A stretch of 58,155 bases of DNA, counting the filler, from Basidiobolus ranarum (taxonomy: Eukaryota): assembly GCA_040143965.1 (NCBI GenBank). It is 4 parts of 4 records of this genome, joined end to end, with 100 filler letters (N's around TTAATTAATTAA, not from the genome) between each part and the next. Parts side by side here need not be neighbours in the genome. Positions count along the whole stretch, not along the records: positions 1 to 14,494 come from JASJQH010000422.1; 3 more parts are not named here. One strand, written 5' to 3'. Positions within the stretch are counted from its first letter, which is position 1. Every line of letters starts with the position of its first letter. The notes beneath the pieces were generated by a model. It saw only the letters and a program-made list of their open reading frames with translations. It was not told the DNA's origin and searched no databases. The position numbers were made by a program, and so were the translations under genes. Below are positions 1-58,155 of the stretch, piece by piece.

Positions 1-491
1 CTGGATCAAACTTTGATCTGATGGGATATTCAGATGCAAATTGGGGAAGAGATATTGAAGACAGGAGATCTACAACAGGATACTTATTTCTTTGCTGTAA
101 TGGAGCTATTTCTTGGAATTCAAAGAAACAACCTACCGTAGCACTTTCAACAACTGAAGCTGAATACATGGCTGCCTGTGAAGCAACAAAAGAAGCAATA
201 TGGTTAAGAAAACTCTTAACAGATTTGGGTTATTTTCAAAATTCACCTACTACATTATTTCAAGGCAATCAAAGTTGTATCAAATTAACTAAAAATCCCA
301 TGTTTCATAATAGAAGCAAACACATATATATTAAGCATCATTTCATTAGAGAGACTATAGAGAAAAAGTGTATTGACTTAACTTATTGTTCTACAGAAGA
401 CATGATTGCTGATATATTAACCAAACCATTAGCTAGACAGAAATTTGAGAAATTTAGACCTTTATTAGGATTAGTTTATATGACTATTTAG
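1..491 (+). mobile_element. Ty1/copia retrotransposon pol, C-terminal RNase H domain (5'-truncated by contig start)
   Basis: GYSDANWG..RRSTTGY..GAISW.SKKQ.TVALSTTEAEY..KHI..HFIR..ADILTKPL motifs typical of copia RNase H. Followed directly by a polypurine tract and an LTR. The usual DNQS Asp reads GNQS. Confidence 0.95.
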
Positions 492-493
492 TT

Positions 494-502
494 GAGGGAG
501 AG
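494..502 (+). other. Polypurine tract of the copia element
   Basis: GAGGGAGAG lies between the pol stop codon and the TGTTG start of the 3' LTR. Confidence 0.85.
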
Positions 503-850
503 TGTTGAAATTAGCATTGCCTAAACACCTATATAGTCATATATAGCTTAGTACTTAGTTATCTTATAATTCACTAAGATATTATCAATTATTCTCAATT
601 GGAATTTACTTAGAATATTTTTACCAACTTAGAAGTTCTCAGATATATAGATTTTTCAAACTTGTGCTAGAAGCCCCAAACTTTGCACACATGTTCCTGG
701 GACCTTTCTTAACATATTCTACATGTTAGTTTGTTTACATCTTGACAAAACTATAAATGTCAACTTTCTACTCAATAAATCAATAAGTGAAAACCATCAA
801 TTCCTCTAATTCTCCAAACCACTTCCAACAGGCTCCCAAATACTTTAACA
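503..850 (+). repeat. 3' LTR of the copia element (348 bp, TGTTGAA...TTTAACA)
   Basis: TG...CA termini with short inverted ends, internal TATAAA and AATAAA. Near-identical to the copies at 40894 and 52782. Confidence 0.93.
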
Positions 851-1168
851 GTTTGCCCATATAGCTTACTATTGAATTATTCCAGATTTCACCATGATAT
901 CACCCATTTTTCTCATAAGGAATTAGCCTAGAATATTTTTACCTACTTGAAAGTTCTCAGACATGATTTTTCAGATTTGTGCTAGAAGTCCCAAACTTTT
1001 GCACATGCGTTCCTGGGATCTTTCTTAACATACTCTACAGGTTAGTTTGCTAATATCTTGACAAAACTATAAATGTCAACTTTTAACTCAATACATCAGT
1101 AAGTGAAAACCACCAATTTCTCTATTTTCTCCAAACCACTTCCATCAGGCTCCCAAAATACTTTAACA
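851..1168 (+). repeat. Older 5'-truncated LTR copy of the same family
   Basis: Collinear with 503-850 from about LTR nt 35 to the TTTAACA end, with substitutions. Confidence 0.85.
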
Positions 1169-1477
1169 GCCTAAACATTTATATAGCAATATATAACTTA
1201 GTACTTGGCTACTCCATATTTCACTGAGATATTACCCACTATACTCAAGAGGAATTCACTTGGAAGTTCCAAGATATATAGATTTTTAAAACTAGTCTTA
1301 GAAGCCCACTTCTCACAAATGTTTCTGGAACCTTTCTTGACACATTTACATGTTTGTTTGCTTGCCTCCTGACGAAACTATAAATATCAACTTTCTACTC
1401 AATCAATTAATAAGTAAAATCATCTATTCTACTAGTTCTCCAAATCACTGTCAGCAAACTCTCAAAATACCTCAACA
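1169..1477 (+). repeat. Third, more diverged 5'-truncated LTR copy
   Basis: Starts GCCTAAACA (about LTR nt 17) and ends CTCAACA; collinear with the LTR. Confidence 0.8.
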
Positions 1478-1582
1478 CTTTATTGGGTTCTAGTAGAATT
1501 TTATACTTTTGTCAAGCAGTAGATAAACTAACGTAGCCAGCTATATGAATATATGGATGATTAAGCTAAGCCATTTTCAGCA
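1478..1582 (-). repeat. Degenerate, internally deleted LTR fragment in reverse orientation
   Basis: tttatacttttgtcaag..gtagataaa and gctatatga..ttttcagca match the minus-strand LTR at 25478-25768. Confidence 0.6.
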
Positions 1583-3939
1583 AAATAGGCATATGCAGAT
1601 TTCCAAAATGTAAAACACAAAAATTTCAACCCCTTCTCTCTTACTTTCCATGTGCCAGATTATATTGTCTGTATATCATGCATACATGGGCATTACATTT
1701 TGTTTAATAGGTATATGAGCCTATCATGCTCTCTTCTAACTTTTACAAACATTTTAATATTTACAACTATTTTGGGTATTGGAGTGAATCAGAAGTTCTT
1801 AGGACAATTGAAAGAAGTACATAACGCACATGTTATTGTATTGAATTAAAAGCTATTAATGATACTTTTGTAGGAAATGAAGAAAGATAATTGCGGGTAT
1901 AAGTTTCCAGGATGTCTATGAAGTTGGGGTTTAAGTTTGGAGAGTTTTGATCTAGCTTAAAAATTTCCATCTCTGCGGAATATTTCGGATATGTTCACTA
2001 TATGTGACAATTTAGACTTGAGTAGTAATAACTGAGTGAACATTGACTATGCAAAAAATAATATAGGAATAATAGGGTGCCCAACTCTAATATTTCAAAA
2101 GTAACACGCATCACTCCTTTAAACTTGAAGCTTAAATATTGGAACTCATTGCTAATCCATTAAAATCTCAAAACCAAATCATAGTCAGGTTTAGTTGAAT
2201 TACTTAGTTAACCACCATGTATAAAAAGCAACAAGCCCTCAACCATAGCCGAATCAGGTGCATAATCACTACCAGCACTCCACATCATGAAAGATACCAT
2301 ACCAGATCCAATCTCTGCAGTCAAGTCTGAAATAGTGGCTGCGAATCAGCAAGTTTGATTGATTGCTGATATTTGATATTAAGGGTGAATTTAAAACATT
2401 CAAAACTATTAGAAATGATTTGTGATATAGTATTGCTCTAAGAAGGTCAAGTATTGGCAGAAAAACCCGATCCATCACTACGAAAATTTGAGATTTGCGA
2501 TCAGTTGATGTAGCAGCTAAGTATGCTCAATTATTCATCGATCCACTCCCTATTGCTCTCACCAAGTATCTTAAATATATCTATATTTGGATTAAGTTTC
2601 CCAATGCATAACAAACCAAATGTATCTCCTATTGCAATTCTAAGAAAGGCTGAGTGATTTTAATACTGTTCGTACCACTTTCAATTCATCCCAACTACCA
2701 GCAACAATAACCTTGGTATCTTCTATGGCCTATCGATAGTATATGAATTGATAGGTATGCATACCAATATGATTCAAACTTTCCTGAGATGGTCAATACT
2801 AAATACAATATCAGATTTATATAAATCAAGCCCTCAAGTGGTGGCTTGGCTCTGAACTGCTTTTATTTACACAAGGATAGTGTCACTAAGAGGCGTCTTC
2901 ACAGTCTCACGATGTAAGAAGTACAAATTAAGCAGTAATATGAATTGTGAAATCGATTTGCAAATAAGATTCTCTCAGCAATTGACAGTTTTTTTACAAA
3001 GGAGACACGTTTCTATGACAATCCCCAATTTTAGACTGAGAAATCGACTACTAGATTTGGTTAAACAATAGATAATTATTGGGCATATATGAGTCTCCTT
3101 GTATCAAGTAAACTTACCTTTTTCTTGACTTCGTATCATTAGTATATTAGACTCTTAGTACCAGTCGTTTGATCTCTGTCCCAGAAGAATGTGTCAGTTT
3201 AACGTACTCTTTAGGCTTAGAATGGATTTCAATATTTGTAGCTTTTACCTTTTATCTTGTGACATGATAAAGTATATTATATATACCATTATAAAGCTCA
3301 TCGAAATACTATACCATTCGTGACTAATATTCGCCCATCTAAGCTATCTTCAATTTCATTTATTTGGTGGCGAAACTGATCTCCTATAACAAGTTCACTG
3401 ATTGAAATAATTACTATGAAGGAAGTTAGGGAAATAAGGTACCTTTTTATTTCCACGTTGCTCTCAGTCTTCCTATTCAATGTCCATATACTTCGCTCGA
3501 ATTGGACTTGACTTTCATCAGAAAGAAAATAGCACAATTTAAAGTGCACTTGAGCTAATTTAATACATTGATAATTATCGCAATCACCGTACCGTCTATT
3601 GATTCCCTCGCGAAAATGAACCGAGTTATTAAACCGGTAAAAACCAGTACCCCAAGCGAAGGTATGATTGATTTGTTTCATGCTGGTCATTATTCTCCCC
3701 ACTTAATCGCATTCTACATATCAAACTAATCCGGAAATGATTTAGTAAACAAGCTTATAAACAACCTAGATGGGAATAAATCTTCAAATCTATCAAGAAA
3801 TCTACACGTGTAACAAACGTTATAGTGATTAAATTCTACGTCATTTACCTTCGTCAATAACGATTTATATTATCTGAATTGACTGATCAACAGATACCGA
3901 TATTAAACTTTATCTCCAGAAATTGTGAAAAATCACTTG

Positions 3940-5419
3940 ATCAGATAAAAAAAGATCGATTCCATGAAAATTCTTATATTTTTAAATTAAGCAATATATA
4001 AATGTAAATGCTACATTTCGTGCATGTTACACCATCTACAGTGCTGGAATTCCTCGTAGAATTAAACTCCTACATTACAGTCAGTTGACTACTCTATATT
4101 GGAATTTCGTGATGTGACCAGATCTTCACGAAAGGAGTACAATCAATCTTTTGTTTGACATTTTATATTGATTGACTTTGTAGGGAGCTAAAGGTGGCCA
4201 ATTACGTCCAATCTGACGAGAACAACGTCTTAAAAACCTGTTGCATTGGAAGTTCCAACTACTCTTTGTTGTATATTTACGCTATTCCTATTTCAAATTT
4301 GTGGTAAATTTTAGGCCCCTACTAATTTCAGTAGTTCAGCAATTCGAAATTCTTTTCACAACCTTACCCAGATTTGTTTGGGGCCTCGAATAGTTTTTCA
4401 TATAGTAACTCAATAACAGTAACCATTTTTTTTCACCGCTATCAGATCTTTCCAAATAGAACTTACAAGGGTTCCATGGTTAAGTACCTTTCCTTAAAAT
4501 TTATCTGATAATTTTGCAGATTCAACCCCGCGCAATTTCTCTTGAGAATGTCATGCTGATGCTATTACTATTTAGGTATATACAAGTTACAAGTTGATTT
4601 CGAATCTTGGTGATTGTATTTTCTAGCAACTTCATAATATGACTAGTTACCATGGAACTCTAGAGAATGCTCCAACAAACTTCAACCACTACTTCGCTAC
4701 TAGTAGAGCAGTAGAGGAATGACTCTAGATGCCCCATAAGAATGTGGGAACTATGAATTTACTATATATGAGTGTGACGCCAACTAAACCTATCACATTC
4801 TACTTATCAGATTCCTCATCACCCCATATTATATCCAGCAGAGGGTTTACCCGGTGGAAAATGGAATCCTGTAGTACGAGTATTTCCTTTTAATATGAGT
4901 AGCCCCATATAAAAATGCATCGCATGCTCTATGCGGCAATCGGAACACCTAAAAATTGGCGCAAAAATGTAGCTAACGGTATCATGAAAGGCCTAATTAG
5001 AATATACTTAGAGAAGTAAATGCATTCCACTCCAACATCTAAATATCAATAATATTAACAGTAAGAATTAAATGAGCTCAAACTTTAGTAGCTTGCCTAA
5101 GTGGAAAGAATGTAGCTTACAACATTCAAGGCATTAATCGCGATCTTTGCCTATTACGAATTTTTCAAATTCCGTTCATCATTATTTATCAGATGAAGTG
5201 AGCTGTACTTAATCATCAATAGTGCACGCTGATTGGCACTGTCATGTTTGTACTACGTCACAAGTAAAATCAGATAACCTGGACCTCTCTATTTTTCTAT
5301 CTGATGGAATAATTTTTAGCGATCTGATTAGGTAGTGATATGTAATTGGCTATTTCTCCCGAAAATCTAATGTCTGTGAAACAAAGCTATCCAACCATTG
5401 AGTGATGTATTTATCAGAT
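3940..5419. promoter_or_regulatory. Cluster of ATCWGATAA iron-responsive GATA repressor sites upstream of the heme oxygenase gene
   Basis: Perfect matches at 3940(+), 4501 (TTATCTGATAA, both strands), 4804(-), 5186(-), 5269(+), 5411(-); near match at 5297. Reverse CCAAT box near 5230 and TATAAAA at 5708. Confidence 0.8.
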
Positions 5420-5844
5420 GGGAACTTTTAGATTTATAGAAATATACTATTCATCATTATAGTTAGTTTTAGTAGAGGAGTGAGACCATTCATTACTTTA
5501 TCCTTTTTAATTTCGCCTGTATAAGCGGATGAAGCGACACATGTTTTCAACAGAAACTCTTCAGTTGTACGAATTGCCTTTAATGTCGCTTGACTCATGA
5601 CACTTCCATATCCAAAGGCTCTACCAATTACAAATTATTTATTCTATAATTATTTGCATTTTCTCCCTCATTGATCTTATCCCTAATCCAGAAAGTGATT
5701 TGAAAACTATAAAATGAGGGGGTTTCGTCTCATGTTTTTCAATTGCTAAATACCTTTCACTTGATCAAATAACTATTGCTATTTGATCTTACCTGACTCT
5801 AACCCGTTCAATAACAATCGACTAAACTTAACTCGTAATAAATC

Positions 5845-8807
5845 ATGGCTCCGAAAGAGGTTGAAGGACTGGGAAATGTTTATGAAGATACCACTCAGTG
5901 TCCTGCATTTGAAAATGGCTGCCCTTATGCTGCCCTTACCGCTGAACTAGCCAATGTCCAAGCTACCGAACTTTGGTAATTTGACTATACCCTTTGACAG
6001 TTGAAAGTAGCCACTAACAATATTGACCTCTATATTACTATAGTCCTGCATTCAAAGAAGGTATAAATAATATCACGATACAAATATCGCCTTGAAATCC
6101 ATACTAAACACTAATCCTATTAGGTTGCCCATTTACAAACAAGAATTCGGAAGAAATCAAGGCATTATTGGAATCTATTCCCAAGTCTCATAAGCCTTGC
6201 CCCGCTTTTACTTCTGAAGGTATTTAACTTTCCCATACAGTTCGTTTCCATGGTTCAATTGTTGATCTATTGACTTTATATAGGCCAATCGAGCTTAAAT
6301 GCTTGCCCAGAGGGATTATCATTGTTTGAAGCTTTGAAAGAATTAAGAACTGACTTATTCTTACAAGAAGGTCAGTTATTCGAAAAATTCTATGTTTCTT
6401 CAATTTATACTCATATCCAATTTATGTTCAGACGCAGTAATTTTGGCAGAAGAGTTAAAGAATGGAACCCATTCTGTCCATCGACTAGCTGAGCGTTCCG
6501 TTTTTGTAAAGTATGTTGGTTGACTGTACTCATCAAATATATTCAATAATTTATTCATTCTTCTTAAAGGCGTTACATGAAAGCTGAGGTTGACAGAGAG
6601 ACGTATAAGAAGTTCATGGTATCTTTATACTTTGTTTACTCGTAAGTTCATAAATATCTTATGATGAAGCGAATATCCAAAGTTAATATGTCACATGAAT
6701 TTTTAGTGCTTTGGAAGAAGCACTTGGAAACAACGCGGGAGATGCTAGAGTTTCACTCATTCATTTTCCAAAGGAATTGGAAAGGAAGAATTCCTTGATC
6801 GCTGGTAAAATTTTCACTATAACTCCGGGGTTAATAGATCCCATGGCTGACTAAGCAAATTGTAGATTTGAAGTATTTTGGTGTTGAGTCATTACACGAT
6901 CTGAAGGCTTCTCCTGCCGTTCAAAATTACATAAATGTGATCAATGACGCAGCACAAAACAATCCCGCTCTATTGATTGCTCACAGTTATACAAGATATC
7001 TTGGGGATCTCTCAGGTGGTCAGATTCTCTCCAAGAGAATCAAGAAGTCCTTGAATTTGTCTGGTGACGAAGGCACTAAATTCTATAACTTCAACCATAT
7101 TGAAGATCTTAAGGAATTCAAAAATATGTACCGTGACAGGCTTAACCAGATAAACGTCAATAAGGAGACCAAAGGTAAGAAATGGTGGAAAGAGATGCAA
7201 GGGGAATGTAAATATGATACTAACCACGATTACTTCAGATCAAATCGTTAAAGAAGCCATTCGTTCTTTCGAGTTGAATATTGATATGTTTGCTGAGTTT
7301 GATCATGTCGTAACTGCTCCTGTTGTCAATGGTATGTGTAATTTACTATTGGTGCATTTCGTTTCAGTATGAGTTCTAATGTGTGATCCTGTGTTTAGAA
7401 CAAGCTTCTCTTGCCAAATTAATGAGAGAAGGAACACACACTGTCCATCGTCTTGCGGAAAGCTCAACCTTCATTAAGCAGTATATGCGTGGCCATGTTA
7501 CAGCAGAAGTTTACGGCCAGTTCTTGATCTCCCTTTATCATGTCTATAAAGCTTTGGAAGAAGAGCTTCGCAAACAAGCTGCTGATGAGCGAATTGCTTT
7601 GATTCATTTTCCTAAGGAGTTGAGCAGAACTGAATCCCTGATCAAAGATTTGGAATTTTATAATGGCCCTGAATGGGCTTCTAATGCAGAACCTAGCCCA
7701 GCAACACTTAGATATGTTGAAGGGATCCGTGAAGCCTCTAAGCGTAACCCTGCATTGCTTGTGGCTCACAGTTATACCCGTTATTTAGGGGATTTATCTG
7801 GTGGACAGATTTTGGGAAAGAAGACCCAAAAATCCCTCAACCTGCCTCTTGATAATACTGGTATTCAGTTCTATACATTCAAGAACATTGATGACGTGAA
7901 TACATTCAAAAACATGTATCGCGAGAGACTTGATATGATTGAATCCGATGAAAAACTAAGAACTGAGATCATCACCGAGTGTATTCGTTCCTTTGAATAC
8001 AATATTGGCATTTTCTCGGAATTCGATCATACAGTCAAGGAGGAATCCAATGAAGAACCAGGTCTTGCAAACGCATTGAAACGTGGTACTATGGCTGTGC
8101 ATCGATTGGCTGAGAATTGCGTGTTCATTAAACGCTACATGAAGGGAGAGGTAGACAGAAAGTCGTACGGAAAGTTCCTCCTGTCTCTTTACTACGTGTA
8201 TATGACCTTGGAAGAGGAACTTCGTAAGAATGCATTGAACGAGCAAATATCTCTTATTCATTTCCCACAAGAACTTGAGAGAACCACCGCCATTATCAAG
8301 GATCTAGTATATTTCCACGGTCCTAACTGGAAAGAAAATGCTTCCCCCAGTCCCGCCACACAGTCTTACATGAAGGCAATCAAAGAGCTCGGAGAAAAGG
8401 ATCCTGTCATGCTTGTAGCCCACAGTTATACTCGTTATCTTGGTGACTTGTCAGGTGGCCAAATCCTTGCCAAGAAGATCCAGAAGAGTTTGAATTTACC
8501 AGAAACCGCTGGCACTCATTTCTATCAATTCCCTAGAATCAATGATATGAACGATTTCAAAAATTTCTACAGAGAAAGATTGAACGCTATCACCGTTGAT
8601 CAAAAAACCAAAGAAGCATTGGTTGCTGAAGCAGGACGTGCTTTTGAACTCAACATTTCCATATTTTCCGAACTTGATGTTGTAACAGTTAAAGAGGAAA
8701 ACAAATTGGAATTTGGCAACGTGGTTCTTGTTCTCGCCTGGGTTGTACTTATTATCTCGTATTTGTACAAATTTGGCTACTTGAACGGTTTGTCAACCCT
8801 TTTTTAA
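5845..8807 (+). CDS. Triple-domain heme oxygenase with N-terminal Cys-Pro repeats and C-terminal TM anchor (~796 aa, 10 exons)
   Basis: Exons 5845-5975, 6044-6060, 6124-6219, 6284-6370, 6432-6510, 6570-6641, 6707-6804, 6866-7174, 7239-7331, 7399-8807; all GT-AG, frame preserved (2391 nt). Three copies each of VHRLAE, AHSYTRYLGDLSGGQ, FKNxYR and xFExNI. Hydrophobic tail VVLVLAWVVLIISYLY. Confidence 0.92.
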
Positions 8808-11702
8808 ATTCCACCTCTCTATGACTCAAAGTAACAATTTTGATTGTAAATGACTTTTCAAGTAACGCTTCCCTACCCCGAATCTTCATATATGTATTTA
8901 AAAACTAATCATTAAAGTCAGGAAGTTTTCTGATCATCAGTAAAGTGCTTCATTGGAATTCTCTGAGCAAACTATCCAGCATCTACAAACAGTTTGCACA
9001 TTAATGATTACCCACTTACCCTAACTTCTTCATAAAACTCCATTAAATGTCAGAGAGATGCCATTATCTTGATGAACATAAATTTGAAATAAAGCTCTAC
9101 TTGGATTTCCGAACTAGTAAGAGATGTGTGTACTACTTGTAGGTGTAGATTTTAGTCATCATCATGCATGCATTATAGGTCATAGCTAATTTCTCACCTT
9201 TGGTCACAGTTGTGCCGGTACCTAATAGTGAAGGTAGTACTATAGAGGAGGAGATCGATGAAAGTGCTGTGAGGGTTATGTTTAATGAGAAAAAAGCACC
9301 AAAACTGATGTCCAGTAGTGGAAAAAAACCAAATGATATGAATGGAGGAACATACCTAACATATATGTTGTCAAGAAATATGGGCAAATATTGCCTCTTG
9401 ATATTTAAAATGAGACCACTCGGTAAAAACGAGACCTGACTCTAAATTCTACTTACTTTGGCGTAGTTCAATGAGTATAACGTGAATTAGCATAGTGGAC
9501 AGATTATATCATTCATTCTGCACTCTCAAGAGTGGATGGATTACTGTTGTTTGCAATAGTTTGAACATTTGCTCAAACAGGAAACTAAATCCATTCATAT
9601 ACTCGGATTAAAAGGTCCGCAAACACACATGAAAAATAACATTAATCAACAGTAGGTAACTGGGTCAACTCCCTAGAAATAAAGCACAGCATAAACGAGG
9701 AGTGATATTTAAAGTCACAAGCTTAATTGGAGTAGAGCTCGTATAAGAGAATTCGAAGTCGCTGCTATGCATCATAAACTGTTCATATTATCAGTTTTTT
9801 CATAATCTAGCAATATATATATGTGAGAGGACTACTGAAATCGAGTGGCTCAAGCCTATATGCGATCGATGTTTCTAGACAGCACTTGCTTACGTAAAGC
9901 TGATATAAATGGAACTTCGTCACACATATTTCTCGTACACCAGTGACATCAAGAACCTGATGGAGCAATCATGACGTGGCACGGCCTCATGTCTAGCACT
10001 TCAATTCGCTAGAAACTCGAAGTTATTAAATAATAGGTAACTCCTACATTAGCCAAGCAACCATATATGATCCAGGGATAATAAAACGTGTTCAACCACT
10101 GGCTTTCACTAAAGTGCTGTCAGGGAAGAGAAAAACCGTTTGAAGCTTAACCCTTTAAAGGAGTTTCTATATATGTCTTCGATGTAGTTCCTAAAATGGT
10201 CAGATTACAATATATTCATTAAGTGCCTGCATGCAATTGGCTAGCATTGGGGAGCCGTTCAACGTGACTTAAGGACTCACCAGATTCAGTATGCTCATTT
10301 GAAGCAAAGAATCGCTTAAATATCAATGAAACAACTCCGCATGACATGTAAAGCAAGGGATAAGCAGCTACTCTTAATCTCTATCAAAAGTGTTGTTAGA
10401 GAACATATGGAATACCCATGTGTATGTTTATATATTCTACAGTTTAATATGGACACTATTTCATCTCCATCTTCCAGAAAAGTGGTAATGAATGGATTCA
10501 AATGATTTCTGAGAATTCGACTACTTTCTATATTAATCGTCCTAATTTGAATTTACACAAATCATTGATAGATATCAATATTTCCTAACGCTAATATTAT
10601 ATAAGCATTGTGAGTTCTCCCTAAAAGTTCCATATTGGCGCACTCAGCTCATCGTTATCTTTGTTGCGACTTGACATCTGATCTGCTTAGATAGCTCACG
10701 GGTCTATCTAAATATTCAGCAAAACTTGGGGCTAGACCAACGAAAGCCCTCACAATGGAAAAGTTGGGGGAAAGTAACCACTGACAAGCACACAGATCAC
10801 GCACAGACAATTGAGAAATGCAGTCTTCCGTTGCAACGTTAAGAACCAGTATTTCGATTTGGCATAGAAGTGAACTCTAGATCTGGATTACTATGAGCAT
10901 TGGCGATAATCTGCTCCAGGGAACAAACCAGAGAAGCATGATTTCCATTGGTTTTCCCTTTTTGGATAAATCCTCAGTACTTCATTTGTGCTAGGAAAGT
11001 CTGAGATTATATATAGCATCCCCACTATCCCCACTCCCATAGAACTCACAGTATCACAACCATTCAATTAATATCAAACATGCCTGTTTTGGTTAGGTCT
11101 CGAGAATTCTTGCACTAGCACACATAAGATACGGTGCAACAAAACCACCACTTGGTCTAATAAATGAATCATGGTAAGGTTGAATAGTCATTATTGCAGA
11201 TTTTATATTCCAGTGATCTTGAAATGTTCACTTCAAGCTCCAGTTTAAATATCCTCCTGATGCCAATGTATGTCGATATCTCAGATTAGATATTAGGAAT
11301 AATTAACTAACTAAAGAGCTTCTTAGCTTTGTAGCATTCATCAACCCTGACTCATATGAAACCTTTCACATCATATCCAACTTTTTGAGGTTTTCTCTAA
11401 TGTATATCTCTATCTTGGTTTCATTACTCGGATCCGATATACTCCAATAATTGGTGTTCAACCGATTTACAAACATAGCAAAAAACTCAAAGAATCCAGT
11501 TTGTGTTACATATACACTTGTGCGACATCGCCTGTGGAATGCAGGTTCACTCTAAGATCAGTTGCTTAGCAATCATGGCGATTATTCAATCCCCTGTAAC
11601 AACCCAGGTCAAAATCATTCAATATAATGCCAGCTTGACAATACCGCGTCTCTCTCAAGCTTATTCACCTTGTGTCGATTGAGCATAGCTATTATCGCAA
11701 GT

Positions 11703-13403
11703 ATGAAAGTACCAAAGTACAAAGCGCCAGTACCCGTCGATGAAGACGACAGAATCAAGGAATTGTTGAAATATAAAATTCTTGAAACAACGTCGGAAGA
11801 AATTTTCGACGATGCTACCACGCTTGCAGCCCAAATATGTGAAACTCCAGTAGCACTCATCAGTTTTCTTGCAACTGAGCGGTGTTTCTTCAAGTCACGA
11901 TATAACACGAACGGTGAACCTGCCGAAAGAGATGTAGCATTCTGCTCATATGTTGTTGCATCGAAAAATACTTTTATAGTAACTGATGCAACAACAGACC
12001 CAAGGTTTGTGGAAAATCCAAGCGTCTTAGCAGGCGAAATTCGATTTTATGCTGGCGCTCCTCTTACGACAAAATCCGGCCACGTATTAGGCTCATTATG
12101 TGTTATCGATACCAAGCCAAACAATCTTGATGTAAATCAGCAGAAAGCACTTGAGGTCCTTGCTCGTCATGTTGTTCGTTGTCTTGAACTAAGGCTACAT
12201 TCAATCACTTTAGATAAAGCAAAGAGCGAAACAAAAACCTTCTTTGCAAATGCTGAGGCAGAGAGGCAAACTTCAATAATGAAGACACAGTTTCTAGCAA
12301 ATATGAGTCATGAGATTCGAACTCCTATTCACGGCATTGTCGGTTGTCTGGAAATATTAAGGGGAACACCGTTGACAGAAGAACAAGCTCAGTTGTTGGA
12401 AACGATGCAAGAGAGTATTGATGGTATATCTCGATTGACTAATGACATTCTAGATATTTCCAAAATCGAAACTGAACAATTGACATTGGAGTCTACCACA
12501 TTCAATCCAGCCAAAGTCTTCGACTCAATCAGAAAAAGATTCCAGTTACTTGCTGCTCGAAAGCAATTGAACTTGAACATTTCCGTACCAGCTCAGTTAT
12601 CAAGGAAAGTTGTTGGGGACGCAGTTCGTTTTGACGAGATTATCAGTAATATTGTGAATAACGCCATCAAGTTTACTGAACATGGTTCAGTATCGGTTAT
12701 TGTGGAAGATCAATCTAATAATAATGCGGAGGTGATAATATTTATACAAGTTATCGATACTGGTATTGGTATTCCACCCAACAAGATGGATAGAGTATTT
12801 ACACGATTCAGCCAGGTTGACGAGTCTCACAAACGAAGGCATGGAGGCTCTGGATTGAGTCTATCAATAACCAAGTTTCTTGTCGAGAAGATGAATGGGA
12901 CCATTGGAGTCAAAAGTACTCTTGGAGAAGGAACGAAGTTTTGGATCGTTATGTCATTTGCTATTCCTGAAGAAAATTTACAAAAGCTAGATAATGATGA
13001 CAAATTGACCGCCTTGATAGTTGAAGATAATGCAATCAATCGCCAGGTGCTGTGTAAACAAATTTCATGCAGATTTAGCAACGTTCAATGTGTTGAGAAT
13101 GGATTACTTGCCGTCGAGGCTTGTAAAAAAACCAAATATTCGGTAATATTTATGGACTGCCAGATGCCTGTGATGGACGGATATGAAGCTACAACCGAAA
13201 TACGTAAATTCGACCTATGGACACCTATAATTGCAGTATCAGCAAACACAATTAAATCAGATATCGAACGATGTTTTCAAGTTGGTATGAACGCACACCT
13301 TTCCAAGCCGGTTAGACGAGATGATATTATGAAGTGTGTACATACTTGTCTAATGGCCAACACTGTTGAACCTAAGCAATATGGATGTGTATACAGCAAC
13401 TAA
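11703..13403 (+). CDS. Hybrid sensor histidine kinase GAF-HisKA-HATPase-REC (566 aa, intronless)
   Basis: GAF (APVPVDEDDRIKEL..FDDATTLAAQICETPVALIS..RFYAGAPL), H-box FLANMSHEIRTP, N-box NIVNNAIKFT, G1 DTGIGI, receiver VEDN..MDCQMPVMDG..SKP. First ATG in the ORF is at 11703. Confidence 0.93.
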   Translation: MKVPKYKAPVPVDEDDRIKELLKYKILETTSEEIFDDATTLAAQICETPVALISFLATERCFFKSRYNTNGEPAERDVAFCSYVVASKNTFIVTDATTDPRFVENPSVLAGEIRFYAGAPLTTKSGHVLGSLCVIDTKPNNLDVNQQKALEVLARHVVRCLELRLHSITLDKAKSETKTFFANAEAERQTSIMKTQFLANMSHEIRTPIHGIVGCLEILRGTPLTEEQAQLLETMQESIDGISRLTNDILDISKIETEQLTLESTTFNPAKVFDSIRKRFQLLAARKQLNLNISVPAQLSRKVVGDAVRFDEIISNIVNNAIKFTEHGSVSVIVEDQSNNNAEVIIFIQVIDTGIGIPPNKMDRVFTRFSQVDESHKRRHGGSGLSLSITKFLVEKMNGTIGVKSTLGEGTKFWIVMSFAIPEENLQKLDNDDKLTALIVEDNAINRQVLCKQISCRFSNVQCVENGLLAVEACKKTKYSVIFMDCQMPVMDGYEATTEIRKFDLWTPIIAVSANTIKSDIERCFQVGMNAHLSKPVRRDDIMKCVHTCLMANTVEPKQYGCVYSN

Positions 13404-14494
13404 TAGGAGATAGTCTAGAAGTTGGGCAGGCACTTGCTTGCTTGTAATGTAAGAAAACAGTTATTTGTACAAACAGTCGCTAATCAGGATAGGAATTCTC
13501 ATACTTTTCTAATTAACTTCCTACCATAATAAATATTCTAACCATGAAGCCATATATCCGTAGAGTTATTAGCAGTGCTTGAAATGTGATGCAAGTCGGA
13601 GGCAAGATCAGCAACCGAATCCTTGGCGATCAGTTAGATAAAGTGTCACAAAGTAGGATCTATTAATGATAATCCGTTGGGATTAGGTGCGATAAAAGCC
13701 CCAAATAGATATACTTGACTTTGATAAATTTTAATCTAATACAGTTACATTTAAGATAATAATTTCCGAATAACACTTGGTACATCGGATCCTATGCCGA
13801 TAAGTAGCAATTTAGTCAGTCTCCGAAGTTGTAAGCATTATATTGAGCGGGAAAGGTGACAAGCATAGAGGAAACAAAAGTGAATACACCATATTATTGA
13901 TATGAGGTAAAATTGATGCTTTAGAAGCAAGACAATTATGGCCACAGATTAACACATAGTCCTCAGTAATATGATTGGCTTTTTTAGATCTTAAGTTGAA
14001 TATTGGGGAAATTAGGACTTGGTGGAGGATTTTCACACACTAAGTTCTTATCTTTAGTTTAATCCACACACATTCATATATTTTCTGATTTACAGACAAG
14101 TGACACTTGACCAAATAATGTTAACTTGGATATGATGTAGAGAGTAGTTAGGTGAACTTAATTTAGCTTATCTAATATGCATAAAGTAACGCTTAGGATA
14201 CACTGCTTCTAGGCTAATGGTAAGAAAGCAAGTGATGTGGGTTTTAGGGTTAGGGGGAGACAGTCACCAACAGGTGAAATCTTTATTTCAAACAAAACAA
14301 AGAACCCATAACTACTTTTGTAGTTTCTTAACTAATGTATGGAGATCAGGAGTATTGGTATGAATGTTGCAAAGCAGAAAAGATAAGTCAGTAGAATCTA
14401 AGACACTATTAAGTGGAGTGGGAGGGAGTAACAAAGGTAAAATGGTTTGTCAACAATGGAAATTAGTGGAATGAGACTAGGATTAACATAAAGC

Positions 14495-14594
14495 NNNNNN
14501 NNNNNNNNNNNNNNNNNNNNNNNNNNNNNNNNNNNNNNTTAATTAATTAANNNNNNNNNNNNNNNNNNNNNNNNNNNNNNNNNNNNNNNNNNNN
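14495..14594. other. Artificial 100-nt contig linker (N44-TTAATTAATTAA-N44)
   Basis: N-run with a central 12-mer giving stop codons in all six frames; identical to the other two linkers. Confidence 0.97.
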
Positions 14595-16264
14595 AAGTGC
14601 TATAATATGCCATCATGAGTTTCCGAATGACAGTAATAATCACTACTAGTAGCTGGTGCCCCATCCAAAGATTTATGGTTGGTATGAGTGGGGACAATCC
14701 TAGCCCCATAACTGACATTATAAGTCAATACAAAGTCACTTCTGTTGAATTCTCAAAGCCATAGTACCACTGTCGTGTAACCAAACTAGAGGAATACTTG
14801 GAAAGGACTCCGCAGTGAGGACTTCTAAATCCTAATTTCGCCGACTCCCTCCGTTCTCTTCCATTAACACCCAAAGCTACCCATTAGTAGCAATATCCCA
14901 TATTTCTCCCCAAAAAATATATGTAGAAATACTAAAGCGAGCGGTGATGGTTATTAAAGAGTTGTGTGCGATGCATGTGATGTTCGGGTGGTTGTTTTAA
15001 GGATACGGTTACTTGCGAAGATTCCACTCAATTGATTATGAGAGAAGGCTTTCAAGGCTGAGGATAATATAGTAAGATAATAAGAGGTATGACAGCCATC
15101 ATTGTTTGAGATACACACGTGGTGCTAGACAACTACCATCCAGCTACTGAATTAGAGGTTACCTAACATCAGTCATGAGTCTAAGTTGCTATGCACTTGC
15201 GTATTAATTATTCTCAATTTAGTTCCTTGTTAAGACAAACAAGAAAAGGCTGAACCTTAGAGATAGTAAGCTCCTAGGAGTGCTAGCCCCAAGCTACACT
15301 TTACCCAGTATTTTGTAGTAAAATCAGGTCATAATGAGTACAGGGATGAAAAGCATATAGAAGGAAAACTATGCTGACAGGACTAAGTTGTTTGTTCGAG
15401 CTCTATCTTCAAATACATGTAATTGTGACGTGACTGCCCTATTTAAATAGTATCATATCGTATGCAATCAGTGTAATATTGCTAAGGTTAAATAAATTGT
15501 GGATCCCGAGGGAACACTATTTAAGTATGTAACCAGTCTATTCTGACGGCGATACCCAGGGCGATTATCAAGTTAGAAATTGGGGATAACTAATAAAGTA
15601 TTCCCGGTAATATTTTCTTTCTAAATCAACTGCCTGAGGGATTTTTCCTTACACATATGCTGACGAATGTAGAAAACATGGCTCTATACTATACCACTAC
15701 TCGTAATTAGTTTCACCGAGGATAAGGCCTATAGGTGTATTGGTGCTTCAAATAGAGAAGATTTGAAGAATCAAGGTCGGAGGTTGCAGTCCATATTGTT
15801 GTGTGGAATATTCATTGTGCTAGTGATTAGTGCACAATCTACCAAGTAGATTATTACCATGCAATAAGTTGACTCGAGAATCACAAAAGAAGCTTTTGGA
15901 AGAAACAAGGTAGAAAGTGTGCTCAAGAGAGACTCCTTAGGAGCATGGTGAAAGAGGGGTTATGTTCACAAACGGCCAAATGCTATTTAAATAATAAAAG
16001 GGCTGAGATTACAGTACCCTTGATCATTCAACTAGAATTTCTTTCATGATATATAGTGATACTTGAAATTCTCGCATTACTACAAGAATGAAACATTAAT
16101 TTACTACGTTCTGATCAATCTCTAGATAATCAACAGAAGTCTAGGAATCTGATACAATGTTTATTGGAATAGATAATACTCGTGATCTGAATAGATGCTC
16201 TTGGATGATGATGCTTTAATGAAGATGACAAATTGACAATGGATTTATGCAAAGTTTACTAATA

Positions 16265-16767
16265 TCAGAGTTTGGAATTTTGCTTTAGGTATTCTTGCAA
16301 TTTCCCAGTTTCGTTGGCGCTATTAACTGCATCAAAGCCACCAATGTGCTGACTATGAATGAACACATTTGGGACCGTCCGCTGTCCAGTGAGTGTTTTC
16401 AATTCTTCTTGAATTTCAGAGCCGTGTTCTGAGCATATCAAAGATAAGTATATTTGGCCTAAAATGTATCTCAAAAAAAGAATTACCATGTTCGTTGAGT
16501 TCAATAGCTTTATACTTGGTATTTAAATCGTCAAATAGATCTTTGGTGCGTATGCAATAACTGAATATATACGCATTAGCTTTGTATTGGTAGAGGTTAA
16601 TAAATCGAGTAACTTACGGGCAATAACTCTTGCTAAAGATCTTAAAGAGAAAACGAAATGAGTTACTTTCCAAAATATATATATCCTCCGGAAAGGGTTG
16701 GAGCTTAACATACCATCACAGGATTCTCGACAATAAGTCGTTTAACAAGCTCACGTACAACTGACAT
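16265..16767 (-). CDS. Dithiol glutaredoxin (CPYC), 104 aa, C-terminal SKL
   Basis: Exons 16767-16714, 16640-16618, 16560-16487, 16428-16265 give MSVVRELVKRLIVENPVMIFSKSYCPYCIRTK...TGQRTVPNVFI..HIGGFD...KQNSKL. Confidence 0.92.
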
Positions 16768-17851
16768 TTTTCTAAATCTACGAAGTTGGAGGTAAGTATT
16801 CAAAAAGACTCAGGTCGAATATACTTTTTTAACTTCAACAGATACGATACCTATTATCAACGGAACAACAGCAAACTGTGGAAAAACGGTATTGTTAGAT
16901 TCAAAAAAAAAACTTTGTGCACTTACAAATCTGATATATATAAGCACTACTACTACGCAATGTCGCAATTTCTCGAGTAACTTATACCATCGGAAATTTA
17001 CGCGGTTGGGGTCTTGCTTGTTTTAGTAAACATTTTGACGAAATATATATTTATTCATCAGGCTGTCCTATTGTAATATATCAACCTAGAAATGGGTGGA
17101 CTATATAGATGTATTCTATATCCATTCCATGTAATTGCCAAATGAAGGAAGGATGATTTTTAATTCGTCAAACACTTGTTCCCAGGCTACTATTAATTGT
17201 AATCTAAACCAAACAAACACTTGTAATGATACTGGAGCAACCCTCACGCTAGGTCGTGTGGTGAGTGAATTGTTTGTGGTGTCATTCATTTCATACTATT
17301 TATTATGCCAAGCAAGAGAAGATTCTCTAAATGAGAGCTAAATGAAACATAAAGTATCCTTTCATTATGTATCATAGAGGGCGTTAATTCAATTGAATAA
17401 ACCTGATGAGTAACGTACTTGCTCCGCATTATTTGTTCATACATCTATAACAAGAATCCATTCGTCCAAAAGCTTAGTGAAGGCTACTTTTTCATTCCAT
17501 ATACAGTCTACAGGTTCCATTCACATTAGGCCATGTCGAGTGATACGTAGAGAAGAAAAGAGAAGTATCTAAAGCGATGAATTCCATTTGATCTTCACAA
17601 AGTAACGAATCAACCACTCCATCGCAATCCAACGTAAGAAAGAAAGATCAATAGAAATACAAAATCAACTGGATCTTTGGGAAAATCACTGGAAATAATA
17701 ACACAGACCACTTACTCTACACTGTGTAATGATAATTTCACAAACATAAAGAAGATTGACAAAAACTCTAATAGGATGAAATGATTCTGTTTTACATAGT
17801 GGACCACTCGAAGAAGTTGTAAGCCCAAATGGTCCCGGAAAGCGTGTTGAT

Positions 17852-20800
17852 CTACAAAGCCTTACGATGATAGTAATGGACAATTCGTGAAGGAGACACC
17901 CATTCATCTTGGCTGGAATGAGATAAAAAAGTAGTTGCTTAATATCAAATACAAAAGAGATTTTGCACGATTATTTACCTGGCGCTAGCCCTCAAGTAGC
18001 GAACAAAATAATGAAAACCTTTATGTCCTGTATCATTCAACACGTCAATGTCTTTAACAAGAGCCTTCCATGATTTTTCTGGATCATCGAGGCTAACAAC
18101 TTGAACTTCATCGCCAACCATATACATATATGTTTTGATGATAGCAACATCTAAATTCATTGTGGACTATCAATAACAGAGTTCCTTTTCTGTGAACCAA
18201 AATATTTACCTTCATGTCTTCGTTGGGAAACAGGCTAGATTGATGGTCATTAATACATTATAAAAGGGTAAGTGGGTCATTATGTGGGGGTGTGAAAGCT
18301 ATTTAGATGAATTACTCTGTTGTCGTTATGTTGCCAACGCGCCCATTTGATTTCGTTTAACACTTGATCCGTCTCTAAATAAGCAAGAGCTCGACGAACC
18401 GCGATGTGATGTAGAAAGTCAGGATGAAGGTTTTTGAACTGAGTGAATGGAGCAGTAGTCGAGTCGAATACGACAAATTCGTCAGGCCAGCATAACGAGT
18501 ATGTACCATCTTCAAAATATCTAACTGCGTATTGTCCAGGCTTTGGCCTACGCATGGATCTATCGGTTTCTGAGGAGGGAATCAGCAAGGCCGGCCACCA
18601 GAATGGCTCGTTGTCATCCAGAGGGTTGACAAACACAGCCATGGTTTTGGTGAATTCGGGCACAGGAGCACCAAAAGAACCTTTTTTAACTCGGCTAGCC
18701 AGTATCGTGGTTGGTTCCAGGAAATGTGGACCATTGAGGGGTGGATTCCTTTTGATGATTTGTAAACTCTTTCCTAGCACCTCATCCCTTTCGGACTCGA
18801 GAGTCAAAGTGCCGCTACTAGGTGTCTCATAAATCATGAGCGAACCTTCGTCATTGACATCAACCGGCGTATGGGATTCAGAGATATCACTGACTGAATT
18901 CAGTTCGCTAGTAGGAACTTCGGACAGCTCACTACTACTATCTGCATAATCTGAAGATTGTTGGTATCGAAAGCTTCAACATGGCAATCAAAAAATAGTA
19001 ATTACTTGCTTCATCAAGGATTTGAGTTAGATTGACGACTTGACTTGTTATTGCTTGTGAGACTTGGAGATCTTGAATAAGATTAAAGGAGCTCGCTGTG
19101 TCGCGTCTAGAACGGATTGATGTGATTACGCGCTTCTTGGTTTTTTTGGAAGGCAAGTTTACAACCTGATCCGGTCTTATTTTGGCCAACCTGCGACGCT
19201 TCGTTTTGGCTGCTGGCTCTATTTCAATGGTAAATAGTTAATAACAGCACCGTAAAAAATACTGGAAAAAACAAGAGCATACTGGAAACGGCCTTTTTCG
19301 TGACTTCGAAAGCAACCACTGACTTTTCTTTAGCACATTCATAAGACTTCTCAGCAAAGGGATCTGCAAGTCCTAATAAGACCTGTAGGGTAGAAACTCA
19401 GTACAAATCCTTGTAAATTACATTCAGACAACCCTTACTGGCTCTGACTCAAGATAAGACAATTCTAGTACTCTGACTGGCCATTTATTTCCAAAGATCT
19501 TTTCATGTCGTTCACATCGCGGACACATATCCTTGGCCTGAATTCCTTTGAGCTCCCGCATGCATATGATGGTTGGATCATCTGAGAAAAGAGCGTCATC
19601 AACCCAGATATAGCTACAAACTGAACAAACAATAGTGCATGTCTTGATGATCTTGAGAATACGAGAGGAAGAAAGACTACCGATGCTTTTTGAATTAGGG
19701 TTTGCCATACTGTCTTTATGGTGACTGGTTTTGTCGTTGGAGGGATTCGTGTCCATCGACTTATCGACTTGACGAAGTAGATTTGAGATAGCCGAAAGGG
19801 CTGCCGAGTTGTCCAAATTGATTGACTGAGATGGCTTTATGGAATCTAAAATTCCTCTTTCCTGTATGCTATCCAAAGGGTCCCCTTTGTTCTTCAAAAT
19901 ATCAAATAGAATTCCATATTTGTCTCTCATGGCCTGCTGTCCATCATAACGGTGCTCGATTGTTGATTTCGACGTAGAATCAGAAGTGTAGCTGACTAAA
20001 AGTACAGAAAGATGCGTCAGTTATGAAAATCACTGTTAAGGGATGATGGCAACACAACAAGGCATTACCATTACCGCTGCGCTTCCGCAAGCTTCTTCTA
20101 CGGTTTCGTTCGTGTTCATTCTCTTCCAAAATACTTTCTATAGTTGGCCTAAATGCTCCTTCGCCTACTCTAGAGATCAGGCTACATTAGGGCTTATGCT
20201 CCTCCCATCCAAATGATATGAAACCAGCTATCTTAGCTCTACCTTTCACACGTAGCACATTGGCATTCGCAGTTCTTGTTACCAAAATAGTTTCCACCAT
20301 AATAGGTGGATATCTCTTCGCCTACTTCAATGGGTTTTACTACTTTGAGGCAAATTCCATCTGGTCCAAAAGGCTCAAACTTCCATCGAACAAGAGAAAA
20401 CGACACCGTTAGGTCAAACAGAAACTCTCAATCACAGGCTTGAATAATATACCTCACAGTTAGAATTGCAGTCATGCTATGAAGTAAAAAGCGTTGAAAT
20501 TGAGAAACGATTAATCAATTATTTAATAGACTGGAGGTATCATTTCACGAAGAAAAGAGGTGTGAATCATTCATTAATTTGATGATTCCCCTCTAACCTA
20601 CATTTACAAAGCGTGCCGGACCTAGAAAAAGGCAGTAACTACTTTTCCTACTAGACCACATAACACTGAAATCCATCTTCTTCTGTTCCAAATGATGTAA
20701 TTCCTTTTCACTCAATAAAGCTACCCCACCACTACAGCACCGGATTTCCTCTCCAACCTCCCAGCGTTTTGTTGCTACTACAGAGGCCTCAGCCTTACGC

Positions 20801-21329
20801 GTTCTATAGCGATGTGTTTGGCTAATCTCGAAACCTGCTTCTGGGTGATATATTGACAGATACCGCTTCGAATGGCTTTGATATATGAAGAGGGGTTGTA
20901 AAGTGCACGTAATGGTATTAGTAATAAGTCAACATCTTCCAAGAAAGTAAAAAAACCTCTTCCGATATTCATACTCAATAAAGCCTTGCGTGTCCTCTGC
21001 GTTTTTCTTCCGTAAAAAAGTTTTAATATAGTCCAGGCTAGATATGCGAAGAAACGTCCATTTAAATAAAGAAGGGCATAGTGATTCTAAGGGTTATAAG
21101 GAATCTGTTGGTAGATTTATGGTGGGTACCTTAGTAGCCTTTCTGTTGCGGAGTTTATTGATCTCTTGGCAACGACATTCTCTTGAACAATTATGACTAC
21201 TTCTTCCACTTTGACACGAGCTGATCGTCGACTTTGGTTCATTTTGTGAGTTTGAAACCAAAGATATAGTGAATCAACCAGAACGTCACTCAATAAGTCA
21301 TCATATTTTGCCAAAGTCTCTAGCTTCAT
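17852..21329 (-). CDS. set9: Set9/KMT5 histone H4K20 methyltransferase with C-terminal PWWP-like and Tudor-knot domains (multi-exon)
   Basis: N-term LAKYDDLLSDVLVD; RYLSIYHPEAGFEISQTHRY; SET core DFSVMWSSRK..LFLGPARFVN|HDCNSNC; GEEISTYYG.NYFG..NCECQCATCE; CPRCERHEKIFG.KWP. In-frame GT-AG splicing continues through the FWWPAL..YAVRYFED domain and YFVRY..DEWV to a TAG at 17852. Confidence 0.85.
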
Positions 21330-22784
21330 TCCACTCTTTAGAAGTGCCCACCCAAAAATAAGGGCAATATCAAGGGGGGATTTATGAGAGAGGGAGAGTC
21401 GGTATTCACTAAATAAGTATCGATATAACTCCAAGATATCCTTTGGATCAGATGAAACCACCCACTGTATGTTTTAGATGGATCTAGGTAAGATACCTGG
21501 CGGCTTTAAATCACACCATGGGGTTAAATAGATATCTATGGCCATTTAATTAGTCAATTCATAGGATATGAATAGAGAGAAGCAAATTGAACTTTCCATA
21601 GTCATCTAGCCAAATTGCCCATCTGTTATTAACACAGAATTTCAAAGTAAAGCATTTGATTGCAGTCAATGTAATGATAGGATTCGCTTGAAGTAGAATC
21701 ACAGGTTCACAATGTAGGGTGAGTTACGGAGTACATGAGGTAGAAAGTCAACTACGAGTTTCGTAAACGTTTAGCTAATGATTCAATCGTATTATAATAT
21801 CAGCAATTCGGATCCTTTTCGAACTTCTATGTGTTTCAAGAGTTTTAAGTGTCTTCCAATATGAAGTTGGCTGTATCGTTGGGGTTCAATGTGACGATCA
21901 GTCAAAGCTTTGGCATCTACAGCTGATCATTTTTACCCAGTGAACAATATTTGTGTGCTTGATGGTATGGTATGCAACCATACTGGATGCATGTATGTTG
22001 TATTTACAGCTGGGCTAGGATGAGTATTCACTCAATATGCATGCTATGGATACGGCAGTTGTTCGTGCTCTACGATAAAATGGAGCGTGGCTTGTTGCGA
22101 CTGCTTCTATATAGTGGAATGATCTTTTCTGTTGCAACTGTAGTATACACATTGCAAGTTTGTGGCAACTTGACTAGCTATGGATACAATTCGCGGGTAA
22201 CTCTATACTTGTACTGGAATCTCGAAGTGAATCGATATAGCTGGTATTGAAGATCGGACCACAAGTGGTAATAGATAGTCAAGCACTCTTAAACAAGAAT
22301 GGATTAACAGGTTTTCATCAAAAAATCCCTAAAATTTGAGAATAGTAAGTATTCGTGTCGGAGCTAAGTGAAACGCTTGTACCATTCGCCCTCAGATTGT
22401 GTAAGCATCGTTATTGTCGCACTACATTTGACTTTGCACAACACTGACGATTTGGACTACTTTGCCGTTGTAATAATGGAATACTCTGCCCAATTTGGCC
22501 TGACATCCTATCCTCATAGCAACTACACAAGTATCAAGAATTCCATAGCGTTTACGTGCGCTTCGGCACTTGTTGGATACGATGGTGATTTGCATCAGAT
22601 TTGTGTACGCCTTTGGTATTAATAGAATTTATCTGATATTTTGAATAACAAATACATAGTTGGCATAGATCCGACATACATAAGAATTAGATGTGCAGTA
22701 GAAACAGAAGTGGTTGATGCGTGTCAGATTACAAATTGAATAGAGATACAATGATTTTTAAGGCGAACTATAGCCTTAAGGCAC

Positions 22785-23789
22785 TTATAAGAGTGTTTCG
22801 CCAAGAGCACAGCGTGCTAATGAACAACCAATCGTAACGGTTTGATAGAGGTTTACCTCATCTCCTAACGAAGGGTTAACCTCCATAATATCCAAAGAAA
22901 CTAAGCATCCAGTCTCACAGATTGCTTCACAAATATAGTGTCCCTCACGGAAGGTAAGACCACCACGCACGGGAGTACCAGTACTAGGTGCCACGGTGGG
23001 GTCAAGCGCATCCACATCGAAGCTCAGGTGAATGGGACGGTCAAGGTTAGGATTGACATGCTTAAGCGCATCCTCAACAACCTTACCTATCCCATATCTG
23101 TCTACGTCATGCATCGAGAACGCTTTGATACCTTGCTCTTTCAGGATGACTTTCTCAGCTGGATCAACATCACGAAGACCGATATAAACCAGACGATCAG
23201 CTTTCAAGTATGGCTTGATCCAGGCAAATTCAGGAATATCACCAGCGATACCTAAAAGGAAGGATAATGGACACCCGTGCAAGTTACCAGAGTCTGTAGT
23301 TTCAGGAGTGTTGATATCTGCATGGGCATCAACCCAAATCAAGCAAGCATCAGGGTGGGCAGCAAATGTACCACTTACTGTGGCCATCGCCATACTGTGA
23401 TCACCGCCAAGAGTCAACACCATTCTCCCCTGCTCCGCATGACTTTGAATCACTTTGGAGACCGACTCGTTAACGCGGGAGACATAACGTGGCTTCTTGA
23501 GTTTTCCAATATCAGGGTCTTCTTGAGGGCGCAAATGTTGGAAGTTATTGATTTCTCCAGCAAAGTCTATGCCCCAGCCTAATTCCTTTAGTTGATCTAA
23601 TAAACCGAACTCAACCAATCGGATTGGGCCCTCGTCAACGCCATCTTTGGGCTAGAATTACAATGTGACGTTATTCAGAAAGGAGTCATTGTGTGCATGA
23701 TAATAATGTAATGTAAATACCTGGCCACCACTAAATGGTACAGGGACGACACCAACGGTCTTCTCTTTGAGGAACTTGAAATCAACCAT
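22785..23789 (-). CDS. car1: Arginase (311 aa, 2 exons)
   Basis: Exons 23789-23721 and 23651-22785. Motifs [50 protein letters not shown]. Confidence 0.96.
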
Positions 23790-25477
23790 TTACAACAGGG
23801 TCCTTGAGTAACGAATTTAAATGTAGAAAGAAAGGAAAGGAATTCGGTGAGAATTAAATGAGGTAGAGTAGCGAATATTTATAGTTTTCCAGTAACAATC
23901 GCCCACCACATGACGTACTTGGATTTGGTAATGGATATCATATCTATTAGTACAATCATATTATGTGTGAGATGATAGTTTGATCCTGAACCACCCTTGT
24001 TGGTTCCTGATATGGTTCGACATAGAATGCCACTAATATTGATTTTAAATTTAACTCAATATTCGGCCCAGGAATGCTCTTCAGAATAACAATACGATAA
24101 ATTCTGGGCCAATGTCGTTCCCGGAAGCTCAATAAAAGGATGGGGTTTTGTGCTCAAGAGCACCTCACATTAATCTGATGCTGTTCCTTTTGAACTCGTA
24201 ACTCGCGTATATGGATTAAAGTGGCCCCAAATTAAGTTTGTACGAATATTGGACGATGGGTTCGAAATATTAGCCGGACCGGTAACTAAAGTTGCCAACC
24301 TCCATTGCTATTGGTCTTGCTCGGACCTCCTTCGGACCTTCTTATAGGGCGGTGTCCGAATTAGTTCCGAATGTGCTTGACCGAAAGTTTCTTGAAGGCC
24401 TTGGATAGATCGACCATTGCGATATATTGATCCAGATTCCTTTTCCCTATTTGATCCGTAGCCAACTCTATTTCTCCCACAATATCGAGAGTCGGGGATG
24501 AGAATTTAGCGTAGTGTCACTTGACTCTAGGAAAAGGCAATAGAGATTGGGGGATGGTTGATTCGTGAGTGGTACACATGAGAAGGATGAAACTCTGATT
24601 AGAAAAGGGAACCCATCAGGTTTATTTCGAAACCCAATACAGTGTCGCACATTGAGCGAAATTCTCAGGGGGTAGGGTGGGAAAATCCGTGGATGTAACG
24701 GATTTTCTGGGAAAGCAGCCCAAGTCCATCTACCTATCCCTGAAATCTATGAGGAAAGTCTGGATCAACAAATCTGATTTCCTGGGCATGTATCAGTCGA
24801 TGGCACTCCGTCTATCGGCCAAAGCCGATACCCATATATGTCAACGACGTTACGTCGTTGTAAGTCACACCCAGGTCACTTTTTCGTCACACTTGATCTA
24901 ATACCAATTATGGTGGAGAGATACAACATGAAGATGACTAAAATGACATTTTGATTAAGTTCTTATAACAGTATACACACTTAATTTCTGATATTAGCAA
25001 TCTGCCCCGAACTACACTCTTGAGTTGGATACAAGTGTTAAGCCTGATTTCATTAAAGAGTGGTGTAATGAATAAAACAGACAGGGACGCCTATAAGCAA
25101 AGTTGAGCGATTTTTTTGTGTCTTTTTTATGTTCCTTTGTTTTATGTATTCAGGAGAAAAGTCAGCAATCTAAGAGATGACTATTGATGTTCTTTATTAT
25201 ATTCCTACTCTGTTTTGTTGTATCATAGAGTTATTGTACTGGGTAGTATGGCGAGCATATTATTCTCTAACAGCTATCTTTATTACTTACAGACCAGTAA
25301 TCTTTCAATCGAGTGTAGTTCATTATACCTGTATACTCGTAAGGGCAGCTGTTGATAAATATTCAGATTTTCTAGTAATACAGTTAGTAGGAGAATTTCT
25401 TGGCTACTAACTAGCATTTGAATGAATAGATCAATGCCAAATCACGATGATGCATTCATATATGCCCAACTAGCAAT

Positions 25478-25768
25478 TGTTGAAGTATTTTGGGAGTTGT
25501 TGGAAGTGATTTGGAGAACTAAAAGAATTGGTGGTTTTCACTTAATGATTTATTGAGTGTAAGTTGTCATTTATACTTTTGTCAAGAAGTAGATAAATTA
25601 ACATGTAGAGTACAAAGTTTGGGGTTTTTTTGGAAAAGTTTGAGAACTTCCAAGATGGTCTCATTGTTGAGCGTAAATTCCTCATGAAGATATTGATTAA
25701 TAACATAGTGAAATTTAGCTAGCTAGCTATATGACTATATAGATGCTTAGGCTATGTAATTTTCAACA
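25478..25768 (-). repeat. Diverged solo LTR of the copia family
   Basis: TGTTGAAG...TTTCAACA termini; reverse-complement similarity to 503-850. No clean target-site duplication. Confidence 0.8.
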
Positions 25769-28700
25769 CATTCAAGTATCATATTTATACCAGAATCAGG
25801 TGTGAACAAAAATAAAAGTAAGTGGCATAATTTTGCTTTGCTCAATATTGGTGTGATATATCTTGTTCGAAATTCAAATGATAAAGTGTTCAATAATGAA
25901 GATGCTTAGAAGTGTATGGTAATGCCTTTTCGGCTTGGATATCTCCATTCCAAGGGATAATAACAAATCTCACTCATAAAAATAAATATGATGACCATAA
26001 ACTGATTGCAGACGACATAACAGCGAGTTTAGGATGCAAAATCTATAGATGCTTAGCTATAGCATCTCTACAGCTCAAAGATTTCCAATATCTCACATAA
26101 TCTGAATATCCTATTGGTCCAGGTCTAGGAAATAAAAATGCCCTGAAGTCTGTGCATAAGCCATTTCAACCTGCCCATGTGATCCCTTAATAGCATAAAT
26201 ATGGTGGACACATGAGCATGGAGCAAGCCAAAACGTTCTAGTCACTGATAAGAGATTGCAAAATACAACGACGAGAGGCTGAATCAATCACAAAACTATC
26301 AATATATACTGGAGATTCAATATCTGAACCCCAATCGTGGCTCATCTATATTATCACCAAGATCGTAGGCTTAGTGAGCGTTTTCATAAATAATATGTCA
26401 TGATTAGTTGAAAATCTGGATCATATCTACTGGAGTGGGTATGTCCTAACAACCTAGCCATCTACAATGAATTATCGATTACGACTAATCAGGCTGAGCG
26501 TCACAAAGTTACAGCAGCACCAGATAATCCACAAACATGCTCCAATTTAGAAAAATAAGCAATCACGTTGAGCAGGACCCTGATTACCTGATTATGGGGA
26601 AGTAGACGAGTACGTCTGAACAAAAAGATCGTCACACCAACTATACTCTTATTTGCCCTGACAGTCACCAGCTTGAAACAATGCGTGTGTTCCGTAAAAA
26701 TTCAAGGTTGGTTACAAATGGATTAGGATGCTCCACAGAGTTCTTGAGTATATCATCCTTACATGCGGGCTTCTTGAAGTAAGCCCTCATGAAATATTCC
26801 GGTCGACCATCTAATCCCTGTTCATATTAATTACAGGAATGGCTGTTTCATGCTGTGTGTCTTGCTGCCTTGACAATAGATTTGGGGATTTCCAAGTAAT
26901 TGTCGCTACGCAAGGATGTTACCGTGTAAAGATTCCAAGATCTACGCTCTGCCGCCCCATCCACCACCACCAATGCATCCATGTATAGCTTGCAGGCGCA
27001 CATGAAAAGCATGTGTCAGTAATCCGATTATTGTTTTCGTGACAGACTTAATCATCAACTCAGGATTTGAAACGCACCCCCACTTTCTTAAATTAGATTG
27101 ATTTAAAATATTAATATGATAATGGTTGTTTCACGCCTCTTGAAGCGGTGGCTTATCCAGCAATGATAAGAGTACTTACAGCTCATGAGTCAAGATCTCT
27201 GGAAATGCATGTGATTCGTGTTCCGTAATGTTAGCGGGTATGGTTGCATGCCCTATCTCTAAGATCATATGGTACAGTGCGTAGAGTTCGCTCTACGTTG
27301 CTTCAAGGCTTGGACGGTAATATTCCTATTCCTGTGGGAGTCAACACAAAACAATCACCCCTGACTCCTCACATCCCCAAGTTGATCGATATGGCGTCAG
27401 TATTCATACGGTCATCTGGTTATCTATGCTGTGAAACGCTTCAGAAATCACACTTTGGTAAGTTAGCTAATATAAACATGAAAATCAGAACTAATTACCG
27501 GGATTAAACGGAACATGCTCTTTTCACTGTAACCGATGGATTCTCATTGGATTTTCATTCAGTTTATCTCTCCGATGTGAATTTAGTCCATCCTTAACGA
27601 AAATAGATTACTCAATTGGAGGAAACAGTCCAACCTGGCCGCTATGTATCATCACTTTGTGTCACATGATTACTCGTGTTATTGCAAGAATTCCTCTCAA
27701 GATTTCTGCAAGCAAGAAACAAGCATGCAAATAGCCAGATAGCGAAGAGAACCCAAGAAGGTGGTAAGTAAGCACAGTAGAGGTTAGATTAGACTCCAAT
27801 CATATGCTAGTTAGAATATCTCCCGAGGTCATAGAATATATTGTTGGTAATATAGATACAGTTAATTTACGGAAAGTGCAATTCTCCAGGCACTAATATA
27901 CGGCAACCAAGCCTCCCTGTATCACATGTCACCAATTTGGTCATGGTGTGGATCAAAGGTTACATAAGATTATATATCAAGCTTGACTTGGAATAGTAAT
28001 CGCTCTTGATTGTTATAATGCTCTTATCCAAAGTAATGAGGGGGACATGCACAACAGCGGTGAGATAAGAGATAAGCAGAGGTACCGAGTATGAACTTCC
28101 CGAAACTGCATGGCGTGGAGTAACCTACTGGCAACCCATGTGTATATTTCCCTCGTGTGTATGCTCTATATAGAGAATTTGAAGTCTAAAGTCCAGAATT
28201 TCAGATGTAAAATGGTAGACGTGACTGCTTTGCTTCTAAAACACGGGCGGATAAATTGGATTAATTAGCCAATCCCATGTGCGACCAAGCATCATGCTAA
28301 ATAGCTCACATGTCAAATAATTATCCTCCTTCAGTCAATAGGATTCGTTAGAGTTATCAATACAGCTCACCGAAGATAGCGGTTAATCTCGTAATAAGGA
28401 GGTTATCGGATTATCTCACTAAACCTTAGCCAACCTCCCTGGAACAACATACGTACACCTTATTGGACCAAGGCACATAGGCTGGGTTATGTTTACAACG
28501 CGTTGCCCAGATGCCACTATTAGTGGTCTTTGACGCTGAGATATGTTCAAGATAGTGTACTTCATTACTCGGCACCGGCCCATATGCTAAATATGGCGCC
28601 TAACCGCTTGATTTACAGCGCTTCTCTGATAGGGAAACACTTGGTGCAAACATCCCCTTAAAGGGGCTATATGTGAGTCAGAGCTATAGTGGTTAATGGT

Positions 28701-29060
28701 GTCCTAGTTTTGGCACCCGAGGTACATGCCTTCCAGGTCAAATTCCGAATCAGAGGAATTCCGTTGAAGTTGCACAAAGAACACCACACCTGAGAAACAC
28801 ATGAGTCGGACATAGCCAAACGTCCATTTGTTTCAAATTATATTGTTAGACTGCTGAGTTTTGAAGTGGATTGTACTCTAAAAATCTATATCCAATTTAA
28901 TATTACAGCAAACAAAACGCGAGAAGATCTCTTGAATGGTTTTTTGATCAGCCAATAAGAGCAAAGCATGTATCCAGATTGAGTACATCTTTGCTTTCAT
29001 TATCAGCTGTATCAGTTTAGAGATAAGTCTATTCGTTCAATCATGGGCATTGAGTGAATA

Positions 29061-29160
29061 NNNNNNNNNNNNNNNNNNNNNNNNNNNNNNNNNNNNNNNN
29101 NNNNTTAATTAATTAANNNNNNNNNNNNNNNNNNNNNNNNNNNNNNNNNNNNNNNNNNNN
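29061..29160. other. Artificial 100-nt contig linker
   Basis: N44-TTAATTAATTAA-N44. Confidence 0.97.
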
Positions 29161-29412
29161 ATAGTTTTGTCAAAATGTAAACAAAATAACGTATAGAATA
29201 TGTTAAGGAAGGTTCCAGAAACATGTGTGCAAAGTTTGGGGCTTCTAGCACAAGTTTGAAAAATCCATATATCTGAGAACTTCTAAGTTGGTGTCAATAT
29301 TCTAAGTAAATTCCTCATGAGAATAATTGATAATATCTTAGTTCATTATAAGATAACTAAGTACTAAGCTATATATGACTATATAGGTGCTTAGGCAATG
29401 CTAATTTCAACA
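29161..29412 (-). repeat. LTR truncated by contig start
   Basis: Nearly identical to part of the 52782-53129 copy; ends GCTAATTTCAACA. Confidence 0.9.
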
Positions 29413-29881
29413 GTATATGCCTACATATTGCCAACATAGAGCTCAAATTCTTCAATACTATTTGATTCTCAGTTTTTTGGCCATATATTGTGTTATTCCA
29501 TACTACTGAATCAATAAAGACCAGAGCTTCTGTATTTTAGACCTACTACAATTGAAGTATTTGCCACGGTTTATTATACTGACAACCTGCACCATTGTGC
29601 TTGGATAGAGTGTGAATCACCAAAATAGCTCAGTGACCTGGTTATTTTGAACATTCATAAGTAAAAAGGTTTTTTTCATTCTAAGCATCAAGCAGTTTCA
29701 GACAGCTTTTTATTGTCTTATCCTCCTATAATAGTATTCCAAAGTCATTTTTCTTGCAGCAGCATTTTCATCTTTATTTTCCAAACTTGATATTGGTTCC
29801 ATCCAATTTTTCACAGGAAAAAAAATTCCATAAATTTCAATAGTGGACATTACAGAGAGTGCAAGCTTGGGGCTCATAACC

Positions 29882-29940
29882 TGTTGAAGTATTTTGGGAG
29901 TTGTTGGAAGTTGTTTAGAGAATTAGAAAGAATTGATTTA
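29882..29940 (-). repeat. Short LTR-end fragment
   Basis: tgttgaagtattttgggagttgttggaagt matches the start of the 25478 copy. Confidence 0.7.
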
Positions 29941-30379
29941 TGGAGTATGGAGGATGGATTTACAGAATGTGTAGAAATATTGGAAGAGTTTATTACTAGT
30001 TCCGATCAGCTAGATACTTTGGTAGTAAAGCATGGTGTTGACAATAGCACTGCTGGAGTAGTACTAGCTGATGCGCTTGATCCCATTTTTGATCTCAACG
30101 AAGATTGGGAAAAGGAAGAGAAGGAACACAGTCTTCACTGTGGTGTTACCAAGAAAAGAGGAGGCACAGACATAGGTGGCTGCCAAAGTGGATTCTGCTG
30201 GAGAAGAGTAAATTTTTGGAAGATATATATCTACATCTGATTTGACCTAATTTTATATCACTTTAGTGTCATGGTGGCTTAGGAGTGATCAGCTTTGGAC
30301 CTGGCTACTTAAATCCGGCCCAAAGTTCTCCAGAGTGGTGCCGGATCAACGAGCACCTGCAACACATTTGGATGAATCC

Positions 30380-31079
30380 AAATCGAATGTCACTGGAGGT
30401 TCACCGAACCAGAACTATGATCCAGTTGTCCCGTTACAAGTAACAGGGTCAGGCGTGCCCATATTCTTTGTCCATCCTGGTGTAGGTGAGGTCCTTATCT
30501 TTGTCAACTTGGCCAAGTATTTTGTGAATGAACGTCCATTCTACGCATTGAGAGCTCGAGGATTTGATGAAAATCAAACTTGAATTGAGTCAATGGAAAA
30601 AATGGCCGATATCTATACTGCAGCCATTCGTAAAACTCAATCGGAAGGACCCTACGCCGTGGCTGGGTATTCGTATGGTGGGGTGGTAGCATATGAGATT
30701 ACCAAACGATTAGAAGCTCAGAACCAACGAGTAGCTTTTGTTGGGCTAGTAAATATTCCGCTCCATATCAAGCCAAGAATACTTGAACTAAATTGGACTG
30801 AAGGATTCTTGAATTTATCCTACTTCCTAGACCTTACCACCAAAGAAGAAGCCAAGAGGTTTACCCTCATCTTCACACCTTGGCTCGTGTAGAACAAATC
30901 AATTGTATCTGGTCAAAGGCCTCCCCTGATAGAATCAAGGAGCTGGAGATTGCAGATTCTCTCGCAAGGCTTACAATTACATCGATGTGCCTGGTGCTCA
31001 CTACACACTAATGAACCATCACTATGCTCCTTCGTTCCAGAAGTACCTCAAAGCAGAACCAAGTCGATCAAGAATTTGA
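30380..31079 (+). pseudogene. Thioesterase domain remnant of an A-T-TE NRPS-like enzyme (atromentin/terrequinone-synthetase type)
   Basis: [10 protein letters not shown]...[40 protein letters not shown], and YIDVPGAHYTLM..SFQ. In-frame TGA at 30581, frameshift near 30860, apparent internal deletion, no A or T domain upstream. Confidence 0.85.
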
Positions 31080-32077
31080 CCTCTATTTTTATAATGATAC
31101 CAGTAAGTTTAACACCAACAACTTGACATTCAACACTTGGTAAATTTCATGATTTATACAAAAGACTCATCCTACGAGTTTTCAAGCATTTGCTTGGCAT
31201 GTGCGCACAGGAATGGCACTTGGAACGTAGATACTTATTTCATAGTCAATATTGAATTGCGTTATAGGCGTCATATATGTTGATTTTTCATTTTCATCTT
31301 GTGATTATGGGAACCTGTATTTTACTTTTCATTCACCAGCTTTTTCCGAAATCGGTATTATGAAAGGATAGAGTTCACTTCAATCACAAATTCTTCGGGT
31401 ATTTTACAGGATTATGGATATAGACTATGGATATAGCTTATGTATATAGTACATTCCCAGTCTTTGTTGAACAGTACTAACAATATGAGTAGTAGTGCGC
31501 TGTCCGTAAAGGGAAGTGTAGAATTAGCTCGTTTGGTTCCTCAAATTCTTAAAGTATTTCCTGTTGATGACCTTGCCTGTAGATTAATCCAATACTGAGT
31601 TAGTGATCAAATATTTCATTAATATTTGGGCTGATCTATTGATAACCCTGGAGATCATACGAGGCTTTAATCTGTGTTAAAACTGGGTTTTAAATATTGC
31701 TGCGCGAGTCTATTCAAACTATTGACACTTCAACCCTGGATCAACATTCTCACTAATGCGTATCCAATTTCACTTCGTTAATAAGGGTTAGGGCAATGAA
31801 GAGGTGAAGGATTAGGTAGGTAATACTCCTTTACAGTACTAGCACAGATTCTGGTTAATGAGATGAAAGTCATGGTTGTGACTTGTCAGTTCCCGGATAA
31901 CGTAATCAATTAGTAACTGTTGTCAGATCGCACGTAAAGGAGCACCTATACGGTAGAATAATTTTGATTGGACCATTACAAATCTTCCCTTTTTGGTCAT
32001 CAATCGCTCCTGAAATCAATATTTTTCTCACCAAAATTGGTGAATAATTACTAAGCAAAGAATTTGAAAAGTCAAAA

Positions 32078-32159
32078 TGATGAGAGTGGGGTTCGAACCC
32101 ACGCCTCCGAAGAGACTGCGACCTGAACGCAGCGCCTTAGACCACTCGGCCATCTCACC
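32078..32159 (-). tRNA. tRNA-Leu (anticodon CAG), intronless, 82 nt
   Basis: GGTGAGA/TCTCATC acceptor stem, A-box TGGCCGAGTGG, CTGCG-TTCAGGT-CGCAG anticodon arm, long variable arm, B-box GGTTCGAACC, discriminator A, downstream T-run. Confidence 0.97.
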
Positions 32160-35054
32160 TACATTTTGAATTTAAAACGGATGCTTTGTAAGCTAAAATT
32201 TCCATACGGCTCAGCGAGAAATGTGCAGGACTCACTTGAATATAACCTATTAACCCACTATCAGTCGGAGTAGCTGATATGTCAAATGAATAATATGCAT
32301 ATTTATAACTAGTCCAGTTAATTTCAGGCTGATTTGGGGATTATAGCACTTTAATTTCAATGTAAAAATACTTTAGCTTTATCATCCTAATGGCAAATCA
32401 ACAATTTCATTGATTGCCCTGTGCAAATCTTATATATGAGATATTATGGTCTAATTTGTCTAGCTGATTAATAAGCATAAACTGGATAGTAATATCAGAT
32501 GTGTAGTGTTCCAGGATTTTCTGAAACTGGCGACGCTAACAATAGGAATACCCATCCTATTCACGATAACAGGGTGTAGGTCCGTTCTGGTTCTAGAATC
32601 AGTCTCTCGCAGGTGAGTACATTAAACAAAGATGATAAAGTAACTAGCTAATGCCAAGTTTCTGGCGAGTCTGTCAATGGATATAATGTCTGGTCAACCT
32701 CACTAATGGTGATTGGGTATTGGACAAGGTTTTTGAAACGGGCAGTAAATATGTATTTGATGTACCTAAATTTGATAGAGACAACATTAATGGCGGCAAC
32801 ACTGGGAGTGATACGTGTGCTAGAGACTTACTATTCGCTAGTGGTTACTTTGAATAAAGATGAAAAGTAACCATTCAATGGCAAGGGACTGAAGGATCTG
32901 TCAATTAAACAATTCCTCGGTAAGCTTACTGATGGCAACGATGAGAATAACGGTAATGGTGGGTCCAACAGTGATGATATTAGCCAGGGTGGACTGGATT
33001 CGAGCAAGAGATTCGAAGGCTAGCTTCCCAATTTCTATAGCGACTCTTGTTAGTATCAAAACTATCGCTTATGGTCATATAGGTCATTTTGATTCTACTA
33101 GATGCGCCAATATCCATTCTCCTTCATCAGCCGCTCCAAGGGAAGATTTAATACATCGCGGCATGGCAAAATTCGAAATTGTATTAGCGGCTTTATATCA
33201 GACTCTCTTACTTCAAATCGATTCTCAGTTTTAGTATCATTTTCGTTCAGTGTTAGTTGTGGTTCTCTCAGTAATTCTGATATGCATAGATTTAGCAATC
33301 AAGCAAACTGCGATGCAGAATTTGGTCTCTGGGTACTTAGTGAAGGAAAGGTTCACTGGCTTAGTCAGAAAACCTAACATACCTAATACAGACTCGTAAT
33401 CTCAGAGTGAAAATTTGTTTAACAGTACAGCAAAACATGACTTTATGCACTTACCTATGACCAACCCATCTTCCTCCACTTGTGAAAGTGATGATAGAAC
33501 TTTAAGTGGATCCATAGTTCCCAAGTCGCTAATACCCGTAGCGACCTTACTGCTTGACCATATCTTTCACCTGGCCGATATAACCTTGACGATCTCAGCC
33601 ACTCTCCCTCATGTTAACCTTTTCCCAGTATCCATTTGGGAAGTCACACTCTAATTCAACCCATGTTTATCAAGAACAGTCATTGTCAAAAAAACTATTA
33701 ATGTTTTGAATGGCATAATAACGGCGCCTATGACTGTTGAATACATGTAACAAGGAATGGCGAAAATCCTAGAACAAATAATCATCAGAACTCAATTGCT
33801 ATTTAGCTATGGCCTATAAATGGGAGCAACCTAATATTGACTTTCTTTAGGCATTGTAAGAACGGACTTGCCATGCATCCATATAGTTATAAGTTACAAG
33901 TAGAGTATCTAGCTATCTAGAATGAATATTGAGATATCGCAGTTCAAAAAATTGCATAGGAAATTTTGATTCAGCTATAGGCTATGGTGTATACATGAGC
34001 CAAGTTAGTGAATAATTAGCATGGGTACAAAACCTAACAACTGACGCATTTTGTATGATAATAACACTATTGAGACTTCTCTCATGATATTCGAAGCTAT
34101 TTTTGGAACTGGACCTTTCATAGTTAAGAATCTGTTGAAGTTGACATGATTTGTATAGGTAGGTCCATAGCTATATTACCACTAATGACTGCTAATTTAG
34201 CAATGGATTAAATCTAGTACTTACCATAGCTAATCATGTACGTTTGGGCTTTAATAATTATCTCAAGCTAGATTCGAGTATTATTTGTGATTTGAGTTAG
34301 GTGTAGTTGTCTGACTGAGCACAATGTTGGTTCTTGATAGATTACGTATGCTGGTAACATTGAAAAGCATCATACCATTCAATGAAGTGTATTACCAAGA
34401 AAAGCGGTTTAATTTGCTCAATGAAAGCTTGTACTGTATTATATACCTTTAATTACATGATATAGTTTAAATCTAAGGATGTTAATAATGCCCCTACTTA
34501 GCACAATGCACGGTTTCAAGTGGGTGTTACTGTTGGTGATTATTTGAGGTGATGCGTCAAGGGAAGACGTCATTAATGGAGAAGGTCAATCTCGCAGAAG
34601 GAGGAAATGGAACTTTACGGAGCTAGCAGACTGGTCTACGCTCACCCGATCAGGGATAGATCCAGTTGAGATTGTATTTAAAATATGCTTAATATTTAAT
34701 GGAATATTACTGAACCCCAGCTGCGGGGCGGGTAGTAACCATTCGGGTTGTATCCATATAATCAATTCAATGTGCAAGAATATGGCGATTTGTCAGTTGA
34801 AATCTAAAAATGGAAAGCATATTCGATGGTTGTATACTGGTGACTTTCGATCGGACCAATCTAGCGAATCTTGATTAACTGCTAACTAAAAGGATCTAGA
34901 ACGGACGAAGCAGCCACTTATTCAACAGTGATGTTAGGTAACAACCTTAGTCAAATGGCTAAGTCCTTTATAGTGTTCCACATTCAATGACTACATCTCT
35001 GGCTACTAATCATACGAAACTTCTCTGACAACTGCAATTGACTAGGTTCGTGGA

Positions 35055-35093
35055 AGTAACAGTTGCAGTAACGGTTGCAGTTGCAGTTGCGGT
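35055..35093. repeat. Short degenerate hexamer repeat (GTTGCA/GTAACA)
   Basis: gtaacagttgcagtaacggttgcagttgcagttgcggtt. Confidence 0.6.
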
Positions 35094-35565
35094 TATAAAG
35101 CAAGGCAAGACAAAGCCCAGCCGGTGATCTGTCACAAACAAACATCCATTCCAATAGACTGCCTTTGGAGCTGACCAATCATTGCCATAAACAAAAGCCG
35201 ATCTAAAATTATTCGTCAAGGAGTCAGTAGCTTCTTTCCAAAGGATGCCACAGCTTCGTCAGATTTGGCCATGAAATAAGAGTAAATTGTACACTACCTA
35301 GTGATTGGCTGATCAAAGCAATTCTCGAATCAAGCAAATGAGAGAAAGTGAGAAAATGTAACCCAACTCGGTAATGACTTTACCCAGGACTGATCTCCTA
35401 GAAAGAAAATTTCCTGCATATTTATATAGCTGCTCGACCTCTCTCATTTCGTATCAAAATTCTTCTTCAACACTATCCATTTTGTTTTATTTTCGTTATC
35501 ACAACTACTCTAATTCGTCTTAGACTTTTCACCCCCGAAGTCCACTCCAACTCAATATATTCCCA

Positions 35566-35976
35566 ATGAAAATCAGTACACCCCGTGAAGATGTTGTCAA
35601 CTTACTTCGTAACCTTCGTCCGGAAATGCTAGAGGATACCTTGGAGGTGCATCGCATGAATTACCCAACTGACCCTCTTATTCCCTGGTCCATTTTCACC
35701 TTCTGTACATTAGATGGAATCCAACTGACCATCGAAGTTAGTAATCGAGGATTCACAGTTAGTCAGGTCGGTTTACCTTGTGAAGTTCGTAACCAGATTC
35801 GTTATCACTACTATACGGTTGTGAAAGAGATGGTTGGTAGGTCATATCCTACAGTTGAAGCCATCCTTATGTTAGCCAGTCCTCTCTACCAAGCCCGTCA
35901 TTCAACTGGACCTCGTAAAGATACCCGTGGATTCATCCGCAAAACTAGCAAGCCATGGTTGCATACGGTGCGTTAA
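35566..35976 (+). CDS. GSKIP/DUF727-like small protein (136 aa)
   Basis: Pattern TLDG.QLTIEVSNRGFTV...YPTVEAILMLASPLY resembles the GSKIP domain. TATA-like element near 35420 and a pyrimidine-rich leader. Confidence 0.65.
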   Translation: MKISTPREDVVNLLRNLRPEMLEDTLEVHRMNYPTDPLIPWSIFTFCTLDGIQLTIEVSNRGFTVSQVGLPCEVRNQIRYHYYTVVKEMVGRSYPTVEAILMLASPLYQARHSTGPRKDTRGFIRKTSKPWLHTVR

Positions 35977-37433
35977 TATGGAAATGGCGGAACATTTTCA
36001 AATATACATATATCCCCACAATAGATCTTTCAGCGACCGTTCCCATGTATCGAACAACTTATAGACTCTTTCTAATCTAATCACGTTGTTATTCCCTCCC
36101 ACCGATCCGATATCCCTTCAAGCAGTGCTGGTTTGTACATAAATAGAAAATATAGACTACTTTGTTTCTCAACACGAGCAATAAACACCACCACATTGAC
36201 TGAATTATGGGTTTTCTCTGATTATTGACTGAGTTATGACTCCTAACCTGAGAATTATTTCTATTATCCCTTTATTGGTCCAACATTGAATCTTTTTGCG
36301 GCCTTTTCTGGAAACTGCAATAGATACAAATTATATAATCATCCCCATTTATAGCTCTTACCATTCCCGAAATTCGATAGTTTAATATTAAGCTACTTTG
36401 GCAATTTCACCGTCTCTGTATTTGGATGATACCGGAATTTTGAATAACCGGATATTCAATGCTTATTCTATATATATAAATTGCTTTTTTCCAGGGAACG
36501 TTGTACACAACATTTATTTGGTGCTTTTACAATGTGGGAATCAGCTTCATGTGAGTCAAACTTCGACTCGTGGTAACTTGTCCAACCTTCGCCCTGCAAA
36601 AAATCCATCCATTAGTGACTGAAAGTTGGCGTTGAGATGACCGTTGCCGCTGACATTCTGATGTAATACGTATCTGTTTCAGCTTTTCTTAGCAAATACC
36701 AGTTCCAATTACTGTGACCGCCAAGAGGATAGAGGATTAGTGTCGCAACGATTTTGATCAGGTTAGAGTTCTCCTTGTTGTATGTTTGTGGTAAATATTG
36801 TTAAATCCCAGAGAGGACCAATAGATATATCAAAAGAGCTACTTAAGAATCAAATGTCAACAGGAATGTACTTCATCAAATCAAATACTGTCCCATTGGG
36901 TGGTTCTTCTAGCTCATAAAGCATCATATCATTCACATTCAATATATGATTTTAGAATGCAGAAATCCAAAATATTTTCTATTTTTATATACTCCTAATT
37001 GGTCACTAACGAGTCAGATCTAGATTGGGCCATCACTCCCACGTTGTCTCTGAAGTATGACAAGTGGACCCTAGGTTATGGAAGTATATTCAGTATCTGG
37101 ATGCTACATCGATACAGTCTGACTAACTCTATACAGATATTAGGATTAGGTAAGTGATAGTAGTTCGATGTGTTCCGAATTGCTCTGAATCGGTACCGTT
37201 CATTGGTGACAGATATATCCAAAAACCCACTAAAGAAATCACTTCGTACGCCGAGTCTTCGAATGAGAATTTTATTGTATCTAAAGTTACACGAGCACTT
37301 TCAATTAGTGTGAATAAACGTGGCAGTGGAGATGTTGAATGACTGATGAGTGAACATAATATACATGTAAACGAGGAAATTTGCATAATACTTAGTTATT
37401 TCATGACGAGTGAGAATGGCTTAAACTATGAAA

Positions 37434-38958
37434 TCATAAGATTTCCTGATCTTCTTCCAATAGACGGCGTTCTTCTTCAATGCGGTTTTGTTCCTCTACC
37501 AATTTCCTAATCGATGCAGTCACTTTCGTAATGTTTTTCTTGTATTTGGCTGATATAGGAACGATCTCTAAACCAGGGTGTAGTTTTTGAAATTCTAGGT
37601 AGTTCTTTTTGGCTCTTTCAGAAATATCCGCTTTGTTGGCGACAACTAAACTTGCTCTTTCAGTTAATCCATTGCTATACAATTCTAGCTCCTTCTTTAG
37701 CGTTTCGAAATCATTCCATGGCTTTTCTTTAGCCAGATCGATCACATAAACCAGTACTTTACTTCTTTCAACATGTCTCAAGAAAGAATGACCTAAGCCA
37801 ACGTTTTTGTGAGCTCCAGCAATGAGTCCTGGAATATCTGCTACGGTTAATTGATAAAAGTCTGAGTAGTCAATTGTTCCGATGTATGGATTTAACGTGG
37901 TGAATGGGTAAGGGGCAACCTTAGGATGTGCATTTGAGACAGCTCTCAAAAAAGTTGATTTGCCAGCATTGGGTAGACCCACTAATCCAGCATCTGCCAG
38001 TGTTTTTAGCTCCAGCTCCAGATAGCGGATGTGACCTAGTTGACCACGTTTGGCAAACTTGGGACTACGATTTTTGGATGTGACAAAATGAGGATTACCT
38101 ACACCACCTTCACCACCTTTACATATCAGTTGTACTTCTTTATCTTTATCCAAGTCTAATGAGATCTTCTCTACTAGGGTGATATCTGGTCTCTCGTGTG
38201 GTAAGAATTTTTGGTATTTTTCTTCAGTGGTGTTTCTCTCGTGCCAGCCAGGGTAATGTATGAGGGGATCTTCTCTAGGTTCAAATAATTTTGCATATCT
38301 CTGTGGGGGCTCTACTTCTCTTACGACTGTACCAACTGGTATTTTAAGTATGAGGTCTTTTCCATAATGGCCGTGCATTAATGCTCCTTTTCCATTCCCT
38401 CCTTTCTCGGCCATATATTTCAATTTTAACGAACCAAGACTTGTCTCGTCTTTACTCGTTTCAAAGTATATACTTCCACCACGTCCACCGTTACCACCAT
38501 TTGGGGGTCCTTTGGGTCGATACTTTTCTCTCAAGAAAGAAACACAACCGTCACCACCGGCACCACCAAGTACCAAGATCCTTTTGAAGTCCGAGAAATT
38601 ACTTCCCTGAAGAAATGTGAGAAAATTCACTGGTTAGTCGAGTGGTATAAAAATAATAAAGTTCGAGATTTTCACTATTCACCTTATCTCTCAATTTGTG
38701 CAAAGGGCTTCTAACTTTACGCAATGTATCTGTTTCTTCTGTCTCCTCCAATACGTCTTCATCGTTTATCTCATTTCCGGCTAGATTGCTCTCGGTTTCT
38801 ATCTCCAAGTGGTCTTCTGGTACCTCAATGTTCGTAGGAATTTCGCTTTGAGTTTCCGATTCCTGAACAAGGTTGTTATGACTAGGTATAGTAGAGGAAT
38901 ATCTTTTTATACTTTCAAAGAGGTTAACTCTTCTTGTCAATTTAAACCTTAATAGCAT
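37434..38958 (-). CDS. MTG2: Mitochondrial Obg-family GTPase (482 aa, 2 exons)
   Basis: Exons 38958-38683 and 38606-37434. Gly-rich Obg fold GGAGGDG..GGNGGRGG, GLPNAGKS, YPFTTLNP, DIPG, NKAD, ISA; basic N-terminal presequence MLLRFKLTRR. Confidence 0.93.
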
Positions 38959-39556
38959 ATTGAAAGAAAGAGTAGTTTGAGTTGAGTTGACTTTAGTCAC
39001 CAAGTAGTATAAATTAGATAAAACTCGAAATTTATTACCATTAAAAAATTGAATTCCAATGAATTATCATCAAAAAAGAAAAAATTTCTTCCATTATCTT
39101 AGTTTATAGAAAACTAATTTAAATAATTTTATACTTTCGTTCGTTTCAATGGAAAGATTTTTTCAAACTAGACTTGAAATGGTTAGTGATTTTATCTCAG
39201 TGCTTGATTAATGTGGATTCATTCAAATTAACTAGAGTTCATTTAAGTTATTCTTTAGGTGGTGTCAGATGCTTAGCCAAGTCTTCCCTTAACATTAGGA
39301 TAGTAATTCTAAGAACTTGATGGAGTATTGATATCATTGAATAACTCTAGATGTCTTCAGCATCACTCCCAGTTTGAAGGAACAATTACGGATACATATT
39401 TTAGTATACATCACAATATTCTGAGTTGAAAGAGAGATTTTGAATGATTATACCCATCATTCAGTTGATCAAGAATCACATGGATAGAATAATTAGGAAT
39501 TCCAGTGGAATTAATTCATTCCCAATAATCATTTCACTACCACCAAACCATTTTTC

Positions 39557-40596
39557 ATGTCTACACGAAGTTCCAAGAACGAAGAATTAGATACCAAATC
39601 CAACGTAAGTCTCAACAAAGAAAGAACTTTTTATTTACATTAGGTTATTATATTTTTTTTAAAAACAAAGTCCCCTCTTTCCCTTGTGAATCCTATTTCT
39701 GCTTTTCATTACTTAGTTGGTGTTATCTTAATTTAGGGACTTTTTTCCGAAAAAGATTGGAAATGTAACTTGTACGTCAATCGAATTTATACTCTTGAAT
39801 CTCTACTGAAGGAATGTTTAATTTATTGTTTTATTAAAAAATATATAGATGTGGTAACATTAACTGGGCTAAACGTTCCCACTGCAATCTATGTAATGCC
39901 AGTAAACCAGGTTTTACTCAAAGCACTGGGTCACGCGAAGGGCGTGGAGGTGGTTACATGGAACGACCAGAAAGAATAGAATATAAAAGTAGTCGAGATG
40001 ATTCCGAGTGGGATGATTTTGGAAGACGAAAAAAAAAGAAAAATACTATAGTTGAAAAGGAGACCTTCAAGTCGACAAATAAAGAGGATATTGAAGAAGA
40101 TGAAGATGGTGAAGATGATGGTCGTTGGGATGCTTGGAACGATATTTTACAAGATGAGGCGAAACCTTCTCAAACTTCAAAAGTTTCCTCTACTTCTAAA
40201 GAGAGAGAAAATCTTAGAAGTTCTGACGATAATAGTCGTAAATCTTCTCGAGAAACTGATATGAAACCTTCAAAATCGAGATATTCTTCTGGATACCATT
40301 CTAGATCTCGTTCACCTGCTCACAGACGTCGTCGTAGTCGTTCTCGTTCCCGCTCACAATCTCCCCAACGACGTCGTCGTAGTCGCAGTCGTTCCCGTTC
40401 TCGATCACCATATAGGAGTAGACATTCTACTTCTTATTCACGACAACGTGGTCGCTCCAGATCTCGCTCACCTCATTACAATAGTTCTCGTAGACGAGGT
40501 AATTCGCGTTCTAGGTCACGCTCCAAAACTCCCACCAAATACTCTAATCAACACAAAAGCAGCACTCGCAATAGAACCTCCAATCACCGCTATTAG
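39557..40596 (+). CDS. ZRANB2-like RanBP2 zinc-finger / RS-domain splicing factor (276 aa, 3 exons)
   Basis: Exons 39557-39604, 39737-39771, 39849-40596 give GLFSEKDWKCNLCGNINWAKRSHCNLCN...GRGGGYMER...WDDFGRRKKK, an acidic tract and an RS-rich tail. Confidence 0.88.
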
Positions 40597-40893
40597 TGAC
40601 TAAATCAAGAAGATATTTAAATGTGTTTGAATAATATGTATGCAATGAATGCTTGTAACAGTTCCTTATTGTATAATAGATTGCATTTCACTCGCAAGAA
40701 GAGTTATCTGAAGATATTTTCTTATTTGTTATACTAGTGAGGCTGGGATTTGATAGTGCTTGTTCAACGAAGCGAAGTGTATCTTATTCATTTGTTATTT
40801 GCCTCTTAGCTTAAAGATGTGAATAAGACAATCTAATATAACTTTATTTATATTCAAATAGCTACTCTTGAAAACAAAAAATTGGTTGCATTA

Positions 40894-41213
40894 TGTTGAA
40901 ATTAGCATTGCCTAAACACCTATATAGTCATATATAGCTTAGTACTTAGTTATCTTATATTGAACTAAGATATTATCCATTATTCTCAATTGGGATTTAC
41001 TTAGAAGTTCTCAGATATATAGATTTTTCAAAGAAGCCCCAAACCTTGCACACATGTTCCTGGGACCTTCCTTAACACATTCTACATGTTAGTTTGTTTA
41101 CATCTTGACAAAACTATAAATGTCAACTGAATACTCAATAAATCAACATGTGAAAACCAACAATTTCTCTAATTCTCCAAACCACTTCCAACAGGCTCCC
41201 AAATACTTTAACA
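40894..41213 (+). repeat. Solo LTR with 5-bp TSD CATTA
   Basis: TGTTGAA...TTTAACA flanked by catta at 40889 and 41214. Confidence 0.95.
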
Positions 41214-41477
41214 CATTACATATTGATATGATGATGACCCTCATTGACTAATACAATTCAGCCATAGTAATTCTGGCATGATGTCCATTTTGATAAACAT
41301 TCTATTCCTTTAATATTATTCAAATGATTCCCTTTATTCCTGCTTTATCAATCTACTGTGACATTGTCCAAGAAGTCAAATCTTATAGCATATCTCGGAC
41401 AAAGTCTATCAAGATATCACAAGAATTTATTGGTTATGAAAGCTGTATAGTTACCCTTGTGCTTACCTGGCAGATTG

Positions 41478-41795
41478 TGTTGAAATTAGCATTGCCTAAA
41501 CACCTATATAATCATATATAACTTGGTATTTAGTTATCTGATATTGAACTAAGATATCACCCATTATTCGATATCGGAATTTATTTGAAGATATATAGAT
41601 TTTGATAACTTGTGCTAGAAACCCCACACGTTGCACACATGTTCCTGGGACCTTCCTTAACACATTATACATGTTAGTTTTTTACAACTTGACAAAACTA
41701 TAAATGTCAACTTTCTAAATAAATCAATAAGTGAAAACCAACAATTTCTCTAGTTCTCCAAACCACTTCCAACAGGTCCCCAAAATTCTTCAACA
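41478..41795 (+). repeat. Solo LTR with 5-bp TSD GATTG
   Basis: TGTTGAA...TTCAACA flanked by gattg at 41473 and 41796. Confidence 0.95.
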
Positions 41796-43408
41796 GATTG
41801 ATGATATTTTAAAAATGAGTTTCTACCAATTCCTAGCAATTATTCAATGATGTGTGGCATCTAAAAGCACAAGTATCTGAAGTCAATGATCCAACGGTCA
41901 TAAATCACATCCACGTAAGAGAAAGCTTCCACTTTAGCTTCCTCAATAGATCACATATCATATGAAATGGTAAAAGACACTCATCGGATCATAGTGGGGA
42001 TCAATCAAGGATATACTCGGACGTTACCTCAGGTCAAGTGAGCCAATATAAAGCTTTAAATGTATAGCGATGGCAATATTGTTATTTTCAAACATGGAAC
42101 ATCCAAATCAATCCATCTTCATTCCAGACTAATGGTACTATCAATATTGGAACTGGACATGTAATTGGTAATATAGTTTCAAAGCCTCTTACTCAGTTCG
42201 GAATAAAGCAATATAAAGAAGTCTTTAGGATGCATTGGAGGCACTTGGGATAATCCAGAGATAGAGGATAGATACTTGTAAGGATGTGAAAAAAAATTGA
42301 TCTCGGAGAAACATAGCATTGATGGATGAAATATTTACGAAACAAATATTAAGTTTGAAATAAAATATGTGAATGCAATGTCTAGTACTTTACTTCAAGG
42401 CCAGTTGTATGGGTGTTGGATATCCTAATAAACAAGTGAACGAGTGATGATATATAATTTAGTATCTTGAAGAATTGATGTTTCTAGTGCACTGAATATC
42501 GCTACTTACAGTACTAAGATGAAAATCGCAAGTAAACAAGATGTCAATCAGCCATGAGGTGACTTGAACTCGTTTTTAATTTCCTTTACTTGACAAATGT
42601 CTTTTTCACCAGAATACCTAACCCTAGACATTCATTACTTTATGGTTGGTAGAGTATCGGTTTAAACGTGGATAACCATTGGTCTATTTTGTGGAGATGT
42701 CTCTTCGTGAGTTTACCTTTAATTTGAAAGGGGCTCGGTCACGGACACCACTACATATTGTTGGCTAATGAAGCAATTAAAGTCGAAAGTAAGGGAGTTC
42801 TAAATGAAATGAACAGGTACTTCTAATTATGTACAAAATCATCACCAAAGTTGGCGAAATTGCTTAGACTAGCAGTCACTTGAACTCCGGTGATCTCTCT
42901 TACCGCAACTCTACCTATTGACCGAGGCTAGACAAAAATAGTTAGCTTCTGAACTAACCAGTATTTTGATGGACAATCTATTGAATCTAGACCAAAGAAT
43001 TCTCCTATCTTTAATCAAAATAGAAACTTCTCCCATCAATGACAAGTGAATTCAAGATATATTTCTAGTTTGAGCGTTTAGCCTACTGTCACTCATCGCA
43101 TATTAATTAACGGAAATTACTTATCCCAGGATTATCACGCAGAATATGAAATTACCCCACTTTACCCAATTATTTTAAACCATCAGCCATGCCAATGACA
43201 TTCTAGCAAGAAAATATCAGGAGAGATGTTTCAATTTGAACTAGACCGAGAACAAGTATCCACTTACAAAATGTATTTCATCTATTTACAGAGATGAATT
43301 GTGTTCCCTCCTTTCAGGAATAAACTTCTATAAAGTAGTTAGAGTCCTGTTGAGTTAATAACAATTCGACAGCTTGTGAAAGTATCACAACTACCTTACT
43401 TTTACAAA

Positions 43409-43610
43409 ATGGAACGTATGTGATGTGTTGGTTGATGATTCTTTGCTTGGATGATTTTCTAACCATTTTTTTATTTCTTGACTAGACGGAAATGATTCTG
43501 TCTCTTGGATAACTATGGTGGCTGATGTGTTCATTTCCTTATCATACATGGCCATTCCCATCGAAATCTTCTTCTTCCAACGTACTCTCACTCTGCCACT
43601 CCCCATGGTC
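43409..43610 (+). CDS. ETR1-like ethylene-binding-domain receptor, 5' part only (truncated by contig end)
   Basis: Exon 1 ATGGAAC (43409-43415), GT-AG intron, exon 2 from 43486: MEHGNDSVSWITMVADVFISLSYMAIPIEIFFFQRTLTLPLPMV, aligning to ETR1 helix 1 SDFFIAIAYFSIPLELIYF. TATAAA near 43329. Confidence 0.78.
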
Positions 43611-43710
43611 NNNNNNNNNNNNNNNNNNNNNNNNNNNNNNNNNNNNNNNNNNNNTTAATTAATTAANNNNNNNNNNNNNNNNNNNNNNNNNNNNNNNNNN
43701 NNNNNNNNNN
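43611..43710. other. Artificial 100-nt contig linker
   Basis: N44-TTAATTAATTAA-N44. Confidence 0.97.
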
Positions 43711-43820
43711 CCTGTTGGAAGTGGTTTGGTGAATTAGAGAAATTGGCGGTTTTCACTTATTGATTTATTGAGTAGAAATAAAGGATTTATACTTTTTGGT
43801 ACAAATTTAGAAAACAAACA
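43711..43820 (-). repeat. Partial LTR at contig start
   Basis: cctgttggaagtggtttgg..gaattagagaaattgg..ttcacttattgatttattgagtag matches the LTR end, then diverges. Confidence 0.8.
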
Positions 43821-44339
43821 TAGGGGCTGTGCTCGGAATATATGTGGGAGTAAAAGTTATATAGGGTTTAATTCGGATGACTTCGAAACATCAAGTTCAA
43901 TGTTACTAATTCTTGGATAATTCACGTGTAGTAAATCAACTTTAATGCAGTAATTAAAGTTGGACAGATGATTCAGCAAATATCGTTTAAATGGTATGAA
44001 TGTATAGATGTTCGATATTTCTTTTACAAAAACAAAGCAGATAATATCATGGCTATGAATAGACTCACATCCGGTGTTAAACCGAATGAATAAGCAACAG
44101 TTTCATTGTATTGCAAGTATTAGCAATGGATTAAAAGTAAACTAGATTTCATCGAAGCATATTTCACACTTCCCTAAGGTAGTTCTTTATTATTTTGAGA
44201 AAGTATTTGTCTTCTCTAGTGTACAAGGTCGGTCTAGGATAGCGGGAGAATGAAGGTAATGCCTGAGGAGACTTACAGGCGATTAAAAATAGGTAATAAG
44301 TAAGGAGTTAAGGACAGAGCATCTCTCCAAGAACAATCT

Positions 44340-44415
44340 TTAAAACAGACGCTCAATGAAAGAAAAGACGGCTAAACTTAAAACAGATGCTCAATGAAAG
44401 AAAAGACAGCTGAAC
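44340..44415. repeat. 38-bp tandem duplication (2 copies)
   Basis: ttaaaacagacgctcaatgaaagaaaagacggctaaac repeated with 3 mismatches. Confidence 0.85.
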
Positions 44416-46342
44416 CAAGGACAACGAAAAGTAAGAAGCCAACGACATAAGGACTGGGTCCGCTTTTCTCGTCTTCCTCCTCCAAGTGAGCACTCTGTCC
44501 ACGCTTGTTGATTCTTTTGGCGTATTCCTTGTTCTTTTGACGCATAGTAGGAGTGGTAGCCTAATTATTCGTAATTCATTAGGTGCTGATTTCAACTAAT
44601 GTATGCACAATTCTAAGAAACTCACCATGATGATTGATAGAAGGTTGAACGTAAGAATCAAGTAAGTTAAAGGGATTCTCTCGAGCTGGGTAATTTATAT
44701 AAAAATCGGAAATTTCGATGTCAACAAAAGTGTGTCAAGTTAGCGACAGATACATCTACCGAGCACACAATACAAATACATATCACAAATCAAATTCAGC
44801 CAAGTGATAGATGTTGAGTTCGTATAGTGTTTTCTTGGGACAATAACTTGATTGATTGGTTTATGACAATATTTAATTTCTTCCAATTGAATCGGTGAAT
44901 TCATCCTACAGAATTCCGATCATCGTCTCATGACCATCGAGTTAAACAGTAGTTTTCTTAAACCGCTACTTAAACCAACTTGGCGTGAAGCGTTGTTTGA
45001 GTGGATTTGGAAACATTGTTTGTAAGCTAATTTAAACACTTTGTTCTCGACATCTCTGATTGGTTCGCCAGCAACCGCATTCATTTGAAAATGGAACGAT
45101 CAGCTCTACTCCATAATCAAATCCATAATCAAATCATCCACATTCTTATATCCTATAATAGATTCGGAGTAAAATCACATTCCAAAGCCAAAGCTATATT
45201 CCTAAGTACATTATTATATCCCTAAGTATGTTATTATACATATTATATCCCTAGGTATATTATTATATATATTCTATTCCTCAGCTATATTCCTCGGAAC
45301 ATCCCAACTGACTGGTGGTGCATAAAACCAATTATATACTCATTCCACCTATTCCAATGCTCTCCCCCACCGTCCTGTAAATGGAATTCAATATGGTTGG
45401 GCAATGTAGGGTTAGGGCTAAAGCTAGGATTGAGTGACATACACATGCTGAAATATAACTGCTCGATCGCTCACAAAGTAAAAATTTTCGTCACTAAAAC
45501 CAAGTCACGTTGTGGTGCTCTATTTACCCAATCACCGTTGAAACACCAAACAAAGGGTGAATCTAGGTTTTGAGGTGCTTTAGTATGGTTTGCTATTTAG
45601 CTTGCTTAGTATGGTTCGCTAGCAGCATGTTGGGGTGAGAAATGGTTTTAATTCGCACCCTGTGCCCACTCTGATCATATTAGGAAGTCACTATGGATTA
45701 ATTTGGTAGCACATAAGCCTAATATGCTCAAACTCCCGTCCACCGCAATCCATACATTTACTCGCCAAACTGACGAGCTTTTCACCCGCCTTGCACCCTT
45801 CCATTCCCCACTCTTTGCTGTATCCACGGTGCATAGACATGATATCGGGGTATGTGTGGTATTGCGGCCATTCAAAGTGATTAAAGGGTTAGGGTTTGGC
45901 TCCGAGACTGCTAAAAAAGAACAGAAAAATTGGATTGATTTGTGAATCGAATTCAGTTCACAGGACGGATCTTAGGGACAGGATCTAATAGGAATAGCAT
46001 TCCGGCTTTCGGTAGTACTTTTTTTTCATTCTGAAAATTTTTTCTTAAATCTACTGGAGACAAGAATTAGCACCAAGTTCGTGGTGTTTCTCTCTGCCTT
46101 CGACCTAGCACTCTACTCCAGGTTTTCATATTTGGAGCAAATATATTCGACATTATTTTAGGCCTAGTCTTCATCCCGCTCTTCCTTGTCTCTCCTTCCT
46201 TCCTTCGTTACCTTCTTCTCGACGACATATCCCCCTTGTTATAACACTTAATTTTGGTTTGAACCAGCTATTGCTGGTATATCGTAGTAGTTTCAAGCAC
46301 TTTAATATTCCTTAATTGGTCCCATTTGGTTGAAACACAAAC

Positions 46343-49300
46343 ATGCTTTCCTTTTCGCACAAGACGTTTGCTTCCCAGCGTAAACAACTACTCAGTGGGG
46401 TATCAAGGGTTCACACCTCCGTTGGTACCGGTAAACTTCCACCCACTCGAACTTCCCTTCATGGTAACTCCATTTTCCGAAGTGGTACACAAGGACGTTT
46501 CCTTAATAGCTCTACTACCAAAAAGAATGTTGCTTCAGTTGACCTAGCCAGAGCTCCACACCACACTACCACCGAAAGTTTACAAGAGATGTTGAATCCG
46601 TTACCAGAAAGTTTAACGACCGGTGGTAACAAAGACCTACTTATATTACCACGTCCACGGTCTCAGGATTTTAACGACAATAAATTTAATATCAACGAGC
46701 GTCTGGTAGTGATGCACGCGTGTCTAAAGACTGGTGACGTGGATCGTGCTCGTCGTTTAATCACAAGTTTATACAAAACCAATCCAAAGAAGATGTCGGA
46801 ATTGGCGGATATTCATGTTCATAATTCTTTGTTAAAAGGATACATAGAAAAGGGACCTAGACCACATATCGTTCAAGCTATGAGTTGGTTCGATACTATC
46901 AAACGTTACGGTCTATCTCCGGATTCTACTACTTACGCTATATTGATAAAAGGTTTTCTTAAAATCAATAGTGTAAATGCAGCCAAGGTCATTGCCCAGG
47001 AAATGTTGAGAGCTGGCTATACCTTGGAGCAACTCTATGGTAATCCACATCTGGATGATTCTGATCTTAAGAAATTGATCGGAATCGCCGAGGAACTAGC
47101 TCCGATCAAAACTGTCAAGAGCAAGCCTAAAGAAGCGGTAGCTCCTGTAGAGCCCACACCGGAAGCTTTCCCAGACATCAAGTCCAGTAATCCTCTTGGT
47201 GTGCGCATGTTGAGAAAGTCACTGGAAACCGCTAGTGCGACGTATATGGATCTCTATGAGAGACAATTGAAATTGGAACAACAAGCTGTCGAGGCAGAAG
47301 TGGCTCGTCTTGCCGAACTCGATCAAGGTAGAGGAGAAAACTCGGTCAAGCTTAGATCCTCACATCTGAAAAGAATAGTCCGTGATTGGCACAGTTGTCT
47401 TGTCCAGCGTATTCAGGAAGAGTGTCTTCGTGCTGATGACGATGGCAAGGATATCACCTCCAGCTACGGTGCCTTACTAAGATCAGTCACCCCAGAGAAA
47501 TTGGCGATCATCACCATCAATGAAATGTTGCGTTCCAACTCTAATGGAGACGTCTCAGATGGTATGAGAAGTACCCACTTACTATTGGCGGTGGGTAAAG
47601 CAGTGGAATTGGAATACCATTCGGATGTGCTGCAGAAAAGATCCAACAGTCATCTGCTGGATCGTCGCATACAAGTCCAATCTCTGTATTCTTCTGGAAA
47701 GCTATTCAATATGACCGTACGTCGTGCGGAAGCCAAGAAAGAAAGGGAGGCTATCGAGTCTGAATGGGTCCCCAGATGGACCAAAGAAATGCACATGAGC
47801 ATTGGCTCTATTCTAGTCTCTTCTTTGATCGAATCAGCCAAGGTTCCGATCAAACACCTGGACGAAGCGACTGGCGAAGTGGATATGTCCAAAGAAGATG
47901 CATTTTATGTAACACATCAGTACCAGCGTGGTAGACAGATTGGTATTGTGAAGCTTCATCCCAAGCTCATTGATATACTCAGCCAAGGATCTGCCCAAGA
48001 GGGCGTTCATCCTCGTCAATTGCCCATGTTGGTTCCACCCAAGCCATGGCTTACCTATAACAGTGGTGGTTATTTGAGTAGCAGATCTTTATGCATGAGA
48101 ATCAAAGGAAGTCCCGAGCAACTGGCCTATTTGAAGGAAGCCTCCAACAAGGATTGCTTGGCGGTTGCCTTGGCTGGTCTGGATGTGTTGGGTGGAACCA
48201 GATGGTTAGTGAATCGCAAGGTGTTCGATGTTGTGTTAAAAGTGTGGAACTCTGACCAAGCGCTTGCTGATATTCCTCCTGCGGATATTGACCGAGAAAT
48301 CCCTCCCAAGCCATCAGATTACGATGAGAACCCACAGGCTCGCTGGCAATGGATGAAACAATTTCGTGAGATTCAGAATGAAAAACGAAACAATCACTCC
48401 TTAAGATGCGATGCCAATTACAAGGTCGAAATTGCCAAAGCATTCTTGGATCAACCTATGTACTTCCCACACAATTTCGATTTCCGTGGACGTGCTTATC
48501 CCATCCCACCTCATTTCAATCACTTGGGAAGTGATCTTTGCAGAGGCATGCTTCTCTTTGATGATGCTAAACCTCTTGGTCAGGTTGGGTTGAAGTGGTT
48601 GAAGATTCACTTGGCCTCCCTGGCCGGTTATGATAAACACTCTTTTGAGGAGCGTGTTGGTTATGTAGAGGAGAATCTCAGCAACATATTTGACTCTGCT
48701 GATCGTCCACTTGAAGGCGATCGTTGGTGGTTACAAGCCGAAGATCCTTGGCAGTGTTTGGCCGCTTGCTTCGAATTAACCGATGCTTTGCGTAGTCCAG
48801 TTCCTGAGGAGTACTGCTCTCGTCTTCCTGTTCACCAGGATGGTACCTGTAACGGTTTACAGCATTATGCTGCCTTGGGTGGTGATAAAGAGGGAGCTCG
48901 TCAGGTCAATTTGATCCCTAGTGGCGCGCCAGCAGATATTTACACTGGTGTGGCTAACAAAGTGATCGAACTGATTGAGAAAGAAGCGGCCTTGGGTGTT
49001 GATAAGGCTCAGGCACTTCAAGGAAAAATCACACGTAAGGTGGTGAAGCAAACTGTAATGACTAACGTATATGGTGTGACGGTGATTGGTGCTCGTGCCC
49101 AAATTGCCAATCGTCTTCGTGAAATTCCAGAATTGGATTCTACAGATGTGTTTGGATTATCTACATATTTGACTCGTTTGGTATTCGACTCTCTTGGTGA
49201 GATGTTCACTGGTGCTCGTAATCTCCAAGATTGGCTCAATGAAAGTGCTAGAAGAATTGCCCGTAGTATTCCCGCTGAATTACTCGAGGAAGCTTCCAAG

Positions 49301-50038
49301 AATCGCAAGGACTCCACCACTTCTGAATCCTCAGCAAGCGACGAGATTGAACTTCCAGTTGGGGTCAGTAACAAATTATTGAGTACGGAGCAAATGTCCT
49401 CAGTCATCTGGACCACTCCACTTGGTGTACCTATTGTTCAACCCTATCGTAAGCATCAAAAGAAGGTGATCAAGACGAATCTTCAGAACCTGACCATCAT
49501 CAACCCAGACGCTCATGTCCCTGTCAACGCACAAAAGCAAAGAACCGCCTTCCCACCCAACTTCATTCACTCTCTCGATGCTTCTCACATGTTGATGTCG
49601 GCCGTTGCCTGCAAACAGTATGGTCTAAGTTTCGCCTCCGTTCATGACAGTTACTGGACACACGCATGCGATGTCGACACGATGAACAGAGTACTCCGTG
49701 AGCAGTTTATCGAACTACACCAGCGTCCCATCATGGAGGAGTTACGTAACGAATTCATTGAACGCTACAAGGGATACAAAATGCCAGTTTCGGCCAACGA
49801 TGATAAGGAAGTGAAGCCAGCCACCAAATCATTAAATTTGGCCCTACCTGACGATGGACACGAGGATGAGTTGGAGATGGAGGCTGACGAGAAAGCAGAA
49901 GCAGAGGATGATATTCAAGAGAATGTCAAGAAACCAAAGAGAGTTCACAAATGGGTAGACCTCACATTCCCACCCCTTCCTCCAAGAGGCGACTTCGATG
50001 TTTCTCAAGTAAAGGACAGTCCTTATTTCTTCCATTGA
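46343..50038 (+). CDS. RPO41: Nuclear-encoded mitochondrial T7-like RNA polymerase (1231 aa, intronless)
   Basis: Basic presequence, PPR-like helices, DFRGRAYP, HQDGTCNGLQHY (motif A), RKVVKQTVMTNVYG (motif B), FPPNFIHSLD, VHDSYWTH (motif C), terminal YFFH. Confidence 0.97.
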   Translation: MLSFSHKTFASQRKQLLSGVSRVHTSVGTGKLPPTRTSLHGNSIFRSGTQGRFLNSSTTKKNVASVDLARAPHHTTTESLQEMLNPLPESLTTGGNKDLLILPRPRSQDFNDNKFNINERLVVMHACLKTGDVDRARRLITSLYKTNPKKMSELADIHVHNSLLKGYIEKGPRPHIVQAMSWFDTIKRYGLSPDSTTYAILIKGFLKINSVNAAKVIAQEMLRAGYTLEQLYGNPHLDDSDLKKLIGIAEELAPIKTVKSKPKEAVAPVEPTPEAFPDIKSSNPLGVRMLRKSLETASATYMDLYERQLKLEQQAVEAEVARLAELDQGRGENSVKLRSSHLKRIVRDWHSCLVQRIQEECLRADDDGKDITSSYGALLRSVTPEKLAIITINEMLRSNSNGDVSDGMRSTHLLLAVGKAVELEYHSDVLQKRSNSHLLDRRIQVQSLYSSGKLFNMTVRRAEAKKEREAIESEWVPRWTKEMHMSIGSILVSSLIESAKVPIKHLDEATGEVDMSKEDAFYVTHQYQRGRQIGIVKLHPKLIDILSQGSAQEGVHPRQLPMLVPPKPWLTYNSGGYLSSRSLCMRIKGSPEQLAYLKEASNKDCLAVALAGLDVLGGTRWLVNRKVFDVVLKVWNSDQALADIPPADIDREIPPKPSDYDENPQARWQWMKQFREIQNEKRNNHSLRCDANYKVEIAKAFLDQPMYFPHNFDFRGRAYPIPPHFNHLGSDLCRGMLLFDDAKPLGQVGLKWLKIHLASLAGYDKHSFEERVGYVEENLSNIFDSADRPLEGDRWWLQAEDPWQCLAACFELTDALRSPVPEEYCSRLPVHQDGTCNGLQHYAALGGDKEGARQVNLIPSGAPADIYTGVANKVIELIEKEAALGVDKAQALQGKITRKVVKQTVMTNVYGVTVIGARAQIANRLREIPELDSTDVFGLSTYLTRLVFDSLGEMFTGARNLQDWLNESARRIARSIPAELLEEASKNRKDSTTSESSASDEIELPVGVSNKLLSTEQMSSVIWTTPLGVPIVQPYRKHQKKVIKTNLQNLTIINPDAHVPVNAQKQRTAFPPNFIHSLDASHMLMSAVACKQYGLSFASVHDSYWTHACDVDTMNRVLREQFIELHQRPIMEELRNEFIERYKGYKMPVSANDDKEVKPATKSLNLALPDDGHEDELEMEADEKAEAEDDIQENVKKPKRVHKWVDLTFPPLPPRGDFDVSQVKDSPYFFH

Positions 50039-51983
50039 TCGCGTCATGCCAACTCTCCAGTCTACTCTACCCTCACCGCCTTCTCATCAACATACGCATC
50101 TATTAATTCCAGTCATACATATCGACCTCATTGTTTACTTTTATTGACCTTCTTTCTCTCGTTTACACTACAGCGTTCCATAGATATCTTTTCATTCTCT
50201 TAACTCCTCACCCCCACCCCACCTCATGTTTACAATTCACACATATCACATAGATTTCATTCCTTCCACTCCACTTCACTGTCGGAGTTTAGTCAGTTGA
50301 GTTCATTCATCATCTAATCGAATTCCAATCCATATCTCTCACTTCACTTCACCCCCATCTCACCCCACCCCACCCCATCGTCACTTCCATCCCTCACTCT
50401 ATTCTCTTCGTTGTAACTTCTTTCTTCATTTCTATTGATCTTTCACATCAACATTGCACATGAAGCATAATAAATTCCATCTGAATTTTTTTCAATTTCT
50501 TTTTTTCTCATTTATGATAGATATTATATAGAAATGGTAAATATAAAATATCCAAATGAATTTATTTTTTTAATCAATATGAAATATTTGTAATCATTTC
50601 TTGGAAATCTAGTCAAGTGGCGGTTATTATATTCTTGAAATTTCCGGGAATTTCATTGTGTTTGGAGTTTGAATTAACTAAAGTATAATTATATAGTCGA
50701 GACTTCTTATATATCTCATTTGATGTAACAAGAATAAAATCAAAAGTACAGGTATTCCAATTCTGGGTTTCCCATGTATGCCAAATTCATATTCCCTCAC
50801 AATGATAACTATTCATATCTTACTCAATAACTCAGCTACAGATAAATCACCACTCTTGTGACTTCAACATTGAGCCTCATTTCAAGCTATATATGTATAT
50901 GCACATCATATTGTATTTATTACTCTCTGACTTAAAATGTATCCTATTTCTATAATCAATGAATCAAACTCAAGTATCATTCAATATGATTAAGAACATA
51001 TTTGAAATACTCAAATTGGAAATATAATTGGAGCTTACTGATTTTGATCTTCTATTGGGCCCAGAAGTTTAATATTTTACTTCTATACTTCTCTTGATAT
51101 AAATGGGATTTCATTTCTAACCAGTAGTATCACTCTATTCAGTTTGTAGTGTTGGAAACTGAAATAGATGTAATAAGTGAAATTTCTAGTTAAAATGTAT
51201 ATGGGCTTTAGTTACATTACCATACACTGTCTGAGGTTGAGGCTTAGAGGGAAAGTTTGGAGAATGAGTGTTATGATAACTTGTGGATATATGCATGCAA
51301 TGAGCTTAATATGCCATTCAAGATAGAAAAGGTATACTTTGATATACTATTATATTTAACCTCAAAATATGCTTAGTGGAAGGATTACTGAGATATATGA
51401 TTTCCTAGAAAGGTAAGACACAAAAATTTGAACATTATTGAATCAAGGAATGAGCTTCATACAGTATTGTAAATCCACTAAAACTTATTGAGTATTCCTG
51501 TAGGATTGGTGAGGATATTATAACTGTGGGCAAACTGATTTAAACAAATGAGATTACTTACCTAGTATTTTTAGTTTTAGTAGAAATAAATTATCAGCAA
51601 GAAAATATATTAATGTGTGCACACATTAATGCATGCACACTATAGTTAAGTGGATGTTTTTCTAGTGAGCTACAGAATATTTGATGCAATAAACATGTGT
51701 TTTATATATATGTTGCCAACATGGATGAATAACTGTTAAAGAAACTACTATATGTTAAAAAAAGCCCACATGAAGTAAGTACATGGTTTGCTTTTAGTGA
51801 GGTTGGTCCAAACAGATGATAAAGTATGCTAGATGCTAAGCAGGGATGGCCCCTGATATATATGTCTCAATGTTAGTTCATAAAAATAATTATAGCAAAA
51901 GTAATCTCAATAGATCTCTCTTTTAAAGTGTGAATATTTAATGCAGAAGGTGGAGGACCAATCATAAAGTACAATACTTCTCC

Positions 51984-52332
51984 TATTGATACTTGGCATA
52001 GCCTAAATATCCATAGAGTTGTAAATAATCAAGTATTTAGTTGCTCCATATTTTACTATGATATCACTCATTACTGTTAACTTCAACTTACTAATAATAT
52101 TTTTGCCAACTTCAAAATTTTGAGATATGTATATTCTTGAAAATTTCTCTAGAGGCCCCAAGCTTTGTGTGCAAGCTCCTAGGACCTCTCTTAACACATT
52201 CCATGAGTTTGCTTCTTTACTTCATGGAAAAAATATCAATATCAACTTTCTATTTCATAAATCAACAAGTGAAAACAATCACTTCTCTAGTTATCTGAAC
52301 CACTTGCTACAAACCCTAAAGATACTTCAACA
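51984..52332 (+). repeat. Old, highly diverged solo LTR
   Basis: tattgatacttggcatagcctaaa...gatacttcaaca, collinear with the LTR over ~350 bp. Confidence 0.7.
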
Positions 52333-52781
52333 ATTGTCAACCTTTTTCATGTCTAGATTGAACAAATAAGACATACTGGTCATATAGATATAGAGATATT
52401 GTTAATTAGAATATAGGGGCTATAAATGTACTGGTTTCTTGTTTCTGATATACACATCATGGCTAAAGCTAACTAAGATGTTAAATAAAGATTAATTGTC
52501 CAACAATACCCTATCAGTTCAGTTTTGGATACAGAATATGTGAACTTTACTCACAGATGCATAGTTCCTTTCCAATAGCTGAATATCTCCTTAACAGCTA
52601 TAATTGATCATATCCATGCATTGAACATATTGGCACAAAACTCTCACAAAATTTGAAATATTCAAGTAGCCAATTTTGTCTGGTAATTTGCATATCACTT
52701 ACAAAGAGATTTAAGAGTATAATTATTAGTGGCTCATCAGCAAGACTCTGTATAGTGGCTTCACACTAATAAAGTGGTTTG

Positions 52782-53129
52782 TGTTGAAGTATTTGGGAGC
52801 CTGTTGGAAGTGGTTTGGAGAATTAGAGAAATTGGTGGTGTTCACTTATTGATTTATTGAGTATTCAGTTGACATTTATAGTTTTGTCAAAATGTAAACA
52901 GACTAACATGTAGAATATGTTAAGGAAGATCCCAGGAGCATGTGTGCAGAGTTTAGGGCTGCTAGCACAAGTTTGAAAAATCTATATATCTGAGAACTTC
53001 TAAGTTGGTGTCAATATTCTAAGTAAATTCCTTATGAGAATAATGGGTAATATCTTAGTTCTATATAAGATAACTAAGTACTAAGCTATATATGACTATA
53101 TAGGTGCTTAGGCAAAGCTAATTTCAACA
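52782..53129 (-). repeat. Solo LTR with 5-bp TSD GTTTG
   Basis: 348 bp, TG..CA termini, flanked by gtttg at 52777 and 53130. Confidence 0.95.
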
Positions 53130-53554
53130 GTTTGATCTATCACATCACCAGGGTCTTACTCTAGAGAAGCTATATTAAAATATCAGTTGGATTTAGTCAT
53201 TCAAACTTTCTATTCTAATATAACACCAGTGAGATAACCTCCAGAAATATTTGAATCAACATAGTCATACAAGTATATAATGTGGATGTTATGTTAGACA
53301 TGTCAGAATGGAATAGATAGATGCATGGGACTGTCACTGGACTTCATATAATTGAAAGTTTCCATTTCATGAACAATTAGAGCTTGTCCCATCAACAAAA
53401 TAAGATTAGAATATTATCATTATCGCCACTATTTCTATTCCATATTTACTAATGAATTTATTCTATGAAGATGTTGAGATTTTTGAAAAGCAATCTATCA
53501 AAAAGAAGGAATAGAAAGGTTCAAATAAAGAAAAGTGGTACGCATGAAGTTCTT

Positions 53555-55375
53555 TTACTTTTTTCCCCAGAAGCTCATGAGACTCTTTTGTCCTTGCTTT
53601 GCTTTTTTCTCTGACCCATTTTCTTTTTTGACTTTGGATTTTACGGGCAATGTTGTGGAGGTCTCCACTTTGTTGGGCTCTGGTTCTTCATCTGTACACG
53701 ACTCCCACTCATAAACATCCTCAGTGACCATGTAACCACGGTCATTTTTATATGTACGTTTCTTTTGAATCCGGCGGCGCCCACGTTTACGTTTAGTGTT
53801 ATTGTTAGGTAACTCTTGCACGTCTGCTTCTGCTTCTACCTCTATATCTACAGCGGCATCGACATCCATACCTTGCTCTACAAATAAAATCAGGGTTAGT
53901 AATATAAAGGAAATCAAATACATAGCCAAGCTATCACCTGGAGTTGGTTTATCTTCCACTGCCTCGTTCTTACTTGACGAGAGGTTATGGTCATCTGGTT
54001 CAGTAACATCTATCATTTCCTCATCATCATCTACAAAGCGCAAAGATAGTAAGCATCAGATTAACATACAAAGAAGATAACCAGGATATCACTGTATTAT
54101 ATACCAGTGATTTGTACTAACCAGACTGGACGATGGATTTTACTTTACGAGTACGTTTTCTTCGCTAATGACGAAATTATTAGGAGACAACCCAAAGATA
54201 ATATGTTGGTTGTCAAGTACCTCAACAATCGGCTCCTCTTCAATCTCCATCTTAGGCTCTTCTTTCTTGCTGTGTAAATAAATAAGCGTTTGGTTCGGGG
54301 CAATCTTGCTCAACTATAACTTACATGGGCTGTGCTTTTTTACTTTTACCAGAACTGAAAAATGAGTTGACAGTCTTCGCTGGAGGTTTCTCTGCGACCT
54401 TTGGTTGGCTAGGGACGAGCTTGGCATTTCCTCCAGGAGTATTCTATTTACCATATAAAATGAGTACCAAAGCTAAAAGTAACTGTGTAATATGCAGTGG
54501 CTCATACTTGTGACCCAAGATCTAATTTGCTGTGTATAGGTTCGGAAGGCTAAAGAAGATTGATAGCATTAATACATGCATACAAAGGTATTAATCAAAC
54601 AATATCAATGATACGGTACCTTAATTTTTGTTTGAGGTTTCTGTATCGGTGTGCTGCGCTTGACTATGCTAATATTGGGGTTCACTATAGAGGCAAATCT
54701 GGGAAAGAAAATAATGAATACTAAGATCTGTAGATGTTTGCTAAAGATATAAACCTACTCTGACGGATTTGCAGGATCATCAACCGGTTTCGGAGCTGCT
54801 AGCAAAACTGCTTCACCATCCTAACGAAAAGTGATTAGCTCCTATGTTTGAGACATATCCATGTACGTTTGAAGGTAATTTACTTGAGGTCTGCTCGCTT
54901 GCACACTATATACGTGAACACCCGTGACTTTACTAAATTTCTTTTTGGTAACTAAAAAAGGGTTAGGGCGAGAGAAAGCACTAACGTAAACGAAATAAAA
55001 CGTACCCTCTAAATCTTCTTGTACAACTAAAATTATATGATGGACATCACTAGCCATTAAAATACCAGCAACACAATATATGCAGTGGACTTGCTCAGTC
55101 GACTCAGTCACGAACTGATATAATAGTCTTAACGGGTGTTGTTAAAAAACTATAATCGCAATGAAAAGTAGGGGAAACAATTACTTTTTAGCATTATTGG
55201 CAGGAATGCGCAGTTGACGACTTAGCCACTTATAAGTCACCTATTAAACACCAACATAATAAATCTCTCTTCAACAAAGCTCAAACATTTTTATAAACCA
55301 TTATGAAAGACCCTAACAAGACTGTATACGTACTATTGACTTGTCTTCGCATATTACTTCACGAAGTAGATCCAT
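53555..55375 (-). CDS. cdc27: DNA polymerase delta subunit 3 (Cdc27/Pol32/POLD3), multi-exon
   Basis: N-term MDLLREVICEDKSI|VTYKWLSRQLRIPANNAKK, VHVYSVQ; C-term KRGRRRIQKKRTYKNDRGYMVTEDVYEWES and PIP box QKSLMSFWGKK. Internal exon boundaries were not all resolved. Confidence 0.88.
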
Positions 55376-57446
55376 ATGAAATTTTAACCCAGTTGAAAGT
55401 GCTAATAGTCCTACTTTAGAGGCTGTAGATAAATATTGTTCAGCAATTTGACAACATTAATTGACGAATGTAAACAAAAAATAGATCGTCTCACCATCAT
55501 GACAACAATCCACATAGTTTAAATATGAAAAGAGAAAACCCAATGTGTTTAAATATCGAAACAAGATGAGGGTTTGTTTCGCAGTGGATATATGCAGTTA
55601 TATATTATCAATCGTATCTTACCTAGTAAGTTACATGTAAGAATGAATATTACCATAATCATTTCGAATTCAATTGAGCCAAATGTAATCCAGCCAGTTT
55701 AGTCACTATCTTGAAATCAGGATCAATAGAAATGAGGATCAAGCAATAAAAATCCATCTTGATTGGGAATTCGATCAATAAGGTCAGATTCTTTTTCCAC
55801 CCTCCCATGTAAGTAGTGATCAGTGCTGATTGGATGAGTACGATATCCTCAAAATCGATGTGATAGCTTCTATCTTAACCAATGGTTTACGAGCTCCCAG
55901 ATATCATATTCTGCGACATTCTAAAACTATACTTGAGTCACCCAGACCTTAATGACTTTATCCTTCATGGTATGAAAGAGATGGCACTTTGAGAATGCAA
56001 CCTTTATCACACATATAACTCTTGTTCCTATCTTGTTGTACTCACCTTGAACTGTAGCTTCAAATACTCGTTATGGTCCAACATGCACTATTTTTTTTGC
56101 AATGAACACTTTCGAAATTCCTCGGCATCTTTCTCGGGATGTTACTAGAGTGTATCGCAAAGCGTGTCTTTCGGTACTGAGATTATTCTACACGAGCTGT
56201 TGAATTATTACTATGTAAAGTTTGGCAACAAATCTGCGGTTATTTTCATTCTCATGGTAAGGATTTTACATTCAGTAGTAAAAAATTTATTGTTTCTTAA
56301 GCGTATTGACAGCTAATGAATATAGTTTAACTGCATATATATTTGCTAACATGTTTGCTTGAAGTTCATGTATAGAGCGATACTTTGAAATTCCGTGTAC
56401 ATAGGTTTCTTGGCTAAATTGAAGTGATATATCCTGGTCTGGAATTGGCCATTTGCTCTCTTTCTCAGAATATGTTGCAATCGCTTGGCGACCCATGGTG
56501 GTACATGATACAACAAATGCCCAATCCGTTCGGAACCCCTAATCACCCTAATCATGTACAGTAGAAGTATCCTGCATTTTTGTGGCTGCCAGACTGCTGC
56601 GCATTTACTTGAGCCATACGATTGGTCATCCTTGCTCAAGAAAGATCTTTCCTCGAGCAACAATTGGTCGGAATTGCTCCAAATCTCTTATCTCGCCATC
56701 ATCCTTTTTTCAATCTTACACCACCCCTATTTTTTTCACGGTGAATCGCCCCATTCATTTCCAGCCAATCCCCTCTCGCCAATGGATGATCTTGCTCACA
56801 CTTCATCCAGGGGAACGTGGTTTAATGATCCGACTTATACATCACGAGACCGCTGGGTGGCTCACTGAGCATTGGAACATATATATTGGTAGGTCTGCTC
56901 CAAGGTAAGTAACAGATTCCATATTGATGTAAACAAATGAGCCAACACTTTGTTTCACCAATTTGCAAATTCTATTTCTATATTAAATGATTTATCCCAA
57001 TAAAGAGATTTTGGGCCTTTTTGTAGTTCGTTTCTGAGCATTCATTTGATCAAAAATAGGGGAAACATTAATATTCCGGCTTTCCTATACATTGATTTCA
57101 CATATATTTCTGATCACAGTCCCAGTCTCCAAATTCGATTTCTTTTTCTTTTTATTTTGTATTCCATTGCCATTTTTTCTTCCCAACAATAAAATTTCGA
57201 AATCTGGCACGGGTCGACAGGAAGTATAAATAGTGGAGTAGGGTCGTCGCAATGGGCAACAAAAAGAGGGAATCGCACCTGGTCGTCTTTTTCCACTTTT
57301 CAGTCGCGAATCTCGTCAAAATCTTCGACCTCTTCTGTACATTTTCTAGAGTTTCCTTTTTAATTCTTCACTTGTTTTTCCACCACCAACACAACCCCAC
57401 CTCACAACCACTCACACACTGTATAGAATATCTTTGAATTTCAGTC

Positions 57447-58155
57447 ATGACCTCAAATTCCAACCATATTTTTGCTGTTCCTTCACTGCCTTACACGAGC
57501 AACCAACAAAATCATATAAATCCACTTCAACCAAATGGGCTAAGTCTACCACCTATATCTGATTTGAACACCCCTGAACAAGCACTTGCACAAACCCCTC
57601 AAACTCCGAATACTACCAGCGGTGTTGCTGGAATCATTCCTACCTTACAGTAAGTTGATACTCTCTACATCAAATCCAATGAAACGCGTGTAAATCAGTA
57701 AGTAACCCTCCATTGCAGAAATATTGTTGCTACAGTAAATCTTGATTGTCGGTTAGACCTCAAAACGATTGCCCTACACGCGCGTAATGCTGAGTATAAT
57801 CCCAAGGTACATTGATCGTGACATAATTTCATGTGGATGTTATGAGAGTTAACCGAGGTTGGTTTCATTGCATAGCGTTTCGCCGCCGTGATTATGCGTA
57901 TCCGTGACCCGAAAACCACTGCGCTGATTTTTGCATCGGGAAAGATGGTAGTCACAGGAGCCAAGTCCGAGGATGATTCTAGACTCGCAGCTAGAAAGTA
58001 CGCGCGTATTATTCAAAAGTTGGGTTTTAATGCCAAATTCACGGACTTCAAGTTTCAAAATATCGTGGGAAGTTGTGACGTCAAATTGCCGATTCGTTTG
58101 GGAGGGCTGGGGTACTGGGCCGGGCCTTTGAGAATGGTAAGGATATTTTTTTGAT
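57447..58155 (+). CDS. TBP: TATA-binding protein, 3'-truncated
   Basis: Exons 57447-57649, 57719-57806, 57876 onward: [68 protein letters not shown]. Confidence 0.96.

Follow-up and report, generated by a model that had tools for sequence, protein, structure and literature searches.

A Basidiobolus ranarum gene predicted to encode three tandem heme oxygenase domains and one C-terminal anchor

Introduction

Textbooks and structural studies treat heme oxygenase (HO) as an enzyme of one domain and one heme. A locus of the zygomycete fungus Basidiobolus ranarum, on the plus strand at positions 5845-8807 of the window (the whole stretch of DNA analyzed, 58,155 nucleotides), raises the question of whether a single polypeptide carries three such domains. 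Three diverged copies in one chain, all of them catalytic in appearance, raise further questions that have not been asked for HO-1 or HO-2: why several domains in one chain would be favored over additional gene copies, how a membrane-bound reductase would serve sites at differing distances from the membrane, and whether Cys-Pro motifs supply heme to several sites.

Results

Ten exons form one open frame

We derived an exon model from the DNA and found that ten exons join into a stop-free frame of 796 amino acids (Table 1). The spliced translation was letter-for-letter identical to GenBank KAK9764471.1 of B. ranarum, in agreement with the ten in-frame exons and about 796 residues proposed in the first-pass annotation. 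All nine introns have GT..AG borders and are 59 to 68 nt long, and a frame check indicated that retention of any single intron would produce a stop or a frameshift. The first-pass annotation had also noted that the ORF track splits the gene and hides domain 1; indeed, the fragments of domain 1 in the list of stop-to-stop ORFs were only 58, 51, 137 and 72 aa long.

Domains 2 and 3 lie together in the intronless exon 10 and in an uninterrupted frame of 475 codons, so that a two-domain enzyme, at minimum, needs no splicing argument. The joint between domains 1 and 2 is the only joint that depends on the splicing of intron 9, which is located exactly on the boundary between these two domains. Were this intron retained, the frame would reach a stop (7370-7372) after 13 codons, and the protein would end after domain 1. 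When short database proteins spanning the joint were sought, none of the 16 candidates scored.

Table 1. Features of the triple heme oxygenase locus, in positions of the window
Feature	Positions	Strand	Basis or remark
Whole coding region, ATG to TAA	5845..8807	+	Ten exons; identity to KAK9764471.1
Exons 1-5	5845-5975, 6044-6060, 6124-6219, 6284-6370, 6432-6510	+	
Exons 6-10	6570-6641, 6707-6804, 6866-7174, 7239-7331, 7399-8807	+	
N-terminal module, ~110 aa	5845..6370	+	Exons 1-4 with introns 1-3
HO domain 1, aa 111-326	6432..7327	+	Exons 5-9, four internal introns
Proximal His127 codon (domain 1)	6479-6481	+	
Intron 9, 67 nt, phase 1	7332..7398	+	GTATGT..TAG; CTAAT 22 nt upstream of acceptor
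HO domain 2, aa 328-545	7399..8051	+	First part of exon 10
Proximal His344 codon (domain 2)	7446-7448	+	
HO domain 3, aa 546-763	8052..8705	+	Same open frame as domain 2
Proximal His562 codon (domain 3)	8100-8102	+	
Putative C-terminal tail anchor, hydrophobic helix, ~aa 766-788	8712..8780	+	Hydropathy, model
Stop codon	8805-8807	+	

Each domain retains the conserved residues of the family

A Pfam search of KAK9764471.1 returned three stretches of PF01126 (Heme_oxygenase), with an E value of 1.1e-197 and 652.8 bits against a cutoff of 23. Exon 10 alone gave two stretches (1.8e-134, 446.4 bits), and exon 8 alone gave one (2.6e-31, 109.5 bits). Three hits in the spliced protein were what the first-pass annotation had expected from such a scan, and its approximate domain limits (~6441-7305, ~7410-8025 and ~8064-8675) are close to those in Table 1. 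The motifs that it had quoted for each domain were all found three times in the 796-aa protein: the ..VHRLAE helix (aa 126, 343, 561), the AHSYTRYLGDLSGGQ motif at aa 232, 450 and 668, and FKNxYR and xFExNI in three copies each.

For a conservation test, we used an alignment with 215 single-domain HOs in which 44 columns show conservation of 90% or more. Each of six Basidiobolus domains, taken from two species, kept 42 or 43 of the 44 columns, and every column with 100% conservation (proximal His, R, D, H, RY, G-D, G-G and FK..YR) was kept in all six. The column that is His in all 215 single-domain HOs corresponds to H127, H344 and H562 of the B. ranarum protein. H562 is aligned to residue 45 in HO-2, which we take to be the heme ligand; the FK..YR basic residues hold the heme propionates and direct cleavage to the alpha position. 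In both Basidiobolus species, domain 1 carries Ala in a column where Gly is 93% conserved. Several features that mark a canonical HO were found: a PF01126 match, the proximal His, the distal Gly-Asp..Gly-Gly together with the Y/R/K residues, and a predicted all-helical fold.

Predicted fold and C-terminal anchor

The AlphaFold2 model of the protein had a mean pLDDT of 84.8, with values mostly above 90 in three helical domains that are joined by linkers of about 10 to 15 low-confidence residues. In a fold search, domain 3 matched rat HO-1 over 213 residues (Z 34.6, rmsd 0.9 A, 42% identity) and domain 2 matched HmuO (Z 30.0); domain 1 appeared in a single row (CT610, Z 18.4) of a listing that gives one row per entry.

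The only hydrophobic segment, aa 763-790, holds all eight of the best 19-residue hydropathy windows and was modeled as a helix at aa 769-785. The N terminus is hydrophilic, and the protein is predicted to have one C-terminal transmembrane helix and no signal peptide. The hydropathy profile argues for the single shared C-terminal anchor claimed in the first-pass annotation. Taken together, the evidence supports a single gene model in which three apparently intact HO domains share one predicted C-terminal anchor.

Cys-Pro motifs precede domain 1

The conserved module ahead of domain 1 had not been mentioned in the first-pass annotation. It contains six Cys-Pro dipeptides in aa 19-90, including two CPAFxxGCP[YF] pairs, and is a low-confidence region of the structure model. 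BLASTP, and MAFFT within the collected set, showed that single-domain HOs from Syncephalis, Mucorales and others have N-terminal extensions homologous to the module, with BLASTP E values of 5e-27 to Syncephalis and about 1e-19 to Mucor. No Pfam family matched the module at E 0.01, or single exons at 0.1; a protein atlas search with the module gave no usable match, and a word-indexed search of residues 1-110 against shorter proteins yielded 24 candidates, none of which scored.

By analogy with HO-2, the N-terminal Cys-Pro motifs may resemble heme regulatory motifs. In excerpts of the respective articles, the Cys-Pro heme regulatory motifs of HO-2 are described as forming a thiol/disulfide switch (PMC2742820) and as being located in the proximal part of the C terminus (PMC11900463), and the binding and buffering of heme by HO-2 have been reported (PMC8808069). 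While Cys-Pro motifs occur in both proteins, the six of Basidiobolus lie N-terminal to the first domain, and HO-2 is a single-domain protein in contrast to the three-domain protein of Basidiobolus. Among solved structures, mammalian HO-2 (PDB 2Q32, 2QPP) was the best sequence match, with an E value of 7.6e-56 to domain 3. Mammalian HO-1 (rat and human; PDB 1DVE, 1N3U and others) shares the fold, the catalytic core with the proximal His and the distal G-D..G-G, and the C-terminal hydrophobic anchor, but it has one catalytic domain per chain in place of three in tandem behind a Cys-Pro module.

A probable old triplication shared by two Basidiobolus species

The closest fungal relatives are single-domain HOs. 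Those of early-diverging fungi (Syncephalis plumigaleata KAI8054366.1, Mucor, Apophysomyces and Bifiguratus) share the Cys-Pro module, the HO core and the anchor, but they are 370 to 440 aa long and have one HO domain, whereas Basidiobolus has three. In phmmer, some single-domain fungal HOs were colinear with the N-terminal module and domain 1 (for example, query 7-320), and others were colinear with domain 3 and the tail (query 548-792).

The three B. ranarum domains are 52 to 58% identical to one another, and the synonymous sites between them are saturated (pS 0.73 to 0.86), which argues against mis-assembly. The coding segments of the three domains are 65 to 76% identical even in the best-conserved stretches, and 68 of the 93 columns that are identical in all three domains use different codons. 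The orthologue in Basidiobolus meristosporus has the same three domains in the same order, with three PF01126 stretches, and d1, d2 and d3 pair one-to-one across the two species with support of 99 to 100 and 80 to 82% identity. Branch lengths in the tree indicated no accelerated copy among the three orthologous pairs.

The B. meristosporus model differs exactly at the joint between domains 1 and 2, where it has a 22-aa insertion, so the annotation there is unsettled; the extra residues would correspond to a 66-nt intron at this place. Since that joint is in frame and stop-free despite the 22 extra residues, the domains would be fused there with or without splicing.

Monophyly of the six Basidiobolus domains was moderately supported, with an SH-aLRT of 85 in one tree and no resolution in another; the constrained tree was 2.45 lnL better, with an AU p of 0.64. 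To judge from these sequences, the most likely history is that the HO core of an ancestral fungal gene, with a Cys-Pro module, one HO and an anchor, was triplicated before the two species split and that all copies have since been kept under purifying selection.

Proteins with several heme oxygenase domains in animals

A database prediction from the chiton Liolophura sinensis (XP_064613781.1) contains four HO domains; of the 120 best matches, 25 are fish proteins with two or three domains each. The fish models ("heme oxygenase 1a") come from cartilaginous and early-branching ray-finned fishes: sharks, rays, eels, bonytongues, tarpon and bowfin. Like the Basidiobolus protein, the chiton and fish proteins have several full HO domains per chain followed by one C-terminal hydrophobic tail. 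The repeats within a chain are 62 to 76% identical in the chiton and 89 to 99% identical in the fishes, as compared with 52 to 58% in Basidiobolus, and the N-terminal Cys-Pro module of Basidiobolus is absent from the chiton and fish sequences inspected.

Among the animal rows of the trees, the domains of the chiton (100/100) and those of the fishes group in clades of their own. Those of Basidiobolus are placed next to rows from Mortierella and Mucorales, in a fungal clade with a support of 99, which was less resolved in the second tree. Shared descent of the multidomain state across the three groups was rejected since the domains cluster within their own lineages, and for the same reason the layout is considered convergent.

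The layout is rare but not unique, and GenBank and UniRef already list it for two species of Basidiobolus. The first-pass annotation, which knew of no characterized example, had allowed that the architecture might prove to be common and already described. Full-text searches, whose scope left out about 1.7 million PubMed Central articles and the subscription journals, likewise returned no description of a multidomain HO; the proteins from the chiton and the fishes are all database predictions. Of the six articles containing both Basidiobolus and heme oxygenase, none treats the gene, to judge from the titles and from passages of PMC9670544.

A GAF histidine kinase encoded downstream was considered as a possible linked bilin sensor and set aside. 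Its GAF part matched a diguanylate-cyclase GAF (4ZMU, E 4e-24), and phytochromes matched the kinase part only.

Discussion

The reading that we prefer, with a probability of roughly 0.6, is that the locus encodes a single tail-anchored, three-site heme oxygenase, composed of a Cys-Pro module, three canonical HO domains derived from a triplicated ancestral core, and one anchor. The protein, of about 90 kDa as estimated from its length, would have its three domains joined by very short linkers and would probably be anchored on the cytosolic side of the ER membrane. Each domain may bind one heme via His127, His344 or His562, take electrons from NADPH-cytochrome P450 reductase, and open the heme to biliverdin, CO and iron. 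If each domain is catalytic, one anchored molecule would carry three active sites. The Cys-Pro motifs at the N terminus could be extra heme-binding or redox-switch sites, by analogy with HO-2. In a gut habitat where iron is limiting, the physiological role would likely be to detoxify heme and recover its iron.

A different possibility, with a minority share of our confidence, is that the protein is one polypeptide in which only one or two domains turn over heme, and the others store, buffer or sense it or differ in regiospecificity or substrate. The domains are old and, at 52 to 58% identity, have had room to diverge outside the conserved core; the Gly-to-Ala change of domain 1 is conserved in the lineage; domain 3 adjoins the membrane and domain 1 is farthest from it, so that access of the membrane-bound reductase may differ; and HO-2 offers a reported precedent for heme binding and buffering (PMC8808069). 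However, the invariant family columns are kept in all six domains, the FK..YR basic residues are kept in all three, and the orthologue pairs are so alike in identity and branch length that no copy appears relaxed. The first-pass annotation had suggested that the protein might be a covalent HO trimer with a high capacity for heme breakdown, or that it might relay heme, with the reductase docking on only some of the domains; this second idea is close to a division of labor among the domains.

It is also conceivable, but improbable, that the locus gives two or additional products, one with the Cys-Pro module and domain 1 (through retention of intron 9 or use of the acceptor at 7367) and one with domains 2 and 3 and the anchor. 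The position of intron 9 on the domain boundary and the stop 13 codons into it fit this explanation, as does an alternative CAG acceptor at 7367, which would reach the same stop; the B. meristosporus model also differs at this joint. On the other hand, intron 9 resembles the other eight introns in its size, GTATGT donor, CTAAT branch site and TAG acceptor, and 7300-7420 contains neither AATAAA nor ATTAAA. The stop and the first ATG in the frame of domain 2 are only about 50 nt apart; that ATG lies just 7 codons before the proximal His, and in a product starting there the first helix (aa 332-348) would be shortened by about half. The domain 1 product would have no membrane anchor, and the B. 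meristosporus joint is open throughout its 22 extra residues. We give almost no weight to an assembly or annotation artefact, in which a tandem array of single-domain genes was collapsed, expanded or wrongly merged. The pieces that make up the window are about 14.5 kb long and are linked by N runs, as expected of a fragmented assembly, but the nearest N run is distant, at 14495, and no stop, start or anchor occurs between domains 2 and 3. The same diverged domains are found in the same order in the independently sequenced B. meristosporus. Mis-assembly was rejected on the DNA divergence among the three segments, which effectively refutes it.

Beyond the three-site enzyme that we prefer, it is a speculative and rather unlikely extension that evolution has repeatedly and convergently placed several complete HO cores on a single tail anchor and that the Basidiobolus protein is a cooperative or specialized multisite machine with a Cys-Pro heme-capturing antenna, more than a triple dosage. 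Such a machine might hand heme from site to site, or its sites might have different affinities or yield different cleavage isomers. The protein offers a ready experimental system, as one His change would knock out each domain, and it points to parallel cases that have gone unnoticed in the chiton and fishes.

Excerpts of two articles stress iron metabolism in Basidiobolus (PMC7466969) and name heme oxygenase as a route of iron acquisition in Mucorales (PMC9670544). Basidiobolus lives in amphibian and reptile guts and is an occasional pathogen, and the gene may belong to its heme-iron acquisition.

A ten-exon gene encoding three heme oxygenase domains

The heme oxygenase (HO) gene lies in AT-rich eukaryotic DNA (G+C ~37%), in the first of four pieces of ~14.5 kb and far from the junction at 14495. 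Its frame opens with the ATG at 5845, stays open across ten exons and closes with the TAA at 8805-8807; a single set of ten exons was found to keep the frame open from that ATG. All nine introns are of the GT..AG type, with lengths of 59-68 nt; a CTRAY branch-site match lies 12-29 nt upstream of the acceptor in five of them, intron 9 included, and retention of any one of the nine leads to a premature stop or a frameshift. The 796-aa translation is identical at every letter to the database protein P0001 (GenBank KAK9764471.1, "hypothetical protein K7432_007988 [Basidiobolus ranarum]"), so the gene model, length, motifs and coordinates of the first-pass annotation were correct. The gene is already deposited in public databases, without comment, and UniRef names the protein heme oxygenase (biliverdin-producing). 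The stop-to-stop ORF list breaks domain 1 into four short pieces and, as had been noted, hides it.

Coordinates of the features in the window
Feature	Position	Strand	Description
Exon 1	5845-5975	+	HO gene
Exon 2	6044-6060	+	HO gene
Exon 3	6124-6219	+	HO gene
Exon 4	6284-6370	+	HO gene
Exon 5	6432-6510	+	HO gene
Exon 6	6570-6641	+	HO gene
Exon 7	6707-6804	+	HO gene
Exon 8	6866-7174	+	HO gene
Exon 9	7239-7331	+	HO gene
Exon 10	7399-8807	+	HO gene
Hybrid histidine kinase (GAF-HisKA-HATPase_c-receiver)	11628-13400	+	Intronless 591-codon frame, Pfam
N-run pairs (44 bases each)	14495-14594, 29061-29160, 43611-43710		Split the window into four pieces

Pfam found the three expected Heme_oxygenase stretches (PF01126) in P0001, with an E value of 1.1e-197. 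An HMM built from the three copies placed the domains, d1 to d3, at aa 111-326, 328-545 and 546-763, and the sole hydrophobic segment of the protein is aa 763-790. In an AlphaFold2 model made from a 41-sequence alignment (mean pLDDT, 84.8), the three helical domains are mostly above 90, pLDDT falls to ~60-66 at both domain joints, a C-terminal helix occupies residues 769-785, and residues 1-112 are poorly predicted. The d3 model superposed on rat HO-1 over 213 residues (Z, 34.6; rmsd, 0.9 A), and the d2 model matched HmuO with a Z of 30.0.

All three domains retain the invariant residues

The six domains of B. ranarum and B. meristosporus were aligned with 215 full-length single-domain HOs drawn from the word-indexed and phmmer searches described below, in which 44 columns are at least 90% conserved. 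Each Basidiobolus domain retains 42 or 43 of these 44 columns and every invariant one, comprising the proximal His (H127, H344 and H562 in d1, d2 and d3), the distal G-D..G-G, and the R, Y, H, F and K positions, as expected of three apparently intact domains. The departures are conservative substitutions: all six domains have Tyr for Phe, d1 has Ala for Gly in both species, and d3 of B. ranarum has Met for Leu. In the HMMER alignment, H562 stands opposite chain residue 45 of human HO-2, which we take to be the heme ligand. The equal conservation of the three domains argues against a dead copy among them.

One polypeptide or two

Since d2 and d3 share one continuous 475-codon frame, an enzyme of at least two domains is certain from the DNA alone. 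The join of d1 to d2 depends on intron 9 (7332-7398), and we give a probability of about 85% to one predicted polypeptide with all three domains. Intron 9 resembles its eight neighbours, and no poly-A signal was found in its interval. If d2 belonged to a separate downstream gene, the spacer would be only ~50 nt, the first ATG would stand 7 codons ahead of the proximal His and truncate the first helix, and d1 by itself would have no anchor. The orthologue of B. meristosporus CBS 931.73 (ORY02253.1, here P0002; 818 aa) also has the N-terminal module, the three domains and the tail, and its model stays in frame through the joint despite 22 extra residues. These residues (about 327-348) fall exactly at the joint. 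The first of them is Gly, which is what reading through a GT donor would give, and they probably represent a 66-nt intron left unspliced, in frame, when that protein was annotated. Against the fusion, retention of intron 9 brings a stop after 13 codons, which makes an isoform with d1 only conceivable.

A mis-assembled or collapsed tandem array, which the first-pass annotation had raised against its own reading, is excluded by the divergence of the copies, whose DNA is 65-76% identical in the best-conserved stretches only. Their proteins are 52-58% identical, the proportion of synonymous differences is saturated (0.73-0.86), and different codons are used at 68 of the 93 columns where all three domains have the same residue.

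Age and origin of the repeats

In the domain tree, each of the three domains groups with its counterpart from the other Basidiobolus species (support, 99-100; 80-82% identity), which indicates that both duplications predate the split of these species. None of the three copies is evolving faster. The six domains formed one clade in the first domain tree (SH-aLRT, 85). With long-branch rows added, the free tree search left this clade unresolved, and a tree constrained to it was 2.45 log-likelihood units better (AU p, 0.64). Clade support and the constrained tree together make triplication inside the Basidiobolus lineage the favoured scenario, though not a proven one. In phmmer alignments, single-domain fungal HOs are colinear either with the N-terminal module and d1 or with d3 and the tail, a pattern that fits an ancestral gene of module, HO and anchor whose HO core was amplified internally. 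Four introns lie within d1 and a fifth at its end, and d2 and d3 share one intronless 1409-nt exon; this may reflect 3'-biased intron loss or cDNA-mediated duplication.

The N-terminal Cys-Pro module and a possible mechanism

Residues 1-110 (window 5845-6370), on which the first-pass annotation did not comment, contain six Cys-Pro dipeptides, including two CPAFxxGCP[YF] pairs. The Pfam search of the whole protein found no family for this module. BLASTP matched it to proteins of Syncephalis (E, 5e-27) and Mucor (about 1e-19) and, within our protein set, to 85 of the 137 proteins with an N-terminal extension of at least 40 aa (E <= 1e-3); a CPAFxxGCP[YF]-type motif is present in 60 of 263. These matches make the module a homologue of N-terminal extensions found on other eukaryotic HOs. 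The paired-motif module also occurs on HOs of early-diverging fungi, sea anemones, Balamuthia and some eukaryote transcripts.

The protein combines three complete HO cores with one anchor and a conserved Cys-Pro module. We infer that it would be a tail-anchored ER protein facing the cytosol, in which each core would bind heme via its His and receive electrons from cytochrome P450 reductase. The Cys-Pro motifs may work in the way of the HO-2 heme regulatory motifs, described as a thiol/disulfide switch (PMC2742820), and the enzyme could detoxify heme and recover iron. For Mucorales, heme oxygenase has been named as one way of acquiring iron (PMC9670544); a paper on Basidiobolus secondary metabolism stresses iron metabolism and siderophore expansion, with 0 occurrences of "heme" (PMC7466969). 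Our literature search found no experimental work on this gene. The three sites may just add capacity or may have specialised, and the gene would be of more interest if they cooperate or differ.

Multidomain heme oxygenases in other organisms

A word-indexed search with d2-d3 as the query gave 1670 matches. Among the best 120, two or more HO matches were found in 27 proteins: one from each Basidiobolus species and 25 models from fishes (sharks, rays, a sawfish, eels, tarpon, bonytongues, elephantfishes, bowfin and a catfish), some with partial second domains. P0105 was left out, its two matches being halves of one domain. When phmmer was run exhaustively against 1.84 billion cluster representatives, 3335 proteins matched at E <= 0.001, and at least two full HO domains were present in four of the best 150: P0001, the fish proteins P0007 and P0023, and P0121. 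In P0125 and P0187 the second match was only fragmentary. P0121 (985 aa, four HO domains) clusters with XP_064613781.1 of the chiton Liolophura sinensis, and its uninterrupted coding on a 5028-nt contig would fit a transcript.

Within one protein, the repeats of the chiton are 62-76% identical and those of fishes 89-99%; in Basidiobolus the figure is 52-58%. Chiton and fish copies group inside their own lineages in the domain trees. Together with the search counts, this makes it a rare architecture with at least three origins, of which the one in Basidiobolus is the oldest and shows the most divergence. A full-text literature search, with most subscription journals outside it, found no paper on a multidomain HO. 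The three-domain observation stands, and its interpretation, as a possible covalent trimer or heme relay with no characterised example, is supported in part. The gene is real and unusual but was already on record, belongs to a well-known enzyme family and has independent analogues in animals.

The fish models (P0003-P0027), titled "Heme oxygenase 1a", have two or three HO domains that cluster by species, which with their high repeat identity suggests concerted evolution or repeated recent duplication. Their taxon spread raises the question of whether HO-1 was multidomain early in jawed vertebrates. In the chiton protein (P0121 / P0264), four HO domains that have diverged from one another are followed by a single hydrophobic tail at the C-terminus. 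Iron is mineralised in the teeth of chitons, so a link may merit a look.

Surroundings of the gene

A scan of 51 ORF fragments flanking the gene (45 aa or longer, within 1-14494) gave no Pfam match at E <= 0.001. Among four further flanking ORFs tested, one matched Pfam, the hybrid histidine kinase frame 2.8 kb downstream of the HO gene, which has a bacterial-like look. Because its GAF part is closer to diguanylate-cyclase GAF than to phytochrome, no functional link between this kinase and bilins was seen. An open frame at 3-491 (+) runs off the start of the window; it had no Pfam match at E <= 0.001 and resembles the C-terminal portion of copia-type retrotransposon polyproteins.
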